Source: a virus (Duplodnaviria; Caudoviricetes). From it: a stretch of DNA of 64,000 nucleotides. The translations under genes and the position numbers were made by a program. This document shows, one piece after another, positions 1-64,000 of this stretch (the stretch's first letter is position 1; each line of letters starts with the position of its first letter). Location: positions 120,220 through 184,219 of IMG/VR virus record IMGVR_UViG_3300037067_011302; one strand, 5' to 3'. The notes below the pieces were generated by a model. The model saw only the letters and a list, made by a program, of their open reading frames with translations. It searched no databases and had not been told where the DNA came from.

Positions 1-584
1 GAAAAGCATGGAGTAGTCTCAAGACGATGTTCACGTCAGGTAAGGCAAATCCTGTCGCGAAGGCCGCTGGATTTGTATCACTCGTAGGAGGTGCGTGCAG
101 TCAAATGCCTCAAATCATCAAGAATGTTGTTGGAAATTTCGAGGCAACGAGCAACCAAACGTTGACCCAACTCGTCACAGACGAAAAGAAAAAGAAGCAA
201 TTGAACGATCTGCTGATGAAGGCGTTCACTCCTGACAATCCGCTCGAAAAATTCTACGGAAATACAAATGCATTCGTGAAAGACGTCATGAACACTCCGT
301 TAGAGAGCATCTCGAAGCTCGTCGACGGCGTTGCAAAGCTGAGTCCTGCCGTTGAAAGCATCATGAAATCTCAGGCAACAGAACAGCCCCAGCAAGCTCA
401 GCAGCAAGCACCCGGCACGAAGCCAGCCGAAAAACAAAATGTGTCGACCGACAATGAAGCTGCCGCGGCGCTTTCAAAGAAGATGAATGACCCTGATTTC
501 ACATTGAAATTGTTGAAACTTGCGTCAGATCCGGAGACCAAGCAACTGATGCTACGGTTGATCAATCAGCCAGCAAATCAGTGA
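1..584 (+). CDS. Hypothetical protein, C-terminal part (frame open to the window edge)
   Basis: The ORF 27..584 frame has no stop back to position 3. Helical, with a Q/P-rich linker. Confidence 0.7.
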   Translation, partial: KAWSSLKTMFTSGKANPVAKAAGFVSLVGGACSQMPQIIKNVVGNFEATSNQTLTQLVTDEKKKKQLNDLLMKAFTPDNPLEKFYGNTNAFVKDVMNTPLESISKLVDGVAKLSPAVESIMKSQATEQPQQAQQQAPGTKPAEKQNVSTDNEAAAALSKKMNDPDFTLKLLKLASDPETKQLMLRLINQPANQ

Positions 585-588
585 CCGA

Positions 589-1833
589 TCACGCAAGCAC
601 GGCACCCAATCGTTGAACTAGATCGCGCAATTGTTTGAACCGTGCGTTGACGGCAACCTCTGTCGACAATAACGTGCTTCCGTTTGAACCACGGACGATG
701 CCGTACTTCGTTGCCGCGTGAAATGCTCGTAGTGTCCTATCGATCGATTGCATCCTCGATATGTACATTTCATCCGCACGTAGCCTGATCACAACGTGAT
801 TTGGAGACAACGATCGAATACGATCGTCCAACAATGACGCAACCTCATCGACAGTCTGTTCACTACGTTTTTTTCTGATGAATTCAACGTGATCAATGAC
901 CCTACGTGACGTGCTTGATGACGTGATCGTGACGTTCGATCGTCCTATCATCGCCCTGTCAATCGTCCCACACTTTGACAACGTGATCGCACCGATCAAA
1001 TCGCCCTTTGTGCTCGACACGACGTCAATCCCTGAAACGATAGCAATGTCGTTCAGTACATTGATTCCACTGACGTCAAACTTCACCGTGAAAGGAATCA
1101 CGCCCAACGTACCTCGATCATAGTTGACGCGGATCGTGTTCAACACGTCGTCCGACAATCCTCGTGTGAACAACAACACACGTTCTCCTGATTCATGTGC
1201 ACCCTCAAATAGACCGTGTAATTCACCAACTGTTTCAACGTACCCATCAATGCACAGGATCCTGGGGTGGTGCAGAGTTGTGACAATATTCCAACATGGA
1301 ACCAATGAAAATGTGTACCCATTGATCAGTTCAATCGATTCTACGTCAGACGACGATCGTTCAATGATGATCCTTCCGTTGTATCCCGCGAGGTCGAGCG
1401 CCTCAATCACAACGTCATGAACGATCGGATCGTCGACGAATGTCTCTAAAATAGATGCAACATCACTCCTAAACGGAACGCTCACCGTCACTCCAGAGTG
1501 ACCGCTAGGGCCGCTTTCACAATTTAATGGTGGGACATCCATCGTCAGTCCAAAGGACGTTTCTAGGATGGTTTCTATGAAACTGTCGAACCCTCCCGGT
1601 CCATCCTGTTCCGCTGACAATGCATGGGATATGACAAGTTCATACACTACACGGTGAAGTTCATCGTTAAACTTCAGTCCGAACAACGTCTGGAACTTCG
1701 TCTGGATGTACGTTCTATCTCGACAGACCAACACTCGTTCTAAATGATGGGACTGGATGTTTCTCAGTTCATCAAGAATGAATTTAAGCGCAGAAATGAC
1801 TTCATTTCTCATGAAAACGTGATGACATGTCAC
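589..1833 (-). CDS. Degenerate chaperonin Cpn60/GroEL-like protein (apical and intermediate domains retained)
   Basis: LDLAGYNGRIIIERS..IELINGYTF, PRILCIDG, RVLLFTRG.SDDVLNTIRVNYDRGTL, LNDIAIVSG, LDDRIRSL, AATKYGIV align with GroEL segments. GDGTT and GGG nucleotide motifs are not conserved. Confidence 0.75.
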   Translation of the reverse strand: MTCHHVFMRNEVISALKFILDELRNIQSHHLERVLVCRDRTYIQTKFQTLFGLKFNDELHRVVYELVISHALSAEQDGPGGFDSFIETILETSFGLTMDVPPLNCESGPSGHSGVTVSVPFRSDVASILETFVDDPIVHDVVIEALDLAGYNGRIIIERSSSDVESIELINGYTFSLVPCWNIVTTLHHPRILCIDGYVETVGELHGLFEGAHESGERVLLFTRGLSDDVLNTIRVNYDRGTLGVIPFTVKFDVSGINVLNDIAIVSGIDVVSSTKGDLIGAITLSKCGTIDRAMIGRSNVTITSSSTSRRVIDHVEFIRKKRSEQTVDEVASLLDDRIRSLSPNHVVIRLRADEMYISRMQSIDRTLRAFHAATKYGIVRGSNGSTLLSTEVAVNARFKQLRDLVQRLGAVLA

Positions 1834-1922
1834 AGATGAATTTTATGCCACGATGTGACAACTGGATTGTATGCGATCACATTGAGAGATTATCTCCTCA
1901 GTGTATTCTACGCGCCCGCATT

Positions 1923-2145
1923 ATCTGATCCTCTGATATCAGAGATCTATTTATAGCTTTAAAGCTGTAAAGCTTTAAATCTGATCCTCTGATATCAGAG
2001 ATCTATTTATAGCTTTAAAGCTGTAAAGCTTTAAATCTGATCCTCTGATATCAGAGATCTAGATTTTAAGATCTTAAATTTAAGATCTTAAATATTTAAG
2101 ATCTTAAATTCTGATCTCTGATATTCTCTGATATCAGAGATATTA
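1923..2145. repeat. AT-rich tandem/palindromic repeat locus (56-bp unit x2.5, plus TTTAAGATCTTAAA x3); candidate replication origin
   Basis: TCTGATCCTCTGATATCAGAGATCT recurs at 1924, 1980 and 2036. Perfect palindromes CTCTGATATCAGAG, AGCTTTAAAGCT and TTTAAGATCTTAAA. Non-coding, between divergent genes. Confidence 0.85.
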
Positions 2146-2301
2146 CATTGTTTTCAACTTGATCAAGTATTTTTCACTTTTTTCAATTTATTTCTATTTG
2201 ATCAGTAAATGGCGCGCGAGCATACAAGAGCACGCCCGCGCGCGGGCTCGCGGGAACACAATTGTTGTTCAGTGAATGCGAACGTAGTACAATGTTGAGG
2301 T

Positions 2302-4218
2302 ATGTTTGCAGACAACATCTTCTCACAGTCGACCATTCCAGAACAAGCAAAAATCGTCTTCGTTGCAGATCTCTTTGCTGAAGACTACACTGGTGGTGCT
2401 GAACTGACGACTCAAGCTTTGATCGATTCGTGTCCATTTGAACACTGTGAATTGCGATCTGCACAGGTCTCAATTGAAACACTTAGGCAGGGAGCAGACA
2501 AATTTTGGATCTTTGGGAACTTTGCCAAACTCAATCCCCAGTTGATCCCAACGATAGTTGGCAATCTCCAATATGCAATTCTTGAGTACGATTACAAGTA
2601 CTGTCAACATCGATCTCCAGAAAAACATGCATCGATCACCGGATCACCATGTGATTGCCACAACATGTTGAATGGAAAGATTATTTCAGCATTCTACTAC
2701 GGTGCAAAGGCACTCTGGTGGATGTCAGAGAAACAAAAAGAACGTTACCAAACGTTGTTTCCTTTCTTGAGTGAGAAAGATAACTTTGTCCTGTCCAGCG
2801 TATTCGATCACAAGACGCTTGGCACGATCAAGCAATTACGATCGTTGGCAACTTCAACCGGAATCTCCAGAAACAAATGGATCGTGTTGGGTTCTGACTC
2901 TTGGATCAAAGGATTTCAGGATGCAAAGGATTGGTGTGTAAAGAATGACGTTGATCACGATGTAGTGTGGAACGTGCCGTACGATGTCATGTTGAAGATC
3001 CTATCAACTGCGAAAGGATTTGTGTACCTTCCCAAAGGAGGAGATACGTGTCCTAGAATGGTGATCGAGGCGAAACTCCTCGGATGTGAATTGCAGATCA
3101 ATGAAAATGTGCAGCATGCCGCTGAATCTTGGTTTAATGCCTCTCTTGAGGAGATCGAAGAGTACCTATACTCAGCCCCAGGATTGTTTTGGACCGCCAC
3201 GAAGAAGCTGATGGACTATCGACCTACGATCAGCGGATACACGACGACGTTCAATTGCATCAAGCAATCGTACCCATTCATCCAGTGCATCAAGTCGATG
3301 TTGACGCTTTGTGATGAGGTCTGCATCGTCGACGGAGGATCTGACGATGGTACGTTTGAAAAGTTATTGAAGATGCACGATGAAGATCCACGAATTCGAG
3401 TTCGCCGAGTCTCTCGCGATTGGACACACCCACGTTCAGCACTGTTCGACGGAATGCAGAAGGCAGAAGCAAGGACGATGTGTAAGTGTGAATTCTGTTG
3501 GCAGATGGACTCCGACGAAGTCATTCACGAGGATGACGTCAAGAAGGTCGTCGACATATGTTACCGCCTACCAAAAAACGTCAACGTTGTCTCCCTTCCA
3601 GTGATTGAATACTGGGGCGGTCCCGAGAAGGTTCGATTTGATGTCACGCCTTGGAAGTGGCGATTGACGCGGAACGTTCCGACGTTGACGCATGGAATTC
3701 CAAAATCGTTACGTCGGTACGATGAAAGTGGTGAACTATACGCTGCACCTGGAACTGATGGGTGTGATGTGATTGATTCGATCACCGGTGAGTGTCTACC
3801 ACACGTTTCATTCTACACGCAGGAGGCCGACAAAATACGTTGTGAGGCACTGTCGGGCAATGAAGAAGCAAGAAAAACATACGAACGATGGTTCAACGAA
3901 ATCACCGAAAATGTTCCTGGCGTGTTTCACTATAGTTGGTACGACCTTGAACGTAAGATCAGGCTCTACAAGGATTTCTGGACGCGTCATTGGAGTGTGT
4001 TGGAAGGAAAGACGTACGAAGACACGACAGAGACGAACATGATGTTCGACGTGCCGTGGTCAGAGGTCACCGACAAGATGATTGAAGAACGTGCTGCGCT
4101 GATGAAGGTCCTGCTAGGAGGATGGGTGTGGCACCGAAAGTGGGACGGAAGGACGATGACGCCGCACATCACGTGTTCAAGGCGACAACCGGCAATCATG
4201 ATCGAGGAGTGTAAGTAA
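2302..4218 (+). CDS. Bifunctional glycosyltransferase (N-terminal GT4/GT-B-like, C-terminal GT2)
   Basis: GGAE motif and DTCPRMVIEAKLLG (GT-B), followed by IVDGGSDDGT and WQMDSDE (GT-A DxD). Confidence 0.85.
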   Translation: MFADNIFSQSTIPEQAKIVFVADLFAEDYTGGAELTTQALIDSCPFEHCELRSAQVSIETLRQGADKFWIFGNFAKLNPQLIPTIVGNLQYAILEYDYKYCQHRSPEKHASITGSPCDCHNMLNGKIISAFYYGAKALWWMSEKQKERYQTLFPFLSEKDNFVLSSVFDHKTLGTIKQLRSLATSTGISRNKWIVLGSDSWIKGFQDAKDWCVKNDVDHDVVWNVPYDVMLKILSTAKGFVYLPKGGDTCPRMVIEAKLLGCELQINENVQHAAESWFNASLEEIEEYLYSAPGLFWTATKKLMDYRPTISGYTTTFNCIKQSYPFIQCIKSMLTLCDEVCIVDGGSDDGTFEKLLKMHDEDPRIRVRRVSRDWTHPRSALFDGMQKAEARTMCKCEFCWQMDSDEVIHEDDVKKVVDICYRLPKNVNVVSLPVIEYWGGPEKVRFDVTPWKWRLTRNVPTLTHGIPKSLRRYDESGELYAAPGTDGCDVIDSITGECLPHVSFYTQEADKIRCEALSGNEEARKTYERWFNEITENVPGVFHYSWYDLERKIRLYKDFWTRHWSVLEGKTYEDTTETNMMFDVPWSEVTDKMIEERAALMKVLLGGWVWHRKWDGRTMTPHITCSRRQPAIMIEECK

Positions 4219-4958
4219 TGAGGATCGTTCACATCAAACAGAAGTTGGAAGAACTACAGGTTGCCACCGACGGGATTGTCCTCGGCGATTTCGACATGAT
4301 CGGTGAGTTTACGGCGAAGAGGTTCAGAGACCGCAACGATCCAAACTACAAGAAGTTCGGTGCGGCGTACAGAAGCAACTATGAACGCGGCATCCTCGTT
4401 TACTTCCTGATCAGGCAATTAAACATCAAGACGATGTTGGAGATCGGCTTTGGAAGGGGATACGCAACCTTCTGCGCCGCGAAGGCGTTCGATGATGCCG
4501 GCGTCAAGGGAAAGATCGTAACGATCGATCCGAACGTCAATGAGGAACACGTCAACGCACTACAACGAGTTTTCCCCAGTTCGTGGTTCAAACACGTGAA
4601 CCTCATCAAGGGACTGTCACAGGATGTCATTCCGAAGCTCAATGAACAATTTGGGCTCGTCTACATCAACGGCGATCATTCGATGGACGCAACGAAGCGT
4701 GATTGGGAATTGACGAACGTAAAGTGTACTCACGCAACGTTGTTCGATGATTATCACCTTCCATCGAAGGACGATCCTGGAATCCATTGTCGTGATGCGA
4801 TTGATCAGATTGATTGGAAGTCGAGTGGATTTCAAGAACCTGAATTGATCAAGCTGGACAGGAGAATCTTTGTCGATGAGAGAAGGTACACCGACGAACA
4901 GGTCGACTACGGTCAGGTCTTGGCACTCAAGGAAGGCGTCGGAATTCCGGAGTGGTAA
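4218..4958 (+). CDS. Class I SAM-dependent methyltransferase (Methyltransf_24-like)
   Basis: LEIGFGRGYAT motif I, IVTID, VYINGDH, LFDDY. Confidence 0.85.
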   Translation: MRIVHIKQKLEELQVATDGIVLGDFDMIGEFTAKRFRDRNDPNYKKFGAAYRSNYERGILVYFLIRQLNIKTMLEIGFGRGYATFCAAKAFDDAGVKGKIVTIDPNVNEEHVNALQRVFPSSWFKHVNLIKGLSQDVIPKLNEQFGLVYINGDHSMDATKRDWELTNVKCTHATLFDDYHLPSKDDPGIHCRDAIDQIDWKSSGFQEPELIKLDRRIFVDERRYTDEQVDYGQVLALKEGVGIPEW

Positions 4959-5731
4959 TGGCTTCTGTCAAAGATAATCGTTTTGTGTTCGTGGCGTGCC
5001 ATTTTAACATGGCTGACACCCTTTCTAGGATGCTTCATAGCATCGTCGGTCAATCGTACGAGAACTGGAAGCTCATCATCACCGACGATGTTTCGGATCC
5101 TGATCAGTACGAAGCGCTGAAAGAAACTGTCAGTAAGTTCAGGACGCTCATGGGTTCGAGCACAAAGATTGAGACGTTCTTCAATGATACGAAGAGGTGG
5201 GAGGTAGAAAACGTCCTTCGTGCCATCAAGGAATGTGATGATGATGACATCATCTGTAGGATTGACTGCGATGATTGGTTGACAGATGCTGATGCATTGT
5301 CGATCATCGATCATGCATATAAGTCATATGCTGTCGTTGATGCAATGTGGACGAAGCACAGGTGGGGATTCAGCGATAGAAACATCAGCAATGACATGTC
5401 ACAGGGTGCTGATCCATACGTGCACCCATGGGTTTCCTCTCACCTGAAGACGTTTCGAAAGAAGTTGTTGAACGGCATCCCAGTAGAAAATTTCAAGAAC
5501 CAAGCAGGACAGTTTGTGCGTCGGGCAGGAGATCAGGCGATCTATTTACCGGCGCTCAAACGAGCAAACATGTGGTGCTTCATTCCTCGTGTAATGTATC
5601 ACTACTCGATCGACGAACGTGGAGGCGAGGTCTACACGACAGATGATGCAAAGTTTCAACGTGGTGAAGCTGAATTCTTGAGGGAACGAGGCTACGTCAA
5701 CGAAGGCGAGCCGTGGGAGAAGTTTGTGTGA
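4958..5731 (+). CDS. Glycosyltransferase family 2
   Basis: QSYENWKLIITDDVSD, RIDCDDW, SHLKTFR. Confidence 0.85.
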   Translation: MASVKDNRFVFVACHFNMADTLSRMLHSIVGQSYENWKLIITDDVSDPDQYEALKETVSKFRTLMGSSTKIETFFNDTKRWEVENVLRAIKECDDDDIICRIDCDDWLTDADALSIIDHAYKSYAVVDAMWTKHRWGFSDRNISNDMSQGADPYVHPWVSSHLKTFRKKLLNGIPVENFKNQAGQFVRRAGDQAIYLPALKRANMWCFIPRVMYHYSIDERGGEVYTTDDAKFQRGEAEFLRERGYVNEGEPWEKFV

Positions 5732-6627
5732 GAATACACATCAATCGAGTTCCTATCAGGGACAAGGCATGGGGCGGCGGTAGGCACTTTTACAACGCAG
5801 TACACGATTATGCGCCTGAATTTGGGTGTGAGCTCGTCGGAGCAACACACGTGCCTGATGCATACCTGATCGCAGGGCTCGATGACGATGATTGTTGCGT
5901 GTCGGCCGAAAAATTGTTGATGTACCGTGCACTCAGTTCTGATGTTAGGATTAGAACCGTCATTCGTGTGAATGAAAATGACGCTAGGAAGAACACGAGG
6001 TTCGTTGATGAACGTTTGTTGAACCTGTCGTCGCGAGTTGATGGGACCGTGTTCGTGTCAAATTGGCTGCGTGATTACTTCGTGCACCGAGGTTGGAAGT
6101 GTCGCAACAATTGCGTGATTCACAACGGTGTCGACAGGAATGTTTTTCGTCGTTCACAGAAGATTGACAACGGAAAAGTCAACATCGTCACGGCACATTG
6201 GAGTGACAATGCATTGAAGGGTCAGGACGTTGTTGAATGGTTGGATGAGTTCGTCGGAATGAACGCTGAACGATACACGTACACGTACATCGGTAGGACA
6301 AAGGTCCGACTACGTAATTCTAAGCTGATTGCACCATTGTATGGTAAGGCACTCGGTGAAGAACTTGGTCGGTACGACGTGTGCATCAATGCAACGAGGT
6401 TCGATCCAGGACCGAACTCAGTGCTTGAACCAATCGCTTGTGAAATTCCAACGTACGTACACGTCGACGGAGGAGGTGCAGTTGAATTTGCTGGTTCAGA
6501 TCACGCGTTTTCAAACACAAAAGAGTTGGAGATGATTGTCCTAGGTGAGCACGAATTGAACTCATTTGTGCCTAGCGAGTGGCGAAACGTCGTGAAGGAG
6601 TATGTTGATTTCGTCAGGAGCATTTAG
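5728..6627 (+). CDS. Glycosyltransferase family 4 (GT-B)
   Basis: WGGG, VFVSNW, IHNGVD, DPGPNSVLE. GTG start overlaps the upstream TGA. Confidence 0.85.
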   Translation: MRIHINRVPIRDKAWGGGRHFYNAVHDYAPEFGCELVGATHVPDAYLIAGLDDDDCCVSAEKLLMYRALSSDVRIRTVIRVNENDARKNTRFVDERLLNLSSRVDGTVFVSNWLRDYFVHRGWKCRNNCVIHNGVDRNVFRRSQKIDNGKVNIVTAHWSDNALKGQDVVEWLDEFVGMNAERYTYTYIGRTKVRLRNSKLIAPLYGKALGEELGRYDVCINATRFDPGPNSVLEPIACEIPTYVHVDGGGAVEFAGSDHAFSNTKELEMIVLGEHELNSFVPSEWRNVVKEYVDFVRSI

Positions 6628-6633
6628 AGTTCA

Positions 6634-7002
6634 ATGAAGGACACTGTAAAATTACATGAACTTTTCACAACGATCATAGGAGAACGTCTCACCGACATCA
6701 TGATGCATCGGTCGTTGAATCACACCACGTGTGTCGAGATCTATCAAGTCATCTTCAACGTATTGTCTGACATCATTTCGACGGCAAATGTACCGTTGAC
6801 AAACGAGTCGATGAACTACGTTGCTCAACAGTACTATGACGGCGTGCTCATTAATGGAAACGCTGAACTCGATCCAAACATCTTTGAACAACGTGCAAGG
6901 CTCGAAAACGTTGACACAAAGCAACTGGGATTGTTGATGGCGATGTTCAATCACACGCCGTTCGTCGTTCCGATCGTTGAGGAGTTTCGGAGGAGGAATT
7001 GA
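6634..7002 (+). CDS. Hypothetical protein
   Basis: 122-aa ORF filling the gap in a co-directional, coupled operon. Confidence 0.7.
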   Translation: MKDTVKLHELFTTIIGERLTDIMMHRSLNHTTCVEIYQVIFNVLSDIISTANVPLTNESMNYVAQQYYDGVLINGNAELDPNIFEQRARLENVDTKQLGLLMAMFNHTPFVVPIVEEFRRRN

Positions 7003-7946
7003 GGGTACACTTTGACGGCGTCGACTTAGGTTCTTACAGCGGTCCAAACACGATGGCGAGAAATCTCGTCGTCGCAATGGTTGAGATGGGACATGAGATC
7101 GTCGACGAAGGTTCACGTGCAGACGTTTCATTGGTGTTCATTGAACCTTCTGGAAAACCACTCGCCAAGAAAGTCGTTCAGAGGCTAGATGGCATCTGGT
7201 TTTCACCTTCCGACTTCCTCATGAAAAATCGTAGGATCAAGTTGCTGTACGAATCCTGTGATCACGTCATTTGGCAGTCAGAATTCGACAGGATGATGAC
7301 GACGAGGTGGTGGGGACAACCTCGCGTTGGAACGGTGATTCACAATGGAACGCCTGCTAACTCAGTCAAGTCATTTTCAATTCCAGAATTTGAAAAGCTA
7401 CGCAACGATCATGACGTGATCTTTGTGAGCTCTGCCAACTGGCACGGGCAAAAGCGTCTTCGCGCGAATGTAGATTTTTACTACTATGCCAAGGATTCAT
7501 TGTGTGCAGGCAAGAAGTGTTGCATGTTGATCTTTGGAACGAATCCTGATCGATTGATGGCGGATCCGACAATCTTCTATGCCGGATTGCAGTCGATGAA
7601 CGTGTGTTTGGAAGCCTATTCGATGGCCGACTGGATGATTCACCTTGCGTGGTGCGATCACTCACCGAATACCGTCGTCCAGTGCCTATCGCAGGAAACG
7701 CCGGTGATCTGTACTGAAGCCGGTGGAACGGTTGAACTCGTTGATAAATTTGGCATCACGTTGAAGGAACCTTGGGACTATGATTTTAGGCTCTATGACT
7801 ACGATAGTCCTCCCGACATTGACGTCGGACAGGTCGAACGTTTGCCATCGAAGAAAGAGCTCGGTCATCACCGCGACGTGTCAATGAGAACGTGTGCAGT
7901 GCGGTACGTTGACGTGCTTGAACGTGTCATTGCCGGCCAAATATAG
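6999..7946 (+). CDS. Glycosyltransferase family 4 (GT-B)
   Basis: SGPN, VQRLDG, IWQSEF, VIHNG, QKRL, DHSPNTVV, GGTVEL. Confidence 0.8.
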   Translation: MRVHFDGVDLGSYSGPNTMARNLVVAMVEMGHEIVDEGSRADVSLVFIEPSGKPLAKKVVQRLDGIWFSPSDFLMKNRRIKLLYESCDHVIWQSEFDRMMTTRWWGQPRVGTVIHNGTPANSVKSFSIPEFEKLRNDHDVIFVSSANWHGQKRLRANVDFYYYAKDSLCAGKKCCMLIFGTNPDRLMADPTIFYAGLQSMNVCLEAYSMADWMIHLAWCDHSPNTVVQCLSQETPVICTEAGGTVELVDKFGITLKEPWDYDFRLYDYDSPPDIDVGQVERLPSKKELGHHRDVSMRTCAVRYVDVLERVIAGQI

Positions 7947-7953
7947 TTGACAT

Positions 7954-8859
7954 ATGCGGAAGGTTTATGTCAATTCACCCAACGAGGGATGGATCGTTGA
8001 TAGGTTCGTCGACGAATGGTACCGCGACAACGCAGACATTTCAACGAACGATCCTACAAATGCTGACGTCATCTGGTTGTTGTCTGATTGGACGTGGAAT
8101 CGATTTCCGCTCAAGCTGTTGCGCGATAAGAAGGTCATCACCACCGTTCATCACATCGTTCCAGAAAAATTTGATTCTGCGGCGAAGGATGATTTCTTTC
8201 GTCGTGATGAGATCACTGACGTCTATCACGTCTTCAACGAAAGGGCATTGCAACAGGTTCGTTTCTTGTCAAAGAAGAACGTTGAATTGATCCCGTATTG
8301 GGCGAACCAACGCATCTGGCACAGGACCACCGATAGCAATTTTCTCCGTGCAAAGTACGGAATTCCAATTAATTCCTATGCCTGTGGTTCATTTCAACGT
8401 GACACTGAAGGTTCTGACCTCAAGAGCCCAAAACTTGAAAAGGGTCCGGACTTGCTAGCCGACGCACTCATCAAGTTCAAGAGTTGGAATGTTAACCTAC
8501 ACGTTGTCCTCGCTGGTTGGCGTAGGCAATACATCATGCGTCGTCTTGACGACGCTGGAATCAATTTTACGTACGTTGAAAGGCCAAATCAAGAGATTGT
8601 AAATGAGCTATACCAAACGCTTAGCTTATATCCTGTCACTGCTAGGCACGAAGGCGGTCCTCAATCGTTGATCGAATGTGGCTTGTTGGAAGTACCCGTC
8701 GTTTCAAGACCCGTCGGCATTGCAGAACAGGTGCTTCCATTATCGTCAATCTCTGACGACATTACGCTTGCAAAGCCAGCAGTTCCTAACGTGAAGCACA
8801 TGTTGCTTCCTGAGGGTTACAAACCGTACAGAGCGTTGATTGAGAGCGTTGAATTCTGA
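7954..8859 (+). CDS. Glycosyltransferase family 4 (GT-B)
   Basis: GSFQRD, KGPD, HEGGPQSLIE, PVVSRPVG. Confidence 0.85.
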   Translation: MRKVYVNSPNEGWIVDRFVDEWYRDNADISTNDPTNADVIWLLSDWTWNRFPLKLLRDKKVITTVHHIVPEKFDSAAKDDFFRRDEITDVYHVFNERALQQVRFLSKKNVELIPYWANQRIWHRTTDSNFLRAKYGIPINSYACGSFQRDTEGSDLKSPKLEKGPDLLADALIKFKSWNVNLHVVLAGWRRQYIMRRLDDAGINFTYVERPNQEIVNELYQTLSLYPVTARHEGGPQSLIECGLLEVPVVSRPVGIAEQVLPLSSISDDITLAKPAVPNVKHMLLPEGYKPYRALIESVEF

Positions 8860-8870
8860 GGTAAATTATC

Positions 8871-10025
8871 ATGTCGAAAAAGTTAAACATTTTGGTTCTT
8901 GACACAGATGATAGAGGAGCACAGGCAGGTTTTCCTTATCATTATTGTAAACTTGGACACAATGTTTATATGCCAAAACCAAAAAGTGTTGGAATTCCGT
9001 GGCATAGGACAGTGACTTGGCCTCGTTTGTTGATGAGACCGATGTTTGACGATAATGTGTTGATGAATGTTGATAAACATCCGTTAGAACTTCCTGTTAC
9101 ATTTGGTGAAGACAACATGCTTGTTGATGAACTTGATGATATCAGGTCACAACACATACAATCAATTGCGCGGTGTGAGCTTGTTGATCTATCAAAAGAA
9201 AAAATTCATATAGATGCGTTTCATACCTCTAGTAACGCCGTTGCTGAATTAAAAACGTTGTTCAAGTACGTTAGTGATTATACACCAAGCGCAAAGTGGA
9301 TATCATCGTCATTCAATCACTGGGATCATAATCCATATGGATTATCACCTAAAAATGTCGTGAGATCGTTGACGGCAAATTATGACAACAAATATAATGA
9401 TGTAAATGTTTGTGATTGTTATAGACATCATACAGAGTTTGACTTATTGGGTGTTGACAGAAATGTCAAGCATAATCGTAGTGGATTTGCGTCATTTAAT
9501 CACAACTACAGCATGCGTCATCCTGAGGAATGGCAATTTTTCTGTGAGATGAACAAAATACTTGTCTCTATGAGATATCCACAAGTTCCAAATCACGGTG
9601 GAAATATTAGAGGACAAGGTGCTGACACACGTTATTCTGGAAACAACGGAATAACCGGACAGTTGGTCACGTTGACTCCAAGACAAGCTGCACAAAAATA
9701 CATGACAATACGTGCAGTAGTTCATTTCAAAAAAACTGACTGGCACAGTGGTGGAGTTCCTTCGTGTTGTAGATTTGCTTCCACACCTCTGATCACCACA
9801 AGAACGTTCGTTGATACGTCGCACTCACAGTCAACGCTCATCGACGGAGAAAATTGTGTGATCGTCAACACACCACGTCAGGCCGCAGAAGCAGTGATGA
9901 GGTTGACGCACGATGATGCATACGTGAAGAAGCTTTCGCTTGGAATGGAACAATCACACAAGCGAATCTTTGAGTCGCAATCATATTGGGATGCGTGGGA
10001 ACGTATGTTGAACAACTTGGTGTGA
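8871..10025 (+). CDS. Divergent GT-B glycosyltransferase-like protein
   Basis: C-terminal STPLIT...LIDGENCVIV...AEAVMRL..D resembles the Glycos_transf_1 tail. Lower GC than its neighbours. Confidence 0.55.
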   Translation: MSKKLNILVLDTDDRGAQAGFPYHYCKLGHNVYMPKPKSVGIPWHRTVTWPRLLMRPMFDDNVLMNVDKHPLELPVTFGEDNMLVDELDDIRSQHIQSIARCELVDLSKEKIHIDAFHTSSNAVAELKTLFKYVSDYTPSAKWISSSFNHWDHNPYGLSPKNVVRSLTANYDNKYNDVNVCDCYRHHTEFDLLGVDRNVKHNRSGFASFNHNYSMRHPEEWQFFCEMNKILVSMRYPQVPNHGGNIRGQGADTRYSGNNGITGQLVTLTPRQAAQKYMTIRAVVHFKKTDWHSGGVPSCCRFASTPLITTRTFVDTSHSQSTLIDGENCVIVNTPRQAAEAVMRLTHDDAYVKKLSLGMEQSHKRIFESQSYWDAWERMLNNLV

Positions 10026-10044
10026 TTAAGTTAGGATTATAAAT

Positions 10045-10776
10045 ATGATGAAAATATTTGTTGGTGTGATATCATGTGGAGAAGGAGATAAAGATCGAAG
10101 TTTTTCTTCAATAGAGGCACAAGAACGTGGCAACATCATTAGTGATGTTGAAATATTCAAAATTGACGATCTTTCTGAAAAAAAAGCACATGATCTATTG
10201 CATGAAGCATTTCGTGATGCATCAATGAACAACTATGATGTGTTGATCAAAGTTGATGCTGATACAGTTTTAGCACACCAACAAATATTTATCAATATAT
10301 GTGAACAGTTTGTAGCAAATCCTAAAGTCACTAAAGTACAAGCGCCATTGCATGATTATTTCATAGATGATTTGTTGAATGGTCTTAATAGCTTTTCTAG
10401 AAATGTGAAATTTCGTAAATCATGTGACACATTATTTTGTGATCGTGTTGATGAAGCTCACAATGTGAGGTTGTATCAGAGAGATCTACCACAAAGTCTC
10501 ATTCCTGCAGGATTTCATTGTCACTATGCGACCGAATGTCAGGCATTTCATTATGGTCTTCATCGTGAATTAAAGGGACAAAAAGATACACTTGCATTAG
10601 TTAAAAAAGCGTTCCAAAAAAATAGAGATCGAATACGTGGCATGGCACTCCTCGGTGCACAGGCAGCAGGCTCATTCACAAAATTTGGTGGATTCAACTA
10701 TGCTGACAAACAATTTTGTGATGCATTTGAAAAATCTTCAAATGAATATGATCGTTTGATTACTTGTTTGAGATGA
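10045..10776 (+). CDS. GT-A (GT2-like) glycosyltransferase
   Basis: YDVLIKVDADTV DxD motif. AT-rich. Confidence 0.6.
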   Translation: MMKIFVGVISCGEGDKDRSFSSIEAQERGNIISDVEIFKIDDLSEKKAHDLLHEAFRDASMNNYDVLIKVDADTVLAHQQIFINICEQFVANPKVTKVQAPLHDYFIDDLLNGLNSFSRNVKFRKSCDTLFCDRVDEAHNVRLYQRDLPQSLIPAGFHCHYATECQAFHYGLHRELKGQKDTLALVKKAFQKNRDRIRGMALLGAQAAGSFTKFGGFNYADKQFCDAFEKSSNEYDRLITCLR

Positions 10777-10780
10777 TTGA

Positions 10781-10981
10781 ATGCGTTCACGAATCTTGTG
10801 TATTGTTGACACGAAGGACTATGTTTTCTCGAAGATCTATCAACACAAACTGCACAAAGCGTATGAACGTGATGTTACACACATCATTCGTGAGTCTGCA
10901 CTCCGGCATCAAGCAGAATTGGAGCGGGTGGGAAAGAGGAAATTTTCACATCGCATGTACGAACACTGGAGTATAAATTAA
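10781..10981 (+). CDS. Small hypothetical protein, possibly a truncated gene remnant
   Basis: 66-aa ORF at the end of the AT-rich patch. Confidence 0.35.
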   Translation: MRSRILCIVDTKDYVFSKIYQHKLHKAYERDVTHIIRESALRHQAELERVGKRKFSHRMYEHWSIN

Positions 10982-10990
10982 GGTATTACC

Positions 10991-11932
10991 ATGGCAAAAA
11001 GCGTTGCAGTGATCGGTCAGGGATTTGTCGGTGGGTCATTGACGACCGTTTTGAACGAGCGGTGCATTGACGTGTTCGTCTACGATAAGGCCGGAAAAGT
11101 ATCTCCTGGAGGAATTCCTGGAGTCGGCGGCAAACCCATGTTTTCGTCGTTGACGAACATGGTTGAATTGATCGAGCAGAATCAAAAGTTTTCGAGGATT
11201 TACTTCGTGTGTCTGCCGACTCCGATGAACAAGGACGGAAGTGCAAACCTGTCTATCGTTGAAGGCGCTCTGACAGAGCTGGCGAACATTCCTGGAAAGG
11301 AACGGATTGCCGTTGTCAAGTCGACCGTTCCACCCGGATCAACACAGGCATGGAACGATAAGTTTGCCGACAAGCTTCACGTCGTGTTCTGTCCTGAATT
11401 TCTCACCGAAGCAAACGCCCTCGACGACATGAGGAACCAAGATCGGATCATCCTCGGTGGGCCACGCCCGTGGATCAACAAGGTGAAGCAGCTATTTCAG
11501 ACTGCATTTCCAAACGTTCCGATCATCAAGACGAGCAGCACGAATGCCGAGCTGACGAAGTACGTCACCAACTGTTTCTTGGCACTGAAGGTCTCGTTTG
11601 CAAACGAACTGTACCAGCTATGTGCCGCGCTCGATGCCAAGGGTCTCAATGCAGACTACGATCGTGTCGTTGAGTGTGCAACACTCGATAAACGACTCGG
11701 AACGTCTCACTGGCAAGTTCCAGGACCCATGCCAGCATCGGACACAGGAGAGCCAGCGTTCGGTTGGGCTGGATCGTGCTTCATCAAGGATGTCAACGCC
11801 CTAATCTATGTCGCTCGACAATTAGGTATCGATCCAAAGGTGATCGATGGCGCATGGCAGAAGAACCTTGAGGTCAGGCCACAACGTGATTGGGAGAAGC
11901 TCGTCGGTCGTGCCGTCACAGAAGAAAAGTGA
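10991..11932 (+). CDS. ugd: UDP-glucose/GDP-mannose dehydrogenase family (short form without the C-terminal domain)
   Basis: VIGQGFVG Rossmann motif, VCLPTP, KSTVPPG, PEFL, AELTKYVTN, GSCFIKD catalytic Cys. Confidence 0.9.
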   Translation: MAKSVAVIGQGFVGGSLTTVLNERCIDVFVYDKAGKVSPGGIPGVGGKPMFSSLTNMVELIEQNQKFSRIYFVCLPTPMNKDGSANLSIVEGALTELANIPGKERIAVVKSTVPPGSTQAWNDKFADKLHVVFCPEFLTEANALDDMRNQDRIILGGPRPWINKVKQLFQTAFPNVPIIKTSSTNAELTKYVTNCFLALKVSFANELYQLCAALDAKGLNADYDRVVECATLDKRLGTSHWQVPGPMPASDTGEPAFGWAGSCFIKDVNALIYVARQLGIDPKVIDGAWQKNLEVRPQRDWEKLVGRAVTEEK

Positions 11933-12169
11933 TTAGATAGAACCGAAATTGCCGCCTCGTCGAGGACGATCTGCGCCGGCCATAGGAAAGTGTCCCACGT
12001 GTTCTGAATGAGCACGCTCTTCCTCTGCACACTCAGGACACAGTTCTTCGTCGGTGCAGAATGGGCACATCTCTTTGTCGTCTTCTTCTGGGAATCCAAC
12101 GTCAGGTTCGTTCTCCTGCCACTCACGTAGCACGCACTTGATGAATCGTTTCAGAGTGTCCTTTGTCAT
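11933..12169 (-). CDS. Small acidic protein with N-terminal LKRFIKxVLRE helix and CxxC..CxxC
   Basis: Own CTATTTA-N5-ATG promoter. Shares the leader motif with 24157, 38687 and 56142. Confidence 0.65.
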   Translation of the reverse strand: MTKDTLKRFIKCVLREWQENEPDVGFPEEDDKEMCPFCTDEELCPECAEEERAHSEHVGHFPMAGADRPRRGGNFGSI

Positions 12170-12190
12170 GTGTCTAAATAGGGAGTCAAC

Positions 12191-12442
12191 GTGAAATTCC
12201 TATTTGAATTGACGCTTGAACGGGAACACAGATCATTGTATGTTCATTTCGTGTTCAAGTGTCCTTGGTGTAACGCACAATTTGCGTCAGAGTCTTCTGT
12301 CGTTCGACATTCGGGTCGAATTCACAAGCACGGTCGTCGTGACTATGACGTTCTCATGAAGTACAACAGCATCATTCCAACATGTGAATGTGGATGTGGC
12401 GAAGAAGTTAGTGATCGTCATTATTTAATTGTTGTAAATTGA
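12191..12442 (+). pseudogene. C2H2 zinc finger plus CxCGCG N-terminus of a homing-endonuclease-type protein, truncated just before tnpB
   Basis: CPWC...HSGRIH and PTCECGCGEEV, then an abrupt stop; no nuclease domain. Confidence 0.55.
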
Positions 12443-12451
12443 AATTGTCAA

Positions 12452-13603
12452 ATGTTTCGCGCGGTCAAAACCAAGTTGGATAATCTTTTGGAATCTGAGA
12501 TTCAGTCTCTTAGAGAAACCCAGCGTATTGCAACGAACGTGTACAATGACTATGTCAACTACGCGTTTGAGCACCAAAAGTGCTCAAGGTTCGACCTACA
12601 GAAGGCGTTGTACTATGTTGAACGGGAGAAGTTTCCTGAATTTCATTCTTCACTCGTTCAATCGATCATCGTTGAAGTAATGAGTGCACTCAAGGCGGTC
12701 AAGTACAAGTTTCGCCCACACCGGAGTGAGAACGCTTCTCTCACGTATGACGTGAGGATGTTCAAATTACGAGGTGATCAACTTTCGCTCAGCACGACAG
12801 GAAAGCGCTTCAGGACGATCATTCAGTTTCCTGACTGGTGTAAAGACATCATTAAGGAAGGAAAATCAAAGACAATTCAACTTATTTGGGACAGGAAAAA
12901 TCAGCGGTTTGATGCTCGGATCGTGTTCAAACTTCCCGATGTTGAGAAGAAGGACGAAGGTAAGGTCATCGGAATTGACCAAGGATTGGTCAATTTGGCA
13001 GTCACTTCAGAAGGTGAATTTTTTGGTGCGAAGAAAACAAGGAGGAATCAAAGGAAGTTTTTATTTTTGAGGAGAAAGCTCTCGGCAAAAGGCACTCGTT
13101 CCGCAAAGAGATTGTTGAAAAATCTCAGTGGAAAAGAGAAGCGGTTTAACCGAGACGTAAATCACTGCATTGCAAAGAAGCTTGCGTCACGTAGTGACGT
13201 AAAGGCATACGTCATTGAGGATCTCAAGGGAATCAGGAACCAAAAATGTGGGAAAAAGCTTAACAAACTTCTTTCCTCATGGACGTTCTGTCAACTTGAA
13301 TCTTTCCTCACGTACAAGTGCCTTGCGAATGGAATCTCCGTTCAAAAAGTGAGTCCAGCGTACACCTCACAGAAGTGTTCAAATTGTGGACGGATCCATA
13401 AAGAGAATCGTAATCAAGGACGTTACGTTTGTGATAAGTGTGGGTTCAAAATTCATGCAGATGTAAACGCAGCGATCAACATACGAGATAAGTGGGTCTC
13501 AAAATCATCCTATGGTTTAGCCCATAGGCAGGGTACATTCGATTGCCCGAACGGGAATAACAGAAATGTCAAGTCCCAAGATCATCACATAGGTAATGGT
13601 TAA
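12452..13603 (+). CDS. tnpB: RNA-guided endonuclease TnpB (family 1 here)
   Basis: RuvC IGIDQG / VIEDL / HADVNAA, YTSQKCSNCG..CDKCG zinc ribbon. D-E-D triad intact. Confidence 0.92.
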   Translation: MFRAVKTKLDNLLESEIQSLRETQRIATNVYNDYVNYAFEHQKCSRFDLQKALYYVEREKFPEFHSSLVQSIIVEVMSALKAVKYKFRPHRSENASLTYDVRMFKLRGDQLSLSTTGKRFRTIIQFPDWCKDIIKEGKSKTIQLIWDRKNQRFDARIVFKLPDVEKKDEGKVIGIDQGLVNLAVTSEGEFFGAKKTRRNQRKFLFLRRKLSAKGTRSAKRLLKNLSGKEKRFNRDVNHCIAKKLASRSDVKAYVIEDLKGIRNQKCGKKLNKLLSSWTFCQLESFLTYKCLANGISVQKVSPAYTSQKCSNCGRIHKENRNQGRYVCDKCGFKIHADVNAAINIRDKWVSKSSYGLAHRQGTFDCPNGNNRNVKSQDHHIGNG

Positions 13604-13625
13604 GTCGAAATGACGTACGATTATG
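13457..13625 (+). ncRNA. omegaRNA (reRNA) of TnpB family 1; scaffold ends ...TTAAGTCGA at 13608, guide starts AATGACGTACGATTATG
   Basis: Overlaps the tnpB 3' end. Boundary is set by loss of similarity to the orphan copy at 62660-62814. Confidence 0.65.
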
Positions 13626-14740
13626 CGATCATCGGTGCCGGTTTGAGCGGAGCAACATTCGCTGAACGTGCAGTCAAGAACGGAAAGAGGGTGTTGGTCA
13701 TCGACAAACGTGAACACGTTGCTGGCAATTGCTACACCAGTCGCGGATTCATGGGAAGCATGATCAACGTTCACCAGTACGGACCGCACATCTTTCACAC
13801 GTCTGACAAGCAAATTTGGGAATACGTAAATCACTTTGCGTTGTTCAACGGCTACGTTCATAGTGGTCACGCGATCGTCAACGGCGAACACTGGTCATTG
13901 CCGATAAACATGGCAACGATGAACAAATTGTGGGGTGTGAAGGATCCTGATGAAGCAATGGCACGAGTGGCGTCATCACGAATTGTTCCAAAACCGGGCA
14001 GCGATGACTGTGAATCATGGATGCTGAGCGTTGTTGGGCGTGAACTCTATGAACTCCTCTTCAAGGAGTACACGACCAAGCAATGGGGAAAACATCCTAG
14101 TGAACTTCCTTCAAGCATCTTCAAGCGATTGCCCATTAGGTTCACGTGGAACGATCGTTATTACAATGATACGTTTCAGGGAATTCCCGTTCACGGATAT
14201 ACGTCAATGATCGAGAAGATGTTGCAGGGAGCGTGCGTCGTTCGCGGGTGCGATTATGCGTATGAGAAGAACTTCATCAACAAGATTGCAAAGCACGTTG
14301 TGTACACCGGACCAATTGACGCTTTCTTTGAACACTCGTGTGGCAAATTAGAGTATCGTTCACTACATTTTGAACACGATCTAGTGAAAAAACCCGACTT
14401 TCAAGGTACTTCCGTCATTAACTACCCGAGCAAAGACGTCAAATACACTAGAATCATTGAACACGTACACTTCGACGATCGAACGAGTCTACCATCAGTT
14501 GATGACAACAACACGGTCATTACGTACGAATACCCATGCATGTATCAGGCTGCCGAAGAACCGTTCTATCCCGTGTGCACGGCAGACAACCTGTTGAAAC
14601 TCGAAAAATATCAGAGGAAAGCAAGTGAGATTCGAGATAGGTACACGTTCTTGGGTCGCCTAGGGACGTTCCAATATCTTGACATGGATGACGCAATTTA
14701 CTTTGCACTCAAGGCGGCCACTCGTTTAGGAATGCAGTGA
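13610..14740 (+). CDS. glf: UDP-galactopyranose mutase
   Basis: IIGAGLSG, AGNCYT, HQYGPHIFHTS, YTTKQWG, YQ/FQGIP..GYT, LEYRSL, GRLGTFQYLDMD. Confidence 0.95.
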   Translation: MTYDYAIIGAGLSGATFAERAVKNGKRVLVIDKREHVAGNCYTSRGFMGSMINVHQYGPHIFHTSDKQIWEYVNHFALFNGYVHSGHAIVNGEHWSLPINMATMNKLWGVKDPDEAMARVASSRIVPKPGSDDCESWMLSVVGRELYELLFKEYTTKQWGKHPSELPSSIFKRLPIRFTWNDRYYNDTFQGIPVHGYTSMIEKMLQGACVVRGCDYAYEKNFINKIAKHVVYTGPIDAFFEHSCGKLEYRSLHFEHDLVKKPDFQGTSVINYPSKDVKYTRIIEHVHFDDRTSLPSVDDNNTVITYEYPCMYQAAEEPFYPVCTADNLLKLEKYQRKASEIRDRYTFLGRLGTFQYLDMDDAIYFALKAATRLGMQ

Positions 14741-14913
14741 AATTCATAAAGGAACACACAAAGGAGGAGATCATCGACGCGATCAATGACCTGTTGGCAC
14801 AGCGTGCGAAGTACGTGGCAATGGTCGAGGCAGGTCATCCAGAGGTGTTGGTGGCCATCCAGTTCATCGACAATGTCCTACGAATGACCGGTGTGCCCAA
14901 GAAGGATGGTTAA
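14737..14913 (+). CDS. Small hypothetical protein (58 aa, MKFIKEHTKEEIIDAIND...)
   Basis: GTG overlaps the glf TGA. Below the 60-aa cut-off of the ORF track. Confidence 0.6.
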   Translation: MKFIKEHTKEEIIDAINDLLAQRAKYVAMVEAGHPEVLVAIQFIDNVLRMTGVPKKDG

Positions 14914-14955
14914 TCATTGACATTCGTCGGCGGCACGTGCACAATCGTGGGTCAC

Positions 14956-14990
14956 TTGAACGAGCATTGACTTTGGTGTAAATTTGTTCA
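14956..14990 (+). promoter_or_regulatory. sigma70-type promoter, leaderless (TTGAAC-N17-TAAATT-N6-ATG)
   Basis: Canonical spacing directly before ATG 14991. Confidence 0.55.
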
Positions 14991-15797
14991 ATGGACAAAA
15001 TTGACGATTCGCGATTTCAATTGCTTCCCAATAAGAAGAAGCACGTTTCTTTCTCTGAACTGCGTCAATGGTGTGAGTGTTCATGGCGACACAAGGTTCA
15101 ATTTATAGACGGAATTGACCTCAGCACTCCTGGCACTGCGCTAGACTTCGGCACGTCAATTCATGCTGCGCACGAGCAATTCATCAACACGCGCGTCATG
15201 TCGCCTGAGATTTCAACACAATCGATCGACAAATTGTGGTTGGAGCACTCTCACGGTCCTGCAATCAAGGGACAATTCATCAATGAATCCAATGCAATTC
15301 TTGCCGAAGTGCCGTCATTTTATGACGTGACATTTCCTGGTTGGGAATCAACGAGTGCAGAACACTTTCTGTATGAACCAGTCGGAAACGGAGATCACGC
15401 GTTCAAGGGATACATCGACGCGATCATCACAGCACCAGGTCCGCGCAACAAGAAGTTGACGTGGATCATTGACGTAAAGACAACATCGTGGGGTTGGGAC
15501 AGGGAGAAGAAGGAGAATGAACTCACGAGGATGCAGATCGTCCTCTACAAGAAGTTTTGGTCGCTGAAGACGGGGACCGATCCAAAGGACGTGAGGTGTG
15601 CATTCTTGTTGCTCAAACGTGCCGCAAAGACGAACAATCGGTGTGAACTGTTCACTATTTCTGCCGGCGACAAGACGATGGATCGAGCGATGAAGCGCGT
15701 GACGAGCATGTTGAATGGAATGAAAAAGGGAATTGCGATCAAGAATCGCTATTCGTGCATCTACTGTCCCTACAAGGACACAAAGTGGTGCACGTGA
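14991..15797 (+). CDS. PD-(D/E)XK nuclease, Cas4/AddB-like with probable Fe-S cysteines
   Basis: SFSELRQWCEC, GTSIH, FKGYIDAI, IIDVKT, QIVLY, CIYCPY....C. Confidence 0.85.
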   Translation: MDKIDDSRFQLLPNKKKHVSFSELRQWCECSWRHKVQFIDGIDLSTPGTALDFGTSIHAAHEQFINTRVMSPEISTQSIDKLWLEHSHGPAIKGQFINESNAILAEVPSFYDVTFPGWESTSAEHFLYEPVGNGDHAFKGYIDAIITAPGPRNKKLTWIIDVKTTSWGWDREKKENELTRMQIVLYKKFWSLKTGTDPKDVRCAFLLLKRAAKTNNRCELFTISAGDKTMDRAMKRVTSMLNGMKKGIAIKNRYSCIYCPYKDTKWCT

Positions 15798-15800
15798 GCG

Positions 15801-16436
15801 TCATACCTTCGATAACTTGAACACTTCGCGCATAGTTTCTGGCGTGATGAAGTGAGCAGTAATTGCACCGCCCACCTTCAATGAATCTATCGAAGGGTCA
15901 CGCCTGAACACGTTGTCATGGCGTCTTGCAATCTTTGCTTCCCTCATCCAGAGGCCGATTGACGTGTCGCTATTTTTGGTGATTGCAATGCTATCACCTT
16001 GAGAGATGACGTACTTCGATAGTTCAATCATCGCGGTCTTACTTACGATGATTCCTGCACCACCACGTGGGAATTCAACGTTGTCGTTTAGTCCAACGTT
16101 TCCTGCGATTATTTTTGCGTTCGTCATGCATCCGACGAACCTGTAGTTGCCGATGACGATCGATTCATTTGGATCGCACTTTGACAGGTAGTCGTTCATC
16201 ATCTTGACGTTTACGTACGTGTCGTCGTCGACGAGGACGTACCAGTCATGTGTTACGTTGACTCTACGAAAGAATGTTACGTACTTGTATGGGCATGAGT
16301 CATAGCCCAACACAGGTGAGTCGTCATCGCTGAGTTTGATCAGTTCGTCGACCTGAGAGCCCCACGTTTCAATGACCGCCTTGAATCGTGTTTGCTCATA
16401 ATTTCCACACGTCAACACAACATATGCGATCGACAT
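15801..16436 (-). CDS. Fringe/GT31-like glycosyltransferase
   Basis: ETWG, WYVLVDDDTYVN, GGAGIIVS, DTSIGLW, AHFITPE. Confidence 0.75.
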   Translation of the reverse strand: MSIAYVVLTCGNYEQTRFKAVIETWGSQVDELIKLSDDDSPVLGYDSCPYKYVTFFRRVNVTHDWYVLVDDDTYVNVKMMNDYLSKCDPNESIVIGNYRFVGCMTNAKIIAGNVGLNDNVEFPRGGAGIIVSKTAMIELSKYVISQGDSIAITKNSDTSIGLWMREAKIARRHDNVFRRDPSIDSLKVGGAITAHFITPETMREVFKLSKV

Positions 16437-16529
16437 GAAAATATGTATGTGTCACGATGACACAAAATTTGCTCATCATTCGACAATTCATGAACACATC
16501 ACACATGCAAAGTATATTCGGTTCAAGCT

Positions 16530-17847
16530 GATGTCACCGATTAGTTCACTTCCACAGGCGAATTTTTCTCTTGCGAACAATTTTTTGGGTCCACAGAAGA
16601 AAAAAATTATGTGGATCTCAGATCATCCTCTGAGCACGTCTGGCGTCGGCACGCAGGCACGGTGGCTGATCGACGGTCTGTTGAGGACCGAGAGGTACTC
16701 ATTCAGGTGCTTCGGCGGTGCACTGAAGCACGATGACATGAACACAATCACCGTCACTCCCGATTGGATCATCAAGCCGACGAATGGGTACGGTGACATA
16801 AACATGCTACGTCAGGTGCTCGTCCAAGAAAAACCTGACGCCCTCGTGTTGTTCACTGATCCTAGATTTTTTACGTGGACGTGGGAAATGGAGGACGAAA
16901 TACACCAAGTGTGTCCGATCGCCTACAATCACCTGTGGGACAACCTTCCCGTTCCGGCATTTAATCGCGTGTTGTACGAGAGCACTGACTTGTTGAACTG
17001 TATCAACTATCCTACGTATGAATTCGTTCACGATTGGTTGCCAGATCGCACGAACTACGTTCCGCACGCTGCACCACGCGAGCTATATTTCCCACTTCAA
17101 CAGGAAGCAATTCAGAACGTGAGGAAGACGTTCTTCGGTAATTCTCGAGCGGATCACTTCATTGTGCTGTTCGTCGGTAGGAATGCACGTCGTAAGTGCA
17201 CCAGCGATATCATTGCCGCGTTCAAGATGTTCGTTGACGAACTGTTTGAGAGGCACGGCCACCGCAAGGCGACGCTCGTCATGCATACTGATCCACATGA
17301 CAGAGAGGGACCAAATCTCTATCACATGTTGGACGCATTCAACGTGAAGGAAAATGTCGTATTTTCCAATGATCGCGTGAAGTTTGAGGAGATGAACCTC
17401 CTCTACAACTCGTGTGATGCACTCGTGCAGTTCAGTAGCGCAGAAGGCTTTGGATTGCCAGTGTTGGAGGCAAAGATGGCAGGAAAGCCAATCATTGCAA
17501 TGAAGACTGGCGGCGTGACTCGACAAGTTGAGGACCATGAGACGAATGAACAATTCGGCGTTGCCATCGATCCTGAGGTTCAAACGTTGGCAGGAAATCA
17601 ATTGGTTCCTTTCATCTATGAGGATTATGCATCACACAGGACGCTCGCGAATGCATACATGAAGGTGTTCGAAATGGGTCACGATGAACGTTCAAGGATC
17701 GGTCTTCGAGCTCGTGAACACGCGTTGAAGAACTACAACATTGATGAAATGATCTCAACGTGGGACAGAACGTTGACTGACCTCATCGATCGGTGGAAAC
17801 GTGGTGAGTGTCCGAACAACAAACGATGGCGAACAGTGACCCTTTGA
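16530..17847 (+). CDS. Glycosyltransferase family 4
   Basis: SDHPLSTSGVG, FTDPRF, GRNARRK, AEGFGLPVLEA. Start probably ATG 16530 or later. Confidence 0.9.
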
Positions 17848-17850
17848 GGA

Positions 17851-19032
17851 GTGATGACAATGAAAAGCATTGTGATGCGTGGACCGTGCATGACGGTCAG
17901 TGGTTACGGAAATCACGCTCGCGAGGTTGCGAAGTGGTTGCTCAGCAAAAAAGACGTTGACGTCAAGTTTGTTCTCACTCCGTGGGGAGACACGCCTTGG
18001 ATCGTTGATAGGACTCGGCACGGAGGATTGATCGATGAGATCGTGAAACGATCTGCAAAGCCTTCACAAGGAATGGCTGACGTGTCGATCCAACTACAAT
18101 TACCGAATGAGTGGGATCCGAAGCTCGCGACCGTGAACGTCGGCATCACTGCCGGCGTTGAGACCGATCGTTGTAACCCATCATGGATTACGTCTTGCAG
18201 TGCAATGGACGCAGTCGTCGTTCCGTCAACACACGTTGCTGATTGCTTCACGAACACTGGAATTGTGAATAAGCTCATTCACGTTGTGCCTGAATCTTAT
18301 GGCAATCGTGCCGGTGATAGGTCGACAAATAACATCGTTGATGTGCTTCCTGAGTTGACGACGGCGTTCAACTTTCTCGTCTTCGGACAAATCACAGGAA
18401 ATTCTCCGCACAATGATAGAAAGAACACGTTCAACACTGTGAAGTGGCTATGCGAGGCATTCCGCGACGATCCTGACGTCGGAATCGTCATCAAGACGAA
18501 CGTCGGTAGGAATTCATTGATTGATCTGAACATCACGACGTCGCTGGTGAAGAAGCTCCTGGAAGAGGTCAGGCGTGGACCGTTTCCAAAGGTGTACCTC
18601 GTACACGGTGACGTTCCAGACGCTGACATCGCAGCAATCTATGCACACCCCAAGGTGAAGGCACTCGTCTCACTCACAAGAGGAGAGGGATTCGGTCTGC
18701 CCATTCTTGAAGCGGCCGCTAGTGGACTGCCGATCATCGCGACCGGATGGTCAGGACACATGGACTACTTGAAGCACGGTAAGTTCATCAACGTTGATTA
18801 TGTCCTACAGGATGTTCATCCGTCTCGCGTTGACAACAACATCTTCATGAAGGGTGCGAGGTGGGCAGAAGCATCATCAGAAGACGTCAAGAAGAAATTG
18901 ACCAAGTTTAGAAATTCCAGCACCATTCCTGAGTCTTGGGCAACTGAACTTGCGACGAAGGTCGTTGAAAAGTATTCATTCGATGAAGTGTGCAAGCAGT
19001 ACGACGTTGTGCTGGGTGAGGTCATCAAGTGA
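17851..19032 (+). CDS. Glycosyltransferase family 4
   Basis: SGYGNHAR, AGVETD, DRKN, RGEGFGLPILEAAASG. Confidence 0.9.
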   Translation: MMTMKSIVMRGPCMTVSGYGNHAREVAKWLLSKKDVDVKFVLTPWGDTPWIVDRTRHGGLIDEIVKRSAKPSQGMADVSIQLQLPNEWDPKLATVNVGITAGVETDRCNPSWITSCSAMDAVVVPSTHVADCFTNTGIVNKLIHVVPESYGNRAGDRSTNNIVDVLPELTTAFNFLVFGQITGNSPHNDRKNTFNTVKWLCEAFRDDPDVGIVIKTNVGRNSLIDLNITTSLVKKLLEEVRRGPFPKVYLVHGDVPDADIAAIYAHPKVKALVSLTRGEGFGLPILEAAASGLPIIATGWSGHMDYLKHGKFINVDYVLQDVHPSRVDNNIFMKGARWAEASSEDVKKKLTKFRNSSTIPESWATELATKVVEKYSFDEVCKQYDVVLGEVIK

Positions 19033-19355
19033 CAACTGCGTTCATGTTTGTGTTCCTATTTGCGTGGTTGATCACGACGATCGGTCTTGTGATTAGCATC
19101 TCAAAGAACGTCAAGTTGATTGAAAAGCTCGATCGCGTTGCCGAACAGGTTGAGAAGTCACTTGATGTGATTGACACAAAGTACGCAAAGATAGCGTACA
19201 TCGCGTCGACGCCGGTGTTGTCGAATGAACCACAGATCAAGTCGTTGATGTCAAACGTTCGTGACACAAAGAATGCAATCATTGACATCGTCAATGCACT
19301 CGTTGATTCGGTCAACGATGAAGAGACTAAGACAGAAAGTGACGTAGACGAGTGA
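19029..19355 (+). CDS. Membrane-anchored coiled-coil protein
   Basis: N-terminal hydrophobic segment followed by heptad repeats. Confidence 0.65.
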   Translation: MTTAFMFVFLFAWLITTIGLVISISKNVKLIEKLDRVAEQVEKSLDVIDTKYAKIAYIASTPVLSNEPQIKSLMSNVRDTKNAIIDIVNALVDSVNDEETKTESDVDE

Positions 19356-20104
19356 TGGAAAAAAAAGAAATCGTAAAGAAATCACGTGCTCCTCGTGGTT
19401 CAAAGCAGAAGGATCCTTCGAAGCTATACTTTCACAAGGGAACTCAGGCGGCAATCGTTGCCTACCAACAGGTCGTAGACAACCAAAAGGAACGTGAAAA
19501 GATATACGTCACCGACATCCTTCCGGCATTTACACGATTGGTGGAGAATCTCATCAACGTGTACAAGTTTGCATCGCTTCACGATTCGTTCGATGACTTG
19601 AAGCACGACTGTGTCAACTTCTTGTTCGAGTCAATCGGCAAGTTTGACAACACCCGTGGGACCAACGCATTCTCGTACTTCAACGTCGTTGCGAAGAATT
19701 TTCTCATTGTGAGGACGAAGCAGAAGGCACAGAGGATCAAACGTAGCATCAGCATGGACGACGTCAGGGCACTCAACACGCACGAGTGCAGCATCGTAGA
19801 GGAAAATTCGACCATACCTGCGCAGGATCTGGTGTATGAAAATGCAACGATCACGCACAATATAATCAAAATGTTGTACGAGATTCGTTCGAAGATGAGG
19901 ACGGACAACGAACTCGTCTGTATCAATTCGATCATCACCATATTTGAACACATCGACGACATTGACATCCTGACGCGCAGTGCAATTCACCTCTACATTC
20001 GTGAAATGTCAGGACTCAGTCCAAAGCAACTGTTGACGAGCATGCAAGCGATAAAGAAGCACTACAAGAAGATGAAGCTCGACATGGGTCCCGATCTTTT
20101 TTGA
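19352..20104 (+). CDS. Phage late-transcription sigma factor (T4 gp55-like)
   Basis: LYFH, AFTRLVENLI, DDLKHDCVNFL, KFDNTRGTNAFSYFNVVAKN (sigma region 2 of gp55 type). Confidence 0.7.
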   Translation: MMEKKEIVKKSRAPRGSKQKDPSKLYFHKGTQAAIVAYQQVVDNQKEREKIYVTDILPAFTRLVENLINVYKFASLHDSFDDLKHDCVNFLFESIGKFDNTRGTNAFSYFNVVAKNFLIVRTKQKAQRIKRSISMDDVRALNTHECSIVEENSTIPAQDLVYENATITHNIIKMLYEIRSKMRTDNELVCINSIITIFEHIDDIDILTRSAIHLYIREMSGLSPKQLLTSMQAIKKHYKKMKLDMGPDLF

Positions 20105-20113
20105 GGAACGACG

Positions 20114-20500
20114 ATGGTAGACGAAAGTAATGATGTTGACAACCGCGAACTTGTTGAAATTGCAAAGGTCAACATCGGCGAGAGGATAAGCAATTTTGCT
20201 TCGTTGCTGGGAAAGCTCACCGGACTCGACGACAAGGCGAAACAATTGTGGACCGAGATCTACGAAAATGCCATCTGCGATCGACAGAACTCGTACGTGA
20301 TGTTCATGCGATTGGCACAGATTTCAGGTGCCAAGAGCACCGAGCACGCAATTCACGGTAAGTCGTTGGCATCGTACATTGAACGCATGCAGAAGGCGAA
20401 CGAACAGTTGCTTCGCCTCGCCGAGCTCGTCGCGAAGGTTGATCGTGAAACTGAACCGATGAACGTCGACGACGTTTTTTCGCAGATCAGGAAGAAGTGA
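20114..20500 (+). CDS. Hypothetical helical protein
   Basis: ORF with GAGGA RBS, in operon. Confidence 0.7.
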   Translation: MVDESNDVDNRELVEIAKVNIGERISNFASLLGKLTGLDDKAKQLWTEIYENAICDRQNSYVMFMRLAQISGAKSTEHAIHGKSLASYIERMQKANEQLLRLAELVAKVDRETEPMNVDDVFSQIRKK

Positions 20501-20505
20501 ACTAG

Positions 20506-22044
20506 ATGCCGCCGAATCGCTACAGCAAGCTGGACAAACAGATAGTCGAGGGCACCGCACATCGTGTAATAAGCGAACGTAACGTGTACGGCGACAACAC
20601 GGGCTCGCCTCCTCCTCCGTTCATGCGATTCGTCGTCATTGAAGTGATATTCGATCCAACGATCGTTGACGACAACAAGGCGGCGTACTTTGAGCATGTG
20701 ATCGGCGTATCAAATCAACAGTACGCTAAGGTGTTGCCACGAAATGCAATAATCGCGCAGCAAGTGATCTATGGAGATGCAAATGCGCCATCCCAACCGA
20801 TGTTCCTGTTTCCGTTCTTTCCTCCTCACTTGTCACTTCCGTGTCAGCCAGGCGAGCACGTTTGGGCGATGTTTGAAAATGCTGGTGGTTCGATCAGCGA
20901 CTTGGGATATTGGTTCTGTCGAATCGTCGAACCAGGATTTGTAGAAGACGTAAATCACACTCACGCTCCACGTTCACTTGATTCAGGCTTTGTCACAACG
21001 ACAAAGGAATCATTCGACGGTCAGGTTCCGCCAAAGTATGAATTCCGTAACGGAATGGCGATGATGACGCCTGACGGTGCGCGCCAGACGATCGCAGAGA
21101 CTGCATTCATGAATGAGGACGAAGGTGTCTATGAGCGATTGATGCACAATTCAGATGCCGGTCGCACGATGACGTACGAGGCGGTTCCTCGCTACAGAAA
21201 ACGTCCTGCTGACGTGACGTTGGAAGGTTGCAACAACACATTGATCGTGCTCGGAAAGGACAGGGTCGGGCCCGCAGCACAGTTCGTCAGTGATGATGAA
21301 TCAAAGTTTGCCGTCGTCGTCCCACAAGAGATCCCAGAACGTGGCGTTGGTGCAATCGACATCGTGGCTGGCAGGGGACAAATTCCTGAGACGGCTGGAA
21401 GTGTTGTCGCGTGTTCATCGATCAACGGAGAGCCAACGGGTCAACTTGAATTGGGCAAATCAACGGTTGAGTTGGTTCCAAATGAAGGTGATCCGGATTT
21501 TTTGCACGATCGTAGCAGAGTGTACGTTGCACAGAAGACACGCGTTGACACCAATTTTGGCCTGTCGTCGTTCAATCTAGCGTTCGGCGCTGGTACAATA
21601 CAAGGAACGAGCGTCAGGGGATCGGAATCTGATGCGTACGTCGGAGATGAAGCAGGAGGTGACGGAGCGGTCGTCGTTAGGTCCGACAAGGTGAGGTTGA
21701 TTGCACGGTCTGACATTGAAATCGTCGTCACGGGAGTGGACTCGAGGGACGCCGAGGGCCGCCTGGTGGCGAGTTCTGACGTGTCGGGGTATGCGTCAAT
21801 AACGATCAAGGCAAATGGTGATATCGTCATGAAACCTTCGGCAAAGGGCTACGTCAAGTTGGGCGGCGACGATGCTGACAAGGGATTGTTGTGCACAGAT
21901 CAACCAGTTGTTGCTCAGGAAGGACTCGTGCAGGGTCCACCACTGATCACGACGATGGGTGGTCAGATCGGTGGAAGCACAGGCGACGGCACGGCGCTCG
22001 TGACCGGTCAGGGTAGGTACGCAGCAAAGGTCTTGGTGAAGTGA
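20506..22044 (+). CDS. Baseplate hub/spike protein (gp5/VgrG-like)
   Basis: PCQPGEHVW (OB fold), DVTLEGCNNTLIVLG, SDKVRLIAR, ITIKANGDIV beta-helix. Lies upstream of gp25. Confidence 0.65.
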   Translation: MPPNRYSKLDKQIVEGTAHRVISERNVYGDNTGSPPPPFMRFVVIEVIFDPTIVDDNKAAYFEHVIGVSNQQYAKVLPRNAIIAQQVIYGDANAPSQPMFLFPFFPPHLSLPCQPGEHVWAMFENAGGSISDLGYWFCRIVEPGFVEDVNHTHAPRSLDSGFVTTTKESFDGQVPPKYEFRNGMAMMTPDGARQTIAETAFMNEDEGVYERLMHNSDAGRTMTYEAVPRYRKRPADVTLEGCNNTLIVLGKDRVGPAAQFVSDDESKFAVVVPQEIPERGVGAIDIVAGRGQIPETAGSVVACSSINGEPTGQLELGKSTVELVPNEGDPDFLHDRSRVYVAQKTRVDTNFGLSSFNLAFGAGTIQGTSVRGSESDAYVGDEAGGDGAVVVRSDKVRLIARSDIEIVVTGVDSRDAEGRLVASSDVSGYASITIKANGDIVMKPSAKGYVKLGGDDADKGLLCTDQPVVAQEGLVQGPPLITTMGGQIGGSTGDGTALVTGQGRYAAKVLVK

Positions 22045-23678
22045 TGGCCGGCGACGGGTGTCAATATCACGCTGGAATCTTGAATCCTGATGGCACGTTG
22101 ACCTACATTGCAAAGCAAAAGTTCATCCGTGAAGTGAAGGACCAACTTGTTCACGGAACTGACAACATGCCGGCCGCACTGATGTTTCCGTGTGGAAAGC
22201 CGGTGCCGCCGAACCCATGGGCTGCGCAACTTGACCTTGAGAACGAAGAAAAGTTTCCCGACTTTCACAAGTACATGTTGGGAAGTTTTGAAAAGATTGC
22301 GCGCGCGCTTGACATGAAGTCCGACTTCAAATTTCTGCCGATATGCTGTCCAGTGTCGCTTGGATTCGTGCTCGATGCCAACATCGAACTTGATTTCGTG
22401 GATGGCTTCATTCCGTTCTTTTCGCCAGCGCTTCCGCTCCTCGCCGTCAAGCTCGACATCATGCCTCCTCCGAAGTTGGCCGTCAAGTTACCCGGGCTTC
22501 CTCAGATTCCTCCTCCGATTCCGAAGTTTGAACTGCCGACGTTCGATCCTGAATTGTTGATCGACTTGTTTAACTTCAACATGTCGTTTATACTCGGCAT
22601 TCCTAAGTTCATAGCAAACCTGGCACTCAACATTCCAAAGTTGATCCTCAAATTGCCGAGCGTTCCTGACCTATTCAAGGAGATCTGTACGATCGCATTT
22701 GACTCTGACCTGTTCGGTGACATCGATAGTCGGTCGATCGTTGAGATCACGTCGGTGAAGGTCCTGACGACGAGGGTCGCTGAGATGTCGTTCATTGCGG
22801 CAACTGGTACCACGGTGGGTTCATCACAGGGAGGAATCGTCGGTGGACTCGGCCGCGAGCTCGGATACGTTCCGCCCGATCCTGTGCCGCCCGACAAGAA
22901 GAATGAAACGATCAGAGAACGCATTATCACCAGAGCGAGGGAAAGCGTCGGGTTGTCATACGGTGACATCACAAAGAGACAAGATTATACGTACCTGTTA
23001 TTGCCTGCAGAATGTAGCAGTCAAGTTCCTGGTGATTGTGGAAAGTTTCAGACGACGCCATTTGCCGAAAACATGGCTAGCACAGCATCGTCTTGTGGCA
23101 TGTTTGCACGAGCGTGTTTGGCTAACGCTGGGTGCACACATAGGTTGATCACCGGCATGTATGACTTAAAGTGGACCAGCACCATTGACTATGAAATCGA
23201 CAACATGCCAAATGAAAAGCGTCTAAAGATTCGACCGTACAAGGTGAGGTACTCTCCTCAAGGTGAGAGCTTTCCTGTCCCGTTGAAAAAGGGCGACATA
23301 ATCATCATAGGTCTTGGCGGCGGCGGTGTTCAAAGTGCTATCGATGACATCCAACACGTTTTGATCGTTGAGGAAGATCACAACGGTGACATTCGTACCT
23401 CGCTGAAGGCGATCGCCGGAGGACAATCAGATCCAAACAATAAGAAGTACGGCGATGGTGGCACATTCAGTCTACAACCGACTGCGATCGATCGATACGA
23501 ATATAAGTCGGTCGTCGTAGGATCGACAGAGGTCACCGCCCTTCGACGTGCAGCTATAGGTCCAAAAGGTCAGTTTGTTTGGGCACTCGGTGAGGGAATT
23601 AAGTCGAAGGCCATCTATTCGATCTACGACGCCGATGAATTCGCCAAGTACCTCGGGAGCACGTTCCCAACGTCATAA
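22041..23678 (+). CDS. Baseplate-associated protein with Pro-rich region and C-terminal papain-like (NlpC/P60/CHAP) domain
   Basis: SSCGMFARAC...KKGDIIII...QHVLIV gives a Cys-His dyad pattern. Confidence 0.55.
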   Translation: MMAGDGCQYHAGILNPDGTLTYIAKQKFIREVKDQLVHGTDNMPAALMFPCGKPVPPNPWAAQLDLENEEKFPDFHKYMLGSFEKIARALDMKSDFKFLPICCPVSLGFVLDANIELDFVDGFIPFFSPALPLLAVKLDIMPPPKLAVKLPGLPQIPPPIPKFELPTFDPELLIDLFNFNMSFILGIPKFIANLALNIPKLILKLPSVPDLFKEICTIAFDSDLFGDIDSRSIVEITSVKVLTTRVAEMSFIAATGTTVGSSQGGIVGGLGRELGYVPPDPVPPDKKNETIRERIITRARESVGLSYGDITKRQDYTYLLLPAECSSQVPGDCGKFQTTPFAENMASTASSCGMFARACLANAGCTHRLITGMYDLKWTSTIDYEIDNMPNEKRLKIRPYKVRYSPQGESFPVPLKKGDIIIIGLGGGGVQSAIDDIQHVLIVEEDHNGDIRTSLKAIAGGQSDPNNKKYGDGGTFSLQPTAIDRYEYKSVVVGSTEVTALRRAAIGPKGQFVWALGEGIKSKAIYSIYDADEFAKYLGSTFPTS

Positions 23679-23686
23679 TTAGATGC

Positions 23687-24154
23687 ATGGGAACGTATAG
23701 CTTCAAGAGCAGCGGAAAAACGAGCGTTCAAAAAGTTGATGAAACGCCTGCAGAAACGCCTCTACCGATCGGCATCGTCACTCCTCTCAGGCTCGGAGAT
23801 CAACACGGTTTTTTGGCGATGCACACATCGCTCGCTGATCAAATGCACGACAACCTGAGAAACTTACTTCTCACAAATTGGGGCAGTAGACTAGGACAGT
23901 TTGACCTCGGAGGAAACTTACGACCATTGTTATCAGAGTTCACGACGCAGGATGACTTTGACACTCAGGCGATCGAACGAATACGTAGTGCTGTAGGAAA
24001 GTGGATGTCATTCATATCATTGAACGATTTTTCTTCTGTCGTTGACCACGTTGACAACAAGCACACGGGAACCGTATTACTGACAATCACGTACGACATT
24101 CCTCTACTGAACGTCAAGGGACGCAAGTTGTTGCTCACTCTCTATGTGATGTAG
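23687..24154 (+). CDS. Baseplate wedge gp25/GPW-like protein
   Basis: NLRNLLLTNWGSR...GGNLRPLL...IRSAVGKWM. Confidence 0.85.
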   Translation: MGTYSFKSSGKTSVQKVDETPAETPLPIGIVTPLRLGDQHGFLAMHTSLADQMHDNLRNLLLTNWGSRLGQFDLGGNLRPLLSEFTTQDDFDTQAIERIRSAVGKWMSFISLNDFSSVVDHVDNKHTGTVLLTITYDIPLLNVKGRKLLLTLYVM

Positions 24155-24156
24155 GA

Positions 24157-24699
24157 TCAATGATCTCTTTCTAGTTCTTCTTCAATATCTAGAAGATCTG
24201 CCCAAAAACCATTTCCTTCTGAATCCTCACCAGCGAGCGTAAAATCGAAACCATCACCGCCCGTAGCATCAATGAGTTGTTGGAGTGAATCATATCCCTC
24301 GCTATTCATAGTTTCTTGAATTTTCTTTTGAACGTTGCGAGGCAGTGCATTGAACGCAGCATCATAATCAAAAGCGTCTTTCGCACCAGGAACGTTAAAT
24401 TCAATCCATCCTGGATCATTCGGTAGTGGACCGTTATTTCCATTCATGTCTGCACAAGATGGATGATAATGAAACTTTATTCCGTTGCCTCGTGGTGTGC
24501 CAAAGTCATCTTCTGTTGAAGTGCCAAAAATATCATCGTGTTGTTTCTTAGAGAACGCATCACATCCTACGTTTGGACACTCAACGCTGTTCATTCCAAT
24601 GTACGCGTCTTTTCCACCACATTGTGGACACGTTGCCTCGTGGACAATGTGTTCAATGAGAGTACGTAGTCGTTTCATTGACAATTTCATAGTCTTCAT
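24157..24699 (-). CDS. Putative internal virion protein with leader helix and zinc ribbon
   Basis: MKTMKLSMKRLRTLIEHIVHE, then CPQCGGKDAYIGMNSVEC. Paralog of 38687..39364. Confidence 0.7.
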   Translation of the reverse strand: MKTMKLSMKRLRTLIEHIVHEATCPQCGGKDAYIGMNSVECPNVGCDAFSKKQHDDIFGTSTEDDFGTPRGNGIKFHYHPSCADMNGNNGPLPNDPGWIEFNVPGAKDAFDYDAAFNALPRNVQKKIQETMNSEGYDSLQQLIDATGGDGFDFTLAGEDSEGNGFWADLLDIEEELERDH

Positions 24700-24828
24700 G
24701 GTATAGTTTGACTCCAAATGTTAAATATTAGCTTTTTTCAGTGCACATAACAATTAACCTGTCACGATTGTGACGCAATCTACGAAGCAGGAAGAGTTGG
24801 AACCCACGACGATACCTACAATAGGCAC

Positions 24829-26673
24829 ATGACTCTCAAGCGTGATGATCTCAAGAGCGTGCGACAACGTAGGTACGTCGCAAAGGACTTCGATGGACTA
24901 CGTGCTCTGTTGTTGGAATACGTTCGCCTTTACTATCCCGACAGGATCAAAGATTTTTCTGAGACGTCTGTCGGTGGAATGTTTCTTGAGCTCGCCGCGT
25001 ATGTAGGCGACAATCTATCGTTTTACCTCGATCACCAGTACGGTGAGCTCAATCCTACGACCGCCGTCGAGACGACGAACATCGAACGTGCACTGAAGAT
25101 TGCCGGCGTGCCGATCGTCGGAGCGGCTCCGGCACTCGTTTCTGTGATGTGCTACGTTCAGGTGCCCGCAGAAAAGGTTTCAAACGTTCAGGGACCGATG
25201 ACGTCAGCAATTCCAACAGCACTGGCTGGTTCAATATTTTCGGCTGACAATGGCACGGTGTTCATTCTGTTGGAGGACATTGACTTCAATAAGAAACGTT
25301 CCGACGGAAAGTACGTTGCCGACGTACGTGTAAGTCAAAAGACGACAACGGGAGTTCCGACATCGTACGTCATGGCGTTGGCTGGACTGTGCATTTCTGG
25401 TGCTGAGACGACGGAAAGCGTCACATTGTCGGGTCCATTTGAGGCATTCAAGAAGATCACGCTTTCATACGCAAATGTATCGGAAATCGTTAGTGTGTAC
25501 GACGATCTAGGAAACACATACTATCAGGTCAATTCACTGTCTCACGATGTCGTCTACAAGAATGTCTTGAACACCTCAAAGGACACCGACCTCGTGAAGG
25601 ATGTCATCAAGATCATTCCTGCGCCGTATAGGTTCATTACGTCAGTCGACCTAGCATCAAGGAGGACGACATTGACGATGGGAGGAGGCAGCGCTGACAC
25701 GTTGGAAGACGATGTAATTCCTGATCCTGCCGACTTTGCAATATCGTTCCCATACAGCAAGACATTCTCAAGGATCTCAATAGATCCGAACAAACTGTTG
25801 CAGACGAAGACGCTCGGCGTCTGTGCAACTGACACAACGTTGTCGATCACGTACAGGTACGGTGGAGGACTCAGCCACAGCGTTCCACCCAACACGATTC
25901 GAACCGTCAAATCGTTGAAGATGCAATTTCCAAACAGTCCACAACCGGCAACTGCATCACAGGTTCGTACGAGCCTTGAGGTCTCAAATCCGCGTGAGGC
26001 GGCAGGAAGCGACGATGCTCCGACCGCGGACGAGTTGAAGATGCTGATTCCTCAATATAGGAGCGCTCAGGAACGAATCGTTTCACGTGAAGATCTGCTT
26101 GCACGAGTGTACACATTGCCATCAAACTTTGGGCGTGTGTTTAGGGCAGCTGTCAGGTCGAATCCAAACAATCCATTGGCACTACAGTTGTTCATCATCT
26201 CAAGGAACGCCGACAGTCAATTGATCGTGTCTCCTGACACGCTCAAGCAGAACCTGAGGACGTACCTAAATCCGTACAGATCAATTTCAGATGCCATTGA
26301 TGTCATTGATGCCAGAGTCATCAACGTAAAGTTAGACTTCGACGTCCTGTTGGATCCGTCGTTGAACAAGAGCATCGTCATGCAGACGATCCTCAAGAAG
26401 TTGCAGAAGACGATGGACATCAAGAACTTCCAAATCGATCAACCGATCGTGATTGAAGACGTGAGAGACGTCATCTTCTCAACGCCCGGTGTCGTGTCGG
26501 TGAATGGAATAAAGTTCGACAGTGTGAACGGCATTGTCGGCACTCGAACGTATAGTACAGAAGTGTTTGACGTTGCTGCAAATACAAACAAAGGAATCAT
26601 ATTCCCAACGGGAGGCGCAATCTTTGAGTGTCGCTATCCAGAATATGACATCACCGGAAAGGTAACTGGTTAA
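24829..26673 (+). CDS. Baseplate wedge protein (T4 gp6 / baseplate J-like)
   Basis: KDFDGLRALL..Y...YYP...DFSETSVGGMFLELAAYVGD.LSFYLD, YRYGGG, AQERIVSRED. Confidence 0.88.
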   Translation: MTLKRDDLKSVRQRRYVAKDFDGLRALLLEYVRLYYPDRIKDFSETSVGGMFLELAAYVGDNLSFYLDHQYGELNPTTAVETTNIERALKIAGVPIVGAAPALVSVMCYVQVPAEKVSNVQGPMTSAIPTALAGSIFSADNGTVFILLEDIDFNKKRSDGKYVADVRVSQKTTTGVPTSYVMALAGLCISGAETTESVTLSGPFEAFKKITLSYANVSEIVSVYDDLGNTYYQVNSLSHDVVYKNVLNTSKDTDLVKDVIKIIPAPYRFITSVDLASRRTTLTMGGGSADTLEDDVIPDPADFAISFPYSKTFSRISIDPNKLLQTKTLGVCATDTTLSITYRYGGGLSHSVPPNTIRTVKSLKMQFPNSPQPATASQVRTSLEVSNPREAAGSDDAPTADELKMLIPQYRSAQERIVSREDLLARVYTLPSNFGRVFRAAVRSNPNNPLALQLFIISRNADSQLIVSPDTLKQNLRTYLNPYRSISDAIDVIDARVINVKLDFDVLLDPSLNKSIVMQTILKKLQKTMDIKNFQIDQPIVIEDVRDVIFSTPGVVSVNGIKFDSVNGIVGTRTYSTEVFDVAANTNKGIIFPTGGAIFECRYPEYDITGKVTG

Positions 26674-28190
26674 TGTATCGCATCTATCGTGCCGACAAGG
26701 ACGCATACATCACGGATCGCGTGATCAACACGGTGCGTCGCACCGGAGCAAACACTGGTAGGTGTGGTACGCTTGACCTGTTTAAGTTGTACGGGTACAA
26801 CGTCAGCGGTTCATCTGCAGAACCACTGTATGAACTCTCGAGGTTACTTGTCCACTTTGACATCACTGGACTACGAACGTTGTTCGACGACGGGAAGTTT
26901 GATCCTGGAAATTCGAGCTTTTCATGCACTCTCAAGTTGTTCGACGTCTACGGTGGACAACCCACACCTGCAAATTTTACCGTCACGGCGTCACCATTGT
27001 CACGCTCGTTTGACGAAGGCTTGGGACGTGACCTCGTGCAGTACGCCGACACGGATGCGTGCAACTTTCTGACGGCTTCATGGACATCAGGCAGCTGGTA
27101 TGCAAGTGGGTGCGGCCTCGGCGGCGTGTCTGGGCAGTCTGTCGATTTCATTACGTCATCGTTGGCAGGAACTTCACTATCGTCAGAACAACTGTTTCAC
27201 ACCGGTGAAGAGGACCTTGAACTTGACGTCACGACTGTCATTTCTGCAACGTTGGCAGGCACGATCGACGATCACGGGTTTAGAATTGCACTGTCGTCTA
27301 GCCTAGAGGACGACGTTCACACCTACTTCGTCAAGAGATTTGCGTCTCGTCACGCGTACGATGAAAGCAAGCACCCAAGGTTGATCGTCAGGTACGATGA
27401 TTCAATCGAGGACGATTCGCAAGACCTGTACCTCGACGCAACCAGCACGTTGTTCATGCACAATTACGTCAGAGGAGTGCACGCAATATTAGCGTCAGGT
27501 TCGGCGTTGACGCCGATCACGGGAACAAACTGCGTGATCCTAAAATTGTCGACTGACATTTCAGGCGGTACATACACGTTGGCGTTCTCGGGTTCTCAAC
27601 ACTTCTCTGGCATCAACGCGGTGATGGGTGTCTATTCAGCGAGCGTCTACATTCCATCGACGAATGCGAACGTCATCTCAAAGTTGGCACTGTCAAGTTC
27701 AATCGCGTTCACGCCAGTGTGGGGTTCCGTTGATGGTTCTGTCGGGTACGTGACCGGGTCAACGATCTATGCGTACCCTGCGCAACGTGTTGCTGCAACG
27801 ATCGATTCGTCTAGGTACCACGTCAACATTTATGGTCTCAGGGAGAGCTACAACACGACTGACACAATCTCTGCACGTGTTAACGTGCTTGACCATTCAT
27901 CGCCGACGATCAGGCTGGTGAAGACACCTGTCGAACTTCCTGGAGTCGTCCTACGCGATGTTCACTTTCAGGTCCGCGACGCTGTGACGAACGTCATCGA
28001 GATTCCATTTGACACGGTGTACAATTCAACGAGGTGCTCGAGCGATTCAATGGGAATGTATTTTTCGATTGACGCATCGTCGTTGACGAAGGATCGTTCA
28101 TACGTTGTGGACGTGTCAATGAACGTCGGCGATGGAAGGCACGTCTACAAGGCAGCATCTCCTACGTTTAGAGTGAGCGACGTTCAGTGA
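26673..28190 (+). CDS. Virion structural protein (baseplate region)
   Basis: Coupled to the wedge gene (TAATG). KDAYIT, SRLLVHFD, HPRLIVRYDD; beta-rich. Confidence 0.7.
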   Translation: MYRIYRADKDAYITDRVINTVRRTGANTGRCGTLDLFKLYGYNVSGSSAEPLYELSRLLVHFDITGLRTLFDDGKFDPGNSSFSCTLKLFDVYGGQPTPANFTVTASPLSRSFDEGLGRDLVQYADTDACNFLTASWTSGSWYASGCGLGGVSGQSVDFITSSLAGTSLSSEQLFHTGEEDLELDVTTVISATLAGTIDDHGFRIALSSSLEDDVHTYFVKRFASRHAYDESKHPRLIVRYDDSIEDDSQDLYLDATSTLFMHNYVRGVHAILASGSALTPITGTNCVILKLSTDISGGTYTLAFSGSQHFSGINAVMGVYSASVYIPSTNANVISKLALSSSIAFTPVWGSVDGSVGYVTGSTIYAYPAQRVAATIDSSRYHVNIYGLRESYNTTDTISARVNVLDHSSPTIRLVKTPVELPGVVLRDVHFQVRDAVTNVIEIPFDTVYNSTRCSSDSMGMYFSIDASSLTKDRSYVVDVSMNVGDGRHVYKAASPTFRVSDVQ

Positions 28191-28219
28191 GGTATTATCT
28201 CTCTTGCTATGGAGTAATT

Positions 28220-29419
28220 GTGTCTCATTTATCACACAAAATCAGGCTATATCCGAACAAACAGGTCTTGAACTATTTCGTTCAAGCCGTGGGTACGGCG
28301 CGATTTTCCTGGAATTGGGCACTTGCTAAGTGGCAGGAACTCTATAAAAAAGGCGTCAAGGATCTTTCAGGATACACACTCGATAAGGAATTCAATAGGA
28401 TCAAAAAGGAAGAATTTCCTTGGACGAAAGAAATAGCTGCGCATATTACTGATGTGTCGATTCAAAATCTTGGAAATGCGTTCAAGAGGTTCTTTAATAA
28501 GAAATCGGGATATCCAAAATTCAAGAAGAGAGGTGTTTCAAAGGAATCATTCTATGTTAGGTTGAACAATTCGAAAGTCGTAGGTAAGTTTCTAAGGATT
28601 CCACGTCTCAAGTCATCAATTCGAATGGCTGAAGAAGTGAGGTTTCCTGGAAAGATCAAAAGTGCGGTGATCTCGAAGGGTTCCAACGGAAATTGGTACG
28701 CATCCTTTGGGATCGAGTTGGATGAGTCATACGTCTATCCACACAAGTGTGAGAGCCAAGCACGAGTTGGTGTGGACCTCGGAATCAAGACGCTCGCCGT
28801 CTGTTCCAACGGAACAAGGTTTGAGAACCCGAAGTGTTACAGGACACGTGAGAGGAAGATCAGGTCGTTGAGCCAATCTCTCTGCCGAAAGAAGAGAGGT
28901 TCTTCGAACCGGATGAAGGCACGGATTAAGTTAGCATGTGCTCACGTGAGGATCAGGCGGATTAGATTGGACGCAATTCATAAGATGACCTCTATGATCG
29001 TGAAAAGGTTCAAAGTGATCTGCATCGAGGATCTCAACGTTAAAGGCATGCTCAAGAACCACTGTCTTGCGAAGTCAATTTCTGACGCATCATTTTCTGA
29101 GATTCGGCGTCAATTGGTGTACAAGTCGAAGTTGAGTGGGTCAAAGTTGATCATCGTGAATAGATTTTTCCCATCGAGCAAGTTGTGTTCCGATTGCGGA
29201 CACAAGATGGAAGAACTTGATCTCTCGATCCGTGAATGGGTGTGTCCTGAATGTGGTGTTGTTCACGATCGTGACCTGAACGCTGCACAAAATTTGGAAA
29301 AGTGGGTCGCCCCGGGACATGAGGAGACCAAAAACGCCCGTGGAGATGGTGTTAGACGAGCGAGGGTTCGCAAGAACCCACGTGAGCAGCTGTCTGTGAA
29401 GCAGGAAGTCACATTGTGA
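28220..29419 (+). CDS. tnpB: RNA-guided endonuclease TnpB (IS605 OrfB type, family 2 here)
   Basis: HKIRLYPN HTH, VGVDLGIK, CIEDLN, FFPSSKLCSDCG..CPECG..HDRDLNAA. Confidence 0.95.
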   Translation: MSHLSHKIRLYPNKQVLNYFVQAVGTARFSWNWALAKWQELYKKGVKDLSGYTLDKEFNRIKKEEFPWTKEIAAHITDVSIQNLGNAFKRFFNKKSGYPKFKKRGVSKESFYVRLNNSKVVGKFLRIPRLKSSIRMAEEVRFPGKIKSAVISKGSNGNWYASFGIELDESYVYPHKCESQARVGVDLGIKTLAVCSNGTRFENPKCYRTRERKIRSLSQSLCRKKRGSSNRMKARIKLACAHVRIRRIRLDAIHKMTSMIVKRFKVICIEDLNVKGMLKNHCLAKSISDASFSEIRRQLVYKSKLSGSKLIIVNRFFPSSKLCSDCGHKMEELDLSIREWVCPECGVVHDRDLNAAQNLEKWVAPGHEETKNARGDGVRRARVRKNPREQLSVKQEVTL

Positions 29420-29445
29420 CATATCAGAGGATCAGATGACGACGA
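29305..29445 (+). ncRNA. omegaRNA of TnpB family 2; scaffold ends near TCA 29426, guide (G)AGGATCAGATGACGACG
   Basis: Hairpins GGGTTC-GCAA-GAACCC and GTCAC-ATT-GTGAC. Conserved with the copies at 34155 and 59152. Confidence 0.7.
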
Positions 29446-32400
29446 GGCACACAGTCACATCACCGTTCATTCCTTCATTCTTGATCGCTGCTGCCGAAGG
29501 AACGAGGCCTGTGCAGTTATCGTTCAATGACGTCAGCGACACGAATATGTTGAGCACGTCGTCATTCATGTACGATGCAGCCGATGCACCGATGAAGTCA
29601 ACGCAGCAGCTCAACGTTGACTGGGCGCACTTCGAGAATCACACGTTCTTCATGTCGGCCGAGGCAAAGGTCAACCTAGCGTTCGACCAAATCATCAACG
29701 GATTTCCGTTCGATGGTTCTAGAAAGGACGTTGAAGAATTCTTTGAAAGGTTGACTGGGTACGACAAGTGGGTATTCAACGAATTTCCGAAGCACCGAGG
29801 ACAACTGCGATTTTCGGGAGGTCCTGTCGGTTCTTACGTTGTCGTCGAGGACGTTGCCGGCGGACTCTATCCTGAACTGGCAAAGAACAAGACGGGTGAG
29901 TCAATCCTGAATCCCAAGGACGGTGCATCGCTCAGTGTAGAGATGCAGTTGTTCCTTCCAAAGGTCACGAACGATTGTCAGGTCGTGTGCCAAAAATTGA
30001 GCGGCAGCACGCAGGGATTTTCGCTGTACGTTTCAGCGAGTTCACTTACGTCAAGTGCCGAGGCAATGTTCAGCGTCGTCTCGGGCACCACGTGTCTCAC
30101 CGTGCCCTTCACGCTCGACAAGGGGTTGTATAACCACCTGTGCGTGTCGTTGAATCGAGAGGGCGGCCTGCACTATCTGGAAGCATTCCAGGGTGCGGTG
30201 CTCAGTTCCTCGACACAGGCCCGTGCCGTGATCGGCGACATGGACATCGATGATTCACAGTTCATCATAGGCTCAGGGACAACGCTTTCGTTGGATGGAA
30301 CCACGTTCACTCCGAAACAGACGTTGTCGGGTACGATCGATGAGCTACGAGTGTTCCACTCAACACGTACCGAATCGCAGCAGGCGTTGTACGCTCAGAA
30401 GGCGCTGTATTCGACGTCCGACCTCAAGCTCTACTACAGGTTCAATGAGCCACCGATGTTGGCGACTTCAGGCAGCACGATCGATTCAATCGTCATTGAT
30501 AGCAGCGGAAATGCACTTCACTCGTATGTCACTAACTTCACAGGAAGCTTGAGGGAAAATTCAGCGCTCGATGCACTCAATCCGATGGTGTACGAAAAGG
30601 ATGAAACGATTCCTGTCCTATTCCCAAAGTACGCTGGCGTCGTTGATTTCAACGTTGAATTGTTGGCAAGCGCGTCCGAATACGACAGAGCAAATCCAAA
30701 CCTCATCACGAGGCTCGTTCCTGAACACTACCTGCTCGAGGGCGCAACGTTTGACGGATTTGATGAACCTGAGTGCAACGGCAATGATGCGTACTCCGGT
30801 GAAGGAATTCCCGGTGAGGGAAAGATCGGCAACGTGCAGATCATGTTGTCGTTGCTCTACGTGTACGCAAGATTTTTCGACGAATTGAAGTTGTTCGTCG
30901 ATGCGTTCAGCACGATTGGGTACGTTGACTACGACACGAACCTAAGCATGCCGAACAACTTCCTTCGTGACGTGATTTCGAGCTATGGTTTTGAGCTGCC
31001 TCCGTTGTTCAACGATTCGACGATCGAACAGTACATACGTGCCGAGAACATCGATCCGATGATCAGCACCGGTACGACGCCGTTGAAGAGCGTACAGCAC
31101 GAATTGTTGCGACGTGTGTTGATCAACCTGCCGGACGTCATTCGTTCAAAGGGAACGCAGCACAGCATCAAGGCATTCCTACGAACGATCGGCATCGATC
31201 CTGACAACAGCATGAGGATCAGGGAGTACGGCGGCCCGACGTCGCGGCACCTGACGTTCTCTCGAGAAAAGAAACGTGACGTCATGACGATGGTCGAATT
31301 TTCAACGTCATCGTACTTTGACACCGGAATATTGTCCGGCTCTCGCGTTGAGGTGGGATATCCCGAAGTCAGCGGCACGATGGTCATGAAGGACATTTTT
31401 GCGCCGCACGGCGTCAGCGACAGTGTTGATGACGGAATGTTCACGTCAGGATCGTGGACAATCGAGGCAACGTATGCATACAAGAAGACGCACGTTTCCT
31501 CGATGACGAATGCGACGCAGAGCCTCGTGAGGATGAACCTCATCGGGTGCAACACCTACAATGAGCCCGTGGGGTCAGGAATTGATCCACTTCTCGTTGC
31601 GAACTTGCTGGCGATTTCATCGTCAGTCGATCCCAGGATCTCCCTGTACATCAAGCCGACGATCTTGAATCGACCGATTGACGCTCCACTCGTGTTGACG
31701 TTGGACATTCCGACGGGAACGTTCTTTGACGGTGACGTGTGGCAGGTGTCGTTCGGGTGCCAACGAAATGATGAAATCGATTCATTGACATCATCGTCGT
31801 ACTTCTTACGCGTGGCATGTCAGAACAACGGAGAGATCTGGCACAGTCAGTCGACGTCGTCATACTACGATGATTCTGTGCAACACCTTGCAGGCAATCC
31901 CGACTATCCTAACGTTCTACGTAGCAAGTCGCTCGTCACTAGTCCTAGCCACGACCCTCACTTGAACATGGACGGCGTCGGAATCACATTGTCGATGGGA
32001 ACAAATCAATCGATCGCGTCAGGCCCAGGGGGTGACTATTTCTTGTTGAATACGACGGACGTTAATGTTCCTCCTGAAGCTCGAGCGACCGACTTCAATG
32101 GCATGGCGTCGAACCTTAGGTTCTGGTCGAAGGCACTGACGACAGACGAGTGGAAAGAACACGTGCTGAACTACAACTCACGCGGCGTTCATGATCCATT
32201 GGTGAACTTTAACTTTGAGCACGTTCGCACCGGTTCGTTCGAACGTCTAAGGCTTGAGACATTGTGTAAACAGGACACCCGTCGAGCAATTGCAACGGCA
32301 AGCCTAGGAATCCTGGGAACGATTGAATTTCTTGACTTCAGTCAGAACGGCATTCATTGTTCTGGTAGCGGTTTTCCAATCGAAAAAGACTGCGTGAAGC

Positions 32401-32990
32401 CGACGATGATTGACTTCAGCTACGTTTCGCCGAGGTTCGATGAGGCGGTCACTGATGAAAAGGTGAGGATCAGGAGCTACAATGATCAAGCGCTCGTCGA
32501 TGCAACGCCCTGGGCAGCACACGCTCCTGTGTATGAACTGTTGAAGAGCGAAGAGCCCATGGACGACACGAGGTTTTCAGTTGAATTTTCGTTGACTGAT
32601 GCGCTCGACAGGGACATCGTCACGATGTTTGCGACGTTGGACTCGTTCGACAATGCACTCGGCGCGCCGGAACTGTTGAACTCACCTGACTATCCCGACC
32701 TGGCAAGGTTGCAGGACATTTACTTTCATCGCATCGGTGAGAAGTTGAACTTCAAGGCGTTCCATGAATTCTTCAGGTGGTTCGATTCATCGATCGGCAC
32801 GTTCATTTCACAGCTCGTGCCGAAGAAGACCAATTTCAAGGGAGTGAACTTTACCGTGGAATCTCACATGTTGGAACGCTCTCACCTCGAATACTACCAG
32901 AATGAACAATATTTGTCGGAGACATCACGCGTGAGATTCAGTGATTCGTTGGTCCTACAACAGATCTTCGGAACGATCAAGAAATACTGA
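29436..32990 (+). CDS. Large baseplate/tail protein with LamG/concanavalin A-like domains
   Basis: LSGTIDELRVF, LKLYYRFNE, NLRFWSKALT, IRSKGTQHSIKAFL. Confidence 0.75.
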   Translation: MTTRHTVTSPFIPSFLIAAAEGTRPVQLSFNDVSDTNMLSTSSFMYDAADAPMKSTQQLNVDWAHFENHTFFMSAEAKVNLAFDQIINGFPFDGSRKDVEEFFERLTGYDKWVFNEFPKHRGQLRFSGGPVGSYVVVEDVAGGLYPELAKNKTGESILNPKDGASLSVEMQLFLPKVTNDCQVVCQKLSGSTQGFSLYVSASSLTSSAEAMFSVVSGTTCLTVPFTLDKGLYNHLCVSLNREGGLHYLEAFQGAVLSSSTQARAVIGDMDIDDSQFIIGSGTTLSLDGTTFTPKQTLSGTIDELRVFHSTRTESQQALYAQKALYSTSDLKLYYRFNEPPMLATSGSTIDSIVIDSSGNALHSYVTNFTGSLRENSALDALNPMVYEKDETIPVLFPKYAGVVDFNVELLASASEYDRANPNLITRLVPEHYLLEGATFDGFDEPECNGNDAYSGEGIPGEGKIGNVQIMLSLLYVYARFFDELKLFVDAFSTIGYVDYDTNLSMPNNFLRDVISSYGFELPPLFNDSTIEQYIRAENIDPMISTGTTPLKSVQHELLRRVLINLPDVIRSKGTQHSIKAFLRTIGIDPDNSMRIREYGGPTSRHLTFSREKKRDVMTMVEFSTSSYFDTGILSGSRVEVGYPEVSGTMVMKDIFAPHGVSDSVDDGMFTSGSWTIEATYAYKKTHVSSMTNATQSLVRMNLIGCNTYNEPVGSGIDPLLVANLLAISSSVDPRISLYIKPTILNRPIDAPLVLTLDIPTGTFFDGDVWQVSFGCQRNDEIDSLTSSSYFLRVACQNNGEIWHSQSTSSYYDDSVQHLAGNPDYPNVLRSKSLVTSPSHDPHLNMDGVGITLSMGTNQSIASGPGGDYFLLNTTDVNVPPEARATDFNGMASNLRFWSKALTTDEWKEHVLNYNSRGVHDPLVNFNFEHVRTGSFERLRLETLCKQDTRRAIATASLGILGTIEFLDFSQNGIHCSGSGFPIEKDCVKPTMIDFSYVSPRFDEAVTDEKVRIRSYNDQALVDATPWAAHAPVYELLKSEEPMDDTRFSVEFSLTDALDRDIVTMFATLDSFDNALGAPELLNSPDYPDLARLQDIYFHRIGEKLNFKAFHEFFRWFDSSIGTFISQLVPKKTNFKGVNFTVESHMLERSHLEYYQNEQYLSETSRVRFSDSLVLQQIFGTIKKY

Positions 32991-33071
32991 CGAAGCTAAA
33001 TAGCAATGTGCTAAATTGAACACATCGACAATTGATTCGTCGAATTGCATCATTTGTTGTAGGATGTAATC

Positions 33072-34268
33072 GTGCCTCACCTGACCCATAAAATCAGATT
33101 GTATCCAAACAAACAGGCCTTGAGTTACTTCGCTCAAGCAGCGGGTACGGCTCGATTTTCTTGGAACTGGGCACTCGCCAAGTGGCAGGAACTTTATAAA
33201 CAGGGCATCAAGGGTCTCTCAGGGTACACACTTGACAAGGAATTCAATAGGATCAAGAAGGATGAATTTCCTTGGACGAGTGAAATGTCTTCACAAGTCA
33301 CTCAGGTATCGATCCAAAATCTTGGAAAGGCGTTCAAGGGATTTTTCAATGGAAAAGGGTATCCAAAGTTCAAGAAGAGAGGTGCATCGAAAGAATCGTT
33401 TTATGTTGGACTGAATAATTCAAAAGTTGTAGGTAAATTCTTAAGGATCCCACGACTCAAGTCGTCAATTCTGATGGCGGAAGAAGTGAGGTTTTCTGGG
33501 AAAATTAAAAATGCAGTGATCTCGAAGGGTTCTGACGGAAACTGGTACGCTTCGTTCGGGATCGAGCTGGACGAAAGTTACGTCTATCCACATAAGTGTG
33601 AGAGCCAAGCACGAGTCGGTGTGGACCTTGGAATCAAGACGTTAGCAGTCTGTTCCGATGGTACGAGATTCGAGAACCCAAAGAGTTACAGGACACGTGA
33701 GAGGAAGATCAAGTCGTTGAGCCAATCTCTTTGTAGAAAGAAAAGAGGTTCTTCGAATCGGATGAAGGCACGGATCAAGTTAGCATGTGCTCATGCAAGA
33801 ATCAGGCGGATCAGGTTGGACGCGATTCACAAGATGACAACGTCAATCGTGAAGAGGTTCAGAGTGATCTGCATCGAAGATCTCAACGTGAAAGGCATGT
33901 TAAAGAACCACTGCCTTGCGAAGTCAGTTTCAGATGCATCATTCTCTGAGATTCGACGTCAGTTGGCGTACAAATCGAAACTGAGTGGGTCAGAGTTGAA
34001 CATTGTGAATAGGTTCTTCCCATCGAGCAAATTGTGTTCAGATTGTGGGCACAAGATGGAAGAACTTGATCTTTCGATTCGTGAGTGGGATTGTCCTGAG
34101 TGTGGCGCGGTCCATGACAGGGACCTAAACGCCGCACAAAATTTAGAAAAGTGGGTCGCCTTGGGGCACAGGGAGACCGAAAACGCCTGTGGAGATGGTA
34201 CAAGACGTGTAAAGGTTCGCAAGAACCCATCAACGCAACTATTTACGAAGCAGGAAGTCACACTGTGA
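33072..34268 (+). CDS. tnpB: RNA-guided endonuclease TnpB (family 2, close paralog of 28220..29419)
   Basis: Same motifs with an intact D-E-D triad. TAGGAT-N6-GTG leaderless promoter. Confidence 0.95.
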   Translation: MPHLTHKIRLYPNKQALSYFAQAAGTARFSWNWALAKWQELYKQGIKGLSGYTLDKEFNRIKKDEFPWTSEMSSQVTQVSIQNLGKAFKGFFNGKGYPKFKKRGASKESFYVGLNNSKVVGKFLRIPRLKSSILMAEEVRFSGKIKNAVISKGSDGNWYASFGIELDESYVYPHKCESQARVGVDLGIKTLAVCSDGTRFENPKSYRTRERKIKSLSQSLCRKKRGSSNRMKARIKLACAHARIRRIRLDAIHKMTTSIVKRFRVICIEDLNVKGMLKNHCLAKSVSDASFSEIRRQLAYKSKLSGSELNIVNRFFPSSKLCSDCGHKMEELDLSIREWDCPECGAVHDRDLNAAQNLEKWVALGHRETENACGDGTRRVKVRKNPSTQLFTKQEVTL

Positions 34269-34294
34269 TGTGTCAAGGATAGACGTACATGGCG
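34155..34294 (+). ncRNA. omegaRNA of TnpB family 2; scaffold ends near TCA 34275, guide (A)GGATAGACGTACATGG
   Basis: GGTTC-GCAA-GAACC and GTCAC-ACT-GTGAT hairpins. Confidence 0.7.
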
Positions 34295-36127
34295 ACAGAA
34301 CAATTTTCAAACGCGGCAACGACGACGCTGGCTTCAGGTATTTCTTCTGTCGCGACGACGCTCACCGTGTCGTCTGCAACGAAGTTTCCAACCGTCGGAC
34401 AGTTCAGGTTGTTGATTGACGATGAGATCATGCTCGTCACGGGCGTGTCCGGCACGACGTTCACCGTCGTCCGTGCATCCGAGGGAACGACGAACGTCAT
34501 ACACTCCGCTGGTACTGTGGTGATCCATCCACTCACTGCAGGTGCGATGCTTGCATTTCAAGCAGACACACTGTCGAGCGTGTTCAGCGCGTCGTTGTCA
34601 GGATCGAGCGTCGTGTGCGCTGCGGCTGGCGTGACGATCAACGGTCCGAGCACATTCATCACCGGAAGCACATTGTTGGGGCTCACCGGTTCAACGGTGA
34701 CGCTTACGGGCAAATCGTCAATCAACGGAACGAACGTTTGCCTGACTGGAAGCAATCTCATTGGATTGTCAGGATCAACATTGTCTGCAACTGGATCATT
34801 AATGTCTGTCGACTACTCGAGGACATTCATAACTGGTAGTGCTTATCTTGGTCTAAAGTGCAATGCAACATCGTATACCGAGATAACACCAATGACAACT
34901 TGGATTCAATCGCCAGTGGCGAGCATTCAAGGAAGTACAGCATTTAATGCCTATGCTACAACAAATACAATTCTTGGATATACGAATACATTCATCACCG
35001 GAAGCATATTTTTGGGTCTCACTGGTTCATCGGTGTTGATCGCAGGTAAGACGTCAATCGATGGCACAAACGTCTGCCTGACAGGTAGTAACCTCGTCGG
35101 ACTGTCCGGTTCGTCAATTCGTGTCAATAGTGACAACACAATCATCAATGGTTCGACAACGATCGATGGCACAAGAACGTTCGTCACCGGTTCAACGTTG
35201 TTGGGTCTAAAGGGAACGACGATTGCGTTGGCTGGCAACACGACAATCGATGGAACGAATTCATATCTGACAGGTAGCAACCTCATCGGGTTGTCGGGTT
35301 CATCGATTACATTGTCCAGTGATAACATCACGTTGAGCGGAACGCTGACGACAATCGGTGTAGACGGTGTTGCATCTACACTACAATTGGGTCCGACAGG
35401 TGCTGGTGCCGTCGTGACACGAAAATTGACCACTGGCACTGGTGACAACATACACATTCAGGCAACAACAGGTGGATCATTTCAAATTAATGCAAATGGA
35501 AATGCGTTTGGATGGCCTGATGGCGTGTATGGCAACGGCACCGTCACGTATATCGGCGCAAATAATGTATGGGGAATTCAGCTTTCAAATGTTCTTTTTC
35601 AAACGTATTTGCCTCTTCGAATTAAATCATCGACAGATTCTCTTCCGTTGACAGGCGATAGCATTCTATTCGGTTCAGATGATGCTTCAAATGGTTTAAC
35701 AGGCGTGACTGTAAAGATTCGTGCCGCCAATCTGACGTTGTCAAGTTCAGTTCCAAATAGCATTGCGATTGAAACTGGTAAGGGCCCAACGATCGGTGGC
35801 ACGGGTTCTCTGAATGCCGGTGGAGGAGCACAACGAGTCAATTGGAGCGATGTTGGCGTTCAACTCACCGGAAGCCTCGTACAGATCACCGGTTCCAACA
35901 TTGGTCTATACGGCGACACGATCTTGATGCGTGGGCCCGATTCAAACAATGCGGCGTTCCATGCACAACCTCAGAGTTGGAACTCAGGAAAGGGAACATT
36001 GTTCCTTGGAGATTGTACGGTCGTTCCGGTGGCGGCACCGGTCTCAGGCGTCTACCTATACGTTGAGAGCGGGAGCCTGAAGGCGATGTCTCCGTCCGGA
36101 TACGTTGCAACGCTGTGTCCTGCATGA
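34289..36127 (+). CDS. Tail fibre-like protein with internal TGS/SGS repeats
   Basis: N-terminal TTTLASGI..FP..EIMLVT..FTVVRA module. Repeated FITGSxxLGLTGS / CLTGSNLIGLSGS units. Confidence 0.75.
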   Translation: MATEQFSNAATTTLASGISSVATTLTVSSATKFPTVGQFRLLIDDEIMLVTGVSGTTFTVVRASEGTTNVIHSAGTVVIHPLTAGAMLAFQADTLSSVFSASLSGSSVVCAAAGVTINGPSTFITGSTLLGLTGSTVTLTGKSSINGTNVCLTGSNLIGLSGSTLSATGSLMSVDYSRTFITGSAYLGLKCNATSYTEITPMTTWIQSPVASIQGSTAFNAYATTNTILGYTNTFITGSIFLGLTGSSVLIAGKTSIDGTNVCLTGSNLVGLSGSSIRVNSDNTIINGSTTIDGTRTFVTGSTLLGLKGTTIALAGNTTIDGTNSYLTGSNLIGLSGSSITLSSDNITLSGTLTTIGVDGVASTLQLGPTGAGAVVTRKLTTGTGDNIHIQATTGGSFQINANGNAFGWPDGVYGNGTVTYIGANNVWGIQLSNVLFQTYLPLRIKSSTDSLPLTGDSILFGSDDASNGLTGVTVKIRAANLTLSSSVPNSIAIETGKGPTIGGTGSLNAGGGAQRVNWSDVGVQLTGSLVQITGSNIGLYGDTILMRGPDSNNAAFHAQPQSWNSGKGTLFLGDCTVVPVAAPVSGVYLYVESGSLKAMSPSGYVATLCPA

Positions 36128-36136
36128 GGAATAACA

Positions 36137-36532
36137 ATGGCAATCGTCTACAATGATTGGTCAGGTGGAATCGCATCACAGGGATGCGTGACGGTCATCG
36201 GTGCGACCAGAACACGGTTGGGTTACGTGCTCGACGCTGACTTACCAGCATCGGCGGGAGCAAATAAAGCACTGATCAAGGTTTCATTATCAGCCCGCGC
36301 GACTTCCGGTGACTACATGTGTGGGCACGACATTTATGAATTCAACGGTGGCGAAGGTTCGCATGACTGGCTAATCCTGGATCGTAGTTGGTTGTCGAGC
36401 GGCGCTGACAACTGGACAGTTGAATTTGCTGACGGCACTGACCTGGAGTTATTCTTCACCGGCGAGGCTGCACACACGATTGACGTAGGTTACACGATTG
36501 AGATTTTGAATAAGTCGAGGTACTCGCTGTGA
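36137..36532 (+). CDS. Tail-fibre-associated protein
   Basis: Shares SGD..G / W...LxFTG segments with the N-terminus of 37589. Confidence 0.6.
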   Translation: MAIVYNDWSGGIASQGCVTVIGATRTRLGYVLDADLPASAGANKALIKVSLSARATSGDYMCGHDIYEFNGGEGSHDWLILDRSWLSSGADNWTVEFADGTDLELFFTGEAAHTIDVGYTIEILNKSRYSL

Positions 36533-37581
36533 ACACACTTGATGAATTTAACATCACGTCAATCGGCTACAGGGACCTCGCCGGCGCCGGAACGAATGAG
36601 ATCAACACGATCTGTTCTGCAACGTTGCCGGACGGCACAATCTCACTCGTTACGTCGTACTTTAATGCATGTGAAGATGCCAGTCCATCGAATGAAAGGT
36701 ACGGATTCATTCAATCTCTTGTACAGAGGTCAGGTTCAAATGTGTCGATCATTGGAACAGTGACGTCGTCGATTGCGGGTTCAATGGACTGGCAGTTCAT
36801 CATGTCATCCAGTTCGTCAACATTGTTGACAAGCCTCTCATCGTCTGACGCAAAGATTAAAAACGTGAACGTCACGATGCACGTTGAGCCAGCGTTTACA
36901 ATGTTCGATCCAATGATCCTATCGCCCCTCGCGTACTATAAAGCCGTTCCAAAGAACCTTGCATTCGATGCGACTGGAAAGGTGACGACGCTATTGAATT
37001 CTGTGTCAACGTCGTACATGTTAACACAATCAAATGCAACGTTAAGACCATCGTACTCTCCACGAGCAACGTGGCACACTTCCAACGCACAATCACATTA
37101 TCTTCAATCAGGACCGATCCCGTTGGCATCAGGTGATCCTGTGTACACGATTGCATTTGTCGCGGAATTTACAAGCCTTCCAGCCGCTGGTGAATTTCCT
37201 CACATCATTCAAATAGGTGCATCAACGTTGTCAGGCGTTCGTATCTACCTTGCACCTGGAAATACGTGGGTCATCTATCATGATGGTGTGGAGTACGCAG
37301 CATTTTCAGCCACTCCACCCACCGGATCGTGCTTCAGTGGTGTTGCATATTATGACGGAACGAACATTGCAATGACAATGAATAATGTTGTGATTAGAAC
37401 GCCAACGCCTCTTGGTAATCTCACAGAACCAACAGTATGTACAACATTTGGATCTGACAATACAGGTGCGTACATATTCTATGGAAAGATCTACGAGGCC
37501 GCGGTCTACGATCGGTGTCTCACTGCCGACGAAAGAAGACGATTGTCTGCTTATTACACCTCGATGTATGGCGTTGCGTGA
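36529..37581 (+). CDS. LamG/concanavalin A-like lectin-domain tail protein
   Basis: FDPMILSPLAYY...YGKIYEAAVYDRCLT. Confidence 0.7.
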   Translation: MNTLDEFNITSIGYRDLAGAGTNEINTICSATLPDGTISLVTSYFNACEDASPSNERYGFIQSLVQRSGSNVSIIGTVTSSIAGSMDWQFIMSSSSSTLLTSLSSSDAKIKNVNVTMHVEPAFTMFDPMILSPLAYYKAVPKNLAFDATGKVTTLLNSVSTSYMLTQSNATLRPSYSPRATWHTSNAQSHYLQSGPIPLASGDPVYTIAFVAEFTSLPAAGEFPHIIQIGASTLSGVRIYLAPGNTWVIYHDGVEYAAFSATPPTGSCFSGVAYYDGTNIAMTMNNVVIRTPTPLGNLTEPTVCTTFGSDNTGAYIFYGKIYEAAVYDRCLTADERRRLSAYYTSMYGVA

Positions 37582-37588
37582 GGACTAA

Positions 37589-38683
37589 ATGACATCTTAC
37601 TACGACACAATCAGTGGAAAAGTTGCGTCTGGAATCGCCTACGTTTCTGGCTCCGGAATTGCAACCATCTGTCGCTATACGCCGACCGACGGACACATCG
37701 TCAACGTGCGCGCACCCTACATAGCCGTTGCCGTGTCAGGAGACTGCAGAGGTGGAATTGTGTCAGGTGCAATCTATCGCTCCGGATCTGTGACGTCGAT
37801 ATTGTCCACGGGTCACGATTCACTCTCAAGTGGTTCAACGGCTTCCTCATGGTCATGCAACCTCGACTCGCTCGGCACTGACGTGTTGCTGTCATTCACT
37901 GGTTCAGTGGATGCTGTAAAGGTCGCCGGTTCGATGACAGCGTCTCCGAGCACACTTGCGTGGAATCCTCTATTGTTGTCTCCTATGGCATACTACGTTG
38001 CCACGTCGTCAGTCATGACGTTGAGTGGGAACGACGTTGTCCAGTGGAACGATGCATCGGGCAACGGATATCACCTCGGACAGGCGACCGAATCAAAGAG
38101 GCCTCACCTCGTCGATGCACCGACGATCACCAACAACACGATCGGCAGAAAGTCGCCGGCCGTGCAGTTCACCAAAGCAGCAACACAGTTTCTCACCGGC
38201 ACGGTGTTACCTTACCTGACGTCTTCATACACAATGTCGTCGGTCGTTCGAATGAACACTGGAAGCTGGCCGAATGCATCACAGACGAATTGTCTTTGGA
38301 TCAACGGTGAGGTTGCAGGCTCAGGACAATCAGTTGACATACGCATCTTGTCAACCGTCCTCGGCGTTCTTCTCTACCACGCGCCGCCAATCAACGCAAT
38401 GTGTTTCAATGGCGTTGCGGAGAGCTATGAGCCCAAGTCGGTGTCAGTGAGGTACGGTTCTGATGTCGGTGAGGTGAGGTACGGAAGTGACGTTGCGACT
38501 GCTGCGATGGTAACGTCGTCGATTGCCGTCGGATTTAACACGATCGGTGCACGAGCAAATACTTCTTCAGATGCGTTCGACGGCTACGTGCACGAGATGT
38601 CAATCTACAATCGACGATTGGATGACGCTGAAATTGCGATGCTGTCGCAGTATTACCTGTCACGATATGGCACGCCGGCGTAG
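37589..38683 (+). CDS. LamG/concanavalin A-like lectin-domain tail protein
   Basis: WNPLLLSPMAYY, VVQWNDASGNGYHL, FDGYVHEMSIYNRRL. Confidence 0.75.
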   Translation: MTSYYDTISGKVASGIAYVSGSGIATICRYTPTDGHIVNVRAPYIAVAVSGDCRGGIVSGAIYRSGSVTSILSTGHDSLSSGSTASSWSCNLDSLGTDVLLSFTGSVDAVKVAGSMTASPSTLAWNPLLLSPMAYYVATSSVMTLSGNDVVQWNDASGNGYHLGQATESKRPHLVDAPTITNNTIGRKSPAVQFTKAATQFLTGTVLPYLTSSYTMSSVVRMNTGSWPNASQTNCLWINGEVAGSGQSVDIRILSTVLGVLLYHAPPINAMCFNGVAESYEPKSVSVRYGSDVGEVRYGSDVATAAMVTSSIAVGFNTIGARANTSSDAFDGYVHEMSIYNRRLDDAEIAMLSQYYLSRYGTPA

Positions 38684-38686
38684 GCG

Positions 38687-39364
38687 TCAAACGTCATCGA
38701 TGTCTGTCGTGTATTCGAAATCGACGTCACTCTCATCGGGATTGTAGACACCCGCTCCAGGAAGCCAGTAATCCCTCAAGAATTTTCTTATGTTTTCCTT
38801 GGGACCCTCGACAGAAAAAATTGGATTACCATGTAGATCGGCCTTGCCGTCGACAAACTCGCAGTCAAGTTTGAGCGGCGCGCAAACCGTTTTAGCCCAT
38901 GACAAATTGTCAGAGCATGATGCCTTGTAAATTTTTTCAACGCTCGCATCGACAACGTCATCTTTCATGCCAACGTCATCATATTGTTTCTGCGAAAATG
39001 AACTGCACTTTCTTTCAGGACACTCGACATCGTTCATCCCAATATACGCATTTTTGTTGCCACACTTTGGACAGACGGCTTCATCAACGCCGAAGTTGGT
39101 ACGCCGCCAACCCATCATTCCTCGAGCAGCCTTTCCTTTACGTGACAGGCTTCCCAACACCTCACGCGCGATCGTTTGAGTCGTTGGTGTGCCACTGTCG
39201 AGCATGAAGTCGGCAACATCGTGCACTGTCTTTGCACCGGCTGACAGTGCCTGCAGAGCTAGGTCTTCACGTTCCTTGTCTTCCCAAGAATCTCCACGTG
39301 ATTCACGCACGACTTGTTTGATCAATCCACGTAGTTGGCCAGGTGACAATTTCATAGTTTTCAT
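38687..39364 (-). CDS. Putative internal virion protein with leader helix and zinc ribbon
   Basis: MKTMKLSPGQLRGLIKQVVRES, then DEAVCPKCGNKNAYIGMNDVEC. Confidence 0.7.
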   Translation of the reverse strand: MKTMKLSPGQLRGLIKQVVRESRGDSWEDKEREDLALQALSAGAKTVHDVADFMLDSGTPTTQTIAREVLGSLSRKGKAARGMMGWRRTNFGVDEAVCPKCGNKNAYIGMNDVECPERKCSSFSQKQYDDVGMKDDVVDASVEKIYKASCSDNLSWAKTVCAPLKLDCEFVDGKADLHGNPIFSVEGPKENIRKFLRDYWLPGAGVYNPDESDVDFEYTTDIDDV

Positions 39365-39495
39365 GGTGATTCCGATGATTAACTATGTTTGTGCACGTGT
39401 ATTGTCGCAGACGTTGTGTGATTTGTAATTGTGTTGCACGTGGCCGAACATGTTCATCGCTTTCTACTTAGAGGTGTCAACTACAGGAATTCACG

Positions 39496-40305
39496 ATGAC
39501 GACTGGTCTTCTCGGCACTCGCTACAGTTGGTTCAGTAACATTCTTCTCGGTGCACCCGAGGATGAAGGCGTTCCTGTTGAACACCTGCTGACGTCCAGC
39601 ATTGACACGTCGGAAATTGATGCGTACCGTCAGGGCGTTGAACTACGACTGCCAAAACACTACGAGCAAGGCGTCGTCAAGATTCATTCTGGAGAGACAG
39701 ACCACGTCCTCAAACAACAATGGTTCGGAATGGGCGACAAATGGTGGAAGGATGCGTTCTTCACCGACAAGCAAGAATTTCGAACGATCCTATTTGCGTC
39801 ATCGTCAACGTATGAATTCCCAACGACGCTTGCGTTCGATGAAAACTTGGAAGTTGGCACTGCACATGACGGCGTCATTGAACCGTTTGAGATCAGGGAC
39901 GTCGTGGAATCATCGACGAGCAGTTCACTGTTTCACGTTGCCAATGCAGCAGTGATGGCTGGAAATGTTGACATCAACGATGCATCTGACGCCATTGTCA
40001 CCGTTTACGATCCTGCACAACGTGATCACAAGGAATTCTTTGACGTACGTGGCGAACTTGAAAGACAGTCAACGTACGATGACGCAAGGTCAGACGTTGA
40101 ACCTTTCAACGATAGGCGATTGACGAGCAACTTCACGTTGTCATCGAGCGTTGACGTTGGAATGATTGCTGCATTATCGCCGATGACCGGATCGACGATG
40201 AATTATATTGCACCTTGGCAGGTCTCATCAACGTGTGGTTGGTCGTTTGACTACAACTCATCGATTGGGACTGATTCGTTAGCGTTTGGAGGAATGACAT
40301 ACTAA
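39496..40305 (+). CDS. Virion structural protein (hypothetical)
   Basis: In the tail module, preceded by CTACTTA. DGVIEPF, GTDSLAFGG. Confidence 0.65.
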   Translation: MTTGLLGTRYSWFSNILLGAPEDEGVPVEHLLTSSIDTSEIDAYRQGVELRLPKHYEQGVVKIHSGETDHVLKQQWFGMGDKWWKDAFFTDKQEFRTILFASSSTYEFPTTLAFDENLEVGTAHDGVIEPFEIRDVVESSTSSSLFHVANAAVMAGNVDINDASDAIVTVYDPAQRDHKEFFDVRGELERQSTYDDARSDVEPFNDRRLTSNFTLSSSVDVGMIAALSPMTGSTMNYIAPWQVSSTCGWSFDYNSSIGTDSLAFGGMTY

Positions 40306-43300
40306 TGGCGACGCCAAAGAACGGACGGCAACAGCCTCCTCGAGTCTTCAAGAACTACACGCTCGTTCGCGTCAGCGCACCTCACGTTGGATTGACGGAC
40401 ATTCCTGACTCCGCAATGACGCCGTTGAACGTTGCAAACACGAAGGGCGCTCCGTACTATGCGTTGGTCGCCATTGGGTTCGACTTTTCGTTTAACGGAA
40501 TCACGTACAAGTCGTGCGTGCCGCACCAGTTTGGGTGCTTGATGCTCGCGGATCCCGTTGATTCAGCGTCCGCTGATGACGTGATTGCACACCTATTCAC
40601 GGACTCAAACGTCTACGGCGATAGCATACTGACGAGCATTGCCTACGATGATGCACTTCTAGCACCTTGGCTTGAGGAACAATATAGCACCACCGACATT
40701 CCTGATGCATCATTCATTGGCTACAACGACAGGATGAAGTACGGGATGGCGACGGCGTATCAATCGTACAGTCAGGTCAACTGTGGCCTACGAATGTACG
40801 TCGACGAGCACTCGTCAAAGGGTCGTAGGACGATCTTTCGTTGGACGTCAATGCCGGCCGAGTGGGATTCATTCCTTGCACCGAACGTGTACGTGTTTCG
40901 TTTTGAGTGCATTCTGTATGAATCGGGACGCATTGAGTACAGGTACGATTCGAGAAAGAACACCGGTCTCGGTCCAGCGGCGGCAGAAATGTCGAATGCA
41001 AAGGGCGCGATCGGTTCGTGGGCGTCAGGTTCGTACACGTTTCGAGACTTTTCGCTTGGATTGGGCTATGACGACGACAAACGTAGTGAATACACGTACG
41101 GCGGAATGTCGTACTCATCGTACGTCGACGGAGCGATTCCTTGGGCGTACAACCTGACTGCCCGACGACACTGGCCAGCTCCGTATGAGCACGGTGCAAT
41201 GTATGTGTTTGAACCGCCGAAGATGCGACGACGTGTGTTGCCGAGGATCGAACAGAGGATCGTCGATTCGAGGCTCACTTATCCACACACATCGCGCGCG
41301 CTCGTTCCGCAACACCAACGCGTGACGTCACAGGTGTTCGACGATCGTAGAACAGTTCCATTCATCACTCAATCGATCGTTGCATCGATCATCACCGGAT
41401 CGGTCGTCAACTATCCGACGGCAATGAGAAGGTTTCAGGGGGGCACGTCCCACGGCGTTGCCGAAAGGCAGGATCTATTCACAGGTGACCTTGAACTCAC
41501 GGGTGGAATCGTCAAGTCAGCGTGTGATGATTGGATGAACGCTCCCGATCCGATCCAAACGTTGCCATGGTCGGAAGCGCTGATCCACGACGGTGATGAT
41601 CCGTTCTTTAGTGGTTCGTTGATCGAAGAGGTTGGACTTGGATTCTCGTCGCCGCTGCACAGCAAGACGCAGCTACGGATGTCGTTCGGCATCAACACGT
41701 CGACGCAGATGTTGAGTGCGTCGTCATGCATCTACTACTTCAACACGAAGGCGGGAATGTGGGAGATTCCTCAGAACTCAATCAGTTCATCGTACAAACA
41801 ACCGATTGATGCTTCAAATAGTGACATCGGTGATCCTTTATTTGACAGTCCTTATGGTCGCGTATTAGAAGACTACAGAGGATTTGGACCAATTGGTAAC
41901 TTTGTGTGTTCCGGTGGCATTGATCGTGGAACTGATGTTGGTAAGCAGTCTGATACAATCATTGGTTCAAGTATAACGCGTGATTTGTTGGTTAATGCGT
42001 TGACAAGCGAACTAACAAATAGTATCACCGTCAATGAGGATTATAGGGCTACGTCTGATGAGGTCTTCTCAATCCCAATTGAAAAACCATTCCTTCTTGA
42101 AAAGGCGGTGTTCAATTTTCCAATGGCTGCTGGACCTGGGTGGTTTTGGGATTACACGACGACATACATCACAAGTGAAGGAATATGGGAACAATCATTT
42201 GATTTTGGTGGACCTGGTTTAACGATTGCATTGTTCAATCAACGTACGATGGGCGATGGCACAACGATCCGTGATCTCATCATGACAGGCACGATCACGC
42301 ACAAGTACGATGATTGTAGCTTTTTCAACGTCAGGGATACTCAACTCAAACAGATGGGATTTCGAGCATACGGCTCATCACCATCGACGATCATTCATCC
42401 AACGAACATATTGACAGGCCCGGGGGGCGAAGAAGAACCTCAATATTTGTTGACGTCATCATACACTGGTTCAATCAATGTTCAGTGCACTTCTCAGGTC
42501 ACAAACAATATTTTTGTTAGATTGTATAAGCGATGTGAACTTCCTGACGATTTATTTTCGTACTTTAATAAAGAAAAATTGAACGTATACGAAGTTGGTA
42601 CGACTGAACTTCGCGGCCTACACACATCATCATACGTTAGTTCATTCGGTAGGAACAAGTGTGGATTGAACGCCACACTACGTTCACAATTTTGCAAGGA
42701 ATTTGCAACTCCACAGAATTTGAATGAAGGAGGAAATGTTCCAAATCCATTCTATGTGTCAGGCGGAATGGGATTGATTGATCAATGGAACTATTGGTCA
42801 TACATTTCATCATATTTTACTGGTTCATCAACATATCCATCAAGTTCATTAAAATTGACTGGTAATGATTCAATCGCAGTCTCAACGATCATTCAATTAA
42901 ACAATACACAAGAATCTCCATACCTCATCCTACCAGGAGATAAGTTAGTCTTGGCACTTGCTAAGGCACGCCCATTTTGCATGGGCTCAAATTACAGTCC
43001 ACGTCCTAGCGTTTCATCATCATTGTCACACGACATACAACTAATGACAGGAACTCTCAATGTTACGTTGTATGGGAGCATGGTTCGCGAAGGCAAGGAA
43101 TTTCATGAACAACTGACGCAGCCATTCGAGACGAACTCAATTCACGTTGCGATTGGTGATGAACCTGTGCTCGATCAGATTGAACCCGACTACAAGCAAT
43201 TGTTCATCTCAGGATCAAATGACGATCACCACGTACAGTTCGTCTTGACAAGCGAAAAAGAAGGTACAATTGATGGTGGATTTTGGGGTGATTCTGCATT

Positions 43301-44507
43301 GTATGACGCAATAAAAGCAAAGCAGACGATCACTGATTGGGTCAGCGGAAGAAAGTTCAGCAACGTTCGACCGAATGATACGTTGAAAAGTTTGACGTAT
43401 CGTTACAATGACATACGAAGGAATGAGAAAAATTTATATTCAGATTATTATAAATCGTACAATACGTGCAAGACAAATGTTAGGTACGTTCAATGCAACA
43501 ATAACGTTGAACGTTTTTGGGATTCAATGATGCCTTCAGTCGACGAATGTTTCAAAATTGACAACATGTCAATAATGAGGATTGGTAGCACGGGTTCATT
43601 TATAGCGGGTGGACTTGGATCTTTATTATACACGAATGGATTTGCCATCTTTGATTGTGCACACAGCGATTCAAGTGTGACGACAGGAAGCATTAACAAT
43701 AATTGGACAAAGTCATATCCATTTGAACCTCATTATGGAACGGCTGCACGACAAGAAAAAATTGAAAAATCATTTATTTCACATTTGTTCATTCCTTCAG
43801 GATCATTGACGTGTAGTGTCACAACGCCTATACCTATTTCAGCGTTTACGTGTGGACCTGTTGGAAAACCGTGGTTACGTAGTGCAACGTATTCATACTT
43901 TAATTTTTTATATGATTATTGGGGAGGTGGAGGTGAAAGAGTGTTGTATAAAACGATTTCACCAACCGTCAATGATTTAACAAAGGTGCTATATGGATTC
44001 GGCGACTTCAACAACATGATCGTTTCTGGCGGACTGACGTATGGAACAAATCACTTCGCTGATACGATGTTATACACTGATGAGTATTGGTTCATCGATG
44101 AAAATCACCACACGACGTATGGTCTAGGTCCCATCATTCGCGGGTGGAAGTACGGCGTCTATAGCGGCCTGCCGTTCTACTCGAAGGCAGTCTTTCGTCG
44201 TTCAAGCTACGGCCAAATGCGCGACATGCTCGAGCAGCGTCCCTACACGAAGTTCTACGTCATTCCCGATGAAGAAGGTGCAAAGAAGTCGGTGCGCGTC
44301 GGACCCGTCACCGTGCAGTTCGTGACGCAGGACGGCAAGGTGACAAAACCCGAGAACACGTGGTCGCAGAACCTGAGCACCGAGGCAACCTCGTCGTTTC
44401 CGTACTTGGATGGCGTAGCCCGCAACCGCACAGATCCCGTCGGGTCCGTGCTCAACTCTAGCGTCGTCAACTTCACGTTCGACCAGTTTGGCCAGTTGAC
44501 CGTGTGA
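40305..44507 (+). CDS. Large virion structural protein (1400 aa)
   Basis: IGFDFSFNGITY, FECILYESGRIEYRY, IRGWKYG, YGQMRDMLEQR. Low-GC central segment. Confidence 0.7.
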   Translation: MATPKNGRQQPPRVFKNYTLVRVSAPHVGLTDIPDSAMTPLNVANTKGAPYYALVAIGFDFSFNGITYKSCVPHQFGCLMLADPVDSASADDVIAHLFTDSNVYGDSILTSIAYDDALLAPWLEEQYSTTDIPDASFIGYNDRMKYGMATAYQSYSQVNCGLRMYVDEHSSKGRRTIFRWTSMPAEWDSFLAPNVYVFRFECILYESGRIEYRYDSRKNTGLGPAAAEMSNAKGAIGSWASGSYTFRDFSLGLGYDDDKRSEYTYGGMSYSSYVDGAIPWAYNLTARRHWPAPYEHGAMYVFEPPKMRRRVLPRIEQRIVDSRLTYPHTSRALVPQHQRVTSQVFDDRRTVPFITQSIVASIITGSVVNYPTAMRRFQGGTSHGVAERQDLFTGDLELTGGIVKSACDDWMNAPDPIQTLPWSEALIHDGDDPFFSGSLIEEVGLGFSSPLHSKTQLRMSFGINTSTQMLSASSCIYYFNTKAGMWEIPQNSISSSYKQPIDASNSDIGDPLFDSPYGRVLEDYRGFGPIGNFVCSGGIDRGTDVGKQSDTIIGSSITRDLLVNALTSELTNSITVNEDYRATSDEVFSIPIEKPFLLEKAVFNFPMAAGPGWFWDYTTTYITSEGIWEQSFDFGGPGLTIALFNQRTMGDGTTIRDLIMTGTITHKYDDCSFFNVRDTQLKQMGFRAYGSSPSTIIHPTNILTGPGGEEEPQYLLTSSYTGSINVQCTSQVTNNIFVRLYKRCELPDDLFSYFNKEKLNVYEVGTTELRGLHTSSYVSSFGRNKCGLNATLRSQFCKEFATPQNLNEGGNVPNPFYVSGGMGLIDQWNYWSYISSYFTGSSTYPSSSLKLTGNDSIAVSTIIQLNNTQESPYLILPGDKLVLALAKARPFCMGSNYSPRPSVSSSLSHDIQLMTGTLNVTLYGSMVREGKEFHEQLTQPFETNSIHVAIGDEPVLDQIEPDYKQLFISGSNDDHHVQFVLTSEKEGTIDGGFWGDSALYDAIKAKQTITDWVSGRKFSNVRPNDTLKSLTYRYNDIRRNEKNLYSDYYKSYNTCKTNVRYVQCNNNVERFWDSMMPSVDECFKIDNMSIMRIGSTGSFIAGGLGSLLYTNGFAIFDCAHSDSSVTTGSINNNWTKSYPFEPHYGTAARQEKIEKSFISHLFIPSGSLTCSVTTPIPISAFTCGPVGKPWLRSATYSYFNFLYDYWGGGGERVLYKTISPTVNDLTKVLYGFGDFNNMIVSGGLTYGTNHFADTMLYTDEYWFIDENHHTTYGLGPIIRGWKYGVYSGLPFYSKAVFRRSSYGQMRDMLEQRPYTKFYVIPDEEGAKKSVRVGPVTVQFVTQDGKVTKPENTWSQNLSTEATSSFPYLDGVARNRTDPVGSVLNSSVVNFTFDQFGQLTV

Positions 44508-44525
44508 TGCATAGTTAGACGTGAG

Positions 44526-46739
44526 ATGTCCGACATCACGAAGCAATCAGTCGAACGTTCGATGTTTGTGTTCATCCGCGATCCAAACACAGGAATCGTA
44601 CGACGGACGGTGGTGCCGTCTGACCTACAAGTCGGCACGTCGCTCGTTCCTTCTGAGTTGCAGCTCACCGGGCGCCTATCGCTCGCAGCACGTGATGTCA
44701 CCGTGGCGAATGCATCGCAGGCAACTTTTTCAATCTCACCGCACGATTCTCTTGTGTTCATCAACGTCACGAACACGTCGTCACTTCCCGGCGTCAGCGC
44801 GAGCCTACCGTCGAACGTTCGTGACGGTGAGCTACACGTTGTCAAGGACGCATCTCGCACCTCATCGACAGTTCCCATCACGATCTTTCCTGATTCTGGT
44901 GCCCTGATCGACGGAGCAACGACGAAGGTGCTCAATAGCGACGGTGACTCCCTGGTGCTCTGTCGTGAGTCAGGGGCATGGCACTCCATTGCGAAGTACT
45001 CGACGGCATCTGGTGGCGGCGGTGCCCCCGTGGATGCACAGTACGTGGTGGTCAGCCTCAACGGCACGCTGACGAATGAACGTAGGTTGGTCGTCAACGC
45101 TGACGACATCTCATTGAGCGACGCAGGTCCAGGTGCCGACCTCACGTTGGCCCTTGCACCGACTGCAGTGACAGCGGGTTCCTACACGAACACGTCATTG
45201 ACGGTTGATGCCAACGGAAGATTGACTGCGGCATCGAATGGAACAGGTGATAGTGGTGCAGATCGTGAGGCACAGTTCCTATTGATTGCCACCACTGCTT
45301 CACTTCCAAATGAACGAGCGTTGGCCGTCGTTGCCGGTGATTTGACGTCGACCGACGGAGGTGCAGGAAGCAATCTTCAACTTGGCCTCGCCAACACAGC
45401 AGTGTCAGCGGGTTCATACACGAATACCTCACTTACTGTCGATGCCAAGGGTAGGTTGACTGCGGCGTCGAATGGAATTCCGGGTGCAGACAGGGAAGCA
45501 CAGTATCTTCTTATTGCTAACACTGCTTCACTTCCAAATGAGAGAGCATTGTACGCTGATGGAACGAACATCTCGTTGACTGATGATGGAACGAAGCTCG
45601 CCGTTGACTTGGTCGCAACCGCCGTCTCCGCAGGTTCCTACACGAATGCCTCGATCACTGTTGATGCCAAGGGTAGGTTGACGGCTGCCTCTACGGGAAC
45701 TGACAACGGTGCTGACAGAGAAGCACAGTACATCCTCATTGACACAACGGCTTCACTTCCCAATGAACGTTCACTAAAAGCGGGAACAGGCATAACACAA
45801 ACTGACACAGGCGCAGGTAATTCATTTACACTAGCCGTCGATAACAACGTCGTTGCAACGATCTCGGGATCAACATTTTCAGGACCTGTTTCAACGAATG
45901 GACACCTGTACATCAACAACAGCGCATATCTCGGCGACTCGAAATTTTTGTTCTTCGGTAAAGACTGTACAGTATATCAGGATTGTGCATCAGGAGATTC
46001 TACGTACGTCTATCGTACCACAAATTCTAATGAAGTACAGATCTTCGGCGATGATGACACAGTCGCCACCGCCGGCGTCGGAGCGTCTCGTTTCATAGGT
46101 AATTTAAGCGCGAGCCTTGAAACGATACACACTGGACATGAATCGCATGCCTGTGGAGTGCACGTCGGTGGTAAACGTATCGTACTACGTCATGAAGCTA
46201 TTGACACGCTCGTCGTCAGCTCATCATACGTCGTTCCACGCGTGCCAATTAGGTTTCCGACAACCCAAATCGTCGAGGCGATGGGCGATGTTGGAATGAA
46301 TGTCACGACCGGGCGCATGACGATGTACGTGAATGGTGCATCACGAAACGTTGCGTACGTTGGCGAGAGTCCAACGAATGTCACGTATCCACTGCTCGCC
46401 GGCGTTGCAAACTGTTCTGTCACGTCATCGCAACGCGTGGGTTCAAAGTACATTGATTCATCGAGCCTTGCATCGCTCGGAGCGACCGTGAACTTTCGAG
46501 CGATCTGGGAGTCGACGACGGGCATCACGGCCGAAGTGAGCCTCTACAACCGCTCGAGTGCCTCGTACGTTGCCGGTTCAACGATGACGACGACCTCGCT
46601 CGTGCCGTTCTTTTCATCGAGCGTAGTCTCGTTGAACCCAGGAATGTGCATCTATGAGGCGCACCTACGAGCAACGACAGCGATCACGTCCAGCAAGGTC
46701 GTCACGTGTTCGTCGGCTGAGCTCTATTTATCGTGGTGA
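44526..46739 (+). CDS. Tail fibre protein with tandem repeats
   Basis: Three AGSYTNxSxTVDAxGRLTAAS repeats and four AQY/F...ASLPNER repeats. Confidence 0.75.
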   Translation: MSDITKQSVERSMFVFIRDPNTGIVRRTVVPSDLQVGTSLVPSELQLTGRLSLAARDVTVANASQATFSISPHDSLVFINVTNTSSLPGVSASLPSNVRDGELHVVKDASRTSSTVPITIFPDSGALIDGATTKVLNSDGDSLVLCRESGAWHSIAKYSTASGGGGAPVDAQYVVVSLNGTLTNERRLVVNADDISLSDAGPGADLTLALAPTAVTAGSYTNTSLTVDANGRLTAASNGTGDSGADREAQFLLIATTASLPNERALAVVAGDLTSTDGGAGSNLQLGLANTAVSAGSYTNTSLTVDAKGRLTAASNGIPGADREAQYLLIANTASLPNERALYADGTNISLTDDGTKLAVDLVATAVSAGSYTNASITVDAKGRLTAASTGTDNGADREAQYILIDTTASLPNERSLKAGTGITQTDTGAGNSFTLAVDNNVVATISGSTFSGPVSTNGHLYINNSAYLGDSKFLFFGKDCTVYQDCASGDSTYVYRTTNSNEVQIFGDDDTVATAGVGASRFIGNLSASLETIHTGHESHACGVHVGGKRIVLRHEAIDTLVVSSSYVVPRVPIRFPTTQIVEAMGDVGMNVTTGRMTMYVNGASRNVAYVGESPTNVTYPLLAGVANCSVTSSQRVGSKYIDSSSLASLGATVNFRAIWESTTGITAEVSLYNRSSASYVAGSTMTTTSLVPFFSSSVVSLNPGMCIYEAHLRATTAITSSKVVTCSSAELYLSW
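45030..45790 (+). repeat. Intragenic tandem repeat (~75-80 aa unit)
   Basis: GGTTCCTACACGAA..GATGCCAA.GG.AG.TTGAC and ACTGCTTCACTTCCAAATGA recur at the DNA level. Confidence 0.8.
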
Positions 46740-46751
46740 TGGTGAAAAACA

Positions 46752-47705
46752 ATGGCATACGTATTTAACGTCAACAACGCACCTGCAACAGGTGGTCTGG
46801 CTATTTACATACTCATCGCCACGCTCGAGGCGGCAGGTTGGGTTCAGATGGCGGCTGGAGACGGCACGTCACTTTTTAGGTTTGCGCCTTTCATCACTTC
46901 GGGTGCCACTGGTGCGAATGGCATAGGAAACAACAGTGCGTGGACGCGGATCCAATCACCCGATGGCGTCAGGGAATACACGATTCAACGTGGGACAGTA
47001 GGCACTGCGTGGCGGATCAAGTACAGCTTTGCCGGAAAGTTCACTGATGGTGCGATGAGCGCAACGGTAACGCCGTCCGCTGCCGATCAAGTCATCATGA
47101 TGGGTGCAGGTTCTGATGCATCTCCAACGTACGCAACAGCGTACATGCTGACAGATAACACATATCGCTACGAAGTGTGTGCGGACGATGCTAGTCCATA
47201 CACGTTCTGGTCTGCGTCTTTCGCAAATGGAGGCGGCACGCCACGTGCTGTATTGCTTCTCGATAAGCTGACGGGTGAACCCACCGACGGAGACACGTAC
47301 TTAACGTACAGTTACTATTCTAATTCAACAACAGGATTGTTTGCAACATCATTGTTGGCTGAGACGGCATCTGCAAGTCAACAGTGCAGTTACGCCACCA
47401 TTCCTGCTGCGTCTCCAACGACATTGATCCAAATGCCATGTGCGACATACAACAACGGCGGGAACGTTATCGTTCCGTCGAACGTCACCACGAATCCGAT
47501 CACAACGAAGGATGAACTGTTACCGATCGTCTTCATGCGACGTTCTGCGATTGCATCGCCAGGATACAAAGGCATCGCCACGATGATGAAGTGGCCAGGA
47601 ACGTTGAGGACGACAGGCGACACGATGAGCGTCAGTTCAGCGTCCGATCGCATCATCATGGGAGAGGTGTCGCTTCCTTGGAACGGCTCGTCGGTGAAGA
47701 TATGA
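46752..47705 (+). CDS. Tail-associated structural protein
   Basis: LEAAGWVQ N-terminus; beta-rich and T/S/A/G-rich. Confidence 0.65.
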   Translation: MAYVFNVNNAPATGGLAIYILIATLEAAGWVQMAAGDGTSLFRFAPFITSGATGANGIGNNSAWTRIQSPDGVREYTIQRGTVGTAWRIKYSFAGKFTDGAMSATVTPSAADQVIMMGAGSDASPTYATAYMLTDNTYRYEVCADDASPYTFWSASFANGGGTPRAVLLLDKLTGEPTDGDTYLTYSYYSNSTTGLFATSLLAETASASQQCSYATIPAASPTTLIQMPCATYNNGGNVIVPSNVTTNPITTKDELLPIVFMRRSAIASPGYKGIATMMKWPGTLRTTGDTMSVSSASDRIIMGEVSLPWNGSSVKI

Positions 47706-47944
47706 CGACATACAGTGCTCAGGAGATCGTGACGATCACAGAGCAACAGGCACTTGCAGATCCGATCGCTGCCGAACAGATTATGAAGACCGGCGTCCGT
47801 TGGTATCGACTGTGCTCACGCGATTCTGGCACTGGTGTTGACGTTGCGTGGGATTCCGTCAATCCCTATAGCAATCCGCCGACGACACCTGCTGGTTCAT
47901 GGGGAACGGTGAACGTATTGACGTCTTGGGACGAGATCGAATAG
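47702..47944 (+). CDS. Small hypothetical protein
   Basis: ATGA overlap with the upstream gene (MTTYSAQEIV...). Confidence 0.6.
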   Translation: MTTYSAQEIVTITEQQALADPIAAEQIMKTGVRWYRLCSRDSGTGVDVAWDSVNPYSNPPTTPAGSWGTVNVLTSWDEIE

Positions 47945-47952
47945 GTAAAGAC

Positions 47953-48456
47953 ATGAACCAACGCATTCTCTATGAATTCATCGTTCAACAAGTCCATTCC
48001 TTGATGGAGGCCCCTGCCGGCAAACCCACTCCAACACAGGTCAATGCGGCATCACAGGGAAAGCCCACAAAGGACCTGAAGACGCGGCTAGGAAGCATGA
48101 CATCGCTTCGTGACAAGCCAAAGGAAGGCGAAACAAAGCAGGCACCCTCAGAATCCGGTGAAAAGCAGTACGCAAACGTGAGCTACGTCAACGGAACTTA
48201 CAAGTTTCGCGTGACGACAAAGTTTGCTGAAGGTTCATACACGACCGTGGTTGCACTCGACGGCATTGCTGACAACCTTGTCGTCAAGACGTTCAAGGGC
48301 GCAAAGGATGCAGACAAGGCGAAGGTTCAACACGATCAAGCGGTCGCGTGGATCAACGTCGACAATGCCGAGGTCACTCACGCCGCCCCTCAGAAGACAT
48401 CAGGCAGGACAACGCGTTGGTCAGGTCCAACCTACTCGCCTTCGTCAACGCGGTGA
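47953..48456 (+). CDS. Hypothetical protein with leader helix (MNQRILYEFIVQQVHSLME)
   Basis: ATAGGTA-N5-ATG. Distant similarity to 54579..55310. Confidence 0.65.
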   Translation: MNQRILYEFIVQQVHSLMEAPAGKPTPTQVNAASQGKPTKDLKTRLGSMTSLRDKPKEGETKQAPSESGEKQYANVSYVNGTYKFRVTTKFAEGSYTTVVALDGIADNLVVKTFKGAKDADKAKVQHDQAVAWINVDNAEVTHAAPQKTSGRTTRWSGPTYSPSSTR

Positions 48457-48460
48457 TGCG

Positions 48461-48763
48461 TCAGTTGTCGATCGACAGGTCGCTTGCCTCATTCAGGAGG
48501 CGATGTGTGGCGGCACATTCAACATCGTCCCAGTTGCTCTCGATGATCAGTGAACCTCTGACGTCGTTCAGCGGATCGCCGTCGTCGAACGTGTTGGCGT
48601 AGATCTTTGCCGCGATCTTCATGATCTCGTCGGCACACTTGTCGCACGTCCTCACGCCGGTGTGACGGTGCTCGACGGTCGCAAACCTCACCTCACATCG
48701 TTGGCACACGTCGACCTTGGCACGTGCATTGAACGCCAGCCTACGACCGAACTTCAATGTCAC
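48461..48763 (-). CDS. Small zinc-finger protein
   Basis: CQRC...CDKC; coupled minus-strand operon. Confidence 0.55.
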   Translation of the reverse strand: MTLKFGRRLAFNARAKVDVCQRCEVRFATVEHRHTGVRTCDKCADEIMKIAAKIYANTFDDGDPLNDVRGSLIIESNWDDVECAATHRLLNEASDLSIDN

Positions 48764-48951
48764 GGCGTCACCTGGTTTTGTTCTTGCGCGGGATTAAAGC
48801 ACGAACAATCGGATGCATCATTAGTGGGTCGAACGAGCCAAGGAACGTGTTCAAATTCAACGTCGTCAATCCATTGTGGAACATCACACTCACACGCCCG
48901 TGCGTGACGACTGTAGTGCACGCACTTTCCGCACGTCTTCATCATGATCAC
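48760..48951 (-). CDS. Small Cys-rich protein
   Basis: KTCGKCVHY...CEC...CSCF. Confidence 0.55.
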   Translation of the reverse strand: MIMMKTCGKCVHYSRHARACECDVPQWIDDVEFEHVPWLVRPTNDASDCSCFNPAQEQNQVTP

Positions 48952-49172
48952 TGCCTCGGTAGCAATGAGCTCATCGACGCCGCGTTTAAGAGATCGCTCT
49001 TGATCTTGTCGAGGTGTGCAAACAACGCCTCAACGTCCGCCACGGTCATGAACTTTGAGTTTTTCACAATGTCAAGTGCCGTCATGTCGAGGTACTCAAA
49101 GAACGGCGCCGGATTTTTCGGATCAAACGTTGGGCTCGATTTCTGTGGTTGCTGCAGTTTTCCGTGATTCAT
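48948..49172 (-). CDS. Hypothetical protein
   Basis: ATGA/GTGA overlaps on both sides. Confidence 0.55.
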   Translation of the reverse strand: MNHGKLQQPQKSSPTFDPKNPAPFFEYLDMTALDIVKNSKFMTVADVEALFAHLDKIKSDLLNAASMSSLLPRQ

Positions 49173-49660
49173 TGTTGTTCTCGATCTAGTGATACGTCCC
49201 TCGTGAACGCAGTGACGTCTACCTTTTCAGCGGCAATGCATTCTTCTCGTACTTCCTCGAGGATGCGACCCAACCAGTTCTGTCCTGTGCCTCTACAAAT
49301 GCCCCAGAACCTATCATTCCAGAAATTTCCTTCCACGAGCCTCGCCGGATACGTTGCAATCAGTAACGGCCTGAGGAATGGGTTCTCGAATTTCCTCCTG
49401 ACGAACGTTCTCATCAAGTCGACACGTGCACTCTCCCAATCGCGCCTGATGTCGACCGACTGTCCCAATTTCTTTGCGATCGCTGGAGATTTTGCGTTCC
49501 TGATCGTCGCCCGCACGCTTTCATCAAGTGATTTGTACGCTTGATACGCATGTTCAACCGTCGCGTATCGTTTTCCATCGACGTAGATCGTCGATTCGTA
49601 GAAGTTCGACAGGAACGCAAAATCTCCGACGAACCGATCAATCACGGGATCACTGCACAT
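49169..49660 (-). CDS. NADAR family protein (YbiA / T4 gp30.3-like N-glycosidase)
   Basis: FLSNFY, YATVEHAYQAYK, AKKLG, DWE, LVEGNFWNDRFWG, GQNWLGRILEEVR. Confidence 0.92.
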   Translation of the reverse strand: MCSDPVIDRFVGDFAFLSNFYESTIYVDGKRYATVEHAYQAYKSLDESVRATIRNAKSPAIAKKLGQSVDIRRDWESARVDLMRTFVRRKFENPFLRPLLIATYPARLVEGNFWNDRFWGICRGTGQNWLGRILEEVREECIAAEKVDVTAFTRDVSLDREQQ

Positions 49661-49662
49661 CT

Positions 49663-49740
49663 CTATAGTACCAACACGATGATGAGTGCCAACAACGTTC
49701 CGACAACGTGTGCGGCGACGTATTTTTGGACGTCAGTCAC
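49663..49740 (-). CDS. 25-aa hydrophobic peptide
   Basis: GTG start; VTDVQKYVAAHVVGTLLALIIVLVL. Confidence 0.35.
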   Translation of the reverse strand: MTDVQKYVAAHVVGTLLALIIVLVL

Positions 49741-49852
49741 GATCGTCGTCCTTGTCGGTGAACTTGTCGAACAGGATCCGATACGTGATCATGCCGATCA
49801 CAGCGGCCGCAAATATCATGACAACCTTGACGTTGAACTTTTTTTTCGACAT
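49733..49852 (-). CDS. 39-aa single-pass membrane peptide
   Basis: MSKKKFNVKVVMIFAAAVIGMITYRILFDKF...; GAGGA RBS and GTGAAC-N18-TATGTT promoter upstream. Confidence 0.55.
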   Translation of the reverse strand: MSKKKFNVKVVMIFAAAVIGMITYRILFDKFTDKDDDRD

Positions 49853-49916
49853 GAACTTCCTCGCTTCTGTTTTGAACATACACCGCACAACGACCAACGT
49901 TCACCTATTTAGGATC

Positions 49917-50693
49917 GTGACCACAAAGTTCAATGTTCCGGTGCCCACGAATCACATGTCGGCGACTACGTTCCTTACGTTGGTGAAGAACGTCGACAGG
50001 TTCAAGAGGGACGAGGTGGCGACCAACGTGATCCTTGAAGGACACGTGCCGGGAAAGATGCGCGACTTCACGTCAGTGTGTTTCACGGCGAAGGACGGCG
50101 AAGAAAACGTACACGTTGTGACGTTTCGAGCGTTGGTCGACTACCTGTGCATCGGCACCGACGACGACTATGTCCGTGTGCCATTGAATCCCCTCAGTGC
50201 ACAGAGGATCGCAGATGTAACCACCACGACGCTTCCGACAACGAAGATCGTCGACATCGTGTGGGGCGCTGCATCGAACAAGTTGGATCCACTTCCGTGG
50301 GGTCCACCTTACGACGCAAGCATGATGAGCACGGCACGCATTCCGGTGCACAACGCTCGCATCAACGCTGAATTGAAGTCTACGTACTGCGACCCGACAC
50401 AGTTGACGGCCGGCCACAAGAAGGACGTTGTCGTATCGAACGCATTGGAGACTCACTCAAAGAGCGTCGCAATCTACGGGTGGCACAAGAAGAACGGTGA
50501 ACCGATCCAACCGCTCTACGTTGGTCACGAAAATCTCTACTGCGATTATTCACACGGAATCAGGCTGATCGACCGCGAGTGCATCATCGATTCACAGTCA
50601 CACGACATTCTGGCCGTGTTGTCCGATCCCATGCTGTCGGTCCTGTTGTCGTCTGAAGGTCAGCTGCGCGTCCTACGACAACCGAACGCTTGA
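49917..50693 (+). CDS. Conserved hypothetical protein, late-expressed; candidate cell-wall enzyme
   Basis: CTATTTA-N5-GTG. Enzyme-like motifs DYLCIG, AGHKKDVV, VAIYGWH, IQP, DYSHGIRL. Confidence 0.55.
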   Translation: MTTKFNVPVPTNHMSATTFLTLVKNVDRFKRDEVATNVILEGHVPGKMRDFTSVCFTAKDGEENVHVVTFRALVDYLCIGTDDDYVRVPLNPLSAQRIADVTTTTLPTTKIVDIVWGAASNKLDPLPWGPPYDASMMSTARIPVHNARINAELKSTYCDPTQLTAGHKKDVVVSNALETHSKSVAIYGWHKKNGEPIQPLYVGHENLYCDYSHGIRLIDRECIIDSQSHDILAVLSDPMLSVLLSSEGQLRVLRQPNA

Positions 50694-50695
50694 CG

Positions 50696-52162
50696 TCACC
50701 GCCACGCACCGCGCAGTTGTGCTGCGTCGGAGATGACGATCTGCGGTTCGGTCGTCTCGAACTCGAGCTTGCAGTTTCGTCCGAGCACCCACGCCCGCCG
50801 TCCTCTCACTGGGATCGGAGGAGGCGCTTGTCCGTCGGTCAGGATGATCAGACCATCCCACCGCCCGCGGTGCGCAGGATCATTGAACAAGTGCGTAGGT
50901 GCGCTGAAGTCTGTCCCACCACACTTGGTCCTCATCGCCTGGATCTTTGCGCCCTTACGCCACTCGAACACATCGAGTTCATTGCACGCGCAGTCGAACG
51001 GTACCACTGAGATCGTGACCTTCTTCGTCAGTGAACCGAGTTCACCGAAGAACTCAGCGAGCATTTCATCGCCGACGCTGCCCGACTGGTCGATCGCGAC
51101 CAACAACTTGGCGACCCACCCACGCTTGATGCCCGGGTGAATGTACGGATACCGTCGATTGATCCTCTTGATGCTCGTCGAGCGACCGCCGTGGACAGTG
51201 TTGCCGATGAACTGCCTCAACACGTTCTTCCAGTTGATCACGTTCGAAACGTACTGGCGAACTTGTTCACGCAGTTCAGCCGGAACGCTTCCCCAACCCT
51301 TCGACGTTTGATCGGCAACTCGCGCCGCTGCCTCGACGATGCTCCTGACCTTTCCCTCGATGTATTCTCGTGCTGTATCGCCACACTTGTCCCACGAGGA
51401 GTGATCGCCGCTCGGCGAGAATTCGCCTTCACAGTTACACTTGTCACACCCTCCACCGTGACCGTGACCGTCCTTGTCACACCCACCGTCGCAGTCGCCG
51501 CTGCTCCCACCGCCTTCTCCCTGACCTTCATCGTCAGCGCTCGAACCGTCGCCCGCATCGCTTCCGGAGCCGGTGCCATTGTGACAACTGCACTCGCACG
51601 GAGCTCTCATCTCGGGTGGAATCTTCGTCATGAGGTCCTGAAAGTACCACTCTGACGCCATGTTGAGCGGCCAACTGGCGATGATCTCAGCGAGCTTTGC
51701 TCGTTCCTTCATCTCCTTCGTCATCTCGGAACCGTCAGGCATCTTGGGCCACTGACCCGGGATCACGCATCCCAGAGGTAGCAGTTCGTCGACCGTCATC
51801 TCGTTCGACGAGTTCATCGTCACGATGATGCTGTTGATCGCCGCGTCGGTCGCAATGTTCCACGCCATGTGCGGCGTGCACCTACGAGTTGAGATGTGAC
51901 CGAAGATCACGTGCGATAGTTCGTGGATGATGACGTTCCTGATCCTGACGTTCGTCATCTTCCGGAACTCTTCCGGATTGTAGTACATCGTGATCATCTC
52001 CGACCGCGGTTCATAGCAGACACCGGCGATGGCTCCACCCGGAATCGACGTCGTCGGGATCTTCACGATCCTACGCGACACTTCGGCATAGAATGGCTCA
52101 TCCTGCATGAGCTGGATGAGGTGTCCTGAGATGTTGAAGTCTGTGTTCGTTCGTTCCAGCAT
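50696..52162 (-). CDS. vWA-domain metallopeptidase (DUF2201-like)
   Basis: VIIHELSHV..H, WNIATDAAIN, AIDQSGS MIDAS, GGTDF, ILTDG. Likely start MLERTN. Confidence 0.88.
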   Translation of the reverse strand: MLERTNTDFNISGHLIQLMQDEPFYAEVSRRIVKIPTTSIPGGAIAGVCYEPRSEMITMYYNPEEFRKMTNVRIRNVIIHELSHVIFGHISTRRCTPHMAWNIATDAAINSIIVTMNSSNEMTVDELLPLGCVIPGQWPKMPDGSEMTKEMKERAKLAEIIASWPLNMASEWYFQDLMTKIPPEMRAPCECSCHNGTGSGSDAGDGSSADDEGQGEGGGSSGDCDGGCDKDGHGHGGGCDKCNCEGEFSPSGDHSSWDKCGDTAREYIEGKVRSIVEAAARVADQTSKGWGSVPAELREQVRQYVSNVINWKNVLRQFIGNTVHGGRSTSIKRINRRYPYIHPGIKRGWVAKLLVAIDQSGSVGDEMLAEFFGELGSLTKKVTISVVPFDCACNELDVFEWRKGAKIQAMRTKCGGTDFSAPTHLFNDPAHRGRWDGLIILTDGQAPPPIPVRGRRAWVLGRNCKLEFETTEPQIVISDAAQLRGAWR

Positions 52163-52182
52163 GTACAGAGTGTACCACCGAC
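52159..52182 (-). promoter_or_regulatory. Early promoter, extended -10 TGG-TACACT-N6-ATG (leaderless)
   Basis: Perfect 24-bp inverted copy at 52448..52471. Confidence 0.7.
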
Positions 52183-52447
52183 CGACACAACGTTTCACGG
52201 TGCTCGGCACAATGTTGCTCAATTGTTCGTCACGATCCATCGGTACGCTCAACGTCCCAGGCCGCCCACGTGTCACTCACGTGTCCTACGTTGGTTGCCC
52301 AGTGTCCTGTGCCCGTAGGGGTCACAGAGGCCATCCTGAGAGCGCTCGAGCACCGTCTTGGACCACTGGGTGGCCGTGCACGTGCGTTGTATGACCCTTT
52401 TACCATAGTGTTGCAAAAGTGTGTCACGTGAGTGAATCATCATCATC

Positions 52448-52471
52448 GTCGGTGGTACACTCTGTACATGC
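52448..52471 (+). promoter_or_regulatory. Early promoter GTGAAT-N18-TACACT-N6-ATG (leaderless)
   Basis: Identical to 52159..52182 on the opposite strand. Third copy GTGGTACACTCT near 52769. Confidence 0.7.
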
Positions 52472-52761
52472 CATTCAACGGTTTTTTCAAACCAAACCCA
52501 AAATCACAGTGTGAAATCACAGCGAGGCGTGCCTTCAAGGACGCATCGACGATCAAGGTCACCGGCGAACGCCTCGAGAAGGTGAACCCGAAGCTCAAGG
52601 CGTTGTACCGCTGTGAGTGCGTCATCGTGCTTCCTGACGGCGTTGAACTGATGTTCGAGTCGATGCATTGGGACTGGCGCCGTGCGTACAAGGGACTCAA
52701 CGCTGAGATCATCAACACCGTCAATGTTGAACAAAAAAGTGCGACTCGAGTGAACGCCTAA
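52468..52761 (+). CDS. Hypothetical protein
   Basis: Starts at the ATG inside the promoter repeat. Confidence 0.6.
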   Translation: MPFNGFFKPNPKSQCEITARRAFKDASTIKVTGERLEKVNPKLKALYRCECVIVLPDGVELMFESMHWDWRRAYKGLNAEIINTVNVEQKSATRVNA

Positions 52762-52808
52762 AGCGTTCGTGGTACACTCTTGAATCAAGGAAAGTAGGAG
52801 AAGAACAG

Positions 52809-54041
52809 ATGTCGAACATGTCGATCAAGACGTTTCTTGCCGTGGCAATGAGCCTCCCAGCGAACACCTCGCTGCTGCTTCGCAGCAATCACGGCATGGG
52901 AAAGAGCCAGCTGGGTCGCCAACTCGCAACGCTCATCGCCCGCCGGGAAAAGTTGGACGAGTTTCCGGTCATCGACCGTCGACTCAGTCAGGTGAGCGAA
53001 GGTGACATCATTGGGTTGCCGTCAACCGATGGCAACGTCACGCGATTCAATCCTCCCGATTGGTACAAGCAGGCCTGCAATCAGCCTTGCTTTCTGTTCC
53101 TCGATGAGCTCAACCGAGCGACTCCGGAGGTCATGCAGGCTGCGTTCCAGATCGTGTTGGATCGTGAGCTCAACGGTTGGAAGCTCCACCCGCAAACGCG
53201 CGTGATGAGTGCCGTCAACCTCGGTGCCTCATACGTGGTCAACGAGATGGATCCCGCGCTGCTCGATCGCTTTTTCGTGGTCGACCTCTGTCCGACCGTT
53301 GAGGAATGGCTCGAGTGGGCGCAGGCGAAGGTCGAGGACTTCGGCGGTGAGGTCATCGAGTTCATCGTCGACTTCATCCGAACGAACAACGGGTTCCTTG
53401 ACCCACCGAAGAACTGCGAACCGAACAGCGTTCAGCCCTCGAGGCGCAGTTGGGATCGTCTCTCGAAGGCGCTCAAGGCTGACGGCATCGATGAGAAGCC
53501 CGAGAACGAGTTGTTCTACGCGATCTCGACGGGTTTCGTTGGGACCGAGGCAAGCATCGCCTTCGTGGCACACGCCAAGACGCTTGACTATCACTTCACC
53601 GGCGAAGAGTTGGTGAACGACTACGCAAGCGTTGCAAAGAAGCTGCGTGGAAAGCGCCGCCATGAGCTCATCCTTTCGGCGATCGATAAGATCGGTGAGT
53701 ACATGAATGCGCAGGCAGACGTGACCGAGCAACAGTGCAAGAACGTTGCAGCGTTCCTCAGGGATCTGCACGCCGACGAGGGCGAGCTCAAGATGAGCAT
53801 GTGGAAGAAGCTCATGTCGAACGGGCTCGACAACATCGAGCGGACCAAGAAGATCCACAAGGAAATCATGCCAATCATTCTGGTCGATGTATTCCAGGTG
53901 ACTCCCGGTGAGACCGGCACCGGCAAGCTCCCCAACATCCCGGCATACGTTTCCGGAAAGATCGACGAGCAGCCTGCTCCAGCTCCCACGCCTGAGCCTG
54001 CTCCCGAGGTGAAGACCACGAAGAAGCGTGGTAAGAAGTAG
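52809..54041 (+). CDS. MoxR-like AAA+ ATPase (AAA_5)
   Basis: SNHGMGKS Walker A, LFLDELNRA Walker B, MDPALLDRF, PSRRSW. Confidence 0.9.
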   Translation: MSNMSIKTFLAVAMSLPANTSLLLRSNHGMGKSQLGRQLATLIARREKLDEFPVIDRRLSQVSEGDIIGLPSTDGNVTRFNPPDWYKQACNQPCFLFLDELNRATPEVMQAAFQIVLDRELNGWKLHPQTRVMSAVNLGASYVVNEMDPALLDRFFVVDLCPTVEEWLEWAQAKVEDFGGEVIEFIVDFIRTNNGFLDPPKNCEPNSVQPSRRSWDRLSKALKADGIDEKPENELFYAISTGFVGTEASIAFVAHAKTLDYHFTGEELVNDYASVAKKLRGKRRHELILSAIDKIGEYMNAQADVTEQQCKNVAAFLRDLHADEGELKMSMWKKLMSNGLDNIERTKKIHKEIMPIILVDVFQVTPGETGTGKLPNIPAYVSGKIDEQPAPAPTPEPAPEVKTTKKRGKK

Positions 54042-54072
54042 GCGAACGCGCAGAAAAACGACCTAAACGACA

Positions 54073-54115
54073 GGCGCCGCGTGTCCTAAGATGGACTGCG
54101 GCGTCATGTTATTTG
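54073..54115 (+). terminator. GC-rich hairpin with U-rich tail (terminator or attenuator)
   Basis: GGCGCCGC..GTCC-TAAGAT-GGAC..GCGGCGTC followed by ATGTTATTT. Confidence 0.4.
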
Positions 54116-54678
54116 ATCGTTCGAAGTGGTTGAAGAAGTGTTGGGGAAAGAAAACGCCTAGAGCCAAGGAGGACGTGAAGTACGTGCGTGCGATGGCACG
54201 AGTCGTTCAGTGGTGCGCAAAGAATCGAGTCATCGTTGACTTCGAGCACCTGACGGACGTGTACGGATTCTACGACCGTGACGATTGTGGCCAACACGTC
54301 ATCAAGGTGGACTTGAGCATGAAGCCACAGTTCCAATACTACGTGTTGCTACACGAGTGCGGTCACTACCTCATCGACAAGAAGAGGCCTCTCGATCACC
54401 TGTTGCACGGGTACATTTCGACGAACAGTGATGAACCGTTGCTCAGGGAATGTGACATCCTTGAAGAGGAGATGCACGCCTGGCTCAGGGGCCGCAGGTT
54501 GGCCGGCCGATTGAGGCTACCTCTTGAGCCCAAGACCTTCGAGTTCGTCAAGGTCAGGAGCCTGGTGGCCGACGTGCGTCACTTGAACGGGCTCTGCTTT
54601 GGTGCATTGAGCGACGACACGAACGCCTTGTCACGCTCGCGTTCCTTTTCGCCACGTGGTTGTGCACGTCCTGAGTAG
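54106..54678 (+). CDS. HExxH zinc metallopeptidase (ImmA/IrrE-like)
   Basis: YGFYD, VLLHECGH, LEEEMHAW. Confidence 0.7.
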   Translation: MLFDRSKWLKKCWGKKTPRAKEDVKYVRAMARVVQWCAKNRVIVDFEHLTDVYGFYDRDDCGQHVIKVDLSMKPQFQYYVLLHECGHYLIDKKRPLDHLLHGYISTNSDEPLLRECDILEEEMHAWLRGRRLAGRLRLPLEPKTFEFVKVRSLVADVRHLNGLCFGALSDDTNALSRSRSFSPRGCARPE

Positions 54679-55310
54679 CTCGGCAGCGTCTCGCCTCCAC
54701 TGAGCTTTTCCTTCGAGCCGAACTCAGTCGTCAATTGATCCTCAACGTCAGCGCTCAGGCCCGTCTTGACGTTTGCCTGTTTCATTGCGTTGACCGTGTT
54801 GTGCAACCCCTTCTGCTGTTCGCCTGACAGTGACTTGATTGTCTCAACGTCCAACACGTTCTTCACGAGCTCCTTCCAGGCCTTCTCGTGCCCGCCACCG
54901 TCGACCCACTTCACGATGCGTTCGTGCATCTTTTTGGGCGGTTCGTCGGCATCATTCCAGTCCTCACGCACGATGAATCCCTTTGCATCCCCTAGCCTCA
55001 CCTGCGTGATTGCGTACTCAGCGTCCTTGAATGATCCTTTAGCGTAAGCAGGCGCCGGCATCGTCGTCACGTACGCCGAAACAAAGTCGCCTCCACCCGC
55101 CGCGTCACTGAAAAGAGGTCTCAACGCGACATTTTTCACCTTCGTGATGTCAGTTGGTCCCCTCTTTTTTGTCACCTTTCCGAAAGGTGTCGCCTTCGTC
55201 ATTACGACGCCGCCTCCCAGGCCAGGCTTCGTTTTTTCCTCTGCATCCTCACGAAGCAAAGAAATGTACTCGATGAGCCTCCTGGTCGCGATCGCGTTCT
55301 TGTCCATCAC
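54579..55310 (-). CDS. Hypothetical protein with leader helix (RRLIEYISLLRE)
   Basis: CTATTTA-N5-GTG promoter. Confidence 0.65.
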   Translation of the reverse strand: MMDKNAIATRRLIEYISLLREDAEEKTKPGLGGGVVMTKATPFGKVTKKRGPTDITKVKNVALRPLFSDAAGGGDFVSAYVTTMPAPAYAKGSFKDAEYAITQVRLGDAKGFIVREDWNDADEPPKKMHERIVKWVDGGGHEKAWKELVKNVLDVETIKSLSGEQQKGLHNTVNAMKQANVKTGLSADVEDQLTTEFGSKEKLSGGETLPSYSGRAQPRGEKERERDKAFVSSLNAPKQSPFK

Positions 55311-55334
55311 GAGGCTAAATAGCCGCGGCACGAT

Positions 55335-56075
55335 CTATCCGTGTACGCGATCGAATTTTTCATCGGCAGCGATCGTCAATAGCTTCGACAGAGGTTCTTG
55401 AGCCATCGATCCAAGTTGTTGACGCCCGAACGTCGTGAATGTGATGCATGCCTTTGCATGGTTTTCGATCAACCTCGCAATCCTCGGACACTTTGGAAGA
55501 AAGTACGCAGTATTGAAGTGCTTCTTTTTGTTTGAATGGTGACTATAGGTCGTGAACAGTCGTTTTGGCATGTACGTACACTCGAACACCTCGCGGTGTA
55601 GGACCGCCTTACGTACATCGTGACGATCGTTGAAGTACTTCTTCCACACATGCGATGCCGATCGTGACACGGAATAACGATCAGGGATCAGTCCCATTCC
55701 GTTCGACATTGCAACGTCGTATAGAAGAGGTCCATAGCCATCTCGAGCTATAGACTGTCCGACGACTCGAGCGCGCGCGCTGTTCGTCAATGACTTTGTC
55801 GTGACGATCGACGCAACTACACAGTCGACGAACGCTTCCTGGAACTTGTGAACGCACTTGATTCGTTGCCAGTGCGTACCCACCATCGTCAAGACGTGAT
55901 TCGATAAAGGATCAGTCGCGACCGTAGCCTCAGTATTTGCGATCACGTCACGTATTCCGGTGAACAGCACGTTCGGATCGTATAGAACGTAAAAAAGTGA
56001 ACCATCAGCCTTGTACGTGATTGCACAGAACGCATAGCCTGCCCGCTCGGCATCACCCACCGTCTTCATTGGCAT
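55335..56075 (-). CDS. GNAT-fold-like protein
   Basis: SIARDGYGPLLYDVAM...LIPDRYSVSRSASHVW resembles GNAT motifs A/B. Confidence 0.5.
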   Translation of the reverse strand: MPMKTVGDAERAGYAFCAITYKADGSLFYVLYDPNVLFTGIRDVIANTEATVATDPLSNHVLTMVGTHWQRIKCVHKFQEAFVDCVVASIVTTKSLTNSARARVVGQSIARDGYGPLLYDVAMSNGMGLIPDRYSVSRSASHVWKKYFNDRHDVRKAVLHREVFECTYMPKRLFTTYSHHSNKKKHFNTAYFLPKCPRIARLIENHAKACITFTTFGRQQLGSMAQEPLSKLLTIAADEKFDRVHG

Positions 56076-56141
56076 ATTGATATTACACTACCTCACAGTA
56101 CGCACAAGATTCACCGTGTGTTTCACCACATAGTTAGTGGC

Positions 56142-56477
56142 ATGAAGATCGCGGTTGGAGACCTACGTAGAGTCATCAGGAACGTCATACGTGAGCAGAT
56201 GTGGGTGCCTGGAAGGTACGATCCAACGTCAGTCGAGCCCGTCGACGACGACGAACAGGAAAGGTTGAATCAGCCCGCTGGGAGGAAGACGAACATCGAC
56301 GAAGATAATCTAGACGAAGTCGACACTGACCCATCAAATAATCCCGGTCGACCTGAGGATCCTTACGCTTACATTGGAATGCGACCCGAGCCAACGTGGG
56401 CACTTGCGCACCCTGGCGCTAGTGGGGGAAGCGTTGCAATTAATACAGGTGTTGACGACAGTGAAGACGTTGTATAA
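56142..56477 (+). CDS. Small acidic protein with leader helix (MKIAVGDLRRVIRNVIREQ)
   Basis: ATAGTTA-N5-ATG. Confidence 0.7.
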   Translation: MKIAVGDLRRVIRNVIREQMWVPGRYDPTSVEPVDDDEQERLNQPAGRKTNIDEDNLDEVDTDPSNNPGRPEDPYAYIGMRPEPTWALAHPGASGGSVAINTGVDDSEDVV

Positions 56478-56619
56478 GATTGATGCACACACACACTCTT
56501 TTTGACGCAGCCGATGTACGAGGCCCACAAGTGGGTTATGGTCAAATCAACGGCCATGGTAGGCATGGCGTTATTCTGAAATTGTTACGCACGTTCGACT
56601 TGAACGCGGATCACAACAA

Positions 56620-56988
56620 ATGCAGACGCAAAAAAAGCAGCAGAACAAGAAGCCTCAACAACGTACTACGTTTCAACTGCCGTCGTTGGTGACAATTGAT
56701 GAATTGGCAGTGATGACCGACGGCGACCTGCACGCAAGGCTACGATCGTTGTACGATGAACACGGAAAGGTAGCGAAGGAACACTACGATTCGTACGCAT
56801 GGCAGATTGAAATTGCTTACGCTCAGCGTGAGGCTGACATCAGGTTCGATCGTGCCGAGCTTCACAAGAAGTTTCTCGATGAAACGCACGATGATGATGA
56901 GTTCGTCGACGAACGTGACTTGCCAGACGCTGACCTCGACAACAGCAGGTTCCTGAACATCAGGTTTCCTTCTCGGCGTTGGAATTGA
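56620..56988 (+). CDS. Hypothetical protein
   Basis: ORF immediately upstream of the sigma gene. Confidence 0.65.
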   Translation: MQTQKKQQNKKPQQRTTFQLPSLVTIDELAVMTDGDLHARLRSLYDEHGKVAKEHYDSYAWQIEIAYAQREADIRFDRAELHKKFLDETHDDDEFVDERDLPDADLDNSRFLNIRFPSRRWN

Positions 56989-56990
56989 AG

Positions 56991-57800
56991 ATGGGTGCAC
57001 CTGAACGATCGAAGGCCGACGACGGAGCCTTGTCGGCGTACATGGCATCACTGCGACGATTTCCGGTGTTGGATCACGTCGAGATGATGAACCTATTTCA
57101 GAACCTCGAACGAGGAGGAACGCAGGTAGAATCTGCGAAGAAGCTGCTCATTGAGTCAAACCTCAGGTTGGTGATCTCAATCGCAAAGCAATATCGTGGT
57201 TATCAACTGCCGTTTGAGGACCTGATCCAGGAGGGAAACCTCGGCCTGATGAAGTCGATCGAACGATTCGATTGGAAGAAGGGCTTCAGGTTCTCAACGT
57301 ACGCATCGTGGTGGATAAAGCAGGCAATCGGTCAGTACGTCCTGAAGCGAAAGCAGACGATCCGACTACCTGCTCACGCTGCGATCGTGCAAAAGAAGCT
57401 CGTCCGCGCGGCCGAAGAATATCGCGAGAGGACTGGCAATGAACCCACCTCTGACGAGCTGTGTGAGTTGGTTCACGCGAGCAAGATCGTCGTGAAGGCA
57501 ACGATCCATGGTGGAAAGAAGACAGTGTCGCTCGACGATCCGATATCATCGTTCGGTGGAAATACGACGCTCGTCGGCGACAGAGTGTGCGACGGCAGTG
57601 CCAACAGTGACCCACACGGTCTCACGTCGCACCGTGAGTTGATGGACATGTTCAGAGGAGTGCTTGACTCACTGTCTCCGAAGGAACAGGCGATCATTCG
57701 CCTAAGGTTTGGCCTCGTCGAGGACGTCATCAATGCAGAAGGATACGAAATTTCAAACGAGGAAGAGGCGATGATCGCATCAGGAAGGGGACTCAGGTGA
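56991..57800 (+). CDS. RNA polymerase sigma-70 family factor (RpoD/SigA-like, lacking region 1.1)
   Basis: SNLRLVISIAKQY, DLIQEGNLGLMKSIERFD..KGFRFSTYASWWIKQAI, VSLDDPI, LSPKEQAIIRLRFGL. Confidence 0.93.
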   Translation: MGAPERSKADDGALSAYMASLRRFPVLDHVEMMNLFQNLERGGTQVESAKKLLIESNLRLVISIAKQYRGYQLPFEDLIQEGNLGLMKSIERFDWKKGFRFSTYASWWIKQAIGQYVLKRKQTIRLPAHAAIVQKKLVRAAEEYRERTGNEPTSDELCELVHASKIVVKATIHGGKKTVSLDDPISSFGGNTTLVGDRVCDGSANSDPHGLTSHRELMDMFRGVLDSLSPKEQAIIRLRFGLVEDVINAEGYEISNEEEAMIASGRGLR

Positions 57801-58072
57801 TGCCGTTCTACGTGTATGATTCCAGGACGCAGTACGTTGAACCCGTGTTCATTGCGTACAATCGTGAACACGTTGAACCGATGCTCATGGCGATCTATGG
57901 GTGCTACCCTGACTACATTGAAGTCTACACATTTCGCATGCACGATTTTGATCCACAGAAAGATTCATTCTTGGGAATTGTGGCACCGAGCGCTCGCCCG
58001 GTGAACGCTCCACACGAACGTCGAGACTCATGGCACCTCGCACAGAAGAAGAAAGCGAAGGCAAGGCGTTGA
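57797..58072 (+). CDS. Hypothetical protein
   Basis: Coupled to the sigma gene. Confidence 0.5.
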   Translation: MMPFYVYDSRTQYVEPVFIAYNREHVEPMLMAIYGCYPDYIEVYTFRMHDFDPQKDSFLGIVAPSARPVNAPHERRDSWHLAQKKKAKARR

Positions 58073-58074
58073 TC

Positions 58075-58365
58075 ATGCAGCGGACGAAGAAATTTCACAC
58101 GTACATTCCCGAAGAAGACAACGTTGACTACCGAGGCATCGCCGAGACGATGACCGACATTGGTTTTCCGATGCAACACTCGACGGTCAGAAATTGGACG
58201 CTGCGCATCCTGGAAAAGTTTGCTGCGGCAACGTGTGAGGGGTACGACATCGCCGCTGGACCTGAAAAGATCAAGTCGATCGCGAAGGCACCGGCATTTC
58301 AGCGATCGGTGCACGACATCCTCAACATCATTGAAGCTGAACGACGGGCTTCCCGGCATACATAG
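58075..58365 (+). CDS. Small HTH protein (sigma region 4-like)
   Basis: DYRGIAETMTDIGFPMQHSTVRNW..RILEKF. Confidence 0.6.
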   Translation: MQRTKKFHTYIPEEDNVDYRGIAETMTDIGFPMQHSTVRNWTLRILEKFAAATCEGYDIAAGPEKIKSIAKAPAFQRSVHDILNIIEAERRASRHT

Positions 58366-58368
58366 AAC

Positions 58369-58719
58369 ATGAAGAAGAACGCAAAACCCACGAACATCAG
58401 GCTCATTGACCTCGTCAGGCGACGCAAGTCAACGCTCGCACAGACGTTCAGCGACCTCGGTATCACAACGTACGAGGGATGCCTGAACATGTGCGCGTCG
58501 ATGGGCGTCGAGCCGCCCGATGAGCGGGACTTTGACAGGGCGCTCGGAAGGAACCGTCAGCCCGTCAACGACCCACAAGAAGGCGTCATCGTCGTTGATA
58601 CCCCCGTGATTGTCTCGGAGTCGACCGGCAACCCAATTCCTCAGGAACCGTTCGAAGACGTGCCGGCGCAGTTGACCACGACCAAGCGATATAAGCGACG
58701 TCCGGCGTCGGTCGACTAG
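58369..58719 (+). CDS. Hypothetical protein
   Basis: ORF in operon. Confidence 0.6.
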   Translation: MKKNAKPTNIRLIDLVRRRKSTLAQTFSDLGITTYEGCLNMCASMGVEPPDERDFDRALGRNRQPVNDPQEGVIVVDTPVIVSESTGNPIPQEPFEDVPAQLTTTKRYKRRPASVD

Positions 58720-58961
58720 ACTCTACGTCCATCACACCAGTGAGATCCACAGGATCCGCAGATCTTGTGGCCTGGTGGTTCAACGTAGAAGGCACGTTCG
58801 ACCAACCACAGCTTCCCACCACAGGTGCACGGACCGTCGTGTTCGATCCTTGCACCGTCATCAACCTGCAGTGCACAACGAAGTCGTAGGACCTCGTAGT
58901 AGCTCGTCGCGGGCTTACCGTCGTGGATGCCGATCCTGACCGTGTTGTTTCCTTTGTCCAT
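58716..58961 (-). CDS. Small zinc-ribbon protein
   Basis: CTCGG..ICGSCG. GTGCAC-N18-TAGGAT-N6-ATG promoter. Confidence 0.6.
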   Translation of the reverse strand: MDKGNNTVRIGIHDGKPATSYYEVLRLRCALQVDDGARIEHDGPCTCGGKLWLVERAFYVEPPGHKICGSCGSHWCDGRRV

Positions 58962-59134
58962 GGTTTGATCCTACCACGGACTGGGCGGCACGTGCACTGT
59001 GAACGCTCAAATGGCGGTGCACGTTCCACACGAAATTTCATCATCGTAGAACGATATTGTAGACACGGCGCCGTCTTCAAACATGATGACGTAGTCGCAC
59101 GTTTGCACTGTGTGCCTTGCCCCCAACATTACTA

Positions 59135-59273
59135 CATTCGTGTCGTACTTCTGACATGTCACTTACGTAACTTCCTGCTTCATCGACAATTGCTCGCGTG
59201 GGTTCTTGCGAACCCTCGCTCGTCTTACACCATCTCCACAGGCGTTTTCGGTCTCCCTGTGCCCCAAGGCGAC
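59135..59273 (-). ncRNA. Orphan omegaRNA of TnpB family 2; guide (G)AAGTACGACACGAATG
   Basis: ~120 nt closely matching 29305-29426 and 34155-34275, diverging right after ...GTGACATGTCA. Confidence 0.75.
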
Positions 59274-59430
59274 ACAAATTTTTTTGTGGCATTTGTTCCT
59301 TGTTGTGAAGGATCGATCCTCAAGATTGCTTGGTTTTCGCACTCTCAGAGATCAATTAATTCACCCAGAACAACGCCGAAAGTTCATATTATTTTTCCTT
59401 TCCTGATTGTTTGATATTACAACACTCTCT
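59274..59430 (-). pseudogene. tnpB: Decayed, internally deleted tnpB fragment
   Basis: Translates to SVVIS.../TFGVVLGELIDL*ECENQAILRIDP, versus SAVIS...SFGIELDESYVYPHKCESQARVGVDL, then jumps to the C-terminal NA motif. Confidence 0.55.
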
Positions 59431-59445
59431 CGCGCTGTTCATCGT

Positions 59446-59508
59446 TGGAGCCGAATGAGGGAATTGAACCCACAACAGCCTGTTTACAGGACAGGTGCTC
59501 TACCGTTG
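59446..59508 (-). tRNA. 5'-truncated tRNA-Thr(UGU) remnant with CCA
   Basis: CAACGGTAGAGC (D arm), CCTGT-CCTGTAA-ACAGG (anticodon arm), GTGGG-TTCAATT-CCCTC (T arm), ATTCGGC-T-CCA. The 5' acceptor strand is absent. Confidence 0.7.
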
Positions 59509-59568
59509 GCCTCCATAGTGACACTCCAGTGAAAAATACTAGGTCACCGACGTTATATTTCGCCATGT

Positions 59569-59823
59569 TCAGTCCGTGCACAGCACCTTGATCGTGCTTC
59601 CGTTCAAAACACAATCACTTTCGTCATCGTAGACAACGTAAGTACTAATGGTGCCATCGTTCCTCAACACTTCATAGATCGCGTATACCGGGCATAGTCG
59701 GCGACGCATCAAGATCATTGCCGTGATAAATCTTTGTTCTGTCCGACACCAGATCGAGTGTTCGATCGATAGCAACGTCCCAGCGGGAAGTTCAAGTCGG
59801 TTCACCGGTGTTCTTTCGACCAC
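59569..59823 (-). CDS. Small SH3/KOW-like paralog
   Basis: LPAGTLLSI...YEVLRNDGTI. Confidence 0.6.
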   Translation of the reverse strand: MVERTPVNRLELPAGTLLSIEHSIWCRTEQRFITAMILMRRRLCPVYAIYEVLRNDGTISTYVVYDDESDCVLNGSTIKVLCTD

Positions 59824-60239
59824 GACTTACGCGGACCGGGAAATCGATCTTTGAAGTCATAGCTGTGAAGCCACTTGTTGAACGACGATCTCATTTTTTT
59901 TGGCGTCACGTCGGTGTCCATCCAATACCCGTTCAATCGATCGTCGTAGATCCTGACGATCTGTCCGTCCGGCATCATGACGTGGAAGTGATCGAGGTTG
60001 CGGACGTCGTGGGGAAATCGAACGATCGCAACGATCGTAACAAGCGTCACGCAATCGTCCTCGACTGCGTTCCAAGAGAACACGCAGTGACTACCGAGGT
60101 GCGCTAAGTGCTTGGTGCTGCAATTGTCTGGCGCGGCGCCCAGCGCCACGAATGAATCATTGACGTTGTATTCGTCGCCGCAAATAAGCGCGCGAGAACG
60201 CACAAGAATTTGGTCACCTACCTTCACCATCAAGTCCAT
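59802..60239 (-). CDS. Paralog family A protein
   Basis: VKVGDQILVRS...IVAIVRFP..NLDHFHVMMPDGQIV..DD..NGYW. Confidence 0.7.
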   Translation of the reverse strand: MDLMVKVGDQILVRSRALICGDEYNVNDSFVALGAAPDNCSTKHLAHLGSHCVFSWNAVEDDCVTLVTIVAIVRFPHDVRNLDHFHVMMPDGQIVRIYDDRLNGYWMDTDVTPKKMRSSFNKWLHSYDFKDRFPGPRKSWSKEHR

Positions 60240-60263
60240 CCTCTCACCGAGTCGGTCGCTCGT

Positions 60264-60695
60264 TCACTCACGTCCATCATAGAACGTCCTTTGACCTGAC
60301 CATCCTTGGACTGTGGCGGCGGCACGTGGGTCACTCGGTGCACTCATCATCGATGTCGCCCTCTCGCTCACCGTGAACGACGTACATACGTACCACAGTT
60401 CGCCGTTCTCCAACAGGACGATCGTCGTGGGAATGGCATCGTGATATTGCTCGAGCTCCTTGTTGAAGTTCACCAGTGCTTTCGACCTCGTCAACAATTT
60501 GCCGACGATCGTCACGAACAATTCACGTGGAATGCCCCTGACACAGTGCGTCGTATTGACGTACTCAACGAGCGCTTCACTTGAGTCGTCGGTGAGGACG
60601 GTCGTCTTTCCGACGGGACGCCAGAGGATTGAGTTCCAAATGATCACGACGCCACCGATCGGCAGCAGATCGTTCAATCGCAGAGCGCTACACAT
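60264..60695 (-). CDS. Paralog family B protein
   Basis: LNDLLPIG..LWRP..VGKLLTR..IPTTIVLLENGELWYV. Likely start MCSALR. Confidence 0.65.
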   Translation of the reverse strand: MCSALRLNDLLPIGGVVIIWNSILWRPVGKTTVLTDDSSEALVEYVNTTHCVRGIPRELFVTIVGKLLTRSKALVNFNKELEQYHDAIPTTIVLLENGELWYVCTSFTVSERATSMMSAPSDPRAAATVQGWSGQRTFYDGRE

Positions 60696-61098
60696 TGATA
60701 ATCTTTCTCGCGTCAAGGCCGTAGTGATACCACTCGAGCAGGGCGTTCGTGTAGTTGGACGTCCTCTTGTCGGATGAACCAACTTCGATCCAAAATCCGT
60801 TCTCGTGATCGTCAAAGACACTGACAATCTGACCGTCTGGCATCATCACGTGGAAATGGTTGAGGTTGTGCGCCTCACTGGGAAACCTGACGATCGCCAT
60901 CACTGTCACTAGTGTAAAGTGATCTTTTGAAGCGTACTTTATGACAGAACGTTCGCCCAACCAATACCAATTGTCGTCTTCGGCGGTGAATTTGAATTTT
61001 TCTGGATCGCGCCACTCGCAGTGACCCCCACAAACCAGTGCTGACGATCGCGCCAAAATTGCGTCACCGACTTTAATTTCCATCACGACCATGCTCAA
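60688..61098 (-). CDS. Paralog family A protein
   Basis: IKVGDAILARS...AIVRFP..NLNHFHVMMPDGQIV..DD..NGFW. Confidence 0.7.
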   Translation of the reverse strand: MSMVVMEIKVGDAILARSSALVCGGHCEWRDPEKFKFTAEDDNWYWLGERSVIKYASKDHFTLVTVMAIVRFPSEAHNLNHFHVMMPDGQIVSVFDDHENGFWIEVGSSDKRTSNYTNALLEWYHYGLDARKIINV

Positions 61099-61101
61099 CG
61101 A

Positions 61102-61377
61102 TCACTCTATAAAAGTGGCATTTAGCACATATGCATCGTAATCGACGTACCACGCAGTGCCGTCTTCAGCAAGCACGATGACTACGTCATGAGTCATCGC
61201 ATGAACAGTCGAATAATGCTCCTCGATGAACACTGAATCATTTCCGATGATGACCACCAATAATTCGTCGTTCATGTCTGACCACGTCTTCTTGAACGAT
61301 CGTACAGTGTTGTTGTTCACTCCGGAACGAGGACGCCACAACAGTCTACAATAAATTTTTGTCAACGAATTCATCAC
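61102..61377 (-). CDS. Paralog family B-like protein
   Basis: LLWRP...IVLAEDGTAWYV. Confidence 0.55.
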   Translation of the reverse strand: MMNSLTKIYCRLLWRPRSGVNNNTVRSFKKTWSDMNDELLVVIIGNDSVFIEEHYSTVHAMTHDVVIVLAEDGTAWYVDYDAYVLNATFIE

Positions 61378-61727
61378 GTGTTCAATGAAGTGTACGTTGA
61401 ATGAACGTACCAAGTCTCGCCGTTGCCCAACAGAACGATCGTCGTCGGGATCACTTGGTGCTTTCTCGCCGCCGCAAAGTTCTCCGGAGTCCACACTCTC
61501 GTCAGCAACTTACCAACGACGACGGCCGGCACGACGTTGATCCGATCATCATCGTCAATTTCCTCTAGGAAGTGCTTCGAAATGTGCTCGAGCAACGTCA
61601 CTCCACCTTCGCCATGCGTCATGACGTAATCGATGGGTCGCCACAAAAACAGTGCATCGATGAACAAGATGGTGCCCAATGGCACCAAGTCATTTAGGTC
61701 ACGTTCACAGTTCATCTTACACATCAT
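61374..61727 (-). CDS. Paralog family B protein
   Basis: ERDLNDLVPLG..LWRP..VGKLLTR..IPTTIVLLGNGETWYV. Confidence 0.7.
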   Translation of the reverse strand: MMCKMNCERDLNDLVPLGTILFIDALFLWRPIDYVMTHGEGGVTLLEHISKHFLEEIDDDDRINVVPAVVVGKLLTRVWTPENFAAARKHQVIPTTIVLLGNGETWYVHSTYTSLNT

Positions 61728-62046
61728 GTACTAAAGTGTGCGTTGTGTGGATCCACCACACTTCACCGTTGCCTAACACGACGACCGTCGTCGGAACGTA
61801 ACTATGTGTGACAACATTTGGGATCGAAATCCGCTTCGTCAGCAGTTTACCGATCACCGTTACACATTGGTCGCCAACAAGGTAGCTCAGGTTGTAATAT
61901 TCCTTGTCGTAATAACTGACGATGATTTCACCTGAGGACTCGCAACGGTTGAACGCCTGCCTTCCGGCACGCCAAAGAGCGTTCGCCCTGATCGATACGA
62001 TGGTACCGATGGGAATCAGGTCGTTCATGTCACGTTCGTGATTCAT
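61717..62046 (-). CDS. Paralog family B protein
   Basis: MNHERDMNDLIPIG..LWRA..IGKLLTK..VPTTVVVLGNGEVWWI. Confidence 0.7.
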   Translation of the reverse strand: MNHERDMNDLIPIGTIVSIRANALWRAGRQAFNRCESSGEIIVSYYDKEYYNLSYLVGDQCVTVIGKLLTKRISIPNVVTHSYVPTTVVVLGNGEVWWIHTTHTLVHDV

Positions 62047-62381
62047 CGCCACACTCGGGCACCCGGCGCGAGCACCTCCGATACACACCACGTCTCTCCG
62101 TCGTCGATCAACAACGACGACGTGGAAATTTCCGCGAATTGTTGTTGATTGAACGGCATCCACATCTTCGTGAAGAACCGACTCATGATTGTTGCGGTGA
62201 CGTCGCCGGTGTACATGTGTCGTTGTAATGATCCATATTCAATTAACAATTTGTTGGGATCGTCCATGAAGCACTTGATTTCATTGGTCACGCCCCACGG
62301 GCGCCACAACGATATTGTGCATACGGTCACCATCGTTCCGACCGGCAATTTCACGATTTCTTCACGTTCCATCGCGACCAT
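62043..62381 (-). CDS. Paralog family B-like protein
   Basis: LPVGTMVTV..LWRP..LLIDDGETWCV. Confidence 0.6.
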   Translation of the reverse strand: MVAMEREEIVKLPVGTMVTVCTISLWRPWGVTNEIKCFMDDPNKLLIEYGSLQRHMYTGDVTATIMSRFFTKMWMPFNQQQFAEISTSSLLIDDGETWCVSEVLAPGARVWR

Positions 62382-62605
62382 CACGACCTCTTCAATGGGT
62401 GCAGCGTCCTCGTCGTGCGCACTTCGCCGCTCTTCGCGCCGCACTGCATGCACTGCGTCGTCCTCATCGCGTGTCCTTTGTCGATCGTGTTCCACCACAC
62501 CTCGAGCGGCACCATCAGCTTCCTGCACGAGCACACGATCGGCGTGTCGTCAACGTCAACGTTCAGATCATCGCACCCGTCACACCACCAACTAGGAACG
62601 TCCAT
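62381..62605 (-). CDS. Small Cys-rich zinc-ribbon protein
   Basis: CDGC..CSC..CMQCG; TGATG coupling to the upstream gene end. Confidence 0.55.
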   Translation of the reverse strand: MDVPSWWCDGCDDLNVDVDDTPIVCSCRKLMVPLEVWWNTIDKGHAMRTTQCMQCGAKSGEVRTTRTLHPLKRS

Positions 62606-62997
62606 CAGAATTCCTCAGCGATTGAATCATTGTGAACATTTCGAAGCCTTCCATCACCGTCGACTTAACCATCACTTGCGTGATGATCTTGGGACTCGGT
62701 GTTCTCACCGTTCCCATGCGGGTGATCGACTACACCCTGCCTGTGGGTTATTAACCCACGGGATGATTTTGAGACCCACCTGTCTCGAATGTTCAATGCC
62801 GCGTTTACGTCGGCAATGTACACCACGACCACGTACGTCGTGCAGTACACGCTGATCCGTGGAACAGACAACACGACGGCTATGCCACGAGCGTGCCATC
62901 GTATGCTGCTTGTTCCAACGATCACGCCGTACGCATCATCGATGAGAATCATGTCACCCGCACGACAATCACCTGTCGACAGGACTTGTTGCCTCAC
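62605..62997 (-). pseudogene. Small SH3-like paralog interrupted by a 150-bp omegaRNA insert
   Basis: ...YVVVVYIAD | insert | (D)GDGRLRNVHNDSIAEEF*. The final TGA overlaps the next ATG. Confidence 0.7.
62640..62814 (-). ncRNA. Orphan omegaRNA of TnpB family 1; guide CGGTGATGGAAGGCTTCG
   Basis: Homologous to 13457-13608 (GTGGGTCTCAAAATCATCC...AGTCCCAAGATCATCAC...ATGGTTAAGTCGA) with covarying hairpins. Confidence 0.75.
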
Positions 62998-63380
62998 GTC
63001 TTGCACCGGCCCTTGCTGCGCCAGTATGTACGTGGCTTCAGCTTCGTTCCCGGCGGCGCGATCGGCACGAACCCAGCGTCTGATGACTCCTCGATCGGAT
63101 CCCATGAGGTCCCCTTGATGCACTGCAACCTCATGAACCTCCCGTCGTTGAGCATGACGACCAACGACAACATCGCCCGACGAGGCCTGGTGCCGTTGAG
63201 CTCCATCATCTCGGACCCGACGATCGTCGCTGGGATCATTCGTGACTCGGGGCGCCAACGCGTCCTCGGGATGGTCGCCAGTTCGATCGGAAATAACCAC
63301 CCCTCGTTCACCATGATCAGTTGGCCATCGTTGAACATTGCCATGATCTCATCATATGGCACGATGAGGCCATGTTTCAC
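62994..63380 (-). CDS. SH3-like paralog-array protein
   Basis: NDGQLIMV...PATIVG...VVMLNDGRF. Confidence 0.6.
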   Translation of the reverse strand: MKHGLIVPYDEIMAMFNDGQLIMVNEGWLFPIELATIPRTRWRPESRMIPATIVGSEMMELNGTRPRRAMLSLVVMLNDGRFMRLQCIKGTSWDPIEESSDAGFVPIAPPGTKLKPRTYWRSKGRCKT

Positions 63381-63404
63381 CGATGTGTCACGACATGAGA
63401 TCTT

Positions 63405-63779
63405 TCACATCGTCAACATTTTCCCGAACTTTTGACGATTGATGAACCCAACCCGCCTTGCGTTCCACCGGTTCAACGATGATGTTTTCTCAACGTCGGA
63501 TGCGTTCGAAGACAGCCAAAATCCGTTGTGCAGATCGTCGTACAACGAAGCGATTCGACCGTCAGGAAGAAGCAAATGGAAGTGATTGAGATTATCATTC
63601 GGCGCATAAAATTGAACGATCGCCACAATGACGCTCGGAACCAGCACGTCATGGTGTACGCGCTCGAACGCATCTTCGTCACCGAGCGCAACGTAATCAA
63701 CGTTGAACAAATTTGAACACAGTTCAACTCCGCGGCGCACTGCGCATGCCCGTGCAAGGATCAGATCGCCAATCGTCAT
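63405..63779 (-). CDS. Paralog family A protein
   Basis: MTIGDLILARA...IVAIVQF..NLNHFHLLLPDGRI..YDDLHNGFW. Confidence 0.7.
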   Translation of the reverse strand: MTIGDLILARACAVRRGVELCSNLFNVDYVALGDEDAFERVHHDVLVPSVIVAIVQFYAPNDNLNHFHLLLPDGRIASLYDDLHNGFWLSSNASDVEKTSSLNRWNARRVGFINRQKFGKMLTM

Positions 63780-64000
63780 TACATAGCCTATACATCGTAT
63801 TGCTTGACAAATTGATCCATTTCTCGAATGAGCGTTTTATGTCACGATCTGTCGCGGTGCCGTGAACCCAATAGCCACACTTGAAATCGTCGTAGATCAG
63901 CGCAACACGACCGTCCGACAATAGCACCGTGAAATACCTGGTATGTGTATCGTTAGGAACGGCTGTACTCGTTGTGATCGCCAACAACGTGACATGTACC
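63724..64000 (-). CDS. Paralog family A protein (partial, runs off the window)
   Basis: FTVLLSDGRVALIYDDFKCGYW. Confidence 0.6.
   Translation of the reverse strand, partial: VHVTLLAITTSTAVPNDTHTRYFTVLLSDGRVALIYDDFKCGYWVHGTATDRDIKRSFEKWINLSSNTMYRLCNDDWRSDPCTGMRSAPRS

Follow-up and report, generated by a model that had tools for sequence, protein, structure and literature searches.

A tnpB tail inside a small phage gene

The stretch of DNA analysed in this study (the window) covers 64,000 nucleotides and corresponds to the last 64 kb of a 184,219-bp IMG/VR virus record with a CheckV completeness of ~54%. Near its end, on the minus strand, a small gene belonging to a group of paralogs is interrupted by the 3' tail of a tnpB gene together with the right end of an insertion sequence (IS), and this remnant is named o1 hereafter. 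The features of the locus, and those of the resident nuclease gene with which o1 was compared, are listed below in window coordinates; L006 is the contig carrying the closest relative of o1.

62818..62952, minus strand: 5' portion of the small paralog gene, ahead of the interruption (ATG 62952-62950 ... GTG GTG TAC), from ORF reading
62818..62822, minus strand: TGTAC, candidate target motif (TAM) of the original insertion, the same motif being present at the L006 left end and at the empty site
62816..62817, minus strand: AT, putatively the two opening bases of the IS left end and its sole remainder, since the L006 and T1 left ends start with ATC
62659..62815, minus strand: o1 tnpB tail and right end, a complete omegaRNA scaffold by homology to L006 and T1, covariance model and fold
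62643..62658, minus strand: predicted 16-nt guide GGTGATGGAAGGCTTC, host sequence just past the right end, positioned according to PMC8612924
62605..62658, minus strand: 3' part of the host gene beyond the insert, now cut off (GDGRLRNVHNDSIAEEF, TGA 62607-62605), whose frame reopens on removal of 150 or 159 nt
62381..62605, minus strand: next gene downstream (74 aa), once in translational coupling with the interrupted gene, from the ORF list
12452..13603, plus strand: tnpB1 (T1), resident family-1 nuclease, by Pfam PF07282 and PF01385, alignment A3 and PDB alignment
13457..13609, plus strand: T1 scaffold and right end, by homology, fold and covariance model (121 bits)

Read from the ATG at 62952, the frame of the interrupted gene enters the tnpB-homologous stretch and ends at its TAA (62667-62665, minus strand), and the gene loses its last 17 codons together with the stop/start overlap with the next gene, whose ATG (62605-62603) is overlapped by the host TGA (62607-62605). 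The 5' part carries a W-H/R-like motif and a hydrophobic-run motif resembling the neighbouring paralogs, a resemblance without statistical support, and the 74-aa downstream protein has an identical copy on a Logan contig of SRR18595300. As a preliminary description of this DNA had correctly noted, the heptamers GCCGACG (62814-62808) and GTCGACG (62664-62658) lie 150 bp apart on the minus strand, and removal of 150 nt reopens the frame to give ...YVVVVYIADGDGRLRNVHNDSIAEEF with a TGA stop overlapping the next ATG. Removal of 159 nt (62817-62659) also reopens the frame (...VVVVYGDGRLRNVH..., VVVVYGDGRL), and the spacing is then somewhat nearer to that of the paralogs (...TTIVLLGNGE...), a weak indication. 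A paralog-family profile scored near 0 against the restored and the interrupted proteins and supported neither restored version. A search of 5.8 billion proteins with the interrupted ORF returned only itself, blastn of the host region against INPHARED found no relatives, and none were found for the neighbouring 128-aa gene in IMG/VR or by identity look-up; within the window there were no Rfam matches and no tRNA genes. We infer that the interrupted paralog gene is non-essential.

The remnant o1, oriented in sense within a densely packed gene array, opens at the Ala-Asp codons of RuvC-III, includes the TAA stop of tnpB (62667-62665) and closes with GTCGAC (62664-62659), the terminal motif; its tnpB part amounts to the last 49 codons (~150 nt of a family-1 tnpB). 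It shares 75% identity over 156 nt (E 1.5e-24) with the 3' end and right end of T1 (~13456-13609). A search with the T1 protein retrieved P0002 (79% identity), which is encoded on a 1.7-kb ENA contig, L006 (k141_295760), and o1 shares 92% identity over 157 nt (E 5e-61) with L006:1429-1582, including an uninterrupted common stretch of 65 nt (62815-62751). Homology of o1 ends at GTCGAC (62659), beyond which o1, L006 and T1 have unrelated flanking sequences. Upstream of o1 neither a tnpB body nor a left-end hairpin was found, and only one copy of o1 was detected in the 184-kb contig, by BLAST as well as by covariance model. The preliminary statement that the insert holds only the tnpB tail and scaffold without an IS left end is thus right as to the hairpin, but the AT of the left end remains. 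With its left end reduced to AT and its tnpB to 49 codons, o1 is not a complete IS200/IS605 element (IS1341-type, TnpB-only), and is most likely a solo right end left by a TnpB-only insertion sequence of the IS200/IS605 family, of the L006 type. The part still in the gene coincides exactly with the omegaRNA module, comprising the scaffold, its terminal motif and a guide of 16-20 nt next to it.

Target motif and origin of the remnant

L006 is a sister-phage contig of the same phage lineage and carries a complete IS of 1188 bp (L006:395-1582) at another site, where it adjoins a C-terminal dnaE fragment. The 105-nt right flank of this IS is 100% identical to positions 1880-1776 of the studied genome (reverse complement), where the site is IS-free. 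The empty site reads AAATTTGTAC/AACACAATC (genome 1776-1880 region, outside the window; TTTGTAC/AACACAATC, the slash marking the insertion point) and the L006 left flank reads GATTTTGTAC/ATCATCATTT, the element beginning with ATCATC. The start of the L006 left end at ATC was set independently by the onset of homology between T1 and L006, and the T1 left end also begins with ATC. TTTGTAC therefore precedes both the left end of the L006 IS and the matching empty site, and TGTAC is likely the target motif (TAM) of L006-type elements, as deduced from this single filled/empty pair. The pair bears the signature of an IS200/IS605 element inserting 3' of a target motif and causing no duplication, a mechanism described previously (PMC8612924; 10.1101/2023.03.14.532601). 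The left flank of T1 is TTAGTG and lacks TGTAC, a local alignment of the two left flanks scored only ~2 sd above shuffles, and TGTAC occurs in the genome at a frequency of 0.0011 per nt. Among more distant family members, a left-end hairpin could be recognised at only four loci, and no TAM consensus emerged from their discordant flanks. The filled/empty pair provides a target motif, putatively TGTAC, for an uncharacterised TnpB clade, and shows these transposase-less elements to be polymorphic within a phage population, as a homing lifestyle predicts.

Several further observations concern the L006 guide and the dnaE region. The L006 guide matches the studied genome perfectly and adjoins TGTAC there, a filled/empty polymorphism of the kind homing would use. 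A 15/16 match to this guide (AACACAATCATCAATG) is present at window 35135-35150 (plus strand), preceded by AGTGAC, inside a repeat-rich 612-aa gene downstream of T3, where ~0.004 such matches are expected by chance; both sequences encode NTIIN, and coding convergence is possible. The dnaE-like gene of the studied genome is fractured (L133:984-4516; genome 984-4516, minus strand): an N-part of 599 aa with PHP, PolIII-alpha and the N-terminal half of a Hint/intein domain is followed by a free-standing 319-aa endonuclease-like ORF and then by a C-part of 289 aa opening with an intein C-block. In L006 the position directly upstream of the dnaE C-part is taken instead by the TnpB IS and a different gene of 98 aa. 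Elsewhere, an intergenic region at window 1923-2090 consists of three tandem 56-nt units, two of the three identical, rich in short palindromes (ATCTGATCCTCTGATATCAGAGAT...).

The junction within the interrupted gene reads ...GTG GTG TAC/AT/T GCC GAC GTA AAC..., and the tail begins exactly at the T of the CAT codon, since the L006 tnpB reads ...CAT GCC GAC GTA AAC... at its RuvC-III His-Ala-Asp block. The onset of tail homology is at 62815, directly after AT, and the insert equals L006 395-396 plus L006 1429-1582 plus a 3-nt loop insertion, in total 159 nt in frame, so that one 1032-bp deletion turns an L006-type IS into o1. The presence of TGTAC-AT directly at the junction thus favours a canonical insertion followed by one internal deletion. 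In this model, a full element of ~1.19 kb would have inserted immediately 3' of TGTAC in the small paralog gene, and a deletion of ~1.03 kb would then have taken away all but the first two bases of the left end together with 87% of tnpB, either in place or through incomplete copying during a homing or repair event, giving TGTAC, AT, the 157-nt tnpB tail and right end, and the flank. We put the probability of this origin, with insertion at TGTAC in the canonical way and loss of the middle by one internal deletion or by incomplete copying, at about 0.8. An eroded full IS had been named beforehand by the preliminary description as the scenario opposed to its own, and the junction TGTAC/AT/TGCCGAC is the expected leftover of one internal deletion.

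The preferred course of that description was different: only a 150-bp scaffold would have entered an intact gene between G(C/T)CGACG microhomologies, with GCCGA(C) as the TAM, which would amount to a new mode of guide acquisition. The heptamers are exactly 150 bp apart, removal of 150 bp reopens the frame to the next ATG, and the left-end hairpin is absent, all of which suits such an entry; in addition, GCCGAC is one base from GTCGAC, and TAM and terminal motif are often similar (10.1101/2023.03.14.532601). The heptamers, however, were already in the parent IS: L006 carries GCCGACG as codons of tnpB, and its 3' terminus reads ...GAGTCGAC with a terminal GTCGAC. The terminus is TTGAC or TCGAC in 16 family members (consensus TTGAC), with unrelated flanks beyond, and the heptamers are spaced 147 nt apart in both L006 and T1, the 3-nt loop insertion raising this to 150 nt in o1. 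The heptamers are therefore not microhomology of an insertion site, and their spacing is a property of tnpB. The deduced TAM of the nearest IS is TGTAC, 9 nt upstream, with AT exactly at the junction, rather than a motif like GCCGA, and with a TAM so close in sequence to the terminal motif the occupied allele would be at risk of cleavage. We know of no mechanism that mobilises a right end alone, and consider a scaffold-only insertion very improbable. To our knowledge a guide is gained by insertion in every IS605/TnpB element, hence o1 represents no new mode of guide acquisition and seems instead to be the remnant of an ordinary insertion.

Alternatively, a full IS might have inserted 3' of GCCGAC, in line with the 150-nt removal, and later been shortened by deletion or abortive gap repair between the TGCCGAC repeats of the host flank and of tnpB. 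The 7-nt identity of TGCCGAC at the junction and in tnpB is microhomology of the deletion-promoting type, and the restored IADGDG keeps the D-G of the paralogs. Such an insertion would nevertheless need a non-canonical target, CCGAC, whereas the deduced target is TGTAC, and would leave TGTAC-AT at the junction to coincidence (~6e-5 for the full 7-mer at one given position, ~1% for TGTAC within 10 nt); the shorter spacing favoured by the paralogs points weakly in the same direction, and this course of events appears improbable. Origin by reverse transcription of a processed RNA was also considered and rejected, because the insert has no foreign 3' guide and begins with the left-end dinucleotide.

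The two lengths of removal predict different joins in an uninterrupted allele, GTGTAC/GGTGATGG for a 159-nt skip and GCCGAC/GGTGATGG for a 150-nt skip. An exact 20-mer of the 150-nt version (...TACATTGCCGACGGTGATGG...) and an 18-mer of the 159-nt version (GTGTAC/GGTGATGG) had no match in IMG/VR. The empty allele that the preliminary description had looked to relatives for was thus found neither there nor among 5.8 billion proteins, nor in any other collection searched, and the 159- and 150-nt removals stand as candidate reconstructions.

The scaffold RNA and other tnpB elements of the genome

The same five-hairpin fold was obtained for o1 (-57 kcal/mol, z -4.8), T1 (-35 kcal/mol, z -2.3) and L006 (z -4.0), and compensatory changes were found in 23 of the 27 consensus pairs in a 16-sequence alignment of the scaffold family. 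The proposal of structural selection on the RNA is thereby supported at the level of the scaffold family. A covariance model (R1) built from this alignment matched the tnpB 3' end in more than 90 fetched loci, and in the studied genome it matched only o1 (123.9 bits, full length) and T1 (121 bits), both of which are among its training sequences. These features support o1 as a putative protein-less omegaRNA scaffold.

The stem-preserving differences between o1 and TnpB1 that had been pointed out earlier are real, but the first stem of o1 contains one C.A mismatch (columns 76/94), intermediate between the T-A of T1 and the C-G of L006. Apart from this mismatch, all stems, family-invariant positions and the terminal motif are kept. 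With T1 as outgroup, the o1 lineage shows five substitutions and one loop indel, with no pair broken and one G.U changed to G-C, and a rough estimate of the probability of such an absence of disruptive changes under neutrality is ~0.05-0.1. Some of these changes may predate the deletion, and therefore no selection on the o1 copy itself is claimed. On the opposite strand, the first scaffold hairpin together with ATGATTTTGA (window 62740-62762, plus strand) scores as intrinsic-terminator-like.

Four tnpB genes are present in the genome, T1, T2 and T3 in the window and T4, which is cut by the contig start (genome 1-795, minus strand; L133) and belongs to family 2 with 83-85% identity to T2 and T3. 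The terminal motif of T1 is GTCGAA (window 13604-13609) rather than the family GAC ending, and its scaffold forms only a weak fold (z -2.3), so that the resident element is less canonical-looking than the orphan o1. The 161 nt upstream of tnpB1 (window 12252-12412) are a 94% copy of genome 73270-73430 (minus strand), comprising a promoter-like region and the first ~55 codons of a zinc-finger gene; homology of this copied segment stops ~1 base before the T1 left end, and T1 therefore lies at a rearranged junction and not at a simple insertion site.

All three tnpB fragments of the genome (o1, o2 and o3) are 3' tails. The two further fragments are as follows.

Window ~59150-59445, minus strand: o2, family-2 protein-less module of ~300 nt
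Genome 30994-31290 (L134:1495-1791), minus strand: o3, family-2 protein-less module of ~300 nt

These two share 87% identity over ~300 nt and have unrelated flanks, their last 130 nt are 84% identical to the T2 and T3 scaffolds, and in a covarying stem o2 is like T3 and o3 like T2; they look like family-2 modules of the PATE type. The o2 module also splits another small paralog gene and adjoins a tRNA 3' fragment. Outside the studied genome, the IMG/VR contig L036 carries, at the L057 site, an L057-type IS of which the left end and the final 230 nt survive, and another IMG/VR contig, L030, retains a 194-nt tail without a left end and with a decayed terminus. These other contigs were searched by C-terminal peptide patterns, so that the bias towards tails among them is partly by design, and the bias within the genome is not. 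Single-protein searches with T1 and P0003 returned no viral loci, and a 20-mer search with the subfamily scaffold returned no viral contig.

No match to TnpA, either Y1 HUH (PF01797) or serine recombinase (PF00239), was found on the contig, which represents ~54% of the genome. The elements on this contig thus lack the TnpA of autonomous IS605/IS607 transposons, and spread by nuclease-driven copying between co-infecting genomes is therefore more likely than transposition.

Guide, partner nuclease and comparison with known systems

In experimentally studied TnpB systems, an RNA of ~150 nt derives from the tnpB 3' end, the 16-20 nt of flanking sequence beyond the right end serve as its guide, and TnpB accepts its own RNA in trans (PMC8612924). 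Protein-less elements can likewise supply guides in trans, under a common logic of TAM and terminal motif (10.1101/2023.03.14.532601). Following this logic, the preliminary claim that the guide is the flank past the right end and matches the intact allele finds support, and the o1 guide GGTGATGGAAGGCTTC would match the uninterrupted allele. The guide is unique in the 184-kb contig, its next-best match having three mismatches. The single filled/empty pair gave TGTAC as the motif, and a TGTAC is found 9 nt upstream of the tail; the predicted o1 target sequence is GGTGATGGAAGGCTTCGAAA, which would be preceded by TGTAC in an uninterrupted allele.

The nuclease previously proposed as the partner of o1, TnpB 12452 (T1), has an intact RuvC triad (D176, E256, D337) invariant in alignment A3 and a zinc-ribbon (TNB) domain, and could be aligned to solved Cas12f and TnpB structures. 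An L006-type TnpB seems nevertheless the best match for o1, with a scaffold identity of 92% vs 75% for T1. TnpB1, with 79% protein identity to the L006 enzyme and this 75% scaffold identity to o1, may be compatible with the o1 RNA. Of two Logan contigs of SRR18595300 bearing neighbouring genes, one ends at window 62786 and one starts at 62780, exactly as expected of k=31 break points if the o1 allele coexists with a second copy of the shared 65 nt, break points that were computed from the gene coordinates alone. Neither contig breaks at 62808 or 62817, where an empty allele would branch off.

No dedicated promoter was detected for o1, which would be transcribed within the longer mRNA of the gene array. 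Natural omegaRNAs are likewise transcribed within the tnpB mRNA. A compatible TnpB, of the L006 type from the same population or perhaps the resident TnpB1, would then load the o1 RNA, the complex would cut TGTAC+GGTGATGGAAGGCTTC in the uninterrupted allele of a co-infecting relative, and repair from the remnant-carrying genome would copy the remnant into the cut allele; the occupied allele would be safe because its motif lies 159 nt away from the target. Present use of o1 as a guide in trans by phage TnpBs is plausible, but we consider it less likely than not.

With the same origin, o1 may by now be inert, neither processed nor loaded, and persist since the interrupted paralog is dispensable, and to this we give roughly even odds. 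IS fragments are common. The intact stems, invariant positions and terminus of o1, and a model score equal to that of nuclease-attached scaffolds, sit poorly with inertness, as do the sense orientation in the gene array, the TnpBs in the genome, the near-cognate TnpB in the population and the acceptance of RNA in trans (PMC8612924). It is favoured, on the other hand, by the lack of an empty allele or dedicated promoter in our searches, by a substitution pattern that does not clearly reject neutrality and includes one C.A mismatch and one loop insertion, and by L030, a similar tail whose terminal motif has already decayed.

Whether or not o1 is still used, it offers a well-resolved case of the decay of a TnpB IS in a phage, with a guide-RNA module left at a canonical target. 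Continued loading of o1 in trans would mean that a guide module can survive the loss of its nuclease gene and serve several nucleases, which would bring such elements closer to multi-guide systems. A wider reading, which we regard as rather unlikely, is that remnants without left ends are kept as functional, the four TnpBs and the three protein-less modules forming a multi-guide system of homing and competition, where every remnant would direct a TnpB in trans against the uninterrupted allele of co-infecting relatives. If true, such a system would stand naturally between transposon nucleases with one guide and CRISPR-like systems with many.

Among known systems, the omegaRNA/reRNA of IS200/IS605 TnpB elements, with ISDra2 as paradigm (Karvelis 2021, PMC8612924), resembles the module predicted for o1: it is a ~150-nt RNA from the tnpB 3' end and right end, takes the following 16-20 nt of flank as guide, and targets TAM plus flank in the empty site, as o1 would. 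Unlike these elements, o1 has no tnpB in cis and no left end, would need loading in trans and cannot transpose. PATEs (Meers 2023, 10.1101/2023.03.14.532601), which often encode omegaRNAs, are, like o1, non-coding elements that keep the guide-RNA part while TnpB is encoded elsewhere, but they keep both subterminal hairpins, are mobilisable and are often multi-copy, whereas o1 retains 2 nt of the left end and is single-copy. Having neither a left-end hairpin nor a second copy, o1 falls outside PATEs and MITEs, and o2 and o3 (~300 nt, two copies) are nearer to PATEs than o1 is. The internally deleted transposon of L036, compared with L057, exemplifies elements left by one deletion or incomplete gap repair and parallels the origin proposed for o1 in that its termini are at the original site and the middle was lost in one step, yet it keeps the whole left end, whereas the deletion in o1 would spare only the first two bases there. 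Closest in sequence stands the L006 IS, with 92% identity in the tail, the same GTCGAC terminus and the same TGTAC on the left, and differs from o1 in being complete and at another site.
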